64,000 bases of DNA from a virus. The position numbers were made by a program, and so were the translations under genes. The notes under the pieces are model-generated. The model searched no databases, was not told where the DNA came from, and saw only the letters and a list, made by a program, of their open reading frames with translations. Below are positions 1 through 64,000 of the stretch, piece by piece (within the stretch, counting starts at the first letter, position 1; each line of letters starts with the position of its first letter). Location of the stretch: IMG/VR virus record IMGVR_UViG_3300025435_001056, positions 1 to 64,000 of that record; one strand, 5' to 3'.

Positions 1-2
1 CT

Positions 3-239
3 GTAGCTGGCCCAGGAAGTACTGGACAAGCCCTGTTGGCTGGATTGGCTCCAGCCCTGGCAGGCGGAACTATTGATCAGGCACGACAAATAGCCAACAA
101 TCTGGGTGGATTTTTATTTCCAACACCCGACGGCACAAGTAATCCTCCAGATCCGGTTGGCCCGCCGGTAGCACTGGCTGATCCAAGCACATCCGCATGG
201 CAAGCGGCTTATGACCGCGGCGATATTCCTCAAGATTAA
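3..239 (+). CDS. 3' end of a hypothetical protein (5'-truncated by the window)
   Basis: Frame open from position 3 to TAA at 237-239, directly before the next ATG. Confidence 0.55.
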   Translation, partial: VAGPGSTGQALLAGLAPALAGGTIDQARQIANNLGGFLFPTPDGTSNPPDPVGPPVALADPSTSAWQAAYDRGDIPQD

Positions 240-241
240 TC

Positions 242-601
242 ATGGGATCAGTCAACGCAATCAACACCAACACAGATCAAACGGTACAGATATTTGATCA
301 ATTTTACAATTTTCAACAAAGTGTTGCAGTGGACGAATACGATGCTGTGCGCAGTTATTTCCTTTCGGTGTTTGGCACAGCCGAGGCTGCTGGAAATTTT
401 ACCGTAGCGTTATTCAGGGTGGCACAACAATCAAATACATCAGTTATGAGCTTACTACAACAGATGAGAGGGCAATCAGGCCCACAAATTACAGCTACTT
501 TGGCCTATTATCTAAACGGAATTCGTAGTGCTACAACTTTATTGGGCATAAATGTGCCAACACAACCCAATTTTTATGTAGCACACAACATCAGGATTTG
601 A
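242..601 (+). CDS. hypothetical protein
   Basis: 119-aa ORF tightly packed with neighbours. Confidence 0.75.
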   Translation: MGSVNAINTNTDQTVQIFDQFYNFQQSVAVDEYDAVRSYFLSVFGTAEAAGNFTVALFRVAQQSNTSVMSLLQQMRGQSGPQITATLAYYLNGIRSATTLLGINVPTQPNFYVAHNIRI

Positions 602-604
602 CGC

Positions 605-1045
605 ATGGCCAAGTTTGCATCCGGTGCTTATGTGGTCAAAAACTCACAAAAATATGTAGGACGCGGTATTCCTAGATATCGCAGTAGTTGGGAATGGGCT
701 TTTATGAATTTCTGTGATACCAATGACAACATAATCCAATGGGCAAGTGAGCCGGTGCGTATTCCGTATCGGCACCCGCTTACTGGTAAAAACACCACCT
801 ATGTACCAGACTTTATTGTGACTTATCGTGGCCCCAACAACACTACCCGAGCTGAACTGATTGAAATTAAACCCAAAAGTCAAAGTCTTATTGAAGAAAA
901 ACAAAGCCAACGAGATCGTGCTCAGGTAGCAATCAACTACGCCAAATGGGACATGGCACAAAAGTGGGCCAAGGCCAACGGACTGACTTTTAGAATTATA
1001 ACAGAAGATCAGATATTCCATCAAGGCCGCGGTAAAAAGCGGTAA
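605..1045 (+). CDS. TnsA-like / T4 gp4-like head completion endonuclease
   Basis: YRSSWE, WASEP, YVPDF, EIKP and NxAKW motifs (PD-(D/E)XK fold). Confidence 0.85.
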   Translation: MAKFASGAYVVKNSQKYVGRGIPRYRSSWEWAFMNFCDTNDNIIQWASEPVRIPYRHPLTGKNTTYVPDFIVTYRGPNNTTRAELIEIKPKSQSLIEEKQSQRDRAQVAINYAKWDMAQKWAKANGLTFRIITEDQIFHQGRGKKR

Positions 1046-1053
1046 ATAGCTGT

Positions 1054-1182
1054 ATGACAATTCAGTTGTATGTAAAGGCCCATCAAGTTACGGGATTAAA
1101 ATATCTTGGCAAAACTTGGAAACTAATTAATGGTAAAAGAGTTTGGATAGAAAAAGGAGACTCAAAATTACTAAGAAATTAG
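1054..1182 (+). pseudogene. internally deleted homing endonuclease remnant (42 aa)
   Basis: MTIQLYVKAHQVTGLKYLGKT closely matches the N-terminus of ORF 11021 (YSLYVKTHRVTGLKYLGQT) and is joined directly to WKLINGKRVW. Confidence 0.75.
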
Positions 1183-1643
1183 AAGAACTTTTTGAGTTTA
1201 ATAAACTTGAAGAATCTACAGAAACCGACAGACCCCAAACAGTAGAGGAAACTCGCATTGCTATTGCTGCAATTGACACAACCATTGACAAAATTGACTC
1301 AGCCCTGCCGGCTGTGCGCGGTTTAGATGCAAGTGATCAAGAAATGGACGATCTAGCAGCCAAAGCTACTGAAACTTTTGACGATCTCATGACCCTGGGT
1401 ATGAATGTGGACAGCCGATATGCTTCTGAAATATTTGCTGTGGCTGGGGCTATGCTAGGACATGCACTGACTGCTAAAACAGCTAAAATGAACAAAAAAT
1501 TAAAGATGATTGATCTGCAGATGAAAAAACTCAAACTGGATCAAGATCGTGGTCAAGATCCTGAAGTACAAACAGCACACGGACAGGTCTTGAACCGTAA
1601 CGACCTACTGGAACGCTTGATCAGCAGCCGACCAAAAGATTAA
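1167..1643 (+). CDS. helical hypothetical protein, possibly terminase small subunit-like; probable ATT start
   Basis: AGGAG at 1155-1159 lies 7 nt before in-frame ATT (ITKKLEELF); located in the packaging region. Confidence 0.6.
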   Translation: MTKKLEELFEFNKLEESTETDRPQTVEETRIAIAAIDTTIDKIDSALPAVRGLDASDQEMDDLAAKATETFDDLMTLGMNVDSRYASEIFAVAGAMLGHALTAKTAKMNKKLKMIDLQMKKLKLDQDRGQDPEVQTAHGQVLNRNDLLERLISSRPKD

Positions 1644-1675
1644 TACAGCATAAATATCATATAGGGAAAAGACCG

Positions 1676-2287
1676 ATGAAAAAATTTCAACAATACCTGG
1701 CAGAATCAGAAAGAACCTACAATTACCGTATAAAATTTGTGGGTGATTTAGAATCCGGCTTTTTAAAAGCCTTGGAAGACAAACTCAAGCAGTTTGACAT
1801 TGTCAAAATTTCTGGTGCCAAAACTACACCAGTACAATTAAAACCAGCAGACTTTCCTGCTCACGAAAATGATCGGGTGACACATGTGGATGTAGAATTC
1901 CGCTACCCAGCCATTGAGCCGCAGATTCAACAGCTGGTACAATTGTTGGGCATGAATCCTAACCGTGTACGTATGTTGACCACACCTTACGAAGACGATA
2001 TGGCCGATGAAAAGGCTAAAATTGCGGATCAAAATACAGATCTTTTGACCGACACTGACTACCCAGCCGACAATGCAGAACAAAAGGCCCTAAAGAAAGA
2101 TTACTCAGCTCCGTATGACAAACATGCGGTATTAAAAAACACTTATCGCAGTGACTTTACTGTGGCTGGTGGCAAGACACCGCCTGCACAAACCACAAAT
2201 GACTTGCCGATGGGCAACACAAGCCCTATGACCAAGATGCATCGTAAACCCAAGCCACCTACTGGCGCACACCCAAGGAACATATAA
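1676..2287 (+). CDS. putative internal head protein
   Basis: TAAATA upstream; N-terminus MKKFQQYLAE resembles the T4 capsid-targeting sequence. Confidence 0.6.
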   Translation: MKKFQQYLAESERTYNYRIKFVGDLESGFLKALEDKLKQFDIVKISGAKTTPVQLKPADFPAHENDRVTHVDVEFRYPAIEPQIQQLVQLLGMNPNRVRMLTTPYEDDMADEKAKIADQNTDLLTDTDYPADNAEQKALKKDYSAPYDKHAVLKNTYRSDFTVAGGKTPPAQTTNDLPMGNTSPMTKMHRKPKPPTGAHPRNI

Positions 2288-4182
2288 TGACATTTTTTTA
2301 CGACTTAAACAAACGCCTAGCCGATTTGTCTGCCAAACAAGATCGGCGTCTTGACGAAAGCCGTGCCGCTGTCGACGAAAGCGCCTTCTCCAAGTTGGCC
2401 AAAGAGATTGGCAAGAACCCCAAGATTAAAAATCCTGCGGCAGTTGCTGCCACCATTGGTCGTGAAAAGTATGGTCAAAAGGCCATGACAAAGAAAGCCA
2501 TGGCTGGTAAGAAGGCCAAGCATCATAATGAAATGGACGAAGACTTTAGTCCTATTAATGAAAAGTTTGCTGAGCCTGCCAAGATCAATCCGGCTAAGAA
2601 AGGCATGTTTGCTGGCAAGAACAAGGCCGAATTACAAAAACAATATAACCATTTGAAAGCAAGTGGTCCACATCACAAAGGTAGCCCCGAGTATACCAAG
2701 ATGAAAGAGCTGGCATTTGCCATTCGTGCTAAGTCAGGTTGGGGCAAAATGGACGAAGCTGACATGGATGAAGGCAATGATTTTACAGGCGAACGAGTAA
2801 AAGCAATCAAGGCCGGTAAAGATCATTTCACAGTGGGAGGCAAGACTTACAAAATTACTGGCGACACATCAGATGAAAAAATGATGGAAAAGAAAGAACC
2901 CAAGAGCAAAGGCACTGCCTTTGATCCTGAAACAGCCAAGAGCATGTTTGCCAACAAGGACGAACACCCACGCCACGATGTCAAAGACACTGGCTACAGC
3001 AAGCGTTATACTCGCAAACACGAGGATGACATGGAGAAGGATGACGAAGTCAAAAGCGACGAGCCAAAGAAAAAAGGTCGTCCAAAAAGTACTAAACCAA
3101 AAGATGACGAGCCCGTCACCAAGGGCAGTTACAAATACAAGATGGTCAACGGCAAGCGAGTGCTGAAGGATAAGGTCAAAGAAGATGGTATCCCTGTTGC
3201 TGATCGCGGCGAGTATGACAATGAAGGTAGTGAAGTCAAAGGCGACATGCACACAGTTATTCGTCATGCTACCAAACTTGAAAAACACCTGCGTGACAGC
3301 GAAAACTTGCCAACCTGGGTAATTGAAAAGATTGGCCAGATTAAGGGTATGATGGCTAGTGTCAGCGACTATATTTTGTCACAGCATGAGCGTGGTGTTG
3401 AACAGGCCACCGGTGAAGAAGGCATTCGCATTGCTGAAAAAATTACCAAGGACACACCAACAGGTGATGTAATCCATGATTTTGTACACAGCAAGAATCC
3501 CAAGTTTGCTGGCAAGAGCAAAAAAGAACGTATTAATCAAGCCTTGGGTGCTAGCTATGCTATGAAAAAGGATAAGATGGAAGAAGACGGCAAGCCAGAT
3601 TTCTTGGATCTAGACAAGGATGGCAACAAAACTGAGCCAATGAAACAGGCCGTTAAACAAGCCAAATCTAATAAAGAAAAAAAGGTTGAAGAAACAACTA
3701 CTAGTGGTAGCGTAGCCACAGCAACCCCCAGTGGCAAGTCCAGTAAAGGCGGCATGTCTTTCGGCAAAGGTGTTTATGAAAGTATTGATCAACAAGTTGA
3801 ACAAATGATAACTGAAAGTATCAGTGTTCAAGAAAATGTTGAAGAGTGTGGCATGGAAGGTGGCCAACCAAGCATCACTGTCCAGGCTGACGGTGAAGAA
3901 GCTGCCAAACTCATGATGTTGTTAAAATTGGCTGGCCTAGATGTACCTCAGGCCGAATTAGACGAAAACGAAATGGATTGGCCAACAGATCAACAAACTC
4001 TGTCCACCGAACCAAACCTGCGTACATACTCAGGCGGCTTAAATGGACCCAAGTCAACAGGTCAAAGTACCACAGTTGGCGGCGGCATCCCTAATTATCA
4101 AACACGCCGGCAGGTTAGCATGGAAGAGTCAGTCAAACTTGAGCGCAACCTGTTCAAGACTTGGCAAGACTATAAAGGTTAA
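2287..4182 (+). CDS. charged modular protein, putative prohead core / internal polyprotein
   Basis: Lys/Glu/Asp-rich with many [ILVM]-x-E motifs separating short modules. Confidence 0.55.
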   Translation: MTFFYDLNKRLADLSAKQDRRLDESRAAVDESAFSKLAKEIGKNPKIKNPAAVAATIGREKYGQKAMTKKAMAGKKAKHHNEMDEDFSPINEKFAEPAKINPAKKGMFAGKNKAELQKQYNHLKASGPHHKGSPEYTKMKELAFAIRAKSGWGKMDEADMDEGNDFTGERVKAIKAGKDHFTVGGKTYKITGDTSDEKMMEKKEPKSKGTAFDPETAKSMFANKDEHPRHDVKDTGYSKRYTRKHEDDMEKDDEVKSDEPKKKGRPKSTKPKDDEPVTKGSYKYKMVNGKRVLKDKVKEDGIPVADRGEYDNEGSEVKGDMHTVIRHATKLEKHLRDSENLPTWVIEKIGQIKGMMASVSDYILSQHERGVEQATGEEGIRIAEKITKDTPTGDVIHDFVHSKNPKFAGKSKKERINQALGASYAMKKDKMEEDGKPDFLDLDKDGNKTEPMKQAVKQAKSNKEKKVEETTTSGSVATATPSGKSSKGGMSFGKGVYESIDQQVEQMITESISVQENVEECGMEGGQPSITVQADGEEAAKLMMLLKLAGLDVPQAELDENEMDWPTDQQTLSTEPNLRTYSGGLNGPKSTGQSTTVGGGIPNYQTRRQVSMEESVKLERNLFKTWQDYKG

Positions 4183-4188
4183 AATAAA

Positions 4189-4482
4189 ATGAGCGTACAA
4201 GTTATCAATGCTGCAGGCAATGTTTTGTGGACCACAGACAAAGCTGAAATTGACTCCAACAGTGCCGATGTTACCTATCAGGTGTTTGCTACAGCACTAG
4301 GCACAGCAACCGCTGTGGGTAATCTGTATGCTAACGCAGTAGCAGTTCCTAACGGCACAGTGCGTGACATTTATGTTGGTGCTGGCAATTATCTAATCAT
4401 GACTGGTACTACATTTACAGCTAGAGCCTTAGGCACGCAAAGTTCAGCACAGCACAGCGTATTCAACAAGTCTGGTGTCTAA
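4189..4482 (+). CDS. putative small virion protein
   Basis: 97 aa, Ala/Thr/Gly-rich, in the late head cluster. Confidence 0.6.
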   Translation: MSVQVINAAGNVLWTTDKAEIDSNSADVTYQVFATALGTATAVGNLYANAVAVPNGTVRDIYVGAGNYLIMTGTTFTARALGTQSSAQHSVFNKSGV

Positions 4483-4484
4483 TT

Positions 4485-4859
4485 ATGCGGGCTCGAGAGT
4501 TCGTCACTGAAGATGCACACTCAAAGTTTCATGATGATCAGTTAGGTCCAATGACTGGCATGAAACGGTACGATGGATTAGATAATTCAAATCCTTACAA
4601 CATGTGGCGTTTTATTGTAGCAGCAGCTGGCCAGCCAAAGAAAGATGAAATAGACCCAACCGCACCATTGAGCAAAGGCGGCCCAATTGGACAAAAATTG
4701 TCTACACTAGCCTATAGTAAAGCTGATGCTGAAATCTTGGATGCTACGGCACGAGCCATGGGCGAAACAGGTACAACAATCAGCAGTCAAGATTCAACCG
4801 AACCTACTACAACAAACAAAACCAGCCCAGTTAAAGGATTTGCAGGGTATCCAAGATGA
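4485..4859 (+). CDS. hypothetical protein, paralog A
   Basis: MRAREFVTE...NPYNMWRF...TSPVKGFAGYPR. Confidence 0.75.
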   Translation: MRAREFVTEDAHSKFHDDQLGPMTGMKRYDGLDNSNPYNMWRFIVAAAGQPKKDEIDPTAPLSKGGPIGQKLSTLAYSKADAEILDATARAMGETGTTISSQDSTEPTTTNKTSPVKGFAGYPR

Positions 4860-5254
4860 GAGCCCGTGAATTTATTACAGAGGTAGCCATGGGTCGCACC
4901 GGCAGTCTTCAGCGAGACATTGCCTTGGCCTTGCCTGGTGCGTGGAAAATACCAGCACTTAAAAATCAAGATCCATACTTACAATATAGATTTGGTGTAG
5001 CTATAGCCGGAGCCAAAGGTGCCAAGCAACGTGTCCAGGACGGCGTTCCTCCTTTTGAACCAGATACGGTTTTTGGTGAAAATGAATTTGTAGTCAGCTA
5101 TGATCCTCACACAGGCGAATACATTCAAGATGCCCTACGGGCCATGGGTCTTCCTGGCGGTGATGCTATACAAGTGGCCACTATGGCCAGCAAAGAAATG
5201 CCCGATGTAGTTACCACCAGTCCAATCTGTAGATTTGTGGGCTACCCTAAATAA
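4856..5254 (+). CDS. hypothetical protein, paralog B
   Basis: MRAREFITE...DPYLQYRF...TSPICRFVGYPK; ATGA overlap with paralog A. Confidence 0.75.
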   Translation: MRAREFITEVAMGRTGSLQRDIALALPGAWKIPALKNQDPYLQYRFGVAIAGAKGAKQRVQDGVPPFEPDTVFGENEFVVSYDPHTGEYIQDALRAMGLPGGDAIQVATMASKEMPDVVTTSPICRFVGYPK

Positions 5255-5291
5255 TCAATAAATAGTAGCACATTTCAAACAAGGAAATAAA

Positions 5292-6008
5292 ATGAAAAAA
5301 CTTTTAATCTTAGCATTGGTAGCATTGGCACCCGTTTTGGCCCAAGCACAGATCAACAAACAATGTCCACAGTTTACTGTCAACGGCACACCACAGTATG
5401 CGGCCCAACCCGGCGATCAAGAAATTTGCCACATGAATTATGCTGTGATACATCGTTGTAGTGTCAAAGCTCCGGTAGCAGTATTTGAGCATTTGACAGT
5501 AGCCGCAATGACAGGCCCAGCCAAGCGAAAAGACAACTTCCACCCAGATTCTGCGGTTACACCTAACTGTAGTGCTAGCCTAGCCGACTATGCTGTGGTT
5601 GGTAAAACACACGATCGTGGACACATGGCTCCAGCTGGAAACAACACACAAAACGATGCTATCATGACAGAAAGTTTCAACTTGAGTAACATGGTTCCAC
5701 AAGTGGCCAACAACAACCGTGGTATCTGGAAGCAGTTAGAAACATTTGAACGTCAATGGGCCATGGCTCCAGGCACAGATTTCTATATCATCTCTGGTGG
5801 TATTTTTGATCAAGGACATCCTGTAATTGGCAACGGTTTAGGAATTCCAACACGCTTATACAAGATCATCATTGAAAAGAACAGCAAGAAGGTTCAAGCA
5901 TACTTAATGCCTAACGCAGCATTGCCAGTCCAAGACTTACCCAAGTATCAAGTGCCAATGGCGGCCATTGAGCAGGCCACAGGAATGCGATTTAACTTAG
6001 GCCAGTAA
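5292..6008 (+). CDS. secreted DNA/RNA non-specific endonuclease (NucA/EndoG family)
   Basis: Signal peptide MKKLLILALVALAPVLAQA; DRGHMAP, SNMVPQ and NRGIWKQLE motifs. Confidence 0.92.
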   Translation: MKKLLILALVALAPVLAQAQINKQCPQFTVNGTPQYAAQPGDQEICHMNYAVIHRCSVKAPVAVFEHLTVAAMTGPAKRKDNFHPDSAVTPNCSASLADYAVVGKTHDRGHMAPAGNNTQNDAIMTESFNLSNMVPQVANNNRGIWKQLETFERQWAMAPGTDFYIISGGIFDQGHPVIGNGLGIPTRLYKIIIEKNSKKVQAYLMPNAALPVQDLPKYQVPMAAIEQATGMRFNLGQ

Positions 6009-6033
6009 TCAGAACGCTCACAATTACTGTATG
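5991..6033 (+). repeat. degenerate direct repeat, copy 1 (partner 7160-7203)
   Basis: TTTAACTTAGGCCAGTAATCAGAAC..AATTACTGTATG vs TTTAATTTAGATCAGTAACCAAAAC..AATTAAAGTATG, about 32/44 identical by hand alignment. Confidence 0.7.
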
Positions 6034-7164
6034 AAAAATTTCTATTGTGCAGCTCCCTGGCGAGGTCTGCACATTAATCCCCAGGGCGATGTTAAGACCT
6101 GTTGTGCTGGTAATGACAGCATGCTGGGAAATTTAAAAAATCAATCAATATTAGAAATACTCAATGGGCCAGCATTGGGCGAAATACAAGCAAGTATAAA
6201 ACAAGGCATCGCTCACAAATACTGTAATAATTGTGTCAATGCCGAGCTGTTTGGACTCAGCGAACGCAATTGGCACAATGATGTTAATTTAGATTTTGAT
6301 CCAGCTACCGCAAAAATAAACGAACACAGACCTTCTATAGTTGATGTTAGATGGAATACAACCTGTAATTTAAGTTGTAATTATTGTGACGAAGTGGCTA
6401 GTTCCAAGTGGGCTGATATTTTAAAATTTCCTATAGCATCCAACACAAGAAAATATTATGCAGAGGTATGCGACTATCTGGATGAACACAAGGAACACAT
6501 ACGCGAAGTTTCATTAGTTGGCGGTGAACCATTACTCTTGCCAGAAAACGAGCGATTGCTTGAAGTTATTCCAAAAAATTGTCCAATATCGTTGATAACT
6601 AATTTGAGCATCGATCTTGAAAATAATAAAATTTTTAAAAAATTGCTAACAAAAAATCTAGTAATGTGGAAAGTAAGTTTTGAAAATTTAGGTCCGCACT
6701 TTGAATATGTTAGGTATGGTGCCAATTGGAATACACTAGAAAAAAATTTGCAATTGTTGCGTACACTACGCAACATAGGACATGAAGAATCAGTTCATAG
6801 TGTTTATAGTTTGTATAATGCTACACGATTGATAGAATTTGTAGAGTGGATTAAAAATTTAGGATTGAAGATAAACTGGCAAGGATTGTATCGACCTGAT
6901 TATCTAAATCCTTTATTTCATAATGAGCCAATTCGTCAAATAGCAATGGATCAATTGGATCAAGTGCTTGCTAGAACGGATTTGACAACGGTTGAAAGAA
7001 CATTCTTAACACAAACTAGAAAAAATTACAATGTTCCGCAAGAAAAAAATTTAACTGACAAATTTTTAGAATATACTAGCAAACTTGAAACAGATTATCA
7101 TCCTGGTCTATTAGGTCACTTTGCTAAACTTTGGCCTGAAATTTATAATAACATACAGTTTTAA
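6031..7164 (+). CDS. radical SAM protein with N-terminal SPASM/twitch-like domain
   Basis: CNLSCNYC, GGEPLL, N-terminal C..PW..GDVKTCC..CNNC; AT-rich. Confidence 0.9.
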   Translation: MKNFYCAAPWRGLHINPQGDVKTCCAGNDSMLGNLKNQSILEILNGPALGEIQASIKQGIAHKYCNNCVNAELFGLSERNWHNDVNLDFDPATAKINEHRPSIVDVRWNTTCNLSCNYCDEVASSKWADILKFPIASNTRKYYAEVCDYLDEHKEHIREVSLVGGEPLLLPENERLLEVIPKNCPISLITNLSIDLENNKIFKKLLTKNLVMWKVSFENLGPHFEYVRYGANWNTLEKNLQLLRTLRNIGHEESVHSVYSLYNATRLIEFVEWIKNLGLKINWQGLYRPDYLNPLFHNEPIRQIAMDQLDQVLARTDLTTVERTFLTQTRKNYNVPQEKNLTDKFLEYTSKLETDYHPGLLGHFAKLWPEIYNNIQF

Positions 7165-7203
7165 TTTAGATCAGTAACCAAAACTGCCATAAATTAAAGT
7201 ATG
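7160..7203 (+). repeat. degenerate direct repeat, copy 2
   Basis: Encodes FNLDQ* versus FNLGQ* at the end of the nuclease gene, followed by a similar intergenic stretch and ATG. Confidence 0.7.
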
Positions 7204-8766
7204 GCAAAAACCGAAGATACCTTAGTAAAGGCTCCGTATAGAACGACACCTTTCACTGATTATCAATTAGAAGAATTTGTAAAGTGCGCAGACCCTGATC
7301 ATGGGCCTGAGTACTTTATGAGCAATTATTTTTACATACAACATCCGGTTAAGGGCAAGATGTTGTATTATCCTTACGATTATCAAAAACGTTTAATCAG
7401 TACCTATCATAATTACAGATTCAGCATCAGTATGATGCCGCGACAAACCGGTAAATCAACTTCGGCTGCCGGTTATTTGTTATGGGTAGCCATGTTTGTT
7501 CCTGACTCGACTATCTTAATATCTGCACATAAACATGCTGGTGCACAAGAAATTATGCAACGGGTACGCTATGCCTACGAGCTGTGTCCTAACTATATCC
7601 GTGCCGGCGTAACTAATTACAATCGAGGCAGTATTGATTTTGAAAACGGTAGTCGTATTGTATCGGCTACCACTACAGAAAATACCGGTCGTGGTATGAG
7701 TATATCCTTGCTGTACGCTGACGAGTTTGCATTTGTACGACCTGGAATAGCTAAAGAATTTTGGACCTCCATCAGCCCTACACTGGCCACTGGTGGTAAG
7801 GCAATTATTACCTCAACTCCAAACTCAGATGAAGATCAATTTGCCTTGTTGTGGAAAGGTGCTAACAAATTAGAAGATCCCTACGGAAATCCAACCGCAG
7901 TAGGTATCAATGGATTTAGGCCGTTCCGCAGCTATTGGAACGAACATCCTGATCGAGATGAAGCCTGGGCCGCAGAACAACAGGCACAACTTGGCGAAGA
8001 TCGTTTCCGGCGAGAAATGGGATGCGAATTCATTATTAACGATGAGACCTTGATTGCTCCAACCAAGCTGATTGATTTACAAGGACATGAACCCCTGTAT
8101 CGAACCGGTCAGGTACGCTGGTATCAAAAACCTCGTGCTGACAGGACCTATGTGGTATCCTTAGACCCTAGTCTCGGTACCGGTGGCGATCCAGCAGCTA
8201 TACAAGTATTTGAGGCCAACACCACAGAACAAGTGGCCGAATGGCGCCACAATCGCACACCAATACCAGAGCAGATCCGCATCATGGCCGGTATTGTAAA
8301 ACACATCAATGAAACGGTGCAGAGTCCTGAAAACATTTATTACAGTGTAGAAAACAATACCATAGGTGAAGCGGCTCTTATCAGTATTGCCGAATTTGGC
8401 GAGGAAAACATACCAGGTTATTTCCTTAGTGAACCTGCCAACGGCAACGGCCGTAGATATCGCAAAGGATTCAACACCACAAACAAGCACAAATTGTTGT
8501 CTTGCAACAAGATGAAATCTTTAATTGAATCGGGCAAAATGAAAATACGTAGTACAGCCCTGGTTTCGGAGCTAAAAACCTTTGTAGCCCACGGGGTTAG
8601 TTATGCGGCCAAACCTGGGGAAACTGATGATTTAGTCATGGCCGCACTGCTAAACATACGCATGCTACAACTGCTACAAACCTACAATAACGAAATTGAT
8701 AACCAACTACGCGATCACGGTGACGCTATAATTGAACCTATGCCGTTCATATCAGTGATACGATAA
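7201..8766 (+). CDS. terL: terminase large subunit (T4 gp17-like)
   Basis: Walker A PRQTGKST, Walker B LLYADEF, ITSTPN, nuclease LDPS and DDLVMA. Confidence 0.95.
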   Translation: MAKTEDTLVKAPYRTTPFTDYQLEEFVKCADPDHGPEYFMSNYFYIQHPVKGKMLYYPYDYQKRLISTYHNYRFSISMMPRQTGKSTSAAGYLLWVAMFVPDSTILISAHKHAGAQEIMQRVRYAYELCPNYIRAGVTNYNRGSIDFENGSRIVSATTTENTGRGMSISLLYADEFAFVRPGIAKEFWTSISPTLATGGKAIITSTPNSDEDQFALLWKGANKLEDPYGNPTAVGINGFRPFRSYWNEHPDRDEAWAAEQQAQLGEDRFRREMGCEFIINDETLIAPTKLIDLQGHEPLYRTGQVRWYQKPRADRTYVVSLDPSLGTGGDPAAIQVFEANTTEQVAEWRHNRTPIPEQIRIMAGIVKHINETVQSPENIYYSVENNTIGEAALISIAEFGEENIPGYFLSEPANGNGRRYRKGFNTTNKHKLLSCNKMKSLIESGKMKIRSTALVSELKTFVAHGVSYAAKPGETDDLVMAALLNIRMLQLLQTYNNEIDNQLRDHGDAIIEPMPFISVIR

Positions 8767-8774
8767 ATAACAAT

Positions 8775-10898
8775 ATGGCTAAACACACACCCGCACGGCA
8801 ACTTTTTGACCTCTTGGTCAGCAGAGATTTTGACCCTGAAATACTGGATTCCGCTGGAAAACCAGCACCAGATCCAGCCAAAGCTGAACTGTTCAATTTT
8901 GACTTTCGTGCAGAATCTGGCAAAGACTACGGTACTGTGGTCATCTTGTTGGGTGACGAAAATAATCTCGAAGTATATTTTGGTGATAATGTGGGTCGTA
9001 CCATGGAAGGTACAGATAAAAATGATTGGTTTGCTTTTTTAGAACAACTCAAACATTTTGCCGTCAAAAACTTTATGAACTTTAACCCCAAGAATATCAA
9101 TCGCTTACGCTACAGTATGCAAACACAGGCTGCAGTCAAAGAAGGCCTGTTTGAATCATGGTCTGGTACCAGGACTGTCAGCTGGAACGGTCGACAGACC
9201 GAAGCTCGTCTCATGATCCGTCATAAAAAAACCTTGGGTGAAACGGATGCTCGTTATCGCTATATTGAAAGTTTATTTGTAGAAACGGCCGACGGCGAAC
9301 GCTACAAGTTGCCATTTACCAAGTTGTCAGGTGGCCGTGCCATGGTTGAACATGTGCGCCAGGGCGGCAAGCCCTACGACATGCGTGGACAACATATTGT
9401 GAGCATGGTAGAAGAAATCAATGTATTAAGTCGTTTTCGTCGAGCCAACCAAGGTCGTCTCCTGGAAGGCGATACAGCTGCTTTGGTCGAACAGGCCAAT
9501 CAATACTACAAAACCCTACAACGCAACATAAAAAGTTTAAGCAACAAGACCGGTTACAAAACCTATTTTGAAACTTGGAATCCAGCTGACATTACCGACG
9601 AAGAAGTGGTAGTGGAAGGCCTAAAACATCTGTTTGTGACACAGAGCATAGACGATAGAATTGAGTCAGCACTACCCTTACTGGCTCGCATACAACAACA
9701 AGGAACAGCCATGAAAGAAGCCAACATATTTGAAGCCTGGGCAGAACGCCTGACAGAAGGAACATGGCAGTTGCCAGACACTCCTGAAAAACAAACACAA
9801 CTGATTGCACTTATGCAGAAAGATCTGCCTGTGGGTGCCGACGCTACCAATGCCACTGAACAGTTGTATGATCTCCTGGGTGATGATCATTTATTTGATC
9901 AGTTAGAAGCTCTTGCCGATCGCGATGCCAATGCAGATGCACGCCAAATAGTCTATGACCGCATGAGTGAATTGAGTGATCATCCTGAAGTGCGCAAGGT
10001 CATTGATCAACTTCAAGTGGATGATCAGTACGAAATGAATCCGCCAGAAAGTGCTCCAGCTGACCTAGGATCAGATGAAATGGACGATGCCGAGCATGTG
10101 CCATCCGCACCAGGCAAGATCAACAAGTTGGCCGAAAGTCGCATGATCGACGAAGACAAAGAAACACTTGATCATATTTTGGATCGCTTCAAATACGAAG
10201 TTCGTCATTTTGAACAGGGTGGAGATTTAGATGAGCACCTGTATGATGCCCTGTTTGACTACTATTGTGATACCGGTGACATGCCGTATGGTGTGGCCAA
10301 GGCTCGCTCAGGTGATCCACATGAATGGGTAGCACAGAATTTGGAAAGTCACCTGCGTGGCGGTGGCATTGTCGGTGGTGAACCAGACGAGGACTATGCT
10401 GTTGAGCGTGAAGGGGTTGAAGAAGAATACAAAGATCCTGTGACCCAAACTGAAGATCCCCGTGATACTGTAGAACCAGAGTATCCAGAATATGCAGATC
10501 CTCTAGTAGACATTCTTAAAACAGCCGGAGTACCTGCTGGAGATCATCCTGCACCCGACTATAACCATGCTGAAATAAGCGAAGCCATCGCCCATATTGG
10601 CGATACTGTCGAATGCCCAGGCGGTGTAACAGGCAAGATTATATCCGATTTAGGCAACAAATGGTTAGTAAAAGATCTGCATGCCGAAACTGAAGATGAC
10701 GAGTTAGAATTTAACAAGGCAGATTGCTCAGTATCTAACATGTCTGAAGCCATTCCAGTGAGTTTAGAAGCTGAAGAAACGGACGAAAGCTCACCGTTAA
10801 AAGGTCAGTATGGACATTCGGGCAAGATGAAACCAGTTGCCAAAGACACCAGCTTCTTGGATCGTCTTAAAGAACTTTCCGGAATGATTCGTAACTAA
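8775..10898 (+). CDS. large acidic late protein, putative head/core component
   Basis: TAAATA 5 nt before the ATG; modular acidic C-terminal half; possible internal start at 9711. Confidence 0.65.
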   Translation: MAKHTPARQLFDLLVSRDFDPEILDSAGKPAPDPAKAELFNFDFRAESGKDYGTVVILLGDENNLEVYFGDNVGRTMEGTDKNDWFAFLEQLKHFAVKNFMNFNPKNINRLRYSMQTQAAVKEGLFESWSGTRTVSWNGRQTEARLMIRHKKTLGETDARYRYIESLFVETADGERYKLPFTKLSGGRAMVEHVRQGGKPYDMRGQHIVSMVEEINVLSRFRRANQGRLLEGDTAALVEQANQYYKTLQRNIKSLSNKTGYKTYFETWNPADITDEEVVVEGLKHLFVTQSIDDRIESALPLLARIQQQGTAMKEANIFEAWAERLTEGTWQLPDTPEKQTQLIALMQKDLPVGADATNATEQLYDLLGDDHLFDQLEALADRDANADARQIVYDRMSELSDHPEVRKVIDQLQVDDQYEMNPPESAPADLGSDEMDDAEHVPSAPGKINKLAESRMIDEDKETLDHILDRFKYEVRHFEQGGDLDEHLYDALFDYYCDTGDMPYGVAKARSGDPHEWVAQNLESHLRGGGIVGGEPDEDYAVEREGVEEEYKDPVTQTEDPRDTVEPEYPEYADPLVDILKTAGVPAGDHPAPDYNHAEISEAIAHIGDTVECPGGVTGKIISDLGNKWLVKDLHAETEDDELEFNKADCSVSNMSEAIPVSLEAEETDESSPLKGQYGHSGKMKPVAKDTSFLDRLKELSGMIRN

Positions 10899-10922
10899 AA
10901 TTATATTCTGAACAACCGCGAG

Positions 10923-11010
10923 ATAAATAGTACTTGTAATAAATTGTAGAGTATGTAATAATGCATACTCTACACAGGCAACCGGCAGTAAACAGGCAAC
11001 CGAGATAGGC
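10923..11010 (+). promoter_or_regulatory. late promoter, 11-bp hairpin and ACAGGCAACCG repeats (upstream part of the SSB leader)
   Basis: ATAAATA 10923-10929; TGTAGAGTATG/CATACTCTACA 10945-10974; repeats at 10974 and 10992. Confidence 0.55.
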
Positions 11011-11020
11011 ATTATAATAA

Positions 11021-11716
11021 ATGACAACATACTCATTATATGTAAAAACACATCGAGTCACCGGCTTAAAATATTTAGGCCAGACTTCCAAAAGCGATCC
11101 TCACAAATACACAGGTTCTGGAAAATATTGGCTACGCCATATTAAACAGCACGGAAAAAATTGGGATACTAAAATCCTATTCAAATCGCAAAACAAAAAA
11201 GATATTAACAATTTAGGTGCCTACTATAGCAACCTCTGGAATGTTGTAGAAAGCAGTGAGTGGGCAAATTTAAAACCAGAAACTGGAGATGGAGCCGCAT
11301 CAGGAATATATAATCCTATGAAGAATCCAGAGGTATTGTCAAAACAACAAGCAATAATTCAAGATCCAGCAATTAAAGAAAAGCATCGTGCGGCAACAAT
11401 CAAAGCAATGAATACCCCTGAGGTAAAAGAAAAATTAAAAGCAGTTAGAAATACACCAGAATACAAACAATATTTAAAAACAACATTACACAAGCCAGAG
11501 CTAATAAAAAATCGCTTTGGCAAAAAGAATCCTAATTTTGACTCTACTGTTTATTATTTTGAACATGTTAACGGAATTACATTTACAGGAACAAGATTCG
11601 AGTTTAACAACACCTATCAACTGACAAGCGGTAGCGTGTCGAGATTGTTAAATGGAGAATATAAAACTACACAAGGATGGAAATTAGCCAATTTAGTAGT
11701 AAACACGGACAGATGA
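11021..11716 (+). CDS. free-standing homing endonuclease (GIY-YIG/Seg-like)
   Basis: LYVKTH..TGLKYLGQT..YTGSGKYW; basic repeats; C-terminal GKKNPNFD..GWK; AT-rich. Confidence 0.75.
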   Translation: MTTYSLYVKTHRVTGLKYLGQTSKSDPHKYTGSGKYWLRHIKQHGKNWDTKILFKSQNKKDINNLGAYYSNLWNVVESSEWANLKPETGDGAASGIYNPMKNPEVLSKQQAIIQDPAIKEKHRAATIKAMNTPEVKEKLKAVRNTPEYKQYLKTTLHKPELIKNRFGKKNPNFDSTVYYFEHVNGITFTGTRFEFNNTYQLTSGSVSRLLNGEYKTTQGWKLANLVVNTDR

Positions 11717-11793
11717 GTGTATAATCAGCTGTAAGGCAACATTTAAGACAATCTTAAATCACATATTAAATCAACTTAGAAAGGCAACATAAT

Positions 11794-12792
11794 ATGGCAT
11801 CGTTACAAGAAATTAGAGCAAGACTCGCTGCCAGCGAGAATAAACAAGGTGGTCAATCAACCGGAGGAGATAATTCCATTTATCCTCATTGGAATATGGC
11901 CGAGGGAGACAGCGCAACACTACGCTTTCTACCAGATGGTAATACAAAGAATACTTTCTTTTGGCAAGAACGCAGCATGATAAGACTTCCTTTCAATGGA
12001 ATTAAGGGTGAAATGGAATCCAAACAAGTTATGGTCCAGATCCCATGTATGGAGATGTATGGTGAGACCTGTCCGGTGCTGACAGAAGTTCGTACCTGGT
12101 TCAAAGACAAGAGTCTTGAAGAAATGGGTCGCAAGTATTGGAAAAAACGTTCATACATTTTCCAAGGCTTTGTACGTGAGAATCCTCTTGCTGACGACAA
12201 GGCTCCGGCCAATCCAATCCGTCGTTTCATCATTGGGCCTCAGATCTTTACCACCATCAAAGGTGCCCTAATGGATCCAGAGTTGGAAGAATTGCCAACT
12301 GATTACCTGCGTGGCCTAGACTTCCGTATCAGCAAAGGAAGCAAAGGCGGATTTGCTGACTACAACGGCTCCAAATGGGCTCGTAAAGAAACAGCACTTA
12401 CTGAAGCTGAACAAGCGGCCATTGAGCAGTATGGCCTGTTTGACTTGAGCACATTCATGCCCAAGAAGCCAGGAGATGTTGAACTCAAGGTCATCAAAGA
12501 AATGTTTGAAGCGTCAGTTGATGGTCAGAGCTACGATACTGAGCGTTGGGGTGCTTACTTCCGTCCAGCCGGAGTCAATGCTCCTGCCGGGGCCGCAACA
12601 ACAGCCGCTCCAGCTACTTCAGTCGACGCCGATGAAGATACTCCGGCACCAGTGTCCAAAGCGGCTCCTTCTGTGACCAGTGATTTTGACGACGAAGAAC
12701 CAGCACCAGTGGCAGTTTCTATTGAAGCCAAACCTTCTACACAAAAAGCAGAAGATATATTGGCAATGATTCGCGCACGACAGAAACAATAG
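11794..12792 (+). CDS. ssDNA-binding protein (T4 gp32-like)
   Basis: LRFLPDG, C..CPV, YWKKRSY, IIGPQIF, GLDFRISK, acidic tail. Confidence 0.9.
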   Translation: MASLQEIRARLAASENKQGGQSTGGDNSIYPHWNMAEGDSATLRFLPDGNTKNTFFWQERSMIRLPFNGIKGEMESKQVMVQIPCMEMYGETCPVLTEVRTWFKDKSLEEMGRKYWKKRSYIFQGFVRENPLADDKAPANPIRRFIIGPQIFTTIKGALMDPELEELPTDYLRGLDFRISKGSKGGFADYNGSKWARKETALTEAEQAAIEQYGLFDLSTFMPKKPGDVELKVIKEMFEASVDGQSYDTERWGAYFRPAGVNAPAGAATTAAPATSVDADEDTPAPVSKAAPSVTSDFDDEEPAPVAVSIEAKPSTQKAEDILAMIRARQKQ

Positions 12793-12803
12793 CATTTAAA
12801 TTA

Positions 12804-12828
12804 GGACAGGGCCTGACAGGCCCTGTCC
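12804..12828 (+). terminator. GC-rich hairpin after SSB (possible terminator or processing site)
   Basis: GGACAGGGCC-TGACA-GGCCCTGTCC; no U-tract. Confidence 0.45.
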
Positions 12829-12833
12829 AATAG

Positions 12834-13679
12834 ATGATGGATACACCTAAATTTATAATTACACGCTTTGCTCATGGAACAGCAGGCAAATTTCTAAGCA
12901 CGGTTTTACAGACTAGCAATCTGATTGATCACTGGTCACCGACTGTTCAGAAAGAAAAAGAGTCTGGAAATTTTTTAGATGAGGTAACTTTACAGTATGT
13001 TCGAAGAAGTTTCCCCGTCGACCATACTCTCCATTTACAAAATGAGCCTATGGTGCCCTATTGCACAGATTTATACAGCACTGGGTATACTCGTGGCCAG
13101 GAAACCACACTAGAGCAATATTTAAATTATGCTCAAAAGATAAAAGACATTAGATTAGATGCCTGTATGGAAAAAAATCTACTTGCTAATCTTATTTTTC
13201 ATAAATTAGAAATCCCTATTTTTTGTCAAGGAGCACCGGTAGTTACAGTACTAGTTAACACTAGTGAAGAAAAAAATTGGTTGCACCGTACACTATGGTC
13301 AAAACACTTTGCAGAAATCGACAATAGAATACACCACCTTCCAAGCGACCCAAATTATTGCAGTTTTGTAAGTCTACCAACTGTGTTAAAATTTCATAAT
13401 GACTATCATTATGATATCAACGAAAAAGATAGACTATTTAACAAATACATATTAGAACATTCTGGAGAGCGCTGGTACACTAATCCTAACAATGTTACCA
13501 AATTTGACAATTTAAATAATTTAAACAATAAATTTATCAATTTAAAAGATTTTTTTGAGTTAGACACATTTATTAACACAATGTCAAGTTTATTCAATTA
13601 TTTTAATCTTGGTACATTAAACAAATCTTTGGTGTCTAACATGTATAATATTTGGTGGGGCCGACAACTTAAATTATGA
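12834..13679 (+). CDS. hypothetical protein, sulfotransferase/P-loop-like
   Basis: N-terminal IITRFAHGTAGKFL; AT-rich island. Confidence 0.45.
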   Translation: MMDTPKFIITRFAHGTAGKFLSTVLQTSNLIDHWSPTVQKEKESGNFLDEVTLQYVRRSFPVDHTLHLQNEPMVPYCTDLYSTGYTRGQETTLEQYLNYAQKIKDIRLDACMEKNLLANLIFHKLEIPIFCQGAPVVTVLVNTSEEKNWLHRTLWSKHFAEIDNRIHHLPSDPNYCSFVSLPTVLKFHNDYHYDINEKDRLFNKYILEHSGERWYTNPNNVTKFDNLNNLNNKFINLKDFFELDTFINTMSSLFNYFNLGTLNKSLVSNMYNIWWGRQLKL

Positions 13680-14635
13680 AACACATAGATTATCCATATA
13701 CACAATTTGACAATTTAGTACAAATGCCAACGACCTTTACACTATGCGATCATATCAAAGGGTTTAATTTGTCTAAAACAAATGATTTTTTTAAAAATCT
13801 AAACAATTATGGTAAATTAAAAAATATAAAATATGATATCATTTATCATAACGTTTTAGAAAACGATATTAAATCATCGTATCCACACTTGAATATTAAA
13901 TTTTCATCTGAATTACAAAATAAATTAAATTTAAATAAGTTTTTATCGTACAATATACATCCAACAATCAATTATAAAAATTTCATATGCAGTTTTAATG
14001 GATCCGATCATGTAAGTAGAAAATTGCTAGTGTCAATTTTACAAAAATTTGGATATTTCAATCCTGCATATTGTAGTAAGAATTTTTCATATTCTACAAA
14101 TGTGCTAAATGGACATGTATACGATTACGTACAAGACAACGATAATTTTTATTGTAAATTCTTCATTTCAGATGACAGCGAAGATTTTTTTCAATCTGTA
14201 TATACTTTTGATTATACACGATTCCAACACGATAAAAATATTTACAATTTAGAAACTCGTCTCACTGAGAGTTTTTTGCATGTGGTAAGCGAAACCATGG
14301 CTACAAGTTATGTTCCTTTTGTTACAGAAAAATTTTTATATAGTATTGTGACCCGAGGATTATTTCTTGCTTATGCACAACCAGGTTGGCACGCCCATGT
14401 AGAAAAATACTATGGGTTTAAACGCTATACTAAATTATTTGATTATAGATTTGATAGTATCGAAAATCCGGTTGAACGTGTAGTTGAACTCATGTGCATG
14501 ATTTCAAAATTCAGTCGGTTAACTACAGTAGAATGGTATGACTTATATCTAATAGAACAAGATACCATTGAATATAATTATGATCATTATTTTAGTGGTA
14601 GTTATCTAAAATATTTAAAAAAATATAGTGATTAA
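13676..14635 (+). CDS. glycosyltransferase-like protein (GT10-like motif)
   Basis: VVSET..FVTEK..GFK..FDYRFD..YNY; very AT-rich. Confidence 0.5.
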   Translation: MKHIDYPYTQFDNLVQMPTTFTLCDHIKGFNLSKTNDFFKNLNNYGKLKNIKYDIIYHNVLENDIKSSYPHLNIKFSSELQNKLNLNKFLSYNIHPTINYKNFICSFNGSDHVSRKLLVSILQKFGYFNPAYCSKNFSYSTNVLNGHVYDYVQDNDNFYCKFFISDDSEDFFQSVYTFDYTRFQHDKNIYNLETRLTESFLHVVSETMATSYVPFVTEKFLYSIVTRGLFLAYAQPGWHAHVEKYYGFKRYTKLFDYRFDSIENPVERVVELMCMISKFSRLTTVEWYDLYLIEQDTIEYNYDHYFSGSYLKYLKKYSD

Positions 14636-15446
14636 TTTCAATAGTTATAGCCCTGTAATAATTTGTTTTCCTCCGTATGCTGGCGGAAAGTTTATTAGCA
14701 ATTGTTTGTCATTAAGCCAATATGCAGTTCCACAAGATGCTGTTATAGCAAAAAAACTTTTAGAAAATCCCACTGACTATCAATATAGATTAGATTTGGT
14801 ACTAAAAACATTACCCCCTTCTCAATCTGCTATGAAACAGTGGGTTAAAAAATATGAACTTGGAGATCTGCAACTTTATGGAAATGCTGTAGAGCAGTGG
14901 CGAATTGGTATTGCAACAACAGATAATATGCATGCGGTTGTTGAGACTCTTTCTTTTGGCAATCTACGATATTTTATTTGTTGCCACGCGGGTGCTTTAG
15001 GAGTAGAAAAACTTTTAAAGGTATGGCCCAACGCACAAATTTTGATGTTGATAAACTATGCTAAATTTAGTAATATTTCTTGCCAACTAAAATCCTCCAA
15101 TTTCAAAAATTCAGTTGAGTATTCAGGTAACTACTGCAAAGAAAAATATGACCAACTAGCTGGGCCAGATTGGCCATCATGGAAAGAATTTGAAAAAACA
15201 GGATTTAATACAAAATATTTAATCAATTATCCAGAATATATCATAAATGAAATTGGATCATTTTATCCCTGGCATACCATAGAGAAAAAAACAATATTGT
15301 TGGACATTGACAATAATATTTTTGATCAAGATCGCTTCCTTTGCGCAATTTCAAACTTGTATCAAGAATTAGGATTTGACGATTTTAATTCAGAGCTTGT
15401 TGAAAAATTTTGGAAAAGATATATAGACTTACACCAAATTTTGTAG
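14628..15446 (+). CDS. hypothetical protein, sulfotransferase/P-loop-like
   Basis: IICFPPYAGGKFISNCL, similar to the ORF 12834 N-terminus; YDQLAGPDWPSW motif. Confidence 0.45.
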   Translation: MINFNSYSPVIICFPPYAGGKFISNCLSLSQYAVPQDAVIAKKLLENPTDYQYRLDLVLKTLPPSQSAMKQWVKKYELGDLQLYGNAVEQWRIGIATTDNMHAVVETLSFGNLRYFICCHAGALGVEKLLKVWPNAQILMLINYAKFSNISCQLKSSNFKNSVEYSGNYCKEKYDQLAGPDWPSWKEFEKTGFNTKYLINYPEYIINEIGSFYPWHTIEKKTILLDIDNNIFDQDRFLCAISNLYQELGFDDFNSELVEKFWKRYIDLHQIL

Positions 15447-15479
15447 TATAGTAATTAAACTTAAAGAAAGAAGGTAATT

Positions 15480-16535
15480 ATGGCAAAACCATTTGACGTA
15501 TCAAAATTCCGCAAGGACATCACCAAGAGCATCGACGGTCTTAGTATTGGATTTAACGATCCAACAGACTGGATCAGCACAGGCAACTTTGCGTTAAATT
15601 ATTTGATCAGCGGTGACTTTAACAAAGGTATTCCACTGGGCAAGGTAACAGTATTTGCTGGTGAGTCGGGTGCAGGTAAAAGTTATTTCTGCTCGGGCAA
15701 CATTATTAAAAACGCACAAGAGCAGGGTATTTTTGTTATATTGATTGATAGTGAAAACGCACTAGATGAAGATTGGCTTAAAGCATTAGGTGTTGACACT
15801 AGCGATAGTAAATTGCTTAAATTGTCAATGGCCATGATTGATGACGTTGCCAAAACAATCTCAACATTTATGAGCGACTACAAGGCACTACCGGACGGTG
15901 AAAGACCAAAAGTATTGTTTGTAATCGACAGTTTAGGTATGTTGCTGACACCCACAGACGTTAATCAATTTGATGCAGGAGAAATGAAAGGTGATTTGGG
16001 TCGTAAGCCTAAAGCACTTACAGCATTGGTTCGTAACTGTGTAAACATGTTTGGTAGTTATAATGTAGGCCTGGTGTGTACTAACCACACCTATGCTAGT
16101 CAAGACATGTTTGACCCAGATGATAAAATCTCGGGCGGCCAAGGCTTTATCTATGCTAGTAGTATTGTGGTTGCTATGAAGAAAATGAAACTCAAAGAAG
16201 ACGAGGATGGCAACAAGATTACCGATGTTATGGGCATCCGTGCTGGTTGTAAAGTAATGAAAACTCGGTACGCTAAACCGTTTGAAGGTGTACAGGTTAA
16301 GATTCCCTATGAAACAGGTATGAATCCGTACTCGGGCATGGTGGACATGGCTGAAAAACGTGGCCTACTCAAGAAAGAGGGCAATAGTTTGGTATTTGTT
16401 ACCAGCGATGGAGAAGTAATTAAACAGTTCCGTAAAAAATGGGAAGCTAATGAAGCTGGTTGTTTAGACAAACTTATGGCCGACTTTAATAATCAAAAAA
16501 CAATAAGTACTGAAGAAACAGCAACGGAGGAATAA
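15480..16535 (+). CDS. uvsX: RecA-like recombinase UvsX
   Basis: GESGAGKS, IDSENA, VIDSLG, TNHTY, SGGQG. Confidence 0.95.
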   Translation: MAKPFDVSKFRKDITKSIDGLSIGFNDPTDWISTGNFALNYLISGDFNKGIPLGKVTVFAGESGAGKSYFCSGNIIKNAQEQGIFVILIDSENALDEDWLKALGVDTSDSKLLKLSMAMIDDVAKTISTFMSDYKALPDGERPKVLFVIDSLGMLLTPTDVNQFDAGEMKGDLGRKPKALTALVRNCVNMFGSYNVGLVCTNHTYASQDMFDPDDKISGGQGFIYASSIVVAMKKMKLKEDEDGNKITDVMGIRAGCKVMKTRYAKPFEGVQVKIPYETGMNPYSGMVDMAEKRGLLKKEGNSLVFVTSDGEVIKQFRKKWEANEAGCLDKLMADFNNQKTISTEETATEE

Positions 16536-16536
16536 T

Positions 16537-16788
16537 ATGTCAGTAGAACTAGCGAGTGAAATTTGGAGCGAGCTCAAGCGTTATGTAAACACGGTTGACC
16601 GTGATGAAGCCGCAGAAACATTAGTATCAGTCTTGATCGACAATGATTTGGCCGCCGACGAAATACGCAATGCATTCAAAGGTGATTCAGATGTAAAACG
16701 AGCCTTGACCAGTTATTTGCGCGATCACGAAGATGTCGAAGATGACGAGGATGTCGAAGATGAGGATGAAGATGACGAGGATTACTGA
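16537..16788 (+). CDS. small acidic hypothetical protein
   Basis: SD GGAGG; acidic tail; coupled to the next gene. Confidence 0.75.
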   Translation: MSVELASEIWSELKRYVNTVDRDEAAETLVSVLIDNDLAADEIRNAFKGDSDVKRALTSYLRDHEDVEDDEDVEDEDEDDEDY

Positions 16789-17240
16789 TGTGGTATAGCC
16801 GGGTAGTTGCTGATCTAGCCAACATTCCAGACTTTATTGATCACTATAATCATGAACTAGATTTAGCCAAGCAGGACTGTCGTGTGGGTGGCTTGATTGA
16901 AAAGAATATTACGGCCTTGCCTGGCATTACTGAACACAGATTCAATCAGTTACAAGAGATTGAAGCGGTGCTTAATTATCTTAATATTCAACTTAGAAAA
17001 ATTCGTCGAAAACATTTTCAAAAGTATTTAGAAGGATATGCTCGTGCGCTAACCAGTAGAGATGCAGAAAAGTATGTGGATGGCGAAGACGAAGTAATTG
17101 AGTTTGAAACCTTGATTAACGAAGTGGCTCTGTTGCGTAATCGTTTCTTAGGTATCCTCAAAGGTATGGAAAGTAAAAACTTCATGTTGGGACATGTTGT
17201 TAGACTCAGAGCTGCTGGCATGGAAGACATACAGGTATGA
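16788..17240 (+). CDS. uvsY: recombination mediator UvsY-like
   Basis: Helical, LTSRDAEKYVDGEDE motif, follows uvsX. Confidence 0.75.
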   Translation: MWYSRVVADLANIPDFIDHYNHELDLAKQDCRVGGLIEKNITALPGITEHRFNQLQEIEAVLNYLNIQLRKIRRKHFQKYLEGYARALTSRDAEKYVDGEDEVIEFETLINEVALLRNRFLGILKGMESKNFMLGHVVRLRAAGMEDIQV

Positions 17241-17995
17241 CATTTGGTAACAGCGAGCTGTCGCATCAACACAGTTTAGAAACTCTTAATGCATTACAAG
17301 AGTACGATGAGTTTATGGAAAGTATTGGAACTCTAGTGGACATTGGGTGCGGCAGTGGTCTGGATACTAAATGGTGGGCCACCCGTATGACTAGAGAAGA
17401 TAATCCGCGCCCGCTCAACATCCAATGTACTGGTGTTGATTTGATCGAGCAACCCTTTGCTCCCAGACAATACACAAATGTAGCTTACCAATGTGGTAAT
17501 TTTGAAACAGAAATAGCGACCCCACCGGGTCGACTGTTTGATGTGATATGGTGCCATGATGCATTTCAATATGCAATCGACCCCATTGGGACCTTGAGTC
17601 GCTGGCGCAATATTGCCAGCGACGGTGCCATGTTGGTGCTGATAATTCCCGAAACTCAATGGATACATCGCAAAAAGTTGATGTTTACCCAACCCAACGG
17701 ATGTTTTTATCACTATAGCATAGTTAACCTCATACACATGTTAGCCATAACTGGCTGGGACTGTCGTGCTGGATTTTTCAAAAAAAACCCAACTGATAAC
17801 TGGATTCATGCAATAGTGTACAAATCCGATCATAAACCCATGGATCCTAGAACCACCACCTGGTATCAATTAAGTGAAATGGGGTTACTGCCCGAATCTG
17901 CCGATGCCAGCATACAGGCCCATGGGGAATTACAGCAACAGGAGCTGATTTTGCCGTGGCTTGATAAAAGCCTGTGTTGGTTAGGAAATTATTAA
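17237..17995 (+). CDS. class I SAM-dependent methyltransferase
   Basis: LVDIGCGSG; FDVIWCHDAFQY. Confidence 0.85.
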   Translation: MTFGNSELSHQHSLETLNALQEYDEFMESIGTLVDIGCGSGLDTKWWATRMTREDNPRPLNIQCTGVDLIEQPFAPRQYTNVAYQCGNFETEIATPPGRLFDVIWCHDAFQYAIDPIGTLSRWRNIASDGAMLVLIIPETQWIHRKKLMFTQPNGCFYHYSIVNLIHMLAITGWDCRAGFFKKNPTDNWIHAIVYKSDHKPMDPRTTTWYQLSEMGLLPESADASIQAHGELQQQELILPWLDKSLCWLGNY

Positions 17996-18028
17996 AATTG
18001 ATAAATAAAATTATAGGAGATTCAACTT

Positions 18029-18760
18029 ATGGCTCAAAATCGCACACTACAATTCTTGGGATTAGCATACGGTAATGCACCGGTAATATTAAATGCTCAT
18101 ATCAATGGCACTTTAGTATATTCAGGAAGCGTTCCTACAATAGATGCTCCTGTAAATCAAACACCAGGAACAGTACTGACTCAACCCTTGTTTGTTACAG
18201 ATCCTGCACTATTTTCAATCCCAACAGATTTTGCTGGCGCATACCCAGTAACTATATCAGTGGCCAACGGAAATGGTATATTAATCGGCGATGTATATTC
18301 TAATTATATGCCAACCTACACTCTAAATACCCCTGCAATACTGGATAACTCCACAATTAGTGATACTACATTAACTGTGGGTACATTAACGTCTGGCACA
18401 ATATCCATTGGATCACTATTAAGTGGTGCTGCCATTATGGCTAATACCTATATTATTAGCGGCAGTGGATCAACTTGGACCGTAAATAACAGTCAAACAG
18501 TAGCGGCAACAACAATTACTAGTCAATCATTAACAATAAACCCAGGAAGCTCTACAGTATTCGGCCCTTGTTATGTTAACCAAACCCCAAATAATGGTAC
18601 TAATCCCCCCGACCCGCGTGCTAATGTAACTCTTGATGGTATTCCACAAACTCGTCCAACACCGACTCCAGAAACAATGGGTCCAGTTGACTGGACAGTA
18701 AACGCCGGTAGCACCCTGGCATTTGATTTAACTATTAGCCTAGGTAATGTAGCCGTCTAA
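18029..18760 (+). CDS. putative virion protein
   Basis: ATAAATA and AGGAG upstream; Thr/Ser/Gly-rich beta-type sequence. Confidence 0.6.
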   Translation: MAQNRTLQFLGLAYGNAPVILNAHINGTLVYSGSVPTIDAPVNQTPGTVLTQPLFVTDPALFSIPTDFAGAYPVTISVANGNGILIGDVYSNYMPTYTLNTPAILDNSTISDTTLTVGTLTSGTISIGSLLSGAAIMANTYIISGSGSTWTVNNSQTVAATTITSQSLTINPGSSTVFGPCYVNQTPNNGTNPPDPRANVTLDGIPQTRPTPTPETMGPVDWTVNAGSTLAFDLTISLGNVAV

Positions 18761-18781
18761 ATCAGCATGTACTAACCAACT

Positions 18782-18809
18782 AAAAGCCCTACTTAGCTAG
18801 GGCTTTTTT
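18782..18809 (+). terminator. intrinsic terminator
   Basis: AAAAGCCCTA/TAGGGCTTTTTT. Confidence 0.85.
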
Positions 18810-18813
18810 ACGG

Positions 18814-18842
18814 TTGACTATTAATGTCCAATTCGCTATAAT
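18814..18842 (+). promoter_or_regulatory. sigma70-type early promoter
   Basis: TTGACT-17-TATAAT. Confidence 0.85.
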
Positions 18843-18859
18843 ATTATATACTAACAAAA

Positions 18860-18988
18860 ATGACTAAGAAACATTTTATAGCAATGTCCCAAGAAATTAA
18901 CCAAATACCAAATACCTGATATGTCAATTGCATTCTGTCGGGCAGTACAGACTACTAATCCTAGTTTTGACCGGGCTAAATTTAAGCA
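18860..18988 (+). pseudogene. frameshifted small early gene
   Basis: MTKKHFIAMSQEINQIP then stop; removing one CCAAATA of the tandem copy restores ..PDMSIAFCRAVQTTNPSFDRAKFK. Confidence 0.55.
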
Positions 18989-18990
18989 GG

Positions 18991-19019
18991 TTGACCTAAA
19001 ATACCAAATACGCTATAAT
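18991..19019 (+). promoter_or_regulatory. sigma70-type early promoter
   Basis: TTGACC-17-TATAAT. Confidence 0.85.
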
Positions 19020-19053
19020 AGTATTATTAACAATATAGTTAAGGAGCTAAAAA

Positions 19054-20103
19054 ATGTCAACAATCTTAATCAAATGCGGCACTTATCGTAATCAACCTGT
19101 AAACGGAATGATTTTTGAATTGGTCAAAGGATTCCAAACTGGAGCCAAAGGAGGCTATGTGACTGTAAAATCTGCGGGCTATTTTGGTCCAGACCTACCA
19201 GAAGTAGTTCGGATCAATGTCAACGGCATAGAAGATGTAGAATTTACAGCCGAGTCGGTGCCAGCAGGCGAGTTTGTTGCACCCGCCGCTCATGCAAAGG
19301 TACATGTTCATGCTCAGACTCCAGTGGAAACTGACGAACAAGTCATGGCTCGTATTGGCGAACGCTTTGACATTTTAGATCAAATGACCAAGGCCACCAT
19401 TGCCGGTGATGTTAGAGCAATGATTGTGGTTGGCCCTCCTGGTGTAGGCAAATCGTTTGGGGTTGAAAAACAGTTAGAGCATTCGGGACTGTTTGACAAG
19501 CTGAGTGGTCGCCGTGTCAAGTATGAAGTGATCAAAGGTGCCATGACTCCAATTGGTCTCTACTGCACTTTGTATAAGCACAGTGACAAGAATAACGTGA
19601 TTGTGTTTGACGACTGTGACTCGGTGTTCCAGGATGACTTGAGCTTGAACATTCTCAAGGCCGCACTGGATTCTGGCAAAAAACGTCGTATCTACTGGAA
19701 CAGTGACTCGGCCATGTTGCGTCGTGAAGGTGTTCCTGACATGTTTGATTTCAAAGGTTCCTGTATCTTTATCACCAACTTGCAGTTCCAGAATCTCAAG
19801 AGCAAGAAGTTGCAAGACCACTTGGAAGCCCTACAAAGTCGTTGTCACTTTATTGACTTGACGCTTAACACCCTACGTGATCGTTTTTTGCGTATCAAGC
19901 AGATTTACCTCAAAGGTGAACTGTTTGCAGACTACGACTTTAGTCAAGAGCAAGGTGATGAGGTTATTGCATTCATGGAAACCAACCAAAATCGCCTGCG
20001 TGAGATCAGCCTGCGTATGGCGCTCAAGATCGCAGACTTGACCAAAGTATCAGCTGAAAACTGGAAGGCCCTGGCTGCTACGACCTGTATGAAAAATACT
20101 TAA
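19054..20103 (+). CDS. AAA+ ATPase (early)
   Basis: GPPGVGKS, IVFDDCD, FITN, ALQSRC. Confidence 0.88.
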   Translation: MSTILIKCGTYRNQPVNGMIFELVKGFQTGAKGGYVTVKSAGYFGPDLPEVVRINVNGIEDVEFTAESVPAGEFVAPAAHAKVHVHAQTPVETDEQVMARIGERFDILDQMTKATIAGDVRAMIVVGPPGVGKSFGVEKQLEHSGLFDKLSGRRVKYEVIKGAMTPIGLYCTLYKHSDKNNVIVFDDCDSVFQDDLSLNILKAALDSGKKRRIYWNSDSAMLRREGVPDMFDFKGSCIFITNLQFQNLKSKKLQDHLEALQSRCHFIDLTLNTLRDRFLRIKQIYLKGELFADYDFSQEQGDEVIAFMETNQNRLREISLRMALKIADLTKVSAENWKALAATTCMKNT

Positions 20104-20188
20104 TCGGGTGCCACCCGATTAAGTAATGGTAGCTCCTGGGTAGTGCAAACTACCCATTTTCAACAGGCCTTTAGGGGCCTGTTTTTTT
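20100..20188 (+). terminator. structured 3' UTR: two hairpins plus intrinsic terminator
   Basis: TTAATCGGGT/ACCCGATTAA; TGGGTAGT-GCAA-ACTACCCA; AACAGGCCT/GGGCCTGTT followed by a T-run. Confidence 0.8.
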
Positions 20189-20216
20189 GACTTTGCTAGA
20201 CTAAGTATGTTACACT
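20187..20216 (+). promoter_or_regulatory. sigma70-type promoter, 6 nt before the uvsW ATG
   Basis: TTGACT-18-TACACT with TGn extension. Confidence 0.6.
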
Positions 20217-20222
20217 AACCAT

Positions 20223-21686
20223 ATGCGAACAGCCAGAATCGTAGTACGTGACGAAGTAAACATCAAGATTGAAGGACTTGAACTTGATGCTCGTAGAGCT
20301 TTGGTCGCAGCATTCAAATACGATGTTCCTGGTGCCCGCTACTTGCCGGCGGTGCGTCTTGGACGTTGGGATGGCAAGGTCAGTTACTTTCAACTGGGCG
20401 GTAGCACCTATGTGAATCTCCTGCCAGAGATCATTTCCATATTAGAAAAATTCAACTACGATATCGAACTGGATGATCAAAGAGATTACTCAACTACATT
20501 TGAGTTCGAACAGGTCAGTGAAGACAGTTTCAGCCACATAGCTTGGCCTGCTGGACATCCTATGGCGGGCCAGCCCATGCAGTTACGTGACTATCAGGTC
20601 GAAATCATCAACAACTTCCTGGCCAATCCACAATGCATACAAGAGATTGCCACCGGCGCAGGTAAAACTGTGATCACAGCGGCACTTTCAAATGCAGTAG
20701 CGCCACATGGTCGTACCATCGTGATTGTGCCCAACAAGAGTTTAGTGACGCAGACTGAAAAAGACTATGTGAACATGGAGCAGGATGTGGGCGTTTACTT
20801 TGGCGACCGTAAAGAGTGGGGACGTCAGCACACCATCTGCACTTGGCAGAGTCTCAATGTGCTACTAAAGAACACCAAGTCGGGGGTGGGTGATTGCACC
20901 ATACAGGAGTTCTTAGAGGATGTAGTATGTGTTATTGTAGACGAAGTTCATATGGCCAAGGCCGATGCGTTAAAAACTTTGTTGACCGGAGTAATGAGCC
21001 GTATACCTCTACGTTGGGGACTTACAGGAACCATACCCAAAGAACCATTTGAGTTTCAGGCCTTGCGGTGCAGTCTAGGTCCAGTAATCAATCAACTCAG
21101 TGCTAGCGAACTACAGGATCGCGGCGTGTTGGCACAGTGCCATGTGAACATTGTGCAGTTGGTAGATCATGCAGAATTTGCTAGCTATCAAAGCGAGCTA
21201 AAATTCTTGTTAGAAGAGTCGGGCAGGTTAGATACCATGGCCGAACTGATCAATCGAGTAAACGAAACTGGCAATACTCTGGTCCTAGTGGATCGTATTG
21301 CCGCAGGTCAAGGTTTGATAGAACGCCTAGGCGACAATGCAGTCATGGTATCGGGCGTAACCAAAGCAAAGGCAAGACAGGATGAATATGATGAAGTGGC
21401 CGACGCTACTGGAAAAATTATTGTGGCCACCTATGGTGTTGCTGCTGTTGGTATTAATATACCCCGTATCTTTAATCTTGTTCTTGTGGAACCTGGCAAA
21501 AGTTTTGTCCGGGTCATCCAAAGCATTGGAAGAGGAATACGCAAAGCAGAAGACAAAGACCATGTGCAGATCTGGGACGTGACTTCGACCTGCAAGTTTG
21601 CCAAACGACATCTAACCAAACGCAAACAGTTCTACAAAGAAGCTAAATACAACTTCACACAGGAGAAGTTGGAATGGAAAAAGTAG
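20223..21686 (+). CDS. uvsW: UvsW-like SF2 helicase
   Basis: LRDYQ, ATGAGKT, DEVH, GLTGT, QSIGRGIR. Confidence 0.93.
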   Translation: MRTARIVVRDEVNIKIEGLELDARRALVAAFKYDVPGARYLPAVRLGRWDGKVSYFQLGGSTYVNLLPEIISILEKFNYDIELDDQRDYSTTFEFEQVSEDSFSHIAWPAGHPMAGQPMQLRDYQVEIINNFLANPQCIQEIATGAGKTVITAALSNAVAPHGRTIVIVPNKSLVTQTEKDYVNMEQDVGVYFGDRKEWGRQHTICTWQSLNVLLKNTKSGVGDCTIQEFLEDVVCVIVDEVHMAKADALKTLLTGVMSRIPLRWGLTGTIPKEPFEFQALRCSLGPVINQLSASELQDRGVLAQCHVNIVQLVDHAEFASYQSELKFLLEESGRLDTMAELINRVNETGNTLVLVDRIAAGQGLIERLGDNAVMVSGVTKAKARQDEYDEVADATGKIIVATYGVAAVGINIPRIFNLVLVEPGKSFVRVIQSIGRGIRKAEDKDHVQIWDVTSTCKFAKRHLTKRKQFYKEAKYNFTQEKLEWKK

Positions 21687-22279
21687 TCTTTTTAGAAAAC
21701 AAATACACCAAGTGGTATTTTAATATTATTCGCAACGCAAATCCTACAACTAGCTATGTGGAGAAACATCATATTATTCCAAGATGTATTGGCGGCTCTG
21801 ATCATAGAGAAAACATAGTATCTCTTACAGCACGAGAACATTTTGTTTGCCATTTATTGTTGACTAAAATGACAACCGGCAAAGTCAAACAAGCTATGTG
21901 TTGGGCCGTCGGTAAGTTTGCACAAGTGAATAAAAATCAGCAACGAAATTTCACGTCTTGGGAATATCAAAAAATAAGAGAAAATATTTCGTTTGCCAGA
22001 ACAGGCAAAAAACACAGTGACGAGTCTCGCAAAAAAATGTCCGAAAAAGCAAAAGGCCGAACTCCGTGGAATAAAGGTAAGACGGGCGTTCAAAAACATT
22101 CAGCAGAATCAAATAAAAAACGTTCTGAAACATTAACGGGCAGAATACGAACCGAAGAATTTCGTCAAAAAGTTAGTAACGGTAAAAAAGGACACAAAGC
22201 TGGTATGACCGGAAAAAAACACAGTGAAGAAACTCTACAAAAAATGCGTGATAGTGCATTAAAGCGATACGGCAAATAA
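21674..22279 (+). CDS. HNH homing endonuclease with NUMOD3-like repeats
   Basis: EKHHIIPRCIGG..NIVSLTAREHFVCH; GKKHSxE repeats. Confidence 0.9.
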   Translation: MEKVVFLENKYTKWYFNIIRNANPTTSYVEKHHIIPRCIGGSDHRENIVSLTAREHFVCHLLLTKMTTGKVKQAMCWAVGKFAQVNKNQQRNFTSWEYQKIRENISFARTGKKHSDESRKKMSEKAKGRTPWNKGKTGVQKHSAESNKKRSETLTGRIRTEEFRQKVSNGKKGHKAGMTGKKHSEETLQKMRDSALKRYGK

Positions 22280-22282
22280 CGG

Positions 22283-22310
22283 TTGCAACATATAAAAAAT
22301 GTGTTATAAT
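22283..22310 (+). promoter_or_regulatory. sigma70-type promoter
   Basis: TTGCAA-16-TATAAT with TGn; ATG 6 nt downstream. Confidence 0.65.
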
Positions 22311-22316
22311 AAACTT

Positions 22317-22817
22317 ATGCGAATATTAACACTTGATAACACTCCATTTGATTTGGATCATCTTCCAGAAGAAGTAGATGACATGCGCTTTGCCATATTT
22401 GACAACAGCGATCCTAAAGATCCTGATTATCATTATATTCCGTTAATTTTTTTAGAAAGTTTTACTAGTCCTGCTTTGGTATTACGTATTGGTTTTAATA
22501 TTATACGTATGCCAGTTGATTGGCAAATCTTAATTGGCGAACCTGATCTTGGCGACCTAGAAGTTTTGCCACTCACTGCCATAAACGATCGCGGATTTAA
22601 AGCATTCCAATTCAATCCACTCAGCAGTTTCCGCCCCAGTTTTAATGATATTGAAATTGTAGATGTTTATCAAGAAATAACCTGGTATGCTCCCAAATTG
22701 AAAAATGGTCAAATGCTATGCGTGCCACTAAGCAACCAACCAAAATCAGAGTGTGCATACTTTGTCAAAGATATCAGTCGTAATTGTGAAGTGGTAGATT
22801 ACAACAAGGCCTGGTAG
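22317..22817 (+). CDS. hypothetical protein
   Basis: ORF starting MRILTLDN directly after the promoter. Confidence 0.75.
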   Translation: MRILTLDNTPFDLDHLPEEVDDMRFAIFDNSDPKDPDYHYIPLIFLESFTSPALVLRIGFNIIRMPVDWQILIGEPDLGDLEVLPLTAINDRGFKAFQFNPLSSFRPSFNDIEIVDVYQEITWYAPKLKNGQMLCVPLSNQPKSECAYFVKDISRNCEVVDYNKAW

Positions 22818-23263
22818 TGGATAAACTGCATATTTCAAATGAGATGGCACAGTTGGATCGTAAGAATCGAGCATTTTATGACGAGCTCACTCCCGAAGAA
22901 CGTAAAAAGTTTTCAAACTTTCTCATGATACGTTGGGGCAGTAGTGTACAAGGCAGTGCCGATCTGCAACAGTTCTATTTGATCAGTTGCAATGAACGAC
23001 TCAACAAACACTTTTTCAACATCAATCGCCATCCCAAACTGCAATGGTTATGTGCTACCACAGTGAGTCCCGGACTAGGATCTCACAAACATCATTGGAT
23101 CGCTCCCAAGAAAAAAGAACCAGGTGCAAGTGGTATTCGTAAACAGTTGGCTGAAATATATCCTCATCTTAAAAACGATGAATTAGAATTAATGGCCGAA
23201 ATCAATACTAAAAAAGATATAGACGCTTACCTAAAACAATCGGGTCAAGAAGTTAAGAAATGA
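22817..23263 (+). CDS. clamp loader small subunit-like (T4 gp62-like)
   Basis: F.MIRW.S..N..LN..PKLQW..HWI..KKK pattern, recalled from gp62 homologs. Confidence 0.5.
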   Translation: MDKLHISNEMAQLDRKNRAFYDELTPEERKKFSNFLMIRWGSSVQGSADLQQFYLISCNERLNKHFFNINRHPKLQWLCATTVSPGLGSHKHHWIAPKKKEPGASGIRKQLAEIYPHLKNDELELMAEINTKKDIDAYLKQSGQEVKK

Positions 23264-23934
23264 AATACACCTGCCAGTATTGTCGGAAGGACTTTATCAA
23301 AGAGTCCAGTCTTGCGGTGCATTCGTGCGAACCGCGGCGTCGGCGCCAGGAACAAAATGAACCGGGTGTACGCTTGGGGTTTCATGCCTACATCAAGTTC
23401 TACGAACTCACCCAGGGCAGTGCAAAATTAAAGACCTTTGACGACTTTGCTGACAGCCCTTACTACAAGGCCTTTGTTAAGTTTGGTCGATATTGTGTAG
23501 ATATTCGTGCAATCAATCCAGCACGCTTTGTTGAGTGGGTTTTAAAACAAAACAAAAAAATTGATCACTGGGCTAAAGATTCAGTCTACACCGAATATTT
23601 GACCGACTACTTGCGTGTGGAGAATGTAAATGACGCCTTGGCTCGTGCCATTGAGTTTGGTATTGACTGGGCCGAACGGTCAGGACATCCAGCAGAAGAT
23701 TGCCTACGTTATGGCAACACCAATGCTATGGTGTATGCTGTGACCACAGGTCGTATTAGCCCGTGGATCATTTACAACAGTGAGTCGGGACAGAAGTTTT
23801 TGTCGGAACTGGATGCCACACAGATCGCCATGGTCTGGAGTTACATTGATTCGGACTTTTGGATGCGGAAGTTCAAGGATTACCCTGCAGATCAGGAGTA
23901 TGTCAAAGATATTTTGCAGAAAGCAGGTTGGTAA
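23260..23934 (+). CDS. hypothetical protein with N-terminal Zn finger
   Basis: CQYC..F..L..HxC. Confidence 0.7.
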   Translation: MKYTCQYCRKDFIKESSLAVHSCEPRRRRQEQNEPGVRLGFHAYIKFYELTQGSAKLKTFDDFADSPYYKAFVKFGRYCVDIRAINPARFVEWVLKQNKKIDHWAKDSVYTEYLTDYLRVENVNDALARAIEFGIDWAERSGHPAEDCLRYGNTNAMVYAVTTGRISPWIIYNSESGQKFLSELDATQIAMVWSYIDSDFWMRKFKDYPADQEYVKDILQKAGW

Positions 23935-24512
23935 TGAGCGCAGATATTGATATTGACTTGGCTGATAGAGATCAATTGCTCAAATTGATTCAAGCTACAC
24001 CCGCTAGACAACTGCATCAAGGACAAGTTCGTCGGCACAATAGTGGTGTGTATGTTACAGATATTCCCTGGGATCCTGTCAATGCCTGTTCTGCTATAGA
24101 TTACGAACAGGCAGAGCAACTAGGATATTTTAAAATTGATTTACTGAATATGTCAGTTTATCAGTTAATCAGAGATCCTGAACACTATGAACAAATGCTT
24201 GCCCAGGAACCCAACTGGCCTCGTTTGTGGACCGATACTGACTGGGCACAACAGTTGGTTCACATAGGAAACTATACCGAGCTGTTACAATCAATGAGGC
24301 CCGACTCAATACCAAGAATGGCTGCTTTTATTTCCATCATACGACCCGGCAAGGCACATTTACAAAACAGACCGTGGTCAGAAATATTTGAGTCGGTATG
24401 GGACGGAGATACAAGTCGAGGATTTATATTTAAAAAATCACATGCTATAAGCTACGCTGCATTGGTAGCCTTACATATGAACCTGCTTAGTCCATCCGCC
24501 TTACAAGAGTAA
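23934..24512 (+). CDS. minimal DNA polymerase III alpha (DnaE)-like catalytic core, 192 aa
   Basis: DIDID, HNSGVYV, GYFKIDLL, IRPG, FKKSHAISYA in the canonical order. Confidence 0.8.
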   Translation: MSADIDIDLADRDQLLKLIQATPARQLHQGQVRRHNSGVYVTDIPWDPVNACSAIDYEQAEQLGYFKIDLLNMSVYQLIRDPEHYEQMLAQEPNWPRLWTDTDWAQQLVHIGNYTELLQSMRPDSIPRMAAFISIIRPGKAHLQNRPWSEIFESVWDGDTSRGFIFKKSHAISYAALVALHMNLLSPSALQE

Positions 24513-24864
24513 TACTACGGCGTTTTGACTTTTTGCGACTCATTTCAGTTAGACTACACACAGGCCCGTGTAAGATTTCTAAATCTTTGTTGACAAAGGT
24601 TTTCAGATACGCTTTAAATGGATCCCATTCTGTTTTAAGGAATATGTTGATGGGTATACTGCGATTGCTTTCCCACCACCAGACATTGGCCAATTCCAAG
24701 AATCTGCGTTTGACTTCTAGGTCTTGAATACTACCAAAATCGTACATAGTGGTTATGGTTTCGTCCTGATTTTGTATAATGCCCAAATATTCCGTAGTAG
24801 CATATACACACAAGGTGATAAACGGGTATTTTTCAGCTAGTTGTTCAAAAACATTTTTATCCAT
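24487..24864 (-). CDS. hypothetical late protein
   Basis: 125-aa ORF with minus-strand TAAATA at 24874-24879. Confidence 0.75.
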   Translation of the reverse strand: MDKNVFEQLAEKYPFITLCVYATTEYLGIIQNQDETITTMYDFGSIQDLEVKRRFLELANVWWWESNRSIPINIFLKTEWDPFKAYLKTFVNKDLEILHGPVCSLTEMSRKKSKRRSITLVRRMD

Positions 24865-24916
24865 ATCTTAAGATATTTATGGTTTGGATTGGTTTGGTCT
24901 AACTATAAATACACAC

Positions 24917-26071
24917 ATGTATTCTACCCAAGCCTATATATATCAACAAATTACGCAAGTATTGACCATAGACACCGGCGACGGAGAATCTTTCACTTAT
25001 AGGTATAATCCTGTGTACGCTAAAAAACTAACCATAAACAAAGGAATTGACAATGTCTTGTTGTTTCAATTCGTAAACCAAGAAGAAAAACCTGTGGATA
25101 TCACAGGAAGTACTTTTATGTTCCGCGTGATCAACACTGAAGGAACCGAGATCCTGATCGAAGCACCCTTAGTAACCTTAAATGCACCCTTGGGCCGGGC
25201 CAAAGTAACTTTACCCGGATCTGACCTGTTAGAAGTCCTGGCCCAACCGGCCAACTACAGCATCACCCGTGCTAGTGGAAATCTCAACGAAGCGGTATTT
25301 GTCAATGCACAGTCGGGAGCCCGTGCGCCCTTGGATATTGTGGACAGCGCACTACCACGTTATGTTCCGAGTGCTCCACTTACTATTCCTACTGTAAAGA
25401 TGTCAGCACAAGGTAGCTACAATGGTGCAAGTTTTGCCAACTATCCATCTTATTCTGATTACTACTGGAACGGCAATCCCAACGGCGGTAATTACTGGAA
25501 CAGTTTTCTTAACACAGAATATTATAGCAGTTTTGTTGTACCACAAAATCCAATCACCACAGTGCAGATGAACTTGTTACAGTATACCGGAACCATCAAA
25601 GCTCAGGCTGCAGAAAACTACGAATCGGTACCAATTAATGTGACCGAGTCCACCACCTATCTCAATCATACCGGCACCATCTACCTGAACATTGTTGGAT
25701 GGCACCCCTTGGTTAGACTGTGTTTTAACAACAGTATCTTTGCTGTACCAAATGGACAAGGCATACCGGCTACGGCCTATGCTCGATGCACCAACGGAGT
25801 AGTTACGTCAATTACAGTACAAAATGCTGGACGTGGATATTTGGCGCCACCACAAATTTCAATTATAGGTGACGGATCAGGAGCTACAGCGGAAGCCACC
25901 ATTGATGATAATGGATCAATTACCGGCATCACTGTCACTAATGGAGGTTCTGGCTATTGGTTGGTACCCAACGCTGGAGTAAACACACCTTACTACACCG
26001 TACCACCAAATGAACAAGGTGCCTTGGTTTTGATTGGTACCGGTTTTGTTACAGACCTTTACTACAGATAA
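24917..26071 (+). CDS. putative baseplate/tail-associated protein
   Basis: TATAAATA 5 nt before the ATG; GVVTSITVQNAGRGY and ITGITVTNGGSGY repeats. Confidence 0.65.
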   Translation: MYSTQAYIYQQITQVLTIDTGDGESFTYRYNPVYAKKLTINKGIDNVLLFQFVNQEEKPVDITGSTFMFRVINTEGTEILIEAPLVTLNAPLGRAKVTLPGSDLLEVLAQPANYSITRASGNLNEAVFVNAQSGARAPLDIVDSALPRYVPSAPLTIPTVKMSAQGSYNGASFANYPSYSDYYWNGNPNGGNYWNSFLNTEYYSSFVVPQNPITTVQMNLLQYTGTIKAQAAENYESVPINVTESTTYLNHTGTIYLNIVGWHPLVRLCFNNSIFAVPNGQGIPATAYARCTNGVVTSITVQNAGRGYLAPPQISIIGDGSGATAEATIDDNGSITGITVTNGGSGYWLVPNAGVNTPYYTVPPNEQGALVLIGTGFVTDLYYR

Positions 26072-26081
26072 TCTAAACCTG

Positions 26082-26110
26082 TTGTAATTTTCCAAACAAT
26101 CTGCTATACT
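26082..26110 (+). promoter_or_regulatory. sigma70-type promoter
   Basis: TTGTAA-17-TATACT with TGn; ATG 6 nt downstream. Confidence 0.6.
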
Positions 26111-26116
26111 TGTATC

Positions 26117-26815
26117 ATGATTAAATCTATTGTTGGTTTTGGCGACAGTTGGATGTATGGCAACGAAATTGGTTCCAATGCACCGGGGGATCCAAATCGG
26201 CTGGCCAACTGTATTTTAGGACAGCTTGGCAAAAAATTAAATTTACCTACAGAAAACTTTGGAAGACCCGGGTCGTCTCTGACCAGCATGTTGTGGGAAT
26301 TTGCCAGATGGGCACAAACTGTCGAAGATTCTGCAAAGCACTTGGTTATTGTAATGTTGACTTATGATGTACGTGAAAGCTGGTGGCCAACCGACCAATC
26401 TCGTAAATTGCCAACAATACCGGGACCATATTATGTCGAGCTCAATGACTACGTAGTTAGTAATACAATTTTGGATTCTATTTGGTCCGAGCTTGTTAAA
26501 TTATATGTGTTAGATAGTAATCATGCTGAGTTGTCGGCCATGCGATATTGGCAGGCTGTAAATTTTCTTGACAGTTATTGTGCCCAACATCAAATACCGC
26601 TATTACAAATAAATGTTGCCAGTCCAACTCGACCAATTAGTGTAACTAGTCTATGCAATTACAAAACAGGAATGGTAGAATTACTGCAACAAGAAGCAGA
26701 TTTCACCAAAAAAATATTACATGCTCCCGGCAAACATCCTAACAGCGCAGGTGCCGAATATTTGGCCAATCTGCTAGTAGAACAAATATACAAACGTAAA
26801 CTTTTAAATGATTGA
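26117..26815 (+). CDS. SGNH/GDSL-like hydrolase or acyltransferase
   Basis: FGDSW..G, NFGRPGSS, C-terminal HPNSAG. Confidence 0.7.
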   Translation: MIKSIVGFGDSWMYGNEIGSNAPGDPNRLANCILGQLGKKLNLPTENFGRPGSSLTSMLWEFARWAQTVEDSAKHLVIVMLTYDVRESWWPTDQSRKLPTIPGPYYVELNDYVVSNTILDSIWSELVKLYVLDSNHAELSAMRYWQAVNFLDSYCAQHQIPLLQINVASPTRPISVTSLCNYKTGMVELLQQEADFTKKILHAPGKHPNSAGAEYLANLLVEQIYKRKLLND

Positions 26816-27767
26816 CATAGTTTCTTTTCTTCCTGTTAAACGTAAACAAACTACCAGTGGTTGGATAAGTTTCAACGCACCTTGTTGTATACATCGTGGT
26901 GACACACAGGATCGAAGACAACGTGGCGGTATCAAACCCGGCAATGACGGGTCTTGGTCATTTCATTGTTTCAACTGTGGCTATACTGCTAGTTTTGTTT
27001 TAGGTCGTACTTTAACATTTAAAGCTCGTCGACTGTTAGAGTGGATGAATATTCCTAAAGAAGAAATTGAGAGAATTAATCTTGAAAGTTTAAAACAACG
27101 ATCTATTGCAGGACTGCTCACAGAACGTCAGGCAGTGGCCAATCAGATACAGGGCATTGATTTTGAAGATCGAGATTTACCAGCAGATACACAGACATTA
27201 AATGAACAGGCCAAACAGTATCTTCGTGATAGATGCATAGCCTTGGACTATCCATTTTTGTACAAGACCATGCCACGTCCTGGCATTGTGATTCCGTTTA
27301 CCTATGACAATCAAGTGGTAGGACATACTACTCGTTTTTTAGATGATCGTATACCACGATATATTCAAGACATACAGTCGGGATATGTGTTTGGAACAGA
27401 CCTACAAAAACCAACATGGCAGTCGGTCCTGGTCATGGAAGGTGTATTGGATGCACTCAGTGTCAATGGGCTAGCAGTGCTACACGCAGAAATTAACGAT
27501 GCACAAGTGCGACTAATTCGTAGTCTGGGTCGAGAAGTGATTGTGGTCCCAGATCAAGATGAAGCCGGTATGCGCTTGGTGGATCGTGCAGTGGAATTAG
27601 GATGGAGTGTAAGCATGCCCGAGTGGCCGGTGGGTGTCAAGGATGTAAATGATGCAGTAATTCGTTGGGGACGATTGGCCACATTGCTAAGTATTGTGCA
27701 AGCCCAAGAAACTAGTAAGATTAAAATAGAACTAAGGAAAAAACAACTTGTTAAAAGATTACGGTAA
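26808..27767 (+). CDS. DNA primase (T4 gp61-like)
   Basis: Zn domain HCFNC; TOPRIM EGVLDA, PDQDEAG, KDVND. Confidence 0.9.
   Translation: MIDIVSFLPVKRKQTTSGWISFNAPCCIHRGDTQDRRQRGGIKPGNDGSWSFHCFNCGYTASFVLGRTLTFKARRLLEWMNIPKEEIERINLESLKQRSIAGLLTERQAVANQIQGIDFEDRDLPADTQTLNEQAKQYLRDRCIALDYPFLYKTMPRPGIVIPFTYDNQVVGHTTRFLDDRIPRYIQDIQSGYVFGTDLQKPTWQSVLVMEGVLDALSVNGLAVLHAEINDAQVRLIRSLGREVIVVPDQDEAGMRLVDRAVELGWSVSMPEWPVGVKDVNDAVIRWGRLATLLSIVQAQETSKIKIELRKKQLVKRLR
27748..27764 (+). repeat. 17-nt perfect direct repeat, copy 1
   Basis: TTGTTAAAAGATTACGG, also at 28870-28886. Confidence 0.9.
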
Positions 27768-28857
27768 TTGGTGCCCCGACATTTATCACAATTTATTTGT
27801 TGACCGTCATAATAGCGATTCGATACGAATTGCGCCGTGCTGTGCTTCACAGGCCGCTATTGAACAAATTAATACCTTTAGCTTTGAAAACAATTTGCAT
27901 CTGACTAAATTAAGAAATCAATTTAGAAATAATGAACGCCCGTCAGAATGCCAGGCCTGTTGGGACGCCGAGGATGCTGGTCACCGAAGTCGTCGTCAAC
28001 TTCAAATTGAAGAAAATCCAGCAATTGATAAAATTGATTATGATATAGTACTTACAGGATTAGATCATTCAGCAACCTGGGCGTGTAATCTTGCTTGTAT
28101 CATGTGTGGGCCAATTAATAGTAGTACATGGGGTGCTGAGTTAAAATTAAACAAGGAAGAATTAATAAAATTAGGTAGATATTTGCAAAAAACAAATAAT
28201 TTTGTTGAGGTTCTTGATTTATCAAAGATTACCAAGGTTTATTTCAATGGTGGTGAACCATTATTAAATAATGAACACTTGACTTTAATAGAAATATTAG
28301 ATAAAAAAAATCTTTTAAAAAACGTTTGTCTAAGTTATACTTCCAATGGAACTATTAGTCCTTCACAAAAAGTTAAGGATCTATGGAATAAAGCGCAATC
28401 AGTACAAATATATTTCAGCATTGATGCTACCGAACGGGCATTTAATTATATAAGATGGCCCGCTAACTGGAATATGGTTAATAACAATATAGTAGAATTG
28501 ATAAATTTTTCTAACAACTTAACTGTTGGAATCAATGCAACCGTGGGTAATTATAATGTGTTAGAAGTTATTGATGTGTATAATTGGTTTAATAAAATTT
28601 TACCTGATAGCACTAGGTTGTTTAATTGGCAATTTGCCAATCAACCAAATTACAAACTAGAACATTTGCCAATGGTAGTTAAACATAAAGTGATCAAAGA
28701 ATTAAAAGGCATTGAAAAATTAAACGGAATTGTTAATTATATCAACTCTACCATGGACACCCCGTCAACGAAATTGTGGACACACAATTTTGATCAGATC
28801 GACAATCGCCGAGGAACGAATTGGCGGGAATCTTTAAAAATTGGAAAATATTATTAA
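27748..28857 (+). CDS. radical SAM protein with N-terminal twitch-like domain
   Basis: CNLACIMC, GGEPLL, IAPCC..CQAC; shares its MLKDYG start with the helicase. Confidence 0.9.
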   Translation: MLKDYGNWCPDIYHNLFVDRHNSDSIRIAPCCASQAAIEQINTFSFENNLHLTKLRNQFRNNERPSECQACWDAEDAGHRSRRQLQIEENPAIDKIDYDIVLTGLDHSATWACNLACIMCGPINSSTWGAELKLNKEELIKLGRYLQKTNNFVEVLDLSKITKVYFNGGEPLLNNEHLTLIEILDKKNLLKNVCLSYTSNGTISPSQKVKDLWNKAQSVQIYFSIDATERAFNYIRWPANWNMVNNNIVELINFSNNLTVGINATVGNYNVLEVIDVYNWFNKILPDSTRLFNWQFANQPNYKLEHLPMVVKHKVIKELKGIEKLNGIVNYINSTMDTPSTKLWTHNFDQIDNRRGTNWRESLKIGKYY

Positions 28858-28869
28858 AAAGGATTTATT

Positions 28870-28886
28870 TTGTTAAAAGATTACGG
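28870..28886 (+). repeat. 17-nt perfect direct repeat, copy 2 (helicase start)
   Basis: TTGTTAAAAGATTACGG. Confidence 0.9.
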
Positions 28887-30273
28887 ACTTGAGGTCCAAC
28901 GCCTATTCTTAGAAATGATGTTGCAGGACGCCGAAAGTTATGTGCGTGTACAGAACATCTATAATCCTGAAAACTTTGATAGAAGTTTGCGACCAGCAGC
29001 CGAGTTTATTGCTGAACACAGCAATCAACACAAGACACTACCCACGGTAGAACAGATCAGTGCCAGCACAGGCGTCAAGCTACAGCAGGTTCCAGATCTC
29101 AATGAAGGACACTTTGAATGGTTCATGGCAGAATTTGAACAGTTCACTCGTCGTCAGGAATTAGAACGAGCAATTTTAAAATCAGCAGATCTGTTGGAAA
29201 AAGGCGAGTATGATCCTGTAGAAAAATTAATTAAAGATGCAGTTCAAATCAGTTTAACCAAAGACATGGGTACAGACTACTGGGCGGATCCCAGACAACG
29301 CATCGACAAGTATTTTAATTCAGGTGGGCAGGTATCAACAGGGTGGCCACAGATGGACAAGATTTTATATGGCGGATTTAGTCGTGGTGAATTGAATATT
29401 TTTGCCGGCGGTTCAGGTTCTGGTAAATCCTTGGTCATGATGAACATAGCCCTAAGTTGGTTGCAAGCTGGACTTTCGGGCGTGTATATCAGTTTAGAAC
29501 TTAGCGAAGAACTGTGTGCCTTGAGAACTGATGCCATGTTGGCTGGTATGAGCACAAAGGATATCCGCAAGGATATTGATCAGACTGAACTCAAGGTCAA
29601 GCTGGTTAGCAAGAAAGCTGGACAGTATAGAATCAAAGCCCTACCTGCGCAGAGCAACATCAACGACATTCGTAGTTATATCAAAGAAGTGCAAGTGCAG
29701 ACCGGAATCAAGGTAGACTTTATTATGTGTGACTACCTGGACTTGTTGATGCCTGTCAGTGCCAAAGTCAGTCCCAATGACCTGTTTGTCAAAGACAAGT
29801 ATGTTTCAGAAGAACTGCGCAACCTAGCCAAAGAACTTAATGTGCTGTTTGTCACAGCTAGTCAGTTGAATCGAAGTGCTGTGGAAGAAATTGAGTTTGA
29901 CCATAGTCATATTAGTGGCGGTATCAGTAAGATCAATACTGCCGACAATGTGTTTGGTATCTTCACCAGTAGAGCCATGCGTGAACGCGGCAAGTATCAA
30001 ATACAGTGTATGAAGTCGCGTAGCTCCACAGGTGTAGGCATGAAGATTGACTTAGACTATAACATTGAAACTATGCGTATTACAGATCCCGGAGAAGAAG
30101 AACAAGCCGGAGGATTTAAACGTCCGGGTGGCAACTTGCTGGACAGTATCAAGGCCAAGAGTACCATGCTGTCTTCAGAGCCGCAGGCTAAATGTGAAGA
30201 AGTGGGTAAAATCACAGCCGACGTGCAAAGTGCAAAACTAAAACAGTTATTAGGTCAAATTAAAACAACGTGA
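28870..30273 (+). CDS. DnaB-like replicative helicase (T4 gp41-like)
   Basis: GGSGSGKS, SLEL, DYLDL, TASQLNR, KSR. Confidence 0.95.
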   Translation: MLKDYGLEVQRLFLEMMLQDAESYVRVQNIYNPENFDRSLRPAAEFIAEHSNQHKTLPTVEQISASTGVKLQQVPDLNEGHFEWFMAEFEQFTRRQELERAILKSADLLEKGEYDPVEKLIKDAVQISLTKDMGTDYWADPRQRIDKYFNSGGQVSTGWPQMDKILYGGFSRGELNIFAGGSGSGKSLVMMNIALSWLQAGLSGVYISLELSEELCALRTDAMLAGMSTKDIRKDIDQTELKVKLVSKKAGQYRIKALPAQSNINDIRSYIKEVQVQTGIKVDFIMCDYLDLLMPVSAKVSPNDLFVKDKYVSEELRNLAKELNVLFVTASQLNRSAVEEIEFDHSHISGGISKINTADNVFGIFTSRAMRERGKYQIQCMKSRSSTGVGMKIDLDYNIETMRITDPGEEEQAGGFKRPGGNLLDSIKAKSTMLSSEPQAKCEEVGKITADVQSAKLKQLLGQIKTT

Positions 30274-31280
30274 TACAGTACGAAAACATAAGAAATGTTC
30301 ATTTTGAAATTTCTAGTTTGTGTAATGCAAGTTGTCCATGGTGTCCCAGGACATTTTGGGGGTATCCTCACAACGGTGGATATCCTGAAGTAAATTTTAC
30401 ACTGGATCAGGCAAAAAAAGTTTTCACTACAGATTTTTTGACACAATTGACCAGTATCTATATCAATGGTAATTTTGGCGACATAGTAATGAATCCCGAA
30501 GGTCCGGCCATTGTAGATTATTTTGTGAGGACAAATCCCGATCTGATAATCACAGTCAGTACCAATGGTTCGGCTAGAGATAAAATATTTTGGACAGATC
30601 TGGCCAGCACCGGAGCCACTGTGCAGTTTTGTATAGATGGGCTTGAAGATACACACCACCTGTACAGGCAAAATACTGTTTGGTCTACGGTAATTCGCAA
30701 CGCTCAAACATTTATCAAAGCAGGTGGACAAGCTGTTTGGAAAATGATTCAATTTGATTACAATCAGCATCAAATTGAATCATGTCGGCAGATGAGTAAA
30801 CAGTTGGGATTTATAGATTTTTGTCTGGTAGACGATGGAAGAAATACTGCACCGGTATTTAATCACGCAGGACAACTTACTCATGTGCTAGGAAACTATG
30901 TTGGCGAAAAAAACTTCACAGTTTTATTTCATAAAAAAACAACAGATCAAATACTATTGGAAGATATAATTCAAGATCGAACGCCAGCAAAGTCAATCAG
31001 TTGCCAGGCAAAAAATAATAACTCCATTTATATTTCATCCACTGGCGATGTTAGTCCCTGTTGTTGGACTGGATTTTATCCCAAAACTTACGGTGCCGGT
31101 CAATATCATCAAGCGGCTAACGCTCAGTTGGTTCCATTGATTGTTAAAAATAATGCGCTAGAATATCCATTAAAAGACTGCATTGATTGGTTTAAATCTG
31201 TAGAAGACACCTGGAAAATTGATCGTTACGAGCAGGGAAGATTGGTTATTTGCGACGACGTATGTGGAGAAAAGCAATAA
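30270..31280 (+). CDS. radical SAM protein with C-terminal SPASM-like domain
   Basis: CNASCPWC; GDVSPCCW..CDDVC. Confidence 0.9.
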   Translation: MIQYENIRNVHFEISSLCNASCPWCPRTFWGYPHNGGYPEVNFTLDQAKKVFTTDFLTQLTSIYINGNFGDIVMNPEGPAIVDYFVRTNPDLIITVSTNGSARDKIFWTDLASTGATVQFCIDGLEDTHHLYRQNTVWSTVIRNAQTFIKAGGQAVWKMIQFDYNQHQIESCRQMSKQLGFIDFCLVDDGRNTAPVFNHAGQLTHVLGNYVGEKNFTVLFHKKTTDQILLEDIIQDRTPAKSISCQAKNNNSIYISSTGDVSPCCWTGFYPKTYGAGQYHQAANAQLVPLIVKNNALEYPLKDCIDWFKSVEDTWKIDRYEQGRLVICDDVCGEKQ

Positions 31281-31304
31281 ATAATAAAAAGGTCCTGGAC
31301 TAAA

Positions 31305-31553
31305 ATGCAGAAAAAAACTCGTAGTCTCTTAGAAGAATTGGATTCAATGTACATTGAGCGCGATCAGCGTCATGTTATTGAAAACCGTGCTGCCAATGTT
31401 ATTGCCAGTGCCATACGTTTGCTCGAGCAAATTGAGGAAACATATACTCCAGATCAAGCCCAAAATCTACAGCGCAAGCTGATTAATGCTATCAATCAGC
31501 GCGATCCTGCTAAATTTACCCGTACAGTGAGACGAACCGATGCAAATTCATGA
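31305..31553 (+). CDS. hypothetical protein
   Basis: ATAAATA upstream; coupled to the next gene. Confidence 0.75.
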   Translation: MQKKTRSLLEELDSMYIERDQRHVIENRAANVIASAIRLLEQIEETYTPDQAQNLQRKLINAINQRDPAKFTRTVRRTDANS

Positions 31554-32124
31554 AATAACCGAGGCAGTCAGGCCGCCTGTTAAAACAGGCCTAGCACAAC
31601 AATCGCAACAAAGAAATACACCTGTAGTACCGGCACAAGCACAGTCTAATCCAACAAAGACAACACCAGGTGCTGGAGCATTTGGACAAATGGCCAACAC
31701 CTTAAGGACTTATGCGCCACCTGAAACTACCAGTACTGGTGGAACATTAACACAAACAACAAACGGACAGGTACATAAGGCCAATCCAAATAATCCAAAT
31801 ATAGGACCGGTAATTGCTACCACTCCGGCAGGCCAATCACCCGCACAACAGGTTGTCGCAAAAAAATCAAATATTTGGTCCAGGGTAAACAATGCAGCAC
31901 ACGGAGTCGCTGATTATTTCTTGCATAAAAATCCTGCATTGTATTCAGTTCCTTATCGTAATGGTTTACAAAACCAGCTACAATCAACAAGAGAACATCC
32001 AGCAATTACTGTGGGTAGTGGACCTACTGCGCAAGTATATGTCCACAACGGACGCAATTATGTAGATCAATCAACTGGCAACCTTATGCCACCTACTGTG
32101 GCCAAGTCTATGGGCTTAAAATGA
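31540..32124 (+). CDS. low-complexity putative internal head protein
   Basis: MQIHEITE N-terminus; Gln/Thr/Pro-rich. Confidence 0.6.
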   Translation: MQIHEITEAVRPPVKTGLAQQSQQRNTPVVPAQAQSNPTKTTPGAGAFGQMANTLRTYAPPETTSTGGTLTQTTNGQVHKANPNNPNIGPVIATTPAGQSPAQQVVAKKSNIWSRVNNAAHGVADYFLHKNPALYSVPYRNGLQNQLQSTREHPAITVGSGPTAQVYVHNGRNYVDQSTGNLMPPTVAKSMGLK

Positions 32125-34052
32125 AACTCCTAGAAGGTGGTAATGTATTCAAGAACGGCGACGGCCAATCCTTAACACAACGTATCAATCAGACTGATGT
32201 TAAATCGACACTTGCTTGGCTTGAAGAAATGTTGCCAGATCTTGATTTACAAAATAATACTCTTGGTAGTACTGGTATTAAAGACACCAGTGGAGACTTG
32301 GATATCGCCGTAGATGCCAATCGAGTTAGCAAAGAACAACTGGTAGCACAATTGTCACAGTGGGCCGTGAGTCAGGGATTTAAGCCTGAAGACTATGTTC
32401 GTAAATCTGGCACCGCTGTACATTTTAAAACTCCAATTGATGGCCGCCCGGATCGCGGTTATGTGCAAACGGACTTTATGTTTATGAAAGATGTTCCGTG
32501 GTCAAAGTTTGTGCTAGGGGCGATGCCGGCAGATTCAAAGCACAAAGGCCGCGAGCGTAATGTGCTTATAAACAGTATAGCTAAGAGTATGGGTTACAAG
32601 TTAAATCAGAATTCTGGAATACAACGCAGAGACGATCCTAGTAATACATTAATTACAAATAATCCCGACGAAGTTGCTAAGTTACTGTTAAACAAGACAT
32701 CTACACGACAAGACTTAGCAAGCGTAGAATCTATATTACAAGCACTAAGCACCGATCCTAAACGCGAAAAAAAATTAGCAGATTTTAAACAACATATGGA
32801 AAGAGAAGGATTGCCGTTTCTGGAAACTACAAATGAAAATACAGACTTGTACCAAGATTACAATGAAGTAAATTTTTTGGCTCGTTTACGAGACCGTATT
32901 GTTAATCAAGGCATGCAGGTTATTATTGAAGCAGAAGTTCAAGGCGGCCGTGCCAAAGGTATTGAACACTTGGAAGATCTAGTGTTTCGTTTAGGCAGTG
33001 TTGGCATCAAACAAGCCATGAACATTGTGAAACACACCACACAAGACACACCAGGAACTACCACGGTCAAGTGGGACGGCAAACCTGCCCTAGTATTTGG
33101 ACGCGATACCGACGGTACATTTATCTTGACCGATGTGTCAGGATTCACCGCCCGCGGTTACAACGGCTTGTTTACCAGTCCTAGACAGGTGCGTCAACAT
33201 TTGGCCGCTAGAGATCGCGAAGCCGAAGCACAGGGCCGTCCGGCTACTCGTGTGCAGGATCTTGCTCCTATCTATGACAAGTTATGGGGCATGTTAGACG
33301 CCGCGGTACCTAAGAACTATCAAGGCTTCTTTCAAGGCGATCTGTTGTACACTGATACTCCGCCTGTAGAAGCTGGGAACTATGTATTTCGACCCAACGA
33401 AATAGAATACAAGATACCAGCCGCCAGTGATATTGGTCAGCGTATTGGTGCCAGTGAAGTTGGCATAGCCATGCACACTCGCTATGCTGAACCCGGGGCT
33501 GTCAAAGAACCCATTGGCACGTTCGAATTTAATTTGGTACCAGGATTGTTACTGTTGGAACCCGTGACGGCCAAGCAAAATATCAAGCCAGAAGCACAGG
33601 CCGTCAAGCAACTGCGTACCATCTACAACACCCAAGGTGCCGCTATAGATCAACTGTTCAATCCGGCCGATCTTCGGGCTCAGCAAATTACCGACCTGCC
33701 CAAGCTGTGTGTGGATTACATCAACAGTTGTGTAGGTGCAAATTTTGATAACCTCTTGTCGGATTTTGGTCCATGGCTGTTGCAACATGCTGGCCCACGC
33801 AAGTTTGGCAACATAGTAGAATATCTGAAAAGTCCACAGAGCAATCTTGGTGCCATGGCGGCCGCATTTGATACTTGGGAACTACTACACGCTATCAAAA
33901 TGGACTTATTAGGACAACTTGATCTACAGCACCCGGGGCAGGAAGGTTGGGTCATGGCTACACCTGCTGGTATGGCCAAGGCGGTAAATCGTCTAGCCGG
34001 TGGATTTACTGCGGCAAATCGGGCTCTAAATAATCCTAAACAACAGGCCTAA
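32121..34052 (+). CDS. fusion of a Pol-beta-type nucleotidyltransferase and an ATP-dependent ligase-like domain
   Basis: LGSTG..SGDLDI..QTD; then KWDG, QGDLLY, EGWV, KAVNR. Confidence 0.65.
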   Translation: MKLLEGGNVFKNGDGQSLTQRINQTDVKSTLAWLEEMLPDLDLQNNTLGSTGIKDTSGDLDIAVDANRVSKEQLVAQLSQWAVSQGFKPEDYVRKSGTAVHFKTPIDGRPDRGYVQTDFMFMKDVPWSKFVLGAMPADSKHKGRERNVLINSIAKSMGYKLNQNSGIQRRDDPSNTLITNNPDEVAKLLLNKTSTRQDLASVESILQALSTDPKREKKLADFKQHMEREGLPFLETTNENTDLYQDYNEVNFLARLRDRIVNQGMQVIIEAEVQGGRAKGIEHLEDLVFRLGSVGIKQAMNIVKHTTQDTPGTTTVKWDGKPALVFGRDTDGTFILTDVSGFTARGYNGLFTSPRQVRQHLAARDREAEAQGRPATRVQDLAPIYDKLWGMLDAAVPKNYQGFFQGDLLYTDTPPVEAGNYVFRPNEIEYKIPAASDIGQRIGASEVGIAMHTRYAEPGAVKEPIGTFEFNLVPGLLLLEPVTAKQNIKPEAQAVKQLRTIYNTQGAAIDQLFNPADLRAQQITDLPKLCVDYINSCVGANFDNLLSDFGPWLLQHAGPRKFGNIVEYLKSPQSNLGAMAAAFDTWELLHAIKMDLLGQLDLQHPGQEGWVMATPAGMAKAVNRLAGGFTAANRALNNPKQQA

Positions 34053-34121
34053 TCTTCCTTTTTTACCCAAAATGGTAAATACTTGCAGGTCCTCCGTGAC
34101 CATATATTAAGGAGATTTAAA

Positions 34122-34532
34122 ATGGCTTATATTACCGTAGTTTCTGGTGGCGCACAACCAGTATTTGCAACCGACGTATTAAACGGTTCCGTTGCACAAG
34201 GCGCAAACTTAGCAAACGCTTCAGTAACCAACTTCCAAGGTCCTAAATTAGACTTTTTCTCAATTGTAGCTAACAGCTCATTGGGTGTAACTGGTGCTGG
34301 TAACGCAGCTGGTTTTGTGTCCAACACATTACAAGCATTACAGCAAACAACAACAGTTGCTATGTACCAAGTAAACCCAACTTCACCAACAATTTTAAAC
34401 GTTGCTGTTTACCCAACTGCTGCTGCTAACAGCGCAACAATTCTTTCTTCTGCTCAAGGTGCCAATGCAACTGGCGGTTTGAACATTGGTTGGACTAGTG
34501 CTGCTGCCAATGCAGTATTTGTAACACAATAA
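34122..34532 (+). CDS. putative abundant virion (decoration-type) protein
   Basis: TAAATA, strong AAGGAG, biased codons, downstream terminator. Confidence 0.65.
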   Translation: MAYITVVSGGAQPVFATDVLNGSVAQGANLANASVTNFQGPKLDFFSIVANSSLGVTGAGNAAGFVSNTLQALQQTTTVAMYQVNPTSPTILNVAVYPTAAANSATILSSAQGANATGGLNIGWTSAAANAVFVTQ

Positions 34533-34552
34533 TAGTTAGATCTATTAGCGAC

Positions 34553-34581
34553 AAACCCTGGAATAAAACCCAGGGTTTTTT
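34553..34581 (+). terminator. intrinsic terminator
   Basis: AAACCCTGG/CCAGGGTTT followed by a T-run. Confidence 0.85.
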
Positions 34582-34601
34582 GTTGACTAAGTATTTGTAT
34601 C

Positions 34602-34850
34602 ATGCAAGCCAGCAAAATCACCGAAGTGACCATATATGAAAGTCCTGACGGGGGGCATACAGTGTACGCCCGCCGTCCCGGAAGTACACACAGAGAATTA
34701 TATAGTCGCAGTGAGGAAAAGCAGTTGGAACTGGCCGAACTAGAACAGCAAAAACGTTGGGTTGATATTTTTCAACAGAGAAAAAATAATGCTGAACTAG
34801 ATCGCCTGTGTGAGCAGGTGGAAATCATGTATGAATTGAGTCGACCATGA
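34602..34850 (+). CDS. hypothetical protein
   Basis: IYESPDGGHTVYAR motif; coupled ORFs. Confidence 0.75.
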   Translation: MQASKITEVTIYESPDGGHTVYARRPGSTHRELYSRSEEKQLELAELEQQKRWVDIFQQRKNNAELDRLCEQVEIMYELSRP

Positions 34851-35269
34851 GATATGCCTGTCAGACCTATTTTGACATCACTGCCACCGGTGTAACTGGA
34901 CATTTTAAACCGGCCGCAGTGCCATTCCAAGATCGTGCTGGCCAAAACATAACCAATTTGGAATCGTGGAATCGAGCCAGAAATCAACAACGCAATTGGG
35001 AAACCTTAACACAACTGATATCCATGCGGGCCCAGATATTTGAACTGCTGGAACCTTTGGATTATCTAGATACTTGGACCTTTGAATTTGAAGTAGAAAC
35101 TGCCGATGCTTTTGGACCTGCAGACAATCCAGTATCTGTCCTGTTGGCCGACGCCGAAGGAGTGCCTATGATCAATAATCTCAACAATACTCGAGAATTG
35201 TCCCCGGTTCTGCGTACTCGAATGCCCAATCAAAACATTTGGTTTATACCAATATCCATAAATACTTGA
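34847..35269 (+). CDS. hypothetical protein
   Basis: FDITATG..QQRNWETLTQ; ATGA overlap. Confidence 0.75.
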   Translation: MRYACQTYFDITATGVTGHFKPAAVPFQDRAGQNITNLESWNRARNQQRNWETLTQLISMRAQIFELLEPLDYLDTWTFEFEVETADAFGPADNPVSVLLADAEGVPMINNLNNTRELSPVLRTRMPNQNIWFIPISINT

Positions 35270-35312
35270 AGAGTTTTTGTCCTGAGACAAAACAAAAATA
35301 AAGAAAACAATT

Positions 35313-35576
35313 ATGGTTGAAGCCACTGACATTGAAAAGAAAAGTTTAGAAGCACATGTGGAACTATGTGCCGAACGCTACAATGCACTTGAAGACAAAA
35401 TGAGTGTTATGAGTGAAAACATTTCGCATCTATGCGAAATGGTCAAGGAAGTCAAGGACAATATCAGCAAATTGAGTGAAAAAAATACCGATAGACTCAT
35501 TAACTGGGGTATTGGAATTATTGGATTTTTGTCAGCATCGACAATTTATCTAATATCGCACTATGTAATTAAATGA
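35313..35576 (+). CDS. coiled coil plus C-terminal TM protein (holin/XhlA-like)
   Basis: LEAHVELCAERY, coiled coil, one hydrophobic helix. Confidence 0.55.
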   Translation: MVEATDIEKKSLEAHVELCAERYNALEDKMSVMSENISHLCEMVKEVKDNISKLSEKNTDRLINWGIGIIGFLSASTIYLISHYVIK

Positions 35577-36070
35577 ATCCAGATCAAGAGTTTGAACGCC
35601 TGTTTAGGCAAGAATTTCGTGATATTGCACCCAACACAATTTGGCGCAACAATCTAGGTGAATACGAAGCATTTGAAAAATACAAAATTGTGCCACATCG
35701 ACCCGGGTATCGGGTATTTTGCAGCGCCACAGAAGTGGGTGTATTTGGTACCACTCGATCAGCATTAAGTTGGTGTATAGCCGACAAATTTAAGGCTTAT
35801 AACACTGCACGAGATATATTGGTGTTGGATCAGCACCTAACTGCATTAACTCGAGATATTGCTACTAGAACTGCTATTGGCGAGCGTAGTAAAAACTGGG
35901 AATTTAGGGACGGCATCGGAACCAAATTAGAAACCAAGATCATACGTAAAAAACAGGTAGAAAACGATTTGGCCAAATGTGTAAACTGGGCTAAATATAT
36001 TCAACAACAAGGATTTGAAAATGAAACTGCAAGAACTGGCCGCAATCAGCCCAACAAAGCAAGCCGCTAA
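35573..36070 (+). CDS. hypothetical protein
   Basis: 165-aa coupled ORF. Confidence 0.7.
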   Translation: MNPDQEFERLFRQEFRDIAPNTIWRNNLGEYEAFEKYKIVPHRPGYRVFCSATEVGVFGTTRSALSWCIADKFKAYNTARDILVLDQHLTALTRDIATRTAIGERSKNWEFRDGIGTKLETKIIRKKQVENDLAKCVNWAKYIQQQGFENETARTGRNQPNKASR

Positions 36071-36932
36071 GGTATTTGAAAGTTATTTTGGCGGTCGTGT
36101 CGACATCAACGCAATTAGCCGCACACAGGCTCGTCGATTATTAAACCGTGTTCGTAACCTAGTTAACGAGCATCGCCGCACACCTAAATTCCATTGCAGT
36201 GAACAGAATCCCAGTTATCTTAAACTGGTCATGATGGAGCAGTTTTTATCTGCTCGTGTTAAAGAAGATGCCATGGGCGGAGCAACTGTTGGAATGGCAC
36301 AGCCATCAGGTGGCACAGCGGCCAATACAACCAATACACCCACTCAAGGTACTCAAGCCATGCAGGCTGTAACCATACAGCAGGCTAAAAAAGCAAAACA
36401 AGATGAACTCCAGGCACTAAAGCAACAACAAGCCGATCTTCAAAAGAAGATGAGCCAGGTTCAACAAGAAATAAACAATCCTACCATGGCCGAAAGCCGC
36501 CGCCATCGCCGTTTGCGTGAAGCATCGGAGATCCAACAGGCCCAGGTGGTGCTGGCCAGCCAAGACATGGTAGACCAAGTACAAAAAATGAGCGAACAGA
36601 TCAGTTCCATGCAGTTCAAAGATTTACCGGCTCTGGTGGATCAAATCAAAAATGAAGTTGGAGTTGACCAAGCTGGTCAGTTCAATGGTGATGCCAGTGC
36701 TGCACTCAGTGGATTATTACAAAATCTTCAAGGTGCCAAACAACAGTTAGAGGCCGCACTTGGTGTGGTTACAGGGCAGGCTCCACAAATTCCTGGTCAA
36801 GACATGGGTGCCGAAATGCCATCAGTTGAAGAACCACCTGCTGAACTACCAGCACCAGAGGGCGATGTGGATGCCGAATTGGATGCCAATTTAGAAACTC
36901 CTAAAACCGCACTAGGTCGCGGCCGCAGATAA
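36021..36932 (+). CDS. putative prohead core/scaffold-like protein
   Basis: MKLQEL start, coiled coils, VKE/MAE/LRE motifs, C-terminal LGRGRR. Confidence 0.55.
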   Translation: MKLQELAAISPTKQAAKVFESYFGGRVDINAISRTQARRLLNRVRNLVNEHRRTPKFHCSEQNPSYLKLVMMEQFLSARVKEDAMGGATVGMAQPSGGTAANTTNTPTQGTQAMQAVTIQQAKKAKQDELQALKQQQADLQKKMSQVQQEINNPTMAESRRHRRLREASEIQQAQVVLASQDMVDQVQKMSEQISSMQFKDLPALVDQIKNEVGVDQAGQFNGDASAALSGLLQNLQGAKQQLEAALGVVTGQAPQIPGQDMGAEMPSVEEPPAELPAPEGDVDAELDANLETPKTALGRGRR

Positions 36933-37267
36933 TGCGCATCGGTGAAGTAGCAGATTTAGGTTCACAGAAATTGATGGCACTTGCCCAGTTCCTGAGTGGC
37001 CGGAGTGATGATGAATCTGCACAAAAACAAATCAGTCAACAGGCCTTTGTTGATTTGGCTAAAAGTTTAGGCGTCAATGTTACCATTGAAAACCTAGGCG
37101 ATTTAATTAGCCAACCACCACTTAGCAATTTATTAGAACCTCTTGATCCTAATTCGGGTGTGGTACGATTCAAAGGCAATACCGAAGCTGAAACTGGAAT
37201 GAGCGTAGACCAAGCACAAGCAGTTGTTAACTCCAATGCCAAAGCGGCCTTAAAACGTCGTAGTTAA
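36932..37267 (+). CDS. hypothetical protein
   Basis: TAATG coupling; MRIGEV start. Confidence 0.7.
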   Translation: MRIGEVADLGSQKLMALAQFLSGRSDDESAQKQISQQAFVDLAKSLGVNVTIENLGDLISQPPLSNLLEPLDPNSGVVRFKGNTEAETGMSVDQAQAVVNSNAKAALKRRS

Positions 37268-37302
37268 AAATCCTCATAATATTTTAGTAGTAAATACAAG
37301 TC

Positions 37303-38181
37303 ATGGACAATCGCATTACGATCGACAAGCTCGAATTCTACATCACCAATGTGTGCAATCTAACCTGCACCGGTTGCAATAGATACAACAACTACAAATT
37401 TGCCGGTTGGCAAGACTACAACGATTATCACGATATCATACAAGAATGGACTAAAAAGATTCGTGTGACCAAAGCCATAATTCTGGGTGGAGAACCCTTG
37501 CTGAACCCCACAATCAATCAGTGGATCGATGGCATCAAAGCCGCTTGGCCTGATGCCTATTCGCCTGAGATTATCAGCAACGGTACTCGACTTGATTTGG
37601 TGGATGGTCTGTACGAAACTTGCCATCGCAACGGTTCCTGGATAGCTGTCAGCGTACACAGAGATTCTGACATTGAGCTGTTGTCTGTGCGTGTGAGGAA
37701 TTTTTTAACTCACCCAATCCGAGAAGGAGTTGCACTCCGTGCCGACATGAACAGCGATTATCAATTTATTGATGCCAATGGCGTACAGGTTCATGTGTGG
37801 AAAAATTATAATTTTTTGCAAAACAACATAATTGAACGCAGTGACGGTTCACGCACTTTATGGCAAAGTGATCCAATAGCAGCTCATGCGATTTGTCCTC
37901 AGGTTCTGCATAAAAATTATCATTTTCTTAATGGAAAGATTTACAAATGTGGTATGGCACCCTTGATGGCCGAGTTTGATCGCCAATATCCGTTTGATAT
38001 ATCCAAAGAGGATCGTGCCATAATACACACAGATTCTGGACTTGGCATTGATGAATTTGACCTGCGTGGAGAGGAATTTTTTCGTAATATAGACAATCCA
38101 ATTGCACACTGTAAATTTTGTCCAGACACATTTGAGTGGCACCAAATTGAATTTACCAATCTCAAGCCCAACAAGATTTGA
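37303..38181 (+). CDS. radical SAM protein
   Basis: CNLTCTGC, LGGEPLL, SNG, GKIYKC..CKFC. Confidence 0.9.
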   Translation: MDNRITIDKLEFYITNVCNLTCTGCNRYNNYKFAGWQDYNDYHDIIQEWTKKIRVTKAIILGGEPLLNPTINQWIDGIKAAWPDAYSPEIISNGTRLDLVDGLYETCHRNGSWIAVSVHRDSDIELLSVRVRNFLTHPIREGVALRADMNSDYQFIDANGVQVHVWKNYNFLQNNIIERSDGSRTLWQSDPIAAHAICPQVLHKNYHFLNGKIYKCGMAPLMAEFDRQYPFDISKEDRAIIHTDSGLGIDEFDLRGEEFFRNIDNPIAHCKFCPDTFEWHQIEFTNLKPNKI

Positions 38182-38206
38182 CTTTTGGAGTTAAATACAG
38201 TACAAT
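38178..38206 (+). promoter_or_regulatory. sigma70-type promoter with embedded TAAATA
   Basis: TTGACT-17-TACAAT. Confidence 0.75.
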
Positions 38207-38227
38207 GAAGTCGTGGAGGTCTTAACT

Positions 38228-38533
38228 ATGAAAAAAATTCTATTTGTGGCATTGCTGACTGTTGTTAGCATGGCTCATGCTGATCGTTGGCACTACGGCG
38301 GCGGTCGTTATTACTATCATCCAGGATATGGGTGGGCAGTACCGGCAGTGGTTGGTGGAGTCATTGTGTATGAAGCTACTCGGCCTCCTGTAGTCATTCA
38401 ACAAAGTCCGGTTTATATACAACAGACTTATCCTCCGGCTCAGCCGGTCTATCCTGCTCCGGCCGGTTATCATTGGGAAGCCTTGGTAGATGCCAGTTGT
38501 AATTGCTACAGAACAGTATTGGTGCCAAATTAA
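38228..38533 (+). CDS. secreted Pro/Tyr-rich protein
   Basis: GGAGG SD; signal peptide ending AHA. Confidence 0.75.
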   Translation: MKKILFVALLTVVSMAHADRWHYGGGRYYYHPGYGWAVPAVVGGVIVYEATRPPVVIQQSPVYIQQTYPPAQPVYPAPAGYHWEALVDASCNCYRTVLVPN

Positions 38534-38709
38534 TGAGACAAATCTGTTTCGTCCTTATGATGTCGATTGCCGGTATTGCCATGGCAGCCGGGCTAGGAAA
38601 CCTGTTCAACGAATTAAGTAAAAAGCCTGTAACAGTACCGCAGTCACCACCAAAGCTACCGGTAGCTCCACAGCCACCTAAATCACCAACACAAACAGTT
38701 AAGAAATAA
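38533..38709 (+). CDS. small exported Pro-rich protein
   Basis: Signal-like N-terminus; TAATG coupling. Confidence 0.55.
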   Translation: MRQICFVLMMSIAGIAMAAGLGNLFNELSKKPVTVPQSPPKLPVAPQPPKSPTQTVKK

Positions 38710-38710
38710 T

Positions 38711-39091
38711 ATGGCATACAGCGATAAAGTAATTGATCATTATGAAAATCCACGCAATGTGGGTAGTTTTGCTAAAGACGAAGCAGGCATCGGTACTGGC
38801 ATGGTCGGCGCCCCGGCCTGCGGTGATGTCATGAAACTACAAATCAAAGTGGAAGATGGAATCATAACAGATGCAAAATTCAAAACGTATGGCTGTGGGT
38901 CGGCGATCGCTTCATCGTCACTTGTCACCGAATGGGTCAAAGGTAAAACTCTGGACCAGGCTGGCACAATTAAGAACTCTGCAATTGCAGAGGAACTTGC
39001 GCTCCCGCCGGTTAAGATACATTGTAGTATCCTTGCGGAAGACGCTATTAAGGCTGCAATAGATGATTACCGTAACAAGCACAGCAGTTAA
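38711..39091 (+). CDS. iscU: Fe-S scaffold IscU
   Basis: DHYENPRNVG, PACGD, YGCGSA, LPPVKIHCS. Confidence 0.97.
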   Translation: MAYSDKVIDHYENPRNVGSFAKDEAGIGTGMVGAPACGDVMKLQIKVEDGIITDAKFKTYGCGSAIASSSLVTEWVKGKTLDQAGTIKNSAIAEELALPPVKIHCSILAEDAIKAAIDDYRNKHSS

Positions 39092-39383
39092 AAAGATACA
39101 AAATAATTTAGCCCGTCGTAGCCAGGGCTTGGGCATTAGACTAGGTGTAAGAACCACAGGATGTTCGGGACTAGCCTACGTACTAGAATATGTGGACGAG
39201 AAATTGCCAGAAGATTCAGTTAGCGAGCAAGACGGATTTGTTATTGTGATGGATCCCAAGAGTCATGCATATCTTGATGGCTTAGAAATAGACTATGTAC
39301 GCCAAGGCCTTAACGAAGGTTTTGAATTCCGCAATCCCAATGAAAAAGACCGCTGTGGATGCGGAGAAAGTTTTCGTGTATAA
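39063..39383 (+). CDS. iscA: A-type Fe-S carrier IscA
   Basis: TGCSGLAY, NPN..CGCGESF. Confidence 0.95.
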   Translation: MITVTSTAVKKIQNNLARRSQGLGIRLGVRTTGCSGLAYVLEYVDEKLPEDSVSEQDGFVIVMDPKSHAYLDGLEIDYVRQGLNEGFEFRNPNEKDRCGCGESFRV

Positions 39384-40089
39384 CCCAAAATTTGATTATC
39401 AACCCTTGAGTCGTGTTAGTATAGATGGCAAGCGTCTGTATGCTACCCCAGATGGTAAAAAGTTGCCCAGTGTCACAACTGTATTAGAAAAAACCAAGCC
39501 CGAAGAAAAGAAAGCGGCCTTACAGCAATGGAGAGATCGTGTGGGTCATGCGAAGGCACAGGCTATCACCACCGAAGCGGCCAATCGTGGTACCAGAATG
39601 CACACCCATCTTGAGCACTACGTCAAAACTGGCGAGCTCAAAGACCGCGGATCAAATCCGTTTGGTTGGGCCAGTCATGCCATGGCGCAAACTGTAATTG
39701 AAGATGGCTTACAAAATGTCTCAGAGTTCTGGGGTGTAGAAATTCCCCTGTATTTTCCCAGCCTGTATGCTGGCACCACTGACGGCTGTGGCATACACCT
39801 GGGCGATGAGTCAATCCTAGACTACAAACAAACCAACAAGCCCAAGAAGCAGGAGTGGATTGAAGATTACTACCTACAGCTGACAGCCTATGCTCTGGCT
39901 CACAACGAAGTTTATGGCACTAACATACGCAAGGGTGTGGTGTTAATGTGTGTTAAACCACCGGTAGATGACATGGGCAATCCACTTGCACGCCCGGTTT
40001 ACCAAGAATTCATTCTTAAATCTGAAGATTTCGACTACTGGTCAGATCAGTGGTGGCGTCGCTTAGAACTGTATTATTTGATGGCCTAA
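39376..40089 (+). CDS. PD-(D/E)XK exonuclease
   Basis: LPSVTTVL, RGTRMH, YAGTTD, LDYK, QLTAYA; probable GTG start. Confidence 0.85.
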   Translation: MYNPKFDYQPLSRVSIDGKRLYATPDGKKLPSVTTVLEKTKPEEKKAALQQWRDRVGHAKAQAITTEAANRGTRMHTHLEHYVKTGELKDRGSNPFGWASHAMAQTVIEDGLQNVSEFWGVEIPLYFPSLYAGTTDGCGIHLGDESILDYKQTNKPKKQEWIEDYYLQLTAYALAHNEVYGTNIRKGVVLMCVKPPVDDMGNPLARPVYQEFILKSEDFDYWSDQWWRRLELYYLMA

Positions 40090-40286
40090 GAGTTGTTAGG
40101 CAACTGACCTAATACTTCGTTACCATCCGCGTCGATGTCACTAGAAATATCTACAGAATTACTACCGCGAGTGGCAATAATTCCAGCACCACACAACTGT
40201 TGCATTAAAAAATGTACTTTTTTTTCCAAATCACGCATAGCAGAATCTGGGTCAATACGATCGTCTCTAGCCCATAAATTTGACAT
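40086..40286 (-). CDS. small hypothetical late protein
   Basis: Minus-strand TAAATA (40310-40315) and AGGAG SD before MSNLWARDD. Confidence 0.6.
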   Translation of the reverse strand: MSNLWARDDRIDPDSAMRDLEKKVHFLMQQLCGAGIIATRGSNSVDISSDIDADGNEVLGQLPNNS

Positions 40287-40373
40287 GTAAATCTCCTGGT
40301 TTGTAGCAATATTTAGTTGATACTGTGGCAAACAATCCAGCTAAATACTGAATAGAATTCAAGGAAAATTAAA

Positions 40374-41957
40374 TTGGCCATAGTACAGATATCGCAAATC
40401 ACCAACCGCAAAGGATTGGCAATAGATTTACCACAGTTGGCTGGTGCCGAGTTTGGCTGGTCAACAGACACTCGACAGTTGTGGATCGGTAACGGTACCA
40501 TAGCTGATGGTGCTCCGGTTATTGGTAATACTGAAATTTTAACAGAATTTAGTGACATTCTGGCCTTTACCAATACCTACACTTACCAAGGTCGAGCTGC
40601 CGGATACGCTGTACAAACTGGCGCTACCCCAGGAACACCGGTTACCTTAAGCCTGCAACAATGGATGGATCAATTTGCTAGTGTTCTGGATTTTGGAGCA
40701 GTAGGCGACGGAGTAACTGATGATACAGCCGCAATTAATCGGGCCTTATATCAATTATATTGTAGAGAAGTCAATCCGCAAGTGCGTCGTGGTTTATTTT
40801 TTCCAGCCGGCATTTATAAAGTTTCGGGCACCATTGATATTCCTCCGTATGCCATGATAATGGGCGAAGGTATTGACAGCTCAATAATTAGTTTAGTCAA
40901 TGAAAGTGGATCCGTGCCATATGTGGCACAGACTGCCGACAGTTTACAACAGACCGGAGTTAACATTGCAACCAATGGTGCTATACCCCCACAGTATATC
41001 AACATCAGCAATATAGGATTCCAGTCAGTTGATCCTGTTGCAAACGTATTTCTTGTGGGTCAAGCTACCAACTGTCGTTTCCAGAATGTAGGCTTTAATG
41101 GTCCTCTGACCACTGCTGATTTGTATGCACCTCACTTGACAGTTGCAGTGGATTTTTACAGTACCACCACCTTGACCTGCAATCAAATTGTGTTTGATGG
41201 ATGTGTTTTTGACGGCACAGGTTATGCGGTCAACACAACCCAGTCTCTACAAGGAATCACTTTTACCAATTCAAAATTTACAACCTTTTATCAAGGTATT
41301 GTGTTGGGCAACGGAACACCTATTGCACCGGCCACAACATTTGACATAACTGGAGTTAGAATCACCGGTAATTTATTTGACAGCATCTATAGAGAAGGTG
41401 TTGTGTTTGGACAAATCACCATGAATGCGACCGGCCACAACATGTTCTACGATGTAGGAAACCATTTTACTGGAGCCACCGGCACACCTGAAACGGCTAT
41501 TATTGATTTACAATACAACAACAATATCAGCATCAGTGACCTATTCCAGCGAGTCTTGGTGTATGCATCCACTTATCCTTGTGTACAACTAAACAACCTA
41601 CAAAACATTGCCACTACTAATGGTGGACAGTTGCAGTTGGGTACTCAGATTATGGAATCAGGCACAAAGGCAACTTTGATCAACAACAACACGGGTACTA
41701 TTTTTAGCATACAAATTGATCGTATATCAGCTCTGACTGTGAGCTATACCATAAGTCGCCTACCCACAGGTATCCGTACTGGTGCCATTTCGGTAGTGAC
41801 CAATCCCTTATTTTACAGTGACGACTACATTGACAACTCCGATACCGGAGTGACTTTGAGTTTTGTACAGGTTAGCGATTTGATTAGTTTAAATTATCTG
41901 ACCACCGACACTGGATTTGATGGAACCATCAGCTATTCCGTATCTTATCATTATTGA
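40374..41957 (+). CDS. tail fibre/spike-like protein with pectate-lyase-type beta-helix
   Basis: LAGAEFGWSTDTRQLWIGNG; DFGAVGDGVTDDTAAI; FFPAGIY. Confidence 0.8.
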   Translation: MAIVQISQITNRKGLAIDLPQLAGAEFGWSTDTRQLWIGNGTIADGAPVIGNTEILTEFSDILAFTNTYTYQGRAAGYAVQTGATPGTPVTLSLQQWMDQFASVLDFGAVGDGVTDDTAAINRALYQLYCREVNPQVRRGLFFPAGIYKVSGTIDIPPYAMIMGEGIDSSIISLVNESGSVPYVAQTADSLQQTGVNIATNGAIPPQYINISNIGFQSVDPVANVFLVGQATNCRFQNVGFNGPLTTADLYAPHLTVAVDFYSTTTLTCNQIVFDGCVFDGTGYAVNTTQSLQGITFTNSKFTTFYQGIVLGNGTPIAPATTFDITGVRITGNLFDSIYREGVVFGQITMNATGHNMFYDVGNHFTGATGTPETAIIDLQYNNNISISDLFQRVLVYASTYPCVQLNNLQNIATTNGGQLQLGTQIMESGTKATLINNNTGTIFSIQIDRISALTVSYTISRLPTGIRTGAISVVTNPLFYSDDYIDNSDTGVTLSFVQVSDLISLNYLTTDTGFDGTISYSVSYHY

Positions 41958-42370
41958 TGTGGCCTTTAACTTTTAGTGCCCGACTGGAGAGTTGGAGTCT
42001 CCTGCGTGATCGTTGTCAAAATATTTCTTTAGAATCTGCACTTGACGCCATTAATGAGTGGTGGTTTTTGGCACCGTGGCGTCCTTACTATCTACATTGG
42101 GATGACCAGGCCACATGGCCTGACCCTTGGCAACTTTTGAGCGACGATGTCTACTGTGATCTTGCTCGTGGGCTGGGAATCCTGTATACTGTAATTTTGC
42201 TGGACCGTGCGGATATGGCGGATGCAGAACTGATTTTAACCGAAACAGGTGATAATTTAGTCCAAGTAGCAAAAGAAAAATATATACTTAATTGGAGCAG
42301 AGAATCAGTCGTAAATACCTTCCAAGAGATTAAAATCAAACGGCGGTACCAGCAACACCCTATAAAATAA
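41957..42370 (+). CDS. hypothetical protein, transglutaminase-like cysteine peptidase-like
   Basis: WPDPWQLL..YCDLARGLG. Confidence 0.5.
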   Translation: MWPLTFSARLESWSLLRDRCQNISLESALDAINEWWFLAPWRPYYLHWDDQATWPDPWQLLSDDVYCDLARGLGILYTVILLDRADMADAELILTETGDNLVQVAKEKYILNWSRESVVNTFQEIKIKRRYQQHPIK

Positions 42371-42398
42371 TAGTACATTAAAACAGAACGAGAGTTAG

Positions 42399-44723
42399 AT
42401 GACGCAGATTACAGTTGTAAAAAGAAGCGGCGCAAAAGAGCCACTACAGATTGATAAGTGGCAGGCACAAGTTGCTAAGGTATGTCAAGGAATTGCCGAT
42501 GTCAGTCAGTCCATGATAGAAATCAAAGCCCAGTTGCACTTCTATGATGGCATTACCACACAGGAGATCGACGGCATCACCCTGCGAGCCATTGTGGACT
42601 TGATTGATGTAGAATCAAATCCAGATGTAGGACATACCAACTATCAGTATGTGGCCGGCAAGCAACGTCTCAGCATGTTGCGCAAGGATGTTTACGGATC
42701 ATACGCTGTGCCGCATCTCTACAACATTGTGAAGAAGAATGTAGAAGTGGGTCTGTATACTCCAGAACTGTTGGATTGGTACACCAAGGATGATTGGAAT
42801 CGCATGAACGACATGCTGGACCATGACAAGGATGAACTATACTCATACGCGGCCATTGAACAGCTGATCGAAAAATATCTGGTGCGCAACAGAGCCACAA
42901 AGGAAATCTATGAAACCCCCCAAATTCGTTATATTATTGCGGCCGCTACTGTGTTCCATGCAGAAGAGCCCAATGCGACTAGAATGCGTTACATCAAAGA
43001 GTATTACAATGCTGCTAGTGATGGCCTGTTTACTCTTGCGACTCCTGTTCTGGCTGGACTGGGAACACCAACAAAACAATTTAGCTCTTGTGTGCTTATA
43101 CGTAGCGACGATGATCTGGATAGTATTTTTGCCTCAGGAGAAATGATGGCCAAGTATGCGGCCAAGCGAGCCGGCATCGGCTTGGAAGTTGGTCGTCTGC
43201 GTCCACTCGGTTCCGCCATTCGCGGTGGCGAAGTCATGCACACCGGTATGATTCCATTCCTTAAAAAATGGTTTGGCGATTTACGTAGTTGTAGTCAAGG
43301 AGGTATTAGAAATGCAAGTGCTACCGTATTTTATCCTATTTGGCATTATCAGTTCGATGATCTTATTGTGCTTAAGAATAATCAAGGAACAGAAGAAACA
43401 CGAGTAAGGTTCATGGACTATGGAGTTGTGCTTAATAGCTTTTTCTGGCGCAGATTCAAAAACAAAGAAATGATTACATTTTTTGATCCCAACGAAGTGC
43501 CGGACCTGTATGAAGCATTTTATCAAAACACTGAAAGATTTGAACAGCTCTATGTCAAGTACGAACGTCGTAAAGATTTAAGAACCAAGGTTATGGCCGC
43601 CGAAGATGTATTCAAAGGTGGCATACTTAAAGAACGCACAGATACCGGTCGTATCTATCTGGTGTTTATCGACAATGTTCAGAATCAAGGTCCGTTTGAT
43701 CCTGAATTCCATACCATTTACCAGAGTAACCTGTGCTGTGAAATCCTTTTACCTACTCGGCCATTCCGTCGTCTTGATGATGATGCTGGGCGTATTGCTC
43801 TTTGCACTCTTGGAAGTATTAACTGGGGTGCGTTCCGTAATCCTGAGGACATGCGCCGTGCTTGTCGTATCCTTCAGCGCAGCCTTTGCAATATTCTCGA
43901 TTATCAAGATTTTTTAAGTATTCAAAGCCAGCTGAGCAACGAAGAGATACAACCCTTGGGCATTGGTATCACCAACCTGGCCTACTGGCATGCCAAGCGC
44001 GGCCTTGAATATGGCGAAGCCGATGCCCTGCAAGAAGTCAAGACCTGGATGGAACATCAGGCCTACTACCTGACCGAAGCCACAGTGGAACTGGCTCGTG
44101 AGCGTGGCGCCTGCAAAGATTCAGCTCGCACACGCTATGGCCAAGGTGTATTTCCCTGGGAACTGCGTGCCAAGGCAGTCAACGAGTTGGTCAATTTTGA
44201 ACCCGAGTTAGACTGGGAAACCCTGCGCATGAACATGCAGGCCTATGGTGTTCGCAATGCCACCTTGATGGCAGTGGCCCCGGTTGAAAGCAGTTCGGTG
44301 GTAATCAATTCGACCAATGGTATTGAAATGCCCATGAGCCTGATCACAGTAAAAGAAAGCAAAGCCGGTAGTTTAATTCAGGTAGCACCTGAATACAACA
44401 AGCTCAAAAATAAATATCAACTCATGTGGGATCAGAAAGACTGCGAGGGTTATCTAAAAACGGCCGCTGTTATTGCGGCCTATGTTGACCAAAGCATAAG
44501 TACTAATACATTCTATTCGCCGAGACATTTTGCTGATCGTAAAGTACCATCAACACTTATTGCTAAGAATTTAATGTTAGCTCATATGTGGGGTCTTAAA
44601 ACGATGTATTACTCATTAATCGATAAACAAGGCAGTAAATCTGATAAATCAGATGATGCTGTAGCATTAGAAGTAATCGATTTTGACGAAGGCGAAGATG
44701 ATTGTTTGGCTTGTAAACTTTAA
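42399..44723 (+). CDS. nrdA: class Ia ribonucleotide reductase alpha subunit
   Basis: ATP-cone start VVKRSG, FSSC, SNLCCEI, APVESSS, C-terminal CLAC. Confidence 0.97.
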   Translation: MTQITVVKRSGAKEPLQIDKWQAQVAKVCQGIADVSQSMIEIKAQLHFYDGITTQEIDGITLRAIVDLIDVESNPDVGHTNYQYVAGKQRLSMLRKDVYGSYAVPHLYNIVKKNVEVGLYTPELLDWYTKDDWNRMNDMLDHDKDELYSYAAIEQLIEKYLVRNRATKEIYETPQIRYIIAAATVFHAEEPNATRMRYIKEYYNAASDGLFTLATPVLAGLGTPTKQFSSCVLIRSDDDLDSIFASGEMMAKYAAKRAGIGLEVGRLRPLGSAIRGGEVMHTGMIPFLKKWFGDLRSCSQGGIRNASATVFYPIWHYQFDDLIVLKNNQGTEETRVRFMDYGVVLNSFFWRRFKNKEMITFFDPNEVPDLYEAFYQNTERFEQLYVKYERRKDLRTKVMAAEDVFKGGILKERTDTGRIYLVFIDNVQNQGPFDPEFHTIYQSNLCCEILLPTRPFRRLDDDAGRIALCTLGSINWGAFRNPEDMRRACRILQRSLCNILDYQDFLSIQSQLSNEEIQPLGIGITNLAYWHAKRGLEYGEADALQEVKTWMEHQAYYLTEATVELARERGACKDSARTRYGQGVFPWELRAKAVNELVNFEPELDWETLRMNMQAYGVRNATLMAVAPVESSSVVINSTNGIEMPMSLITVKESKAGSLIQVAPEYNKLKNKYQLMWDQKDCEGYLKTAAVIAAYVDQSISTNTFYSPRHFADRKVPSTLIAKNLMLAHMWGLKTMYYSLIDKQGSKSDKSDDAVALEVIDFDEGEDDCLACKL

Positions 44724-44739
44724 GAAAGTATGTTACAAT
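44711..44739 (+). promoter_or_regulatory. sigma70-type promoter for the HNH gene
   Basis: TTGTAA-17-TACAAT with TGn; ATG 5 nt downstream. Confidence 0.6.
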
Positions 44740-44744
44740 AGAGT

Positions 44745-45461
44745 ATGGATTATCAAAAGATTTACAATAACTTGATAGATCGTGCTACACACAGGATCAG
44801 CGAAGGCTATGTTGAAAAACATCACATAGTCCCTCGATGTCTCGGCGGTGACGATAGTAAAGAAAATATTGTAAGTCTTTATCCTGAAGAACATTATCTT
44901 GCTCACTTGCTGTTATGTAAAATAAACGAAGGTAACCAAAAGTTATTGTATGCCGCAATGAATATGACTACTGGTTCTATGATTAATAACGGTAAGCGAA
45001 ATAATAAAGCATACGGATGGCTTCGCAGACAATACGCACAATCTATGTCAGGTGATAATAATCCTAATAGACGCAATCCCGAAATACAAAAGAAAGCGGC
45101 ATTAAAGAGAGTAGGACAAACACGCTCAGAAGAAACAAAAGCAAGAATGTCGGCGGCACAAAAAGGTAGAACATTTACAGAAGAAACAAAACAGAAAATG
45201 TCTATAGCCGCAAAAAATAAACCCCCAGTTAGTCTTGAAACTCGAGAAAAACTATCAGTAAAATCTAAAGGACGAGTCGGGCCGTGGGCAGGCAAAACTG
45301 TACCTCCAGAACTTGTAGCAAAAAGAGCCGAAGCAAGACGCGGTAAAACAGATACAGAAGAAGTTAAGCTAAAGAAATCTCTTGCCGCTAAAGCGAGAGA
45401 AGCAAAGAAAAGAGAATTAAGAAATATTTTAGGAACGGATGGGTTCCTACAGAAGATTTAG
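44745..45461 (+). CDS. HNH homing endonuclease (MobE-like position between nrdA and nrdB)
   Basis: EKHHIVPRCLGG..NIVSLYPEEHYLAH; SEETKxxMS repeats. Confidence 0.9.
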   Translation: MDYQKIYNNLIDRATHRISEGYVEKHHIVPRCLGGDDSKENIVSLYPEEHYLAHLLLCKINEGNQKLLYAAMNMTTGSMINNGKRNNKAYGWLRRQYAQSMSGDNNPNRRNPEIQKKAALKRVGQTRSEETKARMSAAQKGRTFTEETKQKMSIAAKNKPPVSLETREKLSVKSKGRVGPWAGKTVPPELVAKRAEARRGKTDTEEVKLKKSLAAKAREAKKRELRNILGTDGFLQKI

Positions 45462-45486
45462 AATGGAAAAAATTGAAAGAAAAAGA

Positions 45487-45753
45487 ATGAACGATAAAAT
45501 TAAAGAACTGACTAAACAAGCCGGTATCACGGACAATAATTTAAGTGATGGCAATATGTCCTACAACGATTTAGAAAAATTTGTTGAACTGCTTGTTAAA
45601 GAATGTGTGGGATTTAAAGCGTTAGTGACAGAAGTTCCTACTGAAGAATATATCGATGGCGTTAAAACTAATCCAGATGTGGTTCGTGGCATGAATCTTG
45701 GCATATTACTAGCGTATCGCTACATTGAAGCGGTAACTGGAGTTAAATCATGA
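45487..45753 (+). CDS. hypothetical protein
   Basis: MNDKIKELTKQAG..LEKFVELLVKEC. Confidence 0.65.
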   Translation: MNDKIKELTKQAGITDNNLSDGNMSYNDLEKFVELLVKECVGFKALVTEVPTEEYIDGVKTNPDVVRGMNLGILLAYRYIEAVTGVKS

Positions 45754-46850
45754 GTCAAGCACAATATAACTTATCAACAAAAACAGATTACTTACATCGT
45801 AAAATGTTCCTTGACCCTGCGGGTCCTGTAACCATACAGAGATTTGAAGAGGTAAAATATTCGAAGTTAACAAAGTTTGAACAGGAAGCTCGCGGCTTTT
45901 TCTGGGTGCCCGAAGAGATTAGCTTGACTAAAGATGCCAACGATTTCAAAGAAGCCACCGACACCGTGCGTCATATCTTTACTTCAAACCTGTTACGTCA
46001 GACTGCCTTGGATAGTTTGCAAGGTCGTGGGCCCACACAGGTGTTTACACCAGTGGTATCCATTCCCGAGTTAGAAGCACTCATGTACAACTGGGGCTTC
46101 TTTGAGACCAATATTCACAGTCGTAGCTACAGTCACATCATTCGCAACATCTACAATGTGCCCAAAGAAGAATTCAACAAGATTCACGACACTGCGGAAA
46201 TTGTTGAAATGGCTAGCACCATTGGGCTCTACTATGATCGCTTACACATGATCAACTGCCGTAAAGAACTACTAGAAAAGTTTGATGAGCAACATCACAT
46301 CAAGGCCATCTGGTTGGCACTCAACGCTTCATATGGTCTTGAAGCCTTCCGCTTCATGGTTAGTTTTGCTACAAGTCTTGCCATGGTTGAGAATCGCATC
46401 TTTATCGGCAACGGCAATATTATCAGCCTGATCCTACAAGATGAAATTCTACACCGGGACTGGACAGCTTGGATTATCAATCAGGTGGTCAAAGAAGATC
46501 CACGCTTTGCCCGTGCCAAGCGAGAATGTGAAGCCGAGGTGTATGCCATGTACCTGGATGTGATCCGTGAAGAAAAACAGTGGGCTGACTACCTGTTCCA
46601 AAAAGGACCGGTAATTGGATTGAATGCACAGATTCTGAAAGATTTTGTGGACTATACCGCAGTAGGCGCTCTCAAAGAGATCGGAGTCAAATATCAGGCT
46701 CCTGTGCCAAAAACTACACCTATTCCTTGGTTCAACAAACATACAAATCTGTCTAACAAACAGTCAGCACTACAGGAAACTGAAAGTACTAACTATGTAA
46801 TTGGTGTGATGAGCGATACACTTGATTACGACGCATTACCAACATTATAA
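45750..46850 (+). CDS. nrdB: ribonucleotide reductase beta subunit
   Basis: FFWVPEE, ETNIHSRSY, LEAFRF, DEILH, QETE. Confidence 0.96.
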   Translation: MSQAQYNLSTKTDYLHRKMFLDPAGPVTIQRFEEVKYSKLTKFEQEARGFFWVPEEISLTKDANDFKEATDTVRHIFTSNLLRQTALDSLQGRGPTQVFTPVVSIPELEALMYNWGFFETNIHSRSYSHIIRNIYNVPKEEFNKIHDTAEIVEMASTIGLYYDRLHMINCRKELLEKFDEQHHIKAIWLALNASYGLEAFRFMVSFATSLAMVENRIFIGNGNIISLILQDEILHRDWTAWIINQVVKEDPRFARAKRECEAEVYAMYLDVIREEKQWADYLFQKGPVIGLNAQILKDFVDYTAVGALKEIGVKYQAPVPKTTPIPWFNKHTNLSNKQSALQETESTNYVIGVMSDTLDYDALPTL

Positions 46851-46870
46851 TAACAACAAGGAGAATTACA

Positions 46871-47095
46871 ATGAAAGCAATAGTATGGAGCAAAAACGCC
46901 TGCCCATTTTGCGTACAAGCCAAAGCACTGTTAGAATCACAGGGCATTGATTACGAAGAACGCAATGTACAAACAGATTGGACACGAGAACAGTTATTAG
47001 AGGCAGTACCTACAGCAAGAACATTACCACAGATCTTCTTGGACGATAATTACATTGGCGGATTCACAGAACTGCGAAAACATTTACAAGGATAA
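46871..47095 (+). CDS. glutaredoxin
   Basis: CPFC, TLPQIF, IGGF. Confidence 0.93.
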   Translation: MKAIVWSKNACPFCVQAKALLESQGIDYEERNVQTDWTREQLLEAVPTARTLPQIFLDDNYIGGFTELRKHLQG

Positions 47096-47096
47096 C

Positions 47097-47399
47097 ATGA
47101 ACATAGAAAAAAACCAGGTTTACACATTTAAATTGACCAATGCTGACGAAATTGTTGGTAAAGTAGTAGATATTACCGATGCAACCTATATTGTTGCACA
47201 GCCACTTAGTGCTGTACCTACTGAAAAAGGTCTACAGTTAATCTATACTGTGTTTACTGGAGATCCCAATGAAAATGCCACTATAAATAAAACAGCAGTA
47301 GCAATGATTTGCCAGACTCGTGCGGAAGTCGGCGATCATTACCTAGAAGCAACCACTGGTTTAAAACCAGTACGCAAGACATCAATTATAATGGGATAA
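47097..47399 (+). CDS. hypothetical protein (Sm-like fold candidate)
   Basis: FKLTNADEIVGK motif. Confidence 0.6.
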   Translation: MNIEKNQVYTFKLTNADEIVGKVVDITDATYIVAQPLSAVPTEKGLQLIYTVFTGDPNENATINKTAVAMICQTRAEVGDHYLEATTGLKPVRKTSIIMG

Positions 47400-47400
47400 C

Positions 47401-47691
47401 ATGGGTCAAGCAGTACAACGAGTTGGAGATCAAAATACAGCCGGCGGCATAATACAGCAAGGTGATTCGTCGGTGTTGATCAACGGCCGTGCTGTGGCCG
47501 TCCGTGGATCGTCAGTAAGCCCGCATCCCTGTTGCGGTCATCGTGGATGCCCGCCTACACATTGTAATGCAAAAACTCAGACGGAAAATTCCACAATTTT
47601 GGTCAACGGTATACCTGTAATTGTAACCAACGACAAAGACACTTGCAGTCATCCTCGTGCCGGTGGTAGTCCTGATGTGATAATAGGCTAA
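47401..47691 (+). CDS. PAAR-type spike tip protein
   Basis: RVGD, VLINGR, ILVNGIP, TCSH..GSPDV. Confidence 0.88.
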   Translation: MGQAVQRVGDQNTAGGIIQQGDSSVLINGRAVAVRGSSVSPHPCCGHRGCPPTHCNAKTQTENSTILVNGIPVIVTNDKDTCSHPRAGGSPDVIIG

Positions 47692-47693
47692 TC

Positions 47694-49709
47694 ATGGCCA
47701 CAACTATTAGTGTATTAACTCCTTTACAACTGGATGCTGCAGCCGGCCTGTTGCAAAATCAAGGTATTGGAATCAATGCCAATTTGACCGTAGCCGTTGC
47801 ATCATATGCCAATACTAGCCTAATCTCGCCGTTTTTAAACACAATCGCTGTAGGTAGTACAGGCAATATATTATCAGCCAACACTCTGGTCAGTCTTGAA
47901 ACCTTGGCTGCCAACGCCTGTCCGGCTCTAAGCGATAGTTTACCAACTGCCTATAGCAATCTTGGCACGCAAATGATTAAAGTGATCGATGCTCAGGCTG
48001 TTCGCGACATCTGCGGCAATAATACTAGCAAGTTGGCACAGGCTGTTAATCAAGCCGATGCCTATACTAGCCAGACCAGTATTTTTATTTCTAGCGCAGT
48101 AAACAGTCAGACCTATCTTGGTAATACATTTACCACTATGAACAACATGATCACTGGTGGCATCACTGAAATTAATTTGAATACTACAGCGTTTGGTTCT
48201 GATCTTGCTAATCTTGGTCGATTGATAAATTTAAACAATCTCAACAATCTTGGTAGCCCCTTGGCCCTAGTACGACAACTGTATTCGATCAGCAGTACCA
48301 TCCCGGTTGTATCATTTGCATTCATTGCAGGTGGAGTGCCGCAACAAGTGGTGTTAACTTTGACCAATCCAACAGCCACCGTAGCTGATTCAGCACAAGC
48401 CCTCATGTATCGTGCCATGACAAAAATTGTTGGCACTGATCTACAACAAATTCTGTCGGTGTTTGGAGTGACCACAACTGGAATTGCAAACATGGCTGAC
48501 CTGTTAAATCCGGTGCGCCTGTTTCCTAACAGTTTTCAAACCTTGACTGTGCCAGCAGCACAAAAAAAACAACCTGTGGCTATCTATATCAATAGTAGTG
48601 GATCAGTTAATACGGCCTTGACAACCTTGTTGCCGCCCTATGTCATGAGTTCTACAATATCCACAGTAAACAATCAAATTGCTTACGACCGACTCAGTCA
48701 GATTATACCAGCAGACCAGGCCCTAGCTAACAAGGCCTTAGCTACCAGTTTGCAACAGGTCACCAACATTACTAATATGTCTTTGCCAACTTTAGCTAAC
48801 ACAGTATCAAATTTGCAAACTACTAGCAATCTTGATCAAGTGACTGCATTAGCTCAGGCGGTGCCTTCTGCAATAGCCAATACTATTTCCAACATAGCTG
48901 GTACTAATGGCAACACAATTGCAGTTTGTGATGTATTGGGCATTGCCGCCGGATATCAAGTGACCGATTATTTTAACAACACCGTGTCAACTTTGGCCAA
49001 TATTAATGTAGCCTACTTAACCACTATATATCAGACTATGAATAGTGTAGTTGGCAATGTGTACGGAGATCCTATAATGGGACCGGTGACAATTCCCAAT
49101 GGAAAACCAGCCGCTGGCGTTTACTATGCCGATTTACAAACCAGCAATACAGGAAATACAGGAAATACATCAAATGTAACATTATTTACAGCTGCTGACA
49201 TAGCATTTAGCGGATATAACGATCCTGACAGTGAAAACCCACCACCCACAGGTCCTGGATTATTTCCGGTGGCCACTGCTGAAATTGGAAACATAATAGT
49301 GGCCAATGCTGATCAAGTAGCTAATCTTAATAGTTATTTTAATTCTATGGCCAATCAGGTAGCAACCGAACAATTTTTACAATCCAAAGCTCAGATTGAT
49401 TTTGCAAATCTCATTGCCAACAACAGTCCCACTGTTTACAGTTTGATTTATAGTTTACCTACATATGGTCAACAACAGGAACAAGGTGGTCAAGCTCAGT
49501 TTTGGCAAGGTGTGGCCAACTTGTCGACCTTTACCGGTCAGTCCGTTGTAGCTGCCATGCGAGAAGGTATTAATAAAACAGTTTTATCCAACGCTGGAAT
49601 ACAAACAAATTCTACCATACCGGCAAATCCAAACCCACCACCCCCGCAGGCCAACCTGATACCTGCTACCTATACCAATCAACAAGCGGCCAACGCTATC
49701 ATCACCTAA
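47694..49709 (+). CDS. putative baseplate hub / tail protein
   Basis: Follows PAAR; Asn/Thr/Ala-rich 671 aa. Confidence 0.55.
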   Translation: MATTISVLTPLQLDAAAGLLQNQGIGINANLTVAVASYANTSLISPFLNTIAVGSTGNILSANTLVSLETLAANACPALSDSLPTAYSNLGTQMIKVIDAQAVRDICGNNTSKLAQAVNQADAYTSQTSIFISSAVNSQTYLGNTFTTMNNMITGGITEINLNTTAFGSDLANLGRLINLNNLNNLGSPLALVRQLYSISSTIPVVSFAFIAGGVPQQVVLTLTNPTATVADSAQALMYRAMTKIVGTDLQQILSVFGVTTTGIANMADLLNPVRLFPNSFQTLTVPAAQKKQPVAIYINSSGSVNTALTTLLPPYVMSSTISTVNNQIAYDRLSQIIPADQALANKALATSLQQVTNITNMSLPTLANTVSNLQTTSNLDQVTALAQAVPSAIANTISNIAGTNGNTIAVCDVLGIAAGYQVTDYFNNTVSTLANINVAYLTTIYQTMNSVVGNVYGDPIMGPVTIPNGKPAAGVYYADLQTSNTGNTGNTSNVTLFTAADIAFSGYNDPDSENPPPTGPGLFPVATAEIGNIIVANADQVANLNSYFNSMANQVATEQFLQSKAQIDFANLIANNSPTVYSLIYSLPTYGQQQEQGGQAQFWQGVANLSTFTGQSVVAAMREGINKTVLSNAGIQTNSTIPANPNPPPPQANLIPATYTNQQAANAIIT

Positions 49710-49735
49710 TCTGTTGTAAAAACACCACATCCAGT

Positions 49736-49764
49736 TTGACTCAAAAAGCCCGATAGCTTATACT
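49736..49764 (+). promoter_or_regulatory. sigma70-type promoter
   Basis: TTGACT-17-TATACT. Confidence 0.75.
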
Positions 49765-49793
49765 AATAACTTAGTAAACTATCAGGAACTGCC

Positions 49794-50333
49794 GTGATTT
49801 CAACTCGCGTAACAAACATAATTGGGTTGATACTTCTGTTGCTCTTGTTGGTACGCCAGGAAGTACGCATGGATCAAATAGAACAAAAGTTAGATCAGAT
49901 AGATTCGGTGATACAAACCACCGAAAGACTTCGTTACACACGATCTGAGTTAGATTGCCTGACCCGCAACATCTACTATGAAGCCGGAGTCGAAGCGGAA
50001 AAAGGCAAATATGCTGTGGCCCAGGTCACAGTCAACCGACTCAAAACCGGCTATTGGGGTCGCACAATCTGTGACGTGGTCTATGCACCCAAACAGTTTT
50101 CATGGACCATGGCCAAGATCTTGACCAAACCCAACACAGAATTGTGGTCTCAGAGCGAACAGATAGCACGCCAGGTCCTGGAAGGGCACCGTATTCCACG
50201 TCTGGCTCGTAGCTTATATTACCATGCGACTTACATACCCAACCCGAAATGGGCAGATCCTGCCGCAGAAGCTGGGCAAATAGGAAATCATGTGTTTTAC
50301 GACCGTGCTAAAGGGTCAAATTTGGCAATTTAA
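49794..50333 (+). CDS. SleB/Hydrolase_2 cell wall hydrolase, membrane anchored
   Basis: CLTRNIYYEA, VAQVTVNR, QFSW, YYHATY, IGNHVFY. Confidence 0.92.
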   Translation: MISTRVTNIIGLILLLLLLVRQEVRMDQIEQKLDQIDSVIQTTERLRYTRSELDCLTRNIYYEAGVEAEKGKYAVAQVTVNRLKTGYWGRTICDVVYAPKQFSWTMAKILTKPNTELWSQSEQIARQVLEGHRIPRLARSLYYHATYIPNPKWADPAAEAGQIGNHVFYDRAKGSNLAI

Positions 50334-50339
50334 GTTTGG

Positions 50340-50368
50340 TTGACCAAAAATACCCAATTTGTTATAAT
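50340..50368 (+). promoter_or_regulatory. sigma70-type early promoter
   Basis: TTGACC-17-TATAAT; spacer similar to the 18991 promoter. Confidence 0.85.
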
Positions 50369-50398
50369 ATTATTATAGTAAATTAAAGGAGCAGGCAA

Positions 50399-50710
50399 AT
50401 GGCATACGAATACTTGGACAAATACAGCGTCGAAGAATTACAAGGTTATTTCTCAGATTTCCACAAGGACTTTTACGGTAGCCGTCCTCGTTGGGGAACT
50501 CCTGACGAGTGGCGCAATCGCGCTTGGTTGGTTGTCAACATCGATGCCATCCATACTGCCATGGATCGGATGAAAGAGACCTACTCGGGTCGCGAACAGC
50601 TTCGTATTCAAGGGTGGGTCGTCGACGAAGCCGAGTTCAACGACATCATTGACCCAGAAGAGTATGCCAACTGGTCTGCTGATCAAGATGCTGTCTACTA
50701 TGGAGCATGA
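50399..50710 (+). CDS. early hypothetical protein
   Basis: SDFHKDFYGSRPR motif; AAGGAG SD. Confidence 0.8.
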   Translation: MAYEYLDKYSVEELQGYFSDFHKDFYGSRPRWGTPDEWRNRAWLVVNIDAIHTAMDRMKETYSGREQLRIQGWVVDEAEFNDIIDPEEYANWSADQDAVYYGA

Positions 50711-50876
50711 TGTGATGACTACAGATGCTCACAAGTGTACGGTATGTTCATGTGACTATACCGACGACGAAGGTGGCATACAAGGTTACTTTGGTATCCT
50801 GCCTGTAAGTTTTTGTCCAACCTGTTTCGGTTGCATGTGCGACATGGCCAGTCAGTTCATTACCGAGGAAGAATAA
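50700..50876 (+). CDS. small Cys-rich protein (start uncertain, 50700-50715)
   Basis: CTVC..CPTC. Confidence 0.65.
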   Translation: MEHDVMTTDAHKCTVCSCDYTDDEGGIQGYFGILPVSFCPTCFGCMCDMASQFITEEE

Positions 50877-51055
50877 TGGATTATAAAAAACTGTACAACA
50901 TCAAAATGACTATGAGTCCCAAAGACATTATGACTTTTGTATCAGGCTTACATGATGTACAGATGGACATGATCGAAACTGTGGTCATGCGCAAAGAGCG
51001 TGAAGGCTTTCCAGAAGCTTCGGCAGTGATTCAGCACATCATGGAGCTAAAATGA
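50876..51055 (+). CDS. small hypothetical protein
   Basis: GAGG SD; TAATG coupling. Confidence 0.65.
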   Translation: MDYKKLYNIKMTMSPKDIMTFVSGLHDVQMDMIETVVMRKEREGFPEASAVIQHIMELK

Positions 51056-51213
51056 TTAAAAAATCTTTCCGGCATTGGTGCCAAGAAAAATGGTTTGATC
51101 ACAAAGACGAGCTAGAGTCGTATCATCAACCATTGGACCACACTGCACAACAATATTTTGAACGATACAAATATTGGTTAAAACGCGAATATCGTCATCA
51201 ACAAAATGATTAA
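51052..51213 (+). CDS. 53-aa hypothetical protein (not in the ORF track)
   Basis: MIKKSFRHWCQEKWFDH..YKYWLKREY; ATGA coupling fills the gap. Confidence 0.65.
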   Translation: MIKKSFRHWCQEKWFDHKDELESYHQPLDHTAQQYFERYKYWLKREYRHQQND

Positions 51214-51469
51214 ACAGTCGGTCTTGCTTGTTGTAATTTTATTAGTTGGCTGTGCAACTCACACAGCCTATCAACCTGTTGACATGACAACCTTTGTAGC
51301 AAGTTGTCCAGATGCTAAACGTCAAATTGATTTTTTAACTATAAAAATTGACGAGTATAATCAGTATCATCAAACTAATCCTCCTACATTGGAAGATCGT
51401 AGATACTACAGTAAGTTAAAAAATAACCTTTGGTCGCTTAGATCAACATGCTCCGCAAAATACCTTTAA
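51206..51469 (+). CDS. putative lipoprotein
   Basis: Lipobox LVGC. Confidence 0.7.
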   Translation: MIKQSVLLVVILLVGCATHTAYQPVDMTTFVASCPDAKRQIDFLTIKIDEYNQYHQTNPPTLEDRRYYSKLKNNLWSLRSTCSAKYL

Positions 51470-52011
51470 TACTTTTGTTTGCGTCAACCGCAACACATGG
51501 TGAATGTTATGTGCGGTCGGCTGTGACCAATCAAACAGCCATGTCCATAGAGGCCGTTGCTGATGTAGATCCATTTGTAATTCCTATCAGCCCAACGCAA
51601 AATAAGTGTATAGTAAACTTTAGAGCACAAGTTAATGGCAAATGGATCACAGCCGAAGGTGAGCGGATTGGTCCAAGAAGCATGCCCGAAAAAGAGCTGT
51701 GCGATGGTGCCATTGATAGTGGACGCATACAAATACTAAGCCGCGCCAATGGTGGGCGCATGACTGTAGAACAAAACATGGTCTGTAATGACCAACCCGA
51801 AATAAAGGTCCGGTCAGTAAGACGTGGTGAAATGGTTCGTGAAAGCGAAGTTCGTCCACATCCAAACTTTCCTCGACCTTTTACATATCGAACCAGCCAA
51901 TGTCGTTGGTTTATTGAGCCCGAAGTGCATCCTGGTCGTGATTTACTACAACGCCAGGGTATTATTTGTCAAGTAAATGGTAACGAATGGCAGGTAGTTG
52001 ACAAATGGTAA
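51448..52011 (+). CDS. secreted Cys-containing protein
   Basis: Signal peptide; six Cys. Confidence 0.7.
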   Translation: MLRKIPLILLFASTATHGECYVRSAVTNQTAMSIEAVADVDPFVIPISPTQNKCIVNFRAQVNGKWITAEGERIGPRSMPEKELCDGAIDSGRIQILSRANGGRMTVEQNMVCNDQPEIKVRSVRRGEMVRESEVRPHPNFPRPFTYRTSQCRWFIEPEVHPGRDLLQRQGIICQVNGNEWQVVDKW

Positions 52012-52026
52012 GGATTGTAGTATAAT
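51998..52026 (+). promoter_or_regulatory. consensus sigma70 promoter
   Basis: TTGACA-17-TATAAT. Confidence 0.9.
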
Positions 52027-52060
52027 GTTATTATTGAAACTAAACCCTAAGGGGAACAAG

Positions 52061-52792
52061 ATGAAAAAAGTATTGATTGCAACAGTTGTAACTGGTATGT
52101 TGACCGCATGTGGCACCAGTGGGACCAATTATAGTGCTATGTATTCTGGACAAGATAGTTTGAAAACAGCACAAATGAACTCGGCTATCGAGCAGGCACC
52201 TGGCTGGATGAGCAAGTTGCCCAAGGCACCCGGGTACATCTTTGAAAACGGTACGGCCACTTCAAGCGATTTTGGATTTGCTGACATGAAAGCCAAGGCC
52301 ATGGCCTATGCCAAGATTTGTACAGCCGCAGGCGGCAAGATCCGTCAACAGACCAAGATTTTTAAATCTGATTCGGGTGATGTCAGTGTAGATCACAGCG
52401 AACTGGCAATCCGTAGCATGTGCGCCGATGTAGACATTACAGGTGTAGAAACTGTAGAAATGAAACATGTGAGTGAAGGCAATCGCATTCGTACCTATGT
52501 GCTGGTAACACTACCCCTTGGTGACAAAAATGTGTTAAAGGCCACCAAAGACGCACAGGCTCGTGCACCAGAAGCATTTAAAGAGCTAGACGAAGTTACC
52601 TCTGGTAAAAAGGCCACTGAAGTTACACCAGTGACTCCACAAAAAAGTGATACCGTCAGTGTAGCACAACCAGATGGCACTACCAGTACGCTCAACTTGA
52701 TGCCGGTGGAAAATGCTGAATACCGAGCTCGTCGTGAAGAAGCACTGAAAAAGCCCGGAGCCGTAATCGGACAAGTTTCAGTAGCTAACTGA
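52061..52792 (+). CDS. lipoprotein (LPP20-like)
   Basis: Lipobox LTAC; APGW..A..KA pattern. Confidence 0.7.
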   Translation: MKKVLIATVVTGMLTACGTSGTNYSAMYSGQDSLKTAQMNSAIEQAPGWMSKLPKAPGYIFENGTATSSDFGFADMKAKAMAYAKICTAAGGKIRQQTKIFKSDSGDVSVDHSELAIRSMCADVDITGVETVEMKHVSEGNRIRTYVLVTLPLGDKNVLKATKDAQARAPEAFKELDEVTSGKKATEVTPVTPQKSDTVSVAQPDGTTSTLNLMPVENAEYRARREEALKKPGAVIGQVSVAN

Positions 52793-52804
52793 TCGAGTAA
52801 ATAA

Positions 52805-54181
52805 ATGAACACCATAGACTTCAACGGTGATCAATTTAATGAGATCAAAGTGGCCGCAGACTGGATACGTGACTTAGAGAGTAGCGACAGTCGGTTACAC
52901 AAAGAATCAGTGATTGAGAAGGCCCTGATGGCAAGTAAGTTAGGGTCAGCTAATGCTCAATGTTTCTTGTTTAACTGTTATCAAGCCTACAACCCCTATT
53001 ATGTGTTCGGTGTCAAGAAAGTGCCCGAGACCGCAGGCTTAGAAAATCGACCCAATCCTTGGCCCAAGTTCTGGGCCATGCTAGAAGGCTTACGTACTCG
53101 TAGCCTTACCGGACACAATGCCAAGACCGCCATTGAGTTTATGAGCGAACAGTTTGATAGCGTAGAGTGGAACGGTCTAGCTCGCAGAGTCATCATCAAA
53201 GACCTACGCTGTGGTATCAGTGAAAAAACACTCAACAAAGTTCTTGGTAATACCGAATGGAAGATTCCGGTATTTACTTGCCAGCTGGCACAGGATTCTG
53301 GAGACCATCCTAGCAAGATGAAGGGTACTAAACGTCTAGAAGGCAAGTTGGATGGTGTACGGGTCATTGCGGTGGTATCTAAAAATACGGTAAATTTATA
53401 CAGCCGTAACGGCAAGCCATTTGAAAACTTTCCACAGATCGAACAGGCCTTAGATAGCATCGGTCAAGATCTAAGACGGCAATTGAATGTCAAAGGTATC
53501 CTTGTGTTGGATGGCGAAGTAGTGGGCAAGAGCTTTCAAGACTTAATGAAACAAGCACAACGCAAGACGGATGTCAGCACTGATGAAATGGTGTATCATA
53601 TTTTTGATTGGATGCCATTTGAAAACTTTAGTGAAGGTTTTTGGAACGCCCAACAGCGTAAACGCACACAAGCGTTAGAGTCAGTTCGCGAAACCGTTGA
53701 ACAATACGATTGCTTGACAGTGACCTCTGGTATCCTGGTAGACTTAGACCTAGCCGAAGGCCAGGATCAGTTGCGACGCTATGCCGATGATGCTATAGCC
53801 CAGGGGTTAGAAGGCATAATGATCAAAGAATGGGAAGCACCATATGAATGTCGTCGTAGTGCATTCTGGATGAAGTGGAAACCCACCATTACTGTGGATC
53901 TCAATATTGTGGGTTTTGAAGAAGGCACTGGTCGCAATACGGGCCGCCTGGGTGCTATAATATGTGAAGGAGTTGACAATGAAAGAACTATTAGTGTCAA
54001 TGTTGGCAGTGGCCTTAGTGACAGCAATCGTGATAGTTATTGGCTTGCCCGCAATCAGCTGGTTGGTCAAGTGGTCGAAGTCGAAGCTGATGCGGTAACT
54101 CAAAACCAAGACGGTACTTACAGTTTACGTTTCCCCCGTTTTATTCGTTTTCGTGGATTTGAACCTGGAGAAAAATTATGA
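52805..54181 (+). CDS. lig: ATP-dependent DNA ligase
   Basis: KLDGVR, SRNGK, LDGE, EGIMIK, WMKWK, VGSG, SLRFPRF. Confidence 0.96.
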   Translation: MNTIDFNGDQFNEIKVAADWIRDLESSDSRLHKESVIEKALMASKLGSANAQCFLFNCYQAYNPYYVFGVKKVPETAGLENRPNPWPKFWAMLEGLRTRSLTGHNAKTAIEFMSEQFDSVEWNGLARRVIIKDLRCGISEKTLNKVLGNTEWKIPVFTCQLAQDSGDHPSKMKGTKRLEGKLDGVRVIAVVSKNTVNLYSRNGKPFENFPQIEQALDSIGQDLRRQLNVKGILVLDGEVVGKSFQDLMKQAQRKTDVSTDEMVYHIFDWMPFENFSEGFWNAQQRKRTQALESVRETVEQYDCLTVTSGILVDLDLAEGQDQLRRYADDAIAQGLEGIMIKEWEAPYECRRSAFWMKWKPTITVDLNIVGFEEGTGRNTGRLGAIICEGVDNERTISVNVGSGLSDSNRDSYWLARNQLVGQVVEVEADAVTQNQDGTYSLRFPRFIRFRGFEPGEKL

Positions 54182-54294
54182 CAGCATGGATGATGGAACA
54201 CTGGTTTGTTGAAGCAGTATTGTGTATTGTAGCAGGATTTATCTTGGCTCGGATACTTTGCGTAGTGGCAGAACTCATGGATCGCAATGACTGA
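54178..54294 (+). CDS. 38-aa membrane peptide (not in the ORF track)
   Basis: MTAWMMEHWFVEAVLCIVAGFILARILCVVAEL; ATGA coupling to the ligase. Confidence 0.5.
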   Translation: MTAWMMEHWFVEAVLCIVAGFILARILCVVAELMDRND

Positions 54295-54487
54295 TGTAAA
54301 GTTTAAAGTCGGCGGAGAGGAAACACCCAACACCACTACATTTTTTTGTGGCGGGGTCGAAATGTTGCGGTTTAGTGACAAGGGCTTCTGGGTCCGCGGA
54401 AAGAAGATCCGCCAGAGTGACAAAGAAGCACAAGTAGTGTATAATAGCTTCAAAGAGTGGTTAACTTGGCAACACATTAGCAGATAA
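54287..54487 (+). CDS. hypothetical protein
   Basis: EMLRF..GFWVRG..VYNSFKEW. Confidence 0.65.
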   Translation: MTDVKFKVGGEETPNTTTFFCGGVEMLRFSDKGFWVRGKKIRQSDKEAQVVYNSFKEWLTWQHISR

Positions 54488-54495
54488 AGGACGAC

Positions 54496-55689
54496 ATGGC
54501 AACACCAGAACAAAAACAACAGTTAATTGACACACTCAAGTTTACACCCAGAACCTATCGTATCTCCATGTGGGGCTACGGTGGTGAAAAGGTTATGGGT
54601 ACGGTGGATCCCAAGGTTTGGGACTACTGTATGGAACACCAGGTTGATCTTAGTGATCTGGCCTGGGACTCAGATGCCGCTGAGAACATAGGGCTTGATC
54701 CAGATCAGTTACCGTTCTACCCCGGCTCGTGGTACGAGTGCGACAGCATGGGACATGTTCACGGTGTAAATCGCGACGCTGGTACCTTACAGATTGAAGA
54801 TGAAAACGGTGAAACTGTTCTTGAGAAAGAACTGGGCGAATTTGATGGTTGCGACGATAGCGCACAGCTCAACACCGACGATGAAGTTTGGATTGGAAGT
54901 CGTAAAAAAGGTGAAGTTGTATTTGTTGGAAGTTCAAACGAAAAGGGAACTTTCTTTGAAGCTGACTTAGAACTGACAGCACCATTTGATATTGAAAAGT
55001 TAGAGCTACACATTTCGGACTTTGACGGTGAGGAAATTGTGCATGGCATCAGTTACGATGGTGAAGACATCGACAACTGGGGCGGTTCAACAGATGGTAA
55101 GAGTTCAGACTTTGTCATGGTGCGTATGATCGACGACGAAGGCAACTTTGAGCGATATGAACCCGGGGAGAAGGACTGGGGTCACCCCGAATACGGAACC
55201 AGCCCCGATAGTTGGGAAAAAACTGTGGAGTTTAAGTTTGCCAAACACAAACCGGTACACCCGGGCTATTACAATGCTGTCTACAGTAACTTTGGCACTA
55301 CCTATGGTAGCTTATATTGGGATGGCAAAAACTTTGGTGAGTGGGAGTTTGGCAAGTTCAAACCCATTGCTGGCGTAGATCGTTGGTCCGGTTATAACTG
55401 GGACACCAGCTCATGGTCTAATCGTCCGCCCGAGCCACCGAACCTTACATGTGATAACAAAGAGTGCAGTTGGGTAGGTATGAGTGAAGAACGCAATACT
55501 GACGACGATTACACGGATCATTGTCCTGAATGTGACGGTACTGAGTTTAGCTGGATTGATTATGATCCCAACACCAAAGAAGGCCGCGCCAACCGTAACA
55601 AATATTGCTATACCGGTGATGTAGCGGACTTGGAAAAGGCATTGAAAGAACTCAAAGCAGAATTTGAAGCACTGTGTGAAGAAGACTGA
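54496..55689 (+). CDS. acidic hypothetical protein with Zn-ribbon-like C-terminus
   Basis: AAGGA SD; C..CSWVG..CPEC. Confidence 0.75.
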   Translation: MATPEQKQQLIDTLKFTPRTYRISMWGYGGEKVMGTVDPKVWDYCMEHQVDLSDLAWDSDAAENIGLDPDQLPFYPGSWYECDSMGHVHGVNRDAGTLQIEDENGETVLEKELGEFDGCDDSAQLNTDDEVWIGSRKKGEVVFVGSSNEKGTFFEADLELTAPFDIEKLELHISDFDGEEIVHGISYDGEDIDNWGGSTDGKSSDFVMVRMIDDEGNFERYEPGEKDWGHPEYGTSPDSWEKTVEFKFAKHKPVHPGYYNAVYSNFGTTYGSLYWDGKNFGEWEFGKFKPIAGVDRWSGYNWDTSSWSNRPPEPPNLTCDNKECSWVGMSEERNTDDDYTDHCPECDGTEFSWIDYDPNTKEGRANRNKYCYTGDVADLEKALKELKAEFEALCEED

Positions 55690-55849
55690 TTGGTATTTGG
55701 CCAGCATTAAACCTGTCCGGGTGGGTTGGTATGAAGTACGATTACGCACTTGGCCTTGGCCTGTTATGATCAAGTGGACTCGTCGGGGTTGGAAGCACAG
55801 TATCATACACGTCAAACAATGGCGAGGACTGAAAGAGAAAATTAAATGA
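55664..55849 (+). CDS. small Trp-rich hypothetical protein
   Basis: TDWY..KPVRVGWYEV..WRGL. Confidence 0.6.
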   Translation: MKHCVKKTDWYLASIKPVRVGWYEVRLRTWPWPVMIKWTRRGWKHSIIHVKQWRGLKEKIK

Positions 55850-56049
55850 GCATTATATTATTCATGGCCGCAATGTTTTGCGGTTTTATAGCCGGTCGAG
55901 TCAGTGCAAAGAATGAGCCACTGCTGCCTACGGACAACGAATTACAACTCACAGAAAAACTTACTGTGGCTCAAAATTTAAACAACAGTCTTTTGGTAGA
56001 TTTACAAGAGGCAAAACAAACTATTTGGAAATTAAAAAATGCAAGTTAG
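55846..56049 (+). CDS. small membrane-anchored protein
   Basis: Hydrophobic N-terminus, coiled coil. Confidence 0.6.
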   Translation: MSIILFMAAMFCGFIAGRVSAKNEPLLPTDNELQLTEKLTVAQNLNNSLLVDLQEAKQTIWKLKNAS

Positions 56050-56245
56050 AAAAACAGCGGACGGCAAAGTGTTTGCCTTGTGTGGGTGTGGTCGTAGCCC
56101 GACAGGCGATTGTATTGGATGGCACTCGCTTACAGAAGAAGCTTATCAGGCCAAACGGGCCGAACATGAACTAAATGAATATCGAAAACAAGCCGAGAGT
56201 CTTTGGTTTGAAGGTGGCTCGTGTACCGGAGGTCGATCTGAATGA
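56039..56245 (+). CDS. CDGSH-like (NEET-type) Fe-S domain protein
   Basis: LCGCGRSPTGDCIGWH matches C-x-C-x2-S..C-x-G-x-H. Confidence 0.65.
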   Translation: MQVRKTADGKVFALCGCGRSPTGDCIGWHSLTEEAYQAKRAEHELNEYRKQAESLWFEGGSCTGGRSE

Positions 56246-56466
56246 ATACTATTAAAATCCTAGCCGAAACCATTGATAACCTTTGGTTTTGGACTTATGG
56301 TATTGTAGCCGGTTGGGGTCTTACTGTTACTGTAGTCATTGTGGCCTTGGTAATCCTAACTGTTCGCACTATTAACTTACAGCGACGTATTGATGCGTTA
56401 GAATCAAGACTCATACACGCCGAACGTGATTACAACCTTACTGTTAACAACTGGAAACACCGATAA
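56242..56466 (+). CDS. small membrane protein
   Basis: TM helix plus coiled coil. Confidence 0.65.
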   Translation: MNTIKILAETIDNLWFWTYGIVAGWGLTVTVVIVALVILTVRTINLQRRIDALESRLIHAERDYNLTVNNWKHR

Positions 56467-56476
56467 ATATTCTATT

Positions 56477-58399
56477 ATGCTATTTGCTTATTTTATCCTG
56501 GCTGTTGCGCTACTGATCGAAACAGTTGGTGCTTACTACAGTATCACTGGTCTGGCCGCAATTTTTTCGGGTGCGGTTATCCCAATCATGATCATGGGCG
56601 GTAGTTTAGAGTTAGGTAAGATTACCGCCGCAGTCTGGTTAAAGAACAACTGGAATCGTGCCGGTGCTACCTACAAGATGTATCTCCTGCCCGCAGTGGC
56701 CATGCTGATGTTGATCACCTCAATGGGTATTTTTGGCTACTTGAGCAAAGCTCACAATGATCAGAACTTAGTAAGTGGCGACATTCAATCAAAAATATTG
56801 ATTTATGATGAAAAAATTAAAACTTCTCGCGATAACATTGAAGCTGATCGTAAACAACTGCGCCAGATGGATGAAGCAGTAGACCAGATTATGTCACGCT
56901 CGACTACCGAAGGTGGCGCCGACAAGGCCAATGCTGTGCGCAAGAGCCAGTCAAAAGACCGTAGCGCACTGGCCCGAGACATTGAATACAACCAGAAACA
57001 GATTGCCACTCTTAACGATCAAGCCGCACCCATCCGTGCCGAGAATCGCAAGGTTGAAGCCGAAGTAGGTCCAATTAAATATATTGCCAAACTGATTTAC
57101 AGTGACAATCCTGATGCCAACATATTAGAAAAAGCAGTGACCTGGGTGATCATGATCATTGTGGCTGTATTTGATCCTTTGGCACTTGTCTTGATTTTAG
57201 CGGCACAGCAGAGCATACGTTGGGCACGAGGAAAAGATCAGGATAAACCAGAAGAGTCAGTAGAATCATGGTTCGAGCGTATTCAAAAACGTGCTCGTTT
57301 TTGGAATCAACAAAAAAAACTCGATACTAAAGAAGAGATAGATGAAACTCAATACTACATTGGCAATTTAGAGGATGCAGAACCAGTGGTAGATCAACTT
57401 GTCGACATATCCCCGGAAGATTATTATTGTGCCATGGGTCTGTTTGATCGACACTACTATCAAGATCCTGGAATTAATGATTCTCTTACTAAAAATGTTG
57501 CTGACCATGCGCCCGATGATGGTCTGCTAACCAAAGATCAAATTGCTCAAATTCGTAAAATATCCAATAATGATTTACCGACAGGTCAAATTATTGCCAA
57601 GGAATTGATATTTACAGACCTTAGAGAACAGAATTCAGAACTGCCTACTTTTACCACTATTTTGGATAACAATACGGTACAACTATCAAAGGAAGATCCA
57701 CGGACGCTTGCAGAGTCTACTCTGGAAGAAGACGAAGCCTTTGATGAATTGACTAAAAAACAAGAAATCAATACTCAGTCACAACCTTCTGGTTGGATGT
57801 TTACCGAAATGCCACATCCTACATCCATAGTTGAATCAACAACAGATCCCTTAGCACATATTGAAATACCTGAAATACATCCTGACGATCATCTACAGCG
57901 ATTGGCTAAAAATTTATTCATGTCGGGCAATGCCGATCAGGATGAACGAGTATTTCATGCACAACATCAAGCTGGTGAAATTGATCAACTGCCATGGCTC
58001 ACTGAAGAACATATCAACAACATGCCAATCAGTGATGGAGAGCGCAAGCATTTAACCGATAGATTTGTCAAAACTGCAATACCCGTACCTGAATTGGGTC
58101 TGGAACCTGACAACGTAATGGCTCGACTTGCTGGCGAAGTGCGTGGGTTTGGCATACAGTTTCCAACCAACGTCAAAAAGGGCGATATGTTTTTACGAGT
58201 GGATCGCTTACCCAGCATATTATACAAATACAACGGCGTCAACTGGATCGAAGTGGACAAATCTCTTACCGACAACCACGCCTACGACGAGGCCTATATT
58301 GACCATTTGATTGCCAAAATTGATTCAGGGGAGTATGATCCTGAGCTATTAAGCGACGCCGAGCGTGACAGCATTGAACGACGATTACAACAACTATGA
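56477..58399 (+). CDS. membrane protein with coiled coil and acidic tail
   Basis: Several TM helices, LELGK, GYLSKAH, VGPIKY, VFDPLA. Confidence 0.75.
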   Translation: MLFAYFILAVALLIETVGAYYSITGLAAIFSGAVIPIMIMGGSLELGKITAAVWLKNNWNRAGATYKMYLLPAVAMLMLITSMGIFGYLSKAHNDQNLVSGDIQSKILIYDEKIKTSRDNIEADRKQLRQMDEAVDQIMSRSTTEGGADKANAVRKSQSKDRSALARDIEYNQKQIATLNDQAAPIRAENRKVEAEVGPIKYIAKLIYSDNPDANILEKAVTWVIMIIVAVFDPLALVLILAAQQSIRWARGKDQDKPEESVESWFERIQKRARFWNQQKKLDTKEEIDETQYYIGNLEDAEPVVDQLVDISPEDYYCAMGLFDRHYYQDPGINDSLTKNVADHAPDDGLLTKDQIAQIRKISNNDLPTGQIIAKELIFTDLREQNSELPTFTTILDNNTVQLSKEDPRTLAESTLEEDEAFDELTKKQEINTQSQPSGWMFTEMPHPTSIVESTTDPLAHIEIPEIHPDDHLQRLAKNLFMSGNADQDERVFHAQHQAGEIDQLPWLTEEHINNMPISDGERKHLTDRFVKTAIPVPELGLEPDNVMARLAGEVRGFGIQFPTNVKKGDMFLRVDRLPSILYKYNGVNWIEVDKSLTDNHAYDEAYIDHLIAKIDSGEYDPELLSDAERDSIERRLQQL

Positions 58400-59598
58400 C
58401 CAATACTTTAGTTCATTGTAGTTTTTGTGTCAAACACAAAGACCAGGTGGGTAAATTAATTGTAAGCCAGGACGTAGCTATCTGTAGCGAATGTGTCGAA
58501 CTTTGCAACAATCTACTCAAAGACAATCGCAAGCCCGTACTTAAATCTAGATCTGATCCATCTGTTCCGGATCCCTTGGCAATAAAACAATATCTTGATC
58601 AATATGTGGTAGGTCAAGATCAGGCCAAAATAGTGCTTAGTGTTGCAGTAACCAATCATTTTAAACGCATTATTCGTGGCGGCACTGACCTACAAAAAAG
58701 TAATGTACTCATGATTGGGCCAACTGGTACCGGAAAAACACTCATGGCTAGCACTGTGGCTCGTTACTTAGATGTGCCATTTGTGATCGCTGATGCTACC
58801 ACATTAACCGAAGCTGGCTATGTAGGCGATGACGTGGAAAGTTTAATTACTAGATTGTACACTGCTGCTGATAGTAACATTGAACGATGTCAACGCGGTA
58901 TTGTGTTTCTGGATGAAATTGACAAGATATCCAGAAAAAGCGAAAGTGCCACAGTAACCAAGGATGTATCGGGCGAAGGAGTACAACAGGCTCTGCTCAA
59001 ATTAGTAGAAGGTACACGATGCCGCATTTCAACACAGGGATCAAAAAAAACCAGCTCAGCTGACACTGTGGAAATTGACACTACCAATATCTTGTTTGTA
59101 GCCAGCGGCGCATTTGTAGGCTTGGACCAAATTGTACAAAAAAGAAAACAAGGTACATCTATTGGATTTAATTCTGGCATAGCCAATAACAAAAATGACA
59201 ATCTTACCGAAGTAGTACCGGATGACCTGGTCAGTTACGGTATGATTCCTGAATTTGTAGGACGCTTTGGCGGATATGTAAGCCTACATGGGCTGGACAA
59301 AATGCAACTGATTAGTATTTTGACTCAGGTTAAAAACAATTTTGTAGCCCAGTATCAATGGTTGTTTGATCAAGATGGTGTAAGTTTAGAATTTGATGCA
59401 GAAAGCTTGGATCTTATAGCCGAGCGTACACTTGAGACTCGTACTGGTGCACGAGGTTTGCACAGCGAATTAGAACGCATCCTGTTACCACACATGTTTG
59501 ATCTGCCACGATATAATCGGCAAAATATACTGAAAATTATAATCAACAAGACCCAGGTAAATACTCCTATGACACTACTATTACAGGAAAATTTGTGA
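58396..59598 (+). CDS. clpX: ClpX unfoldase
   Basis: CSFC..CSEC Zn domain, [21 protein letters not shown] loop, GARGL. Confidence 0.95.
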
Positions 59599-59816
59599 AG
59601 CACTACGGCAAAAAGGTACTGGTCACTGACGGCAATGTAGAAAAAGCTCTGCGCAAATTCAAGAAAAAAGTCTTGGAATCTGGCCTGTTGGATGATCTCC
59701 GCGCCAGAGAAACCTACGAAAAACCCACCACCGAACGCAAACGCAAAAAAGGTGCTGCTCGTGCCCGTTGGCGCAAACAACTCCGTAGTCAACAGCTTCC
59801 AAAAAAACTTTACTAA
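59595..59816 (+). CDS. rpsU: ribosomal protein bS21
   Basis: [25 protein letters not shown]. Confidence 0.92.
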
Positions 59817-60040
59817 TGTATCTTGAGTTTCAACTGCCAACCGATGGCGGGTATGATGCCACTCTGGCAGCATATAAAATAGCCATATCTCGCTGGGCAA
59901 CAACACAAGGGATTAATTACGTAGATAAAAATATCAAATACAAGTATCGTATTACTTTTAATCAAGATCAACACTATACTATTTTTACTTTAACCTGGAA
60001 TGGTCAATTTGAATATAAAATAATTGACAACAAGTGGTAA
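59816..60040 (+). CDS. hypothetical protein
   Basis: TAATG coupling; AT-rich. Confidence 0.65.
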   Translation: MYLEFQLPTDGGYDATLAAYKIAISRWATTQGINYVDKNIKYKYRITFNQDQHYTIFTLTWNGQFEYKIIDNKW

Positions 60041-60054
60041 AAGTGTTATAAATA
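60024..60054 (+). promoter_or_regulatory. dual sigma70 / late promoter
   Basis: TTGACA-17-TATAAA overlapping TATAAATA. Confidence 0.75.
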
Positions 60055-60057
60055 TAC

Positions 60058-60118
60058 AAGTAGATGCCCAGGTGGGGTCTACTTTATTACTTGCTTATTT
60101 TTAAGGAGAAATTACATG
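60058..60118 (+). promoter_or_regulatory. ROSE-like two-hairpin RNA leader (orphan copy)
   Basis: CUU-G-CUUA/UAAGGAG SD-masking hairpin with bulged G, preceded by a GAU-G-CC/GG-GUC hairpin. Confidence 0.7.
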
Positions 60119-60183
60119 TCAAAGCAAATCTATCTGACCTAGCGTCACACTCCCAAAAATTTATTCAATTAACAACATAGTTG

Positions 60184-60212
60184 TTGACACATTCCTCTGT
60201 TTGTGTTATACT
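60184..60212 (+). promoter_or_regulatory. sigma70 promoter of groES-groEL
   Basis: TTGACA-17-TATACT. Confidence 0.8.
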
Positions 60213-60255
60213 CTATTGTTGTAGCATTATCATTTTACATTTAAAAGGAGTTGTA

Positions 60256-62191
<1,936 letters not shown>

Positions 62192-62221
62192 TTGATAGAT
62201 TAAACAAATCTATTATAAATA

Positions 62222-62289
62222 ATAGTGTGGATGCCGATGGTCGGGTCCACACTATGTCACTTCGTTTATTTTAAAGGAGAAAAACTATG
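62222..62289 (+). promoter_or_regulatory. ROSE-like two-hairpin RNA leader of hsp20
   Basis: After TATAAATA 62214-62221; CUUC-G-UUUA/UAAAGGAG masks the SD. Confidence 0.75.
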
Positions 62290-62727
62290 ACAAGACTTAC
62301 AACTATGGATCTCAATCCATTCTATCGCAATTCTGTTGGCATAGATCGATTATTTGATCGTTTGATGCACCAAGTAGACACTGCCAGCTCAACTAACTAT
62401 CCGCCTTATAACATCTTAAAAACTGGAGACAACAGTTATAAGATTGAAATTGCTGTGGCTGGATTTACACAAGGTGAAGTTACCGTCAGTGTAAACGAAG
62501 GCAACTTAGTGGTCACTGGAGAAAAAGCCGACACTGCATTACCTCAAAGTGTTACCTACGAACATCAAGGTATTAGTGCCCGTCGTTTCCTGCGCTCATT
62601 TACCTTGGCCGACTATGTGGAAGTAACCGATGCTGTCAGCCGAGATGGTATTTTAACTATCACTCTTGAGCGCCAGCTTCCTGAAGCAATGAAGCCTAAA
62701 ACCATTGCGATCTCATATGAATCGTAA
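62287..62727 (+). CDS. small heat shock protein (IbpA-like Hsp20)
   Basis: NYPPYNI, IAVAGF, HQGISARRF..FTLA, DGIL. Confidence 0.95.
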   Translation: MTRLTTMDLNPFYRNSVGIDRLFDRLMHQVDTASSTNYPPYNILKTGDNSYKIEIAVAGFTQGEVTVSVNEGNLVVTGEKADTALPQSVTYEHQGISARRFLRSFTLADYVEVTDAVSRDGILTITLERQLPEAMKPKTIAISYES

Positions 62728-62783
62728 TACAATAGTGTAAATACAGTGGAGGGCATACAGCTCTCCACTATAATAAAGGATAA

Positions 62784-63095
62784 ATGATGCCGAACGCCGG
62801 AACAGTTGCACAAGTAAAAATCAATCACGAGCTCAAAGAGCCTCCTATGTTCAAGATCATCTATTTAAATGACAACCAAACTACCATGGAATTTGTAATT
62901 GAAACCTTGTTGAGCTTTTTTGATTACACCGCAGACACCGCTTTAAAAATTACTCAAGACATACACGAAGCCGGTTCGGCTGTGGTAGCGGTACTACCTT
63001 ATGAAGTTGCTGAGCAAAAAGGTATCGAAGTTACAGTACATGCTAGATCAAATAATTATCCGTTACAGATCAAATTAGAACCTGAGACAGTCTAA
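62784..63095 (+). CDS. clpS: N-end rule adaptor ClpS
   Basis: LNDNQTTMEFV, IHEAG, YEVAEQK, YPL. Confidence 0.9.
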   Translation: MMPNAGTVAQVKINHELKEPPMFKIIYLNDNQTTMEFVIETLLSFFDYTADTALKITQDIHEAGSAVVAVLPYEVAEQKGIEVTVHARSNNYPLQIKLEPETV

Positions 63096-63883
63096 AACTT
63101 AATCTCTATTCGTTTAGGGTAGTAGGCAGATTGACAATATTCGGTGTCGCCGCGACCACGACAGTTGTTAACATATCGAACGCCAGCGAAATTTCTGTCA
63201 ACTGATCGATGATAGTGTCCAAAACACCAGACTTTGATTTTACATTCGGTATCTTCTTTTAAAGCCTGTTCGAGGTGACGATTACCCATGCAGTTAAATC
63301 TCCAGGTTCCAATTAAATCTATGTCATGGTCAATGATCCATGGTGCTGGTACTGTGTGACTGATTACCACAATAGCTCGAACTTCGGCATGTGTCTGTAA
63401 TTGGTATACACTATTGATCATGTAAGCAGCATCATGGTAGGCCACACCGTTTATCCCCATAGCTTCATTATGTGTGATACCGTAACGATTTCGATACCAC
63501 TCGATTGATTGCTCCAGATCTAATGAGGAATCAAAATCATAGCACCACCAACCATTGGTGGCCAAAAAAGCCACGCCGTTTACAATAACTACATGGTCCT
63601 GCAGGTAAATCACATTAGGAATATTAGAAATTTCTTGAGTTAACTCTTGATAACTAGCACCTAGATCGGTAAGAAAACAACGGTGTTCGTCATTACCATC
63701 AATGTAAAATACGCCACCAGGATAGCACGTACCTAAATGTGTTAAGGTATCGATCAATTGAGACCGATCCTGAGCTATATCACCGGCTATCACACAATAT
63801 GGGCTGGTAGCCTGGTCGGTCCAGTCAAAGGTGTCCCAGGTATCGACGTGTAGATCGGAAATTAAATCAAAGGCAAAAGTCAT
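63092..63883 (-). CDS. calcineurin-like metallophosphoesterase
   Basis: SDLH, AGD, GNDE, SHTVP, FGHYH. Confidence 0.85.
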   Translation of the reverse strand: MTFAFDLISDLHVDTWDTFDWTDQATSPYCVIAGDIAQDRSQLIDTLTHLGTCYPGGVFYIDGNDEHRCFLTDLGASYQELTQEISNIPNVIYLQDHVVIVNGVAFLATNGWWCYDFDSSLDLEQSIEWYRNRYGITHNEAMGINGVAYHDAAYMINSVYQLQTHAEVRAIVVISHTVPAPWIIDHDIDLIGTWRFNCMGNRHLEQALKEDTECKIKVWCFGHYHRSVDRNFAGVRYVNNCRGRGDTEYCQSAYYPKRIEIKF

Positions 63884-63909
63884 GATAACTATTTACAGGA
63901 GGCAACACA

Positions 63910-64000
63910 ATGCATATTATTTTTGGTAAACTACCCGAGCTGGAAGAAAAATATACTGTATTAGAATTAGATACTATTAGAATTGGACCAGAAGGGCCCA
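63910..64000 (+). CDS. hypothetical protein, 5' end (runs off the window)
   Basis: AGGAGG SD; MHIIFGKLPELEEKYTVLELDT. Confidence 0.65.
   Translation, partial: MHIIFGKLPELEEKYTVLELDTIRIGPEGP

Follow-up and report, generated by a model that had tools for sequence, protein, structure and literature searches.

DNA polymerases of family C are otherwise large replicases specific to bacteria. A 192-aa frame among the replication genes of an uncultured freshwater phage carries several motifs of this family in the order in which they occur in DnaE, and we asked what such a small protein is. The window that was analysed, 64,000 nucleotides in length, opens an IMG/VR virus record of 176,632 bp; the record is estimated to be 51% complete. 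Its DNA recurs in freshwater metagenomes, and megablast of the 19–28 kb interval against phage records returned no match. The sequence-only reading of this locus took the frame to be a minimal polymerase core, perhaps completed by the ORFs beside it. We conclude with high confidence that it is the C-terminal subunit of a two-gene, stripped-down family C nucleotidyltransferase of the T4-related group 2.2 jumbo phages. The two genes are referred to below as the C-half and the N-half, and the features discussed are collected in Table 1.

Table 1. Features at the C-half locus, with the distant N-half gene in the last line (G000 is the contig itself).
Feature	Position	Strand	Basis or remark
RecA/UvsX-like protein	15480-16535		
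AAA+ protein	19054-20103		
UvsW-like SF2 helicase	20223..21686	+	Pfam ResIII, Helicase_C, UvsW_N
HNH/NUMOD3 homing endonuclease	21674-22279		
Two overlapping upstream ORFs, 172 aa and 148 aa, starts 22299 and 22817, opening a four-gene block	22299..23263	+	ORF list; PHROGs 11279, 11758
Zinc-finger gene, 224 aa (N-terminal C-x2-C-x12-H-x-C and about 195 aa of no recognised fold)	23260..23934	+	stop overlaps polymerase ATG
Predicted C-terminal subunit gene of the split minimal Pol III alpha-like enzyme (192 aa; second palm half and compact fingers)	23934..24512	+	motifs, profiles, model
D4-I-D6-I-D8; DxD metal ligands D4 and D6 correspond to E. coli D401/D403	23943..23957	+	aligned with PDFDIDF of DnaE
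H35-N-S-G38, paired with the H-A-A-G strand of DnaE	24036..24047	+	alignments
K67-I-D69, with the third catalytic Asp (D69); corresponds to E. coli K553-F-D555	24132..24140	+	alignments
R137-P138-G139 fingers motif, equivalent to E. coli 639-641	24342..24350	+	alignments
F166-K-K-S-H170-A-I-S-Y-A175 fingers helix, equivalent to E. coli 756-765; H170 = H760	24429..24458	+	alignment
Convergent 125-aa ORF, sharing 26 nt with the 3' end of the polymerase gene	24487..24864	-	PHROG 11637
DnaG-type primase	26808..27767	+	
DnaB-like replicative helicase	28870..30273	+	
Predicted N-half gene, 177-aa frame, GS/NTP-binding part of the palm	G000:132187-132720; likely ATG 132208	+	PF07733, PHROG 11127

The C-half as a piece of DnaE

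The frame translates without interruption into a 192-aa protein. Its ATG takes its A from the end of the TAA stop of the preceding gene, forming a TAATG overlap, and the description of an intact ORF coupled to its upstream neighbour is accurate. A TTG at 23859 is a mechanically possible longer start. The ATG is favoured because 79 of 79 close IMG/VR relatives begin with an ATG at the aligned position, their frames being open for 186–197 codons. Scans for promoters and terminators showed no enrichment over shuffled sequence.

The motifs recognized by eye, DIDID, H-x-x-G, K-I-D, RPG and F-x-KSHA-x-x-YA, are all present in the translation in DnaE order. In E. coli alpha, the catalytic residues are D401, D403 and D555, and ribonucleotides are presumably kept out by H760 acting as a steric gate (PMC8485763). 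The three catalytic aspartates are present in the phage protein on a polymerase-beta-like palm (D4, D6 and D69, aligned to D401/D403/D555), as are the family C fingers motifs, RPG and KSH with its steric-gate His; K168-S-H170 aligns to E. coli 758–760.

The relationship emerges at the level of profiles. Single-sequence phmmer against PDB found nothing meaningful, and no Pfam model, including PF07733, matched the protein at its gathering score. PHROG 11778, annotated as "DNA polymerase", matched with an E value of 7.7e-55. Alignment A1 consists of 81 diverse full-length homologs, down to about 28% identity. When its profile was searched against PDB, the nine best sequences were all Pol III alpha (E. 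coli, T. aquaticus and M. tuberculosis; E 2.6e-6 to 9e-5), with KxD placed on E. coli 553–555, RPG on 639–641 and FxKSHxxxYA on 756–765. Aligning the profile of the ORF family to a DnaE profile made from 23 DnaE segments with hhalign gave a probability of 97.2% and an E value of 2.9e-11.

The fold comparisons give the same placement. The AlphaFold model of the protein alone, built on A1, has a pLDDT of 96.1 and a pTM of 0.88, and it has the C-family fold; the 16 best Foldseek matches are all C-family polymerases. In VIA-align, C-family polymerases score Z 6.1–9.8 with 184–190 of the 192 residues aligned, led by PolC 3f2b (residues 970–1296) at 9.8 and with E. coli 2hnh 399–782 at 8.2; Taq alpha 460–841 and M. 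tuberculosis DnaE1 418–811 are also among the matches. The next unrelated structures reach Z 3.6 at most. The resemblance to DnaE is far beyond chance, and the match to the DnaE palm and fingers claimed from the letters alone is upheld by profile, profile–profile and fold comparisons, which agree on E. coli 399–782.

As modelled, the subunit folds like this part of E. coli alpha minus the thumb and most of the finger insertions. Its 192 residues span what takes about 384 residues in E. coli alpha. Relative to the DnaE segment, about 78 residues are deleted in the thumb region, between residues 19 and 33 of P0001, and the fingers have lost about 70 more between RPG and the KSH helix. The last position of the model corresponds to E. 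coli 782, and the clamp-binding, OB and tau-binding parts are absent. The earlier statement that PHP, OB and clamp-binding regions are missing is therefore correct, and most of the thumb and outer fingers are missing along with them.

Among the 81 homologs of A1, the three catalytic aspartates, K67 and P138 are invariant, and D8, H35, G38, R137, K140, K167, H170 and A175 are conserved at 90% or more. Between relatives of 79–88% identity, the median dN/dS is 0.094 and the maximum 0.15, taken over the 26 pairs with dS of 0.05–1.5, synonymous sites being saturated in most pairs. Purifying selection on the gene is strong, and together with the residue conservation, this value of about 0.09 marks it as functional. 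The view that it is a streamlined catalytic piece of family C rather than debris survives both the aspartate comparison and the dN/dS comparison. One could still imagine a catalytically dead relic retained for a structural or regulatory role in the replisome, as the reduction is extreme and activity is known from no experiment. Such a relic is extremely unlikely given a dN/dS this low, the invariance of the three aspartates and of the lysine before the third in homologs as distant as about 28% identity, and an equally invariant G-x-G-R-G-S in the partner protein described below.

The partner gene and naturally fused forms

An active site of the polymerase-beta fold needs a G[GS] helix-and-loop preceding the DxD strand. 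In this respect the 192-aa protein is not the whole core that it had been taken for: the first half of the palm, with the GS (G-x-G-R-G-S) motif and its NTP-binding function, is absent from it. The motif is carried solely by a separate protein. A PF07733 search of the phage's own contig gave one match over the gathering score, at G000:132487-132717 on the plus strand with 28.1 bits. It falls in a 177-aa frame lying about 108 kb downstream of the C-half gene on the same contig and strand. The 177-aa protein itself scores 28.6 bits against PF07733, where the cut-off is 23.9, and it matches PHROG 11127, also annotated as "DNA polymerase", with an E value of 8e-38. In GenBank, the N-half is often labelled "DNA polymerase III alpha subunit".

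The position of the split can be read from the ends of the two proteins. The partner terminates as GVGRGSS…EFLR-stop, and the counterpart stretch of DnaE reads GPGRGS…ERFLNPER-x4-PDFDIDF (L087, L088). Since the partner ends in …EFLR where DnaE continues into PDxDxD, the split lies in the loop that joins the GS helix to the DxD strand. G-x-G-R-G-S is invariant across N-halves, fused forms and DnaE (alignments A5 and A8). Together, the two genes are colinear with DnaE from about E. coli 277 to 782. An intein or trans-splicing arrangement was considered for the split and dropped: the N-half ends at …EFLR-stop, the C-half starts with MSADIDID, and there is no intein-sized extra sequence on either side.

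A search of the genome for another polymerase or for split parts had been suggested from the sequence, and it produced both, the N-half and a family B polymerase in an 889-aa frame on the same contig. It had also been foreseen that the remaining DnaE fragments might be found elsewhere as parts of an ordinary split gene. A fragment was indeed found elsewhere, in the 177-aa frame, but the two halves sum to just about 360 aa, so this is not an ordinary split of a full-length dnaE. Compared with DnaE and PolC structures (PDB 2hnh, 2hpi, 3e0d, 3f2b and 5lew), the two halves have in common the palm with DxD and the third Asp, and the GS, RPG and KSH(A)xxYA motifs in order, with the fold extending over E. 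coli 277–782. They differ from bacterial Pol III alpha in their total size, against 1,160 aa, in being split between the GS helix and the DxD strand, and in dispensing with the PHP domain, the thumb and finger residues counted above and everything beyond E. coli 782. The PHP domain is found in neither half by Pfam, and it is absent from three related records, of which two are complete and one is estimated to be 89% complete. Further parts could lie in the unseen half of the phage's own genome, against which stand the two complete relatives without PHP.

In rare cases, both modules also occur in nature as one polypeptide. An exhaustive search of representative sequences found P0185, a protein of 375 aa in which residues 190–373 match the C-half and residues 78–180 match the N-half at 40% identity. 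PF07733 scores 59.6 bits on P0185 with a match that spans the junction; this profile leaves the C-half unscored, whereas the partner and the fused forms pass. P0272 and P0273 have 376 aa, and because these clusters are also fused, P0185 is not an assembly accident. The three are mutually 78–81% identical, derive from ENA and Logan, and are about 38–39% identical to the C-half in their C part. The fused forms contain the same modules as the split genes, joined in DnaE order, but in a single chain with a linker of about 10 residues at the position of the split. They are known solely from short contigs of 2.4–5.9 kb. There were none among 50,697 phage records and none in the IMG/VR scan, a word-index search for longer (fused) proteins found none, and the metagenome scan for a fused form returned solely two ordinary full-length dnaE genes.

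Alignment of these proteins required some care. MAFFT alignments of N-halves, C-halves and the fused form together (A2, A3, A4, A6 and A7) set the N-halves on the columns of the C-halves and were discarded, while A8, made of the fused forms, N-halves and DnaE segments, is aligned correctly. The model of the fused form has a pLDDT of 60.9 overall, the C part of A8 being shallow, and it matches C-family polymerases at Z 8.8–11.8. Its confident part, residues 80–260, superimposes on E. coli alpha 277–558 with Z 10.7 and an rmsd of 3.2 Å, and above Z 3 there are just C-family polymerases; this model counts as support for colinearity alone and not for the packing of the halves against each other.

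Distribution of the two halves and the neighbouring genes

Homologs of the C-half were detected by tblastn at 30–44% identity in 96 phage records, all of them jumbo phages, including the PA5oct group, RaK2, 121Q, GAP32, CBB, Atu_ph07, Xoo-sp13 and others. Metagenomic homologs are abundant: the scored candidates form more than 7,900 clusters at 90% identity, and at 50% there are 369 representatives. The N-half is distributed over these same jumbo phages, and its tally by genus agrees with that of the C-half. Both halves are found together in about 100 cultured jumbo phages and in complete metagenomic relatives of 337–344 kb, always beside a family B polymerase. Six related IMG/VR records have the two genes on the same strand with the C-half first; two of the six are complete genomes, 337 and 344 kb long, that have terminal repeats. 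The IMG/VR records with one half missing are all fragments, 22–42% complete. Judging from sequence comparisons, the natural fusions and this co-occurrence indirectly support the reconstitution of one enzyme by the two units.

The arrangement was already described computationally in 2021, and the present phage adds a member to the family. Iyer, Anantharaman, Krishnan, Burroughs and Aravind (2021, Viruses 13:63, PMC7824862, section 3.4.1 and Discussion) reported that jumbo phages of group 2.2 possess a minimal Pol III alpha specific to phages. It consists of an N-terminal protein that binds NTP and a C-terminal protein that binds Mg2+ and the template, the two being encoded by distant genes beside a family B polymerase (PolB). 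Here, too, the C-terminal unit has only the Mg2+-binding aspartates and the template-binding fingers, and the N-terminal NTP-binding gene is far removed from it. Here, too, there is PolB with a T4-like set (UvsW-like helicase, RecA-like protein, DnaG and DnaB) and no other Pol III domains in the 51% of the genome at hand. The relatives PA5oct, RaK2, 121Q, GAP32, CBB and Atu_ph07 are shared, as are PHROGs 11778 and 11127. Nothing essential differs. The lineage studied here is an uncultured freshwater phage with at most 44% identity to cultured members, and the halves are 92–108 kb apart in its clade as against about 34–44 kb in PA5oct, RaK2 and CBB. The fused 375–376-aa forms and the zinc-finger gene overlapping or near the polymerase gene are small additions to the earlier description.

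The C-half gene is surrounded by a T4-type replication and recombination module (Table 1). A structural-like protein, with a convergent small ORF, lies between it and the primase. The order of helicase, small ORFs, C-half gene, antisense ORF, primase and DnaB is kept in Pseudomonas phage Ettore, which is PA5oct-like, and in Pectobacterium phage CBB. The two overlapping ORFs that open the four-gene block are conserved in relatives and in Ettore and CBB; the convergent ORF is 70–86% identical in relatives, and its arrangement is likewise kept in those two phages.

Searches with the three upstream neighbours (starting at 22299, 22817 and 23260) against PDB, Pfam and NCBIfam profiles gave the N-terminal zinc finger as the sole match, and none of the three has sequence similarity to any DnaE domain. 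In the Atlas search, the clusters were all phage-only. Completion of the core had been tentatively assigned to adjacent ORFs, and the missing half is encoded instead by the distant 177-aa gene. A minimal polymerase of 192 aa that is sufficient in itself, or at most needs the ORFs at 22299 and 23260, would fit the overlap with the 23260 gene and the persistence of the four-gene block in distant relatives. Such an enzyme would be without the GS-bearing half of the palm, a part that no enzyme of the polymerase-beta fold can spare, whereas a dedicated gene for exactly that half is present in the same genome and co-occurs everywhere. The natural fusions join precisely the C-half and the N-half, and the neighbours resemble no part of DnaE. 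We therefore regard a self-sufficient or neighbour-completed core as very improbable and the two-gene enzyme as the better account.

In the zinc-finger protein, C5, C8, H21 and C23 are invariant, and its profile matches C2H2 fingers with an E value of 0.004. The gene is present in 93 phage records, whose distribution over genera is nearly that of the two polymerase halves. It adjoins the C-half gene or lies within about 1 kb of it in PA5oct, 121Q and Atu_ph07, and it is 10 kb away in Xoo-sp13. The conserved adjacency makes its product a candidate accessory factor, which may help the mini Pol III hold DNA; the shared distribution, being among related phages, counts weakly by itself.

Proposed activity of the two-piece enzyme

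Taken whole, a two-gene mini Pol III that is assembled from its halves and works as an accessory polymerase beside PolB is likely to be the right explanation. In the proposed mechanism, the N-half and C-half proteins would assemble into one polymerase-beta-like active site, with the N-half positioning the triphosphate and D4, D6 and D69 holding two Mg2+ ions. When a dNTP enters, the RPG and KSH helices would close over it, and H170 would exclude ribonucleotides. The enzyme would then add deoxynucleotides to a primer end on a template. We infer templated dNTP addition because the steric-gate His and the triphosphate- and template-contacting motifs have been kept.

Its place in the phage would probably be that of a short-patch accessory polymerase beside PolB, acting in primer extension, gap filling or repair, and not that of the main replicase. 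An accessory and likely distributive role is suggested because the thumb, PHP, clamp-binding and OB parts are absent; processive templated synthesis is doubtful with neither thumb nor clamp contact. Going by motifs and domain content, the balance tips slightly towards an accessory DNA-polymerase activity of the two-piece enzyme. The describers of the family also suggested an accessory role beside PolB (Iyer et al., PMC7824862). In the literature searched, we found neither biochemical nor genetic work on a split mini Pol III, and no bench study after the 2021 description.

It should be considered that the two subunits form an active nucleotidyltransferase that is not a templated DNA polymerase, for example, one that makes untemplated DNA or RNA tails or a nucleotide product. 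Many other enzymes of the polymerase-beta fold are non-templated transferases or makers of nucleotide products. In its favour are the loss of the thumb and of most finger parts that grip DNA, the presence of a full PolB in the phage, and weak matches of the N-half to poly(A) polymerases in a single-sequence search (E 0.05–0.3). However, these matches are not significant and lie outside the catalytic motif, and the only significant relatives by sequence and fold are the replicative C-family polymerases. The RPG and KSH motifs with the steric-gate His, which make the dNTP and template contacts, are moreover strongly constrained. A non-templated transferase is, on this evidence, distinctly improbable, and the templated accessory polymerase is preferred.

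A more elaborate version of the two-gene polymerase would have the lost thumb, clamp and OB functions replaced in trans by proteins of the 22299–23934 block, above all by the zinc-finger protein, giving a multi-subunit machine. This is rather unlikely. If replacement in trans were true, the fused 375-aa forms would show that about 360 residues suffice for a family C active site, and the enzyme would have the smallest polymerase core of replicative type and could serve as a working model of the bacterial Pol III ancestor.

A conserved and selected two-piece version of about 360 aa shows how little of the family C enzyme its core needs. Why T4-like giant phages should retain, next to PolB, a second polymerase of bacterial type is a further question that it poses. 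In the view of its describers, the enzyme makes the evolution of Pol III tractable to study (Iyer et al. 2021, PMC7824862). For annotation, we suggest the name "minimal DNA polymerase III alpha-like, C-terminal subunit" and a link to the partner gene near 132.2 kb, in preference to a new stand-alone polymerase. Finally, the split family B polymerase of the nucleus-forming chimalliviruses (bioRxiv 2026, PMC13648687) is reportedly also a jumbo-phage DNA polymerase made from separately encoded pieces, but it belongs to an unrelated polymerase family and a different phage group.

Single-chain forms and other DnaE-type genes

The minimal DNA polymerase III alpha (mini Pol III), whose C-terminal half is the 192-aa polymerase gene of the window, also occurs as one chain. 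Three metagenomic protein clusters (P0185, P0272 and P0273), drawn from short ENA and Logan contigs, encode it in 375–376 aa; where the two-gene version is split, a linker of about 10 residues connects its N-terminal and C-terminal modules. The single-chain form was not found among cultured phage records, nor within IMG/VR.

A dnaE in one metagenome contig (L087:6366-10382) appears as two ORFs about 70 nt apart, one of 382 aa for the PHP part and one of 933 aa for the polymerase part. Its split point differs from that of the phage mini Pol III; a frameshift, a genuinely split gene or an assembly error could account for it.

Besides its split mini Pol III, one complete relative of 337 kb has a second DnaE-like gene of 557 aa (see the table), with the motifs GSAGSS, PDIDLDF, KIDIL and CRAHA, the last a variant of KSHA. 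It lies beside rubrerythrin-like and aldolase-like genes, and was not found in two other near-complete relatives, nor in the record of the window's phage, which is about 51% complete.

The zinc-finger gene upstream of the polymerase half

The ATG of the polymerase half is overlapped by the stop codon of a zinc-finger gene. The zinc-finger protein is found in 93 phage records, with a distribution nearly that of mini Pol III, and its gene mostly adjoins the C-half gene or lies within about 1 kb of it. The protein could be an accessory DNA-binding subunit.

In the relative L064 and a few others, the two genes that overlap in the window lie about 950 bp apart; this spacing points to the insertion of a gene in some relatives.

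Other genes around the polymerase half

At the position of the window's homing endonuclease, the PA5oct-like Pseudomonas phage Ettore carries just a small ORF. The tail-to-tail overlap of the polymerase gene with the convergent ORF is annotated likewise in Ettore and in Pectobacterium phage CBB. The cysteine motif of the 369-aa ORF (ACNLACIMCG) is of a type characteristic of radical SAM enzymes, and the G-D-S-W block of the 232-aa ORF is reminiscent of SGNH/GDSL hydrolases.

Genes near the polymerase half and the second DnaE-like gene of a relative
Feature	Location	Strand	Length (aa)	Remarks
Homing endonuclease	window 21674-22279			HNH + NUMOD3; inserted between UvsW-like helicase and four-gene block containing the polymerase half
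Zinc-finger protein	window 23260-23934		224	invariant C-x2-C-x12-H-x-C
Convergent ORF	window 24487-24864	-	125	PHROG 11637; 26-nt overlap with 3' end of polymerase gene
ORF	window 26117-26815		232	directly upstream of primase gene and overlapping it; initial G-D-S-W block
ORF	window 27748-28857		369	between primase and DnaB genes; C-x3-C-x2-C
DnaE-like, PHP-less, single chain	L184:1250-2923 = G001:C1:93749-95422	-	557	PF07733, 132 bits; DNA_pol3_finger match
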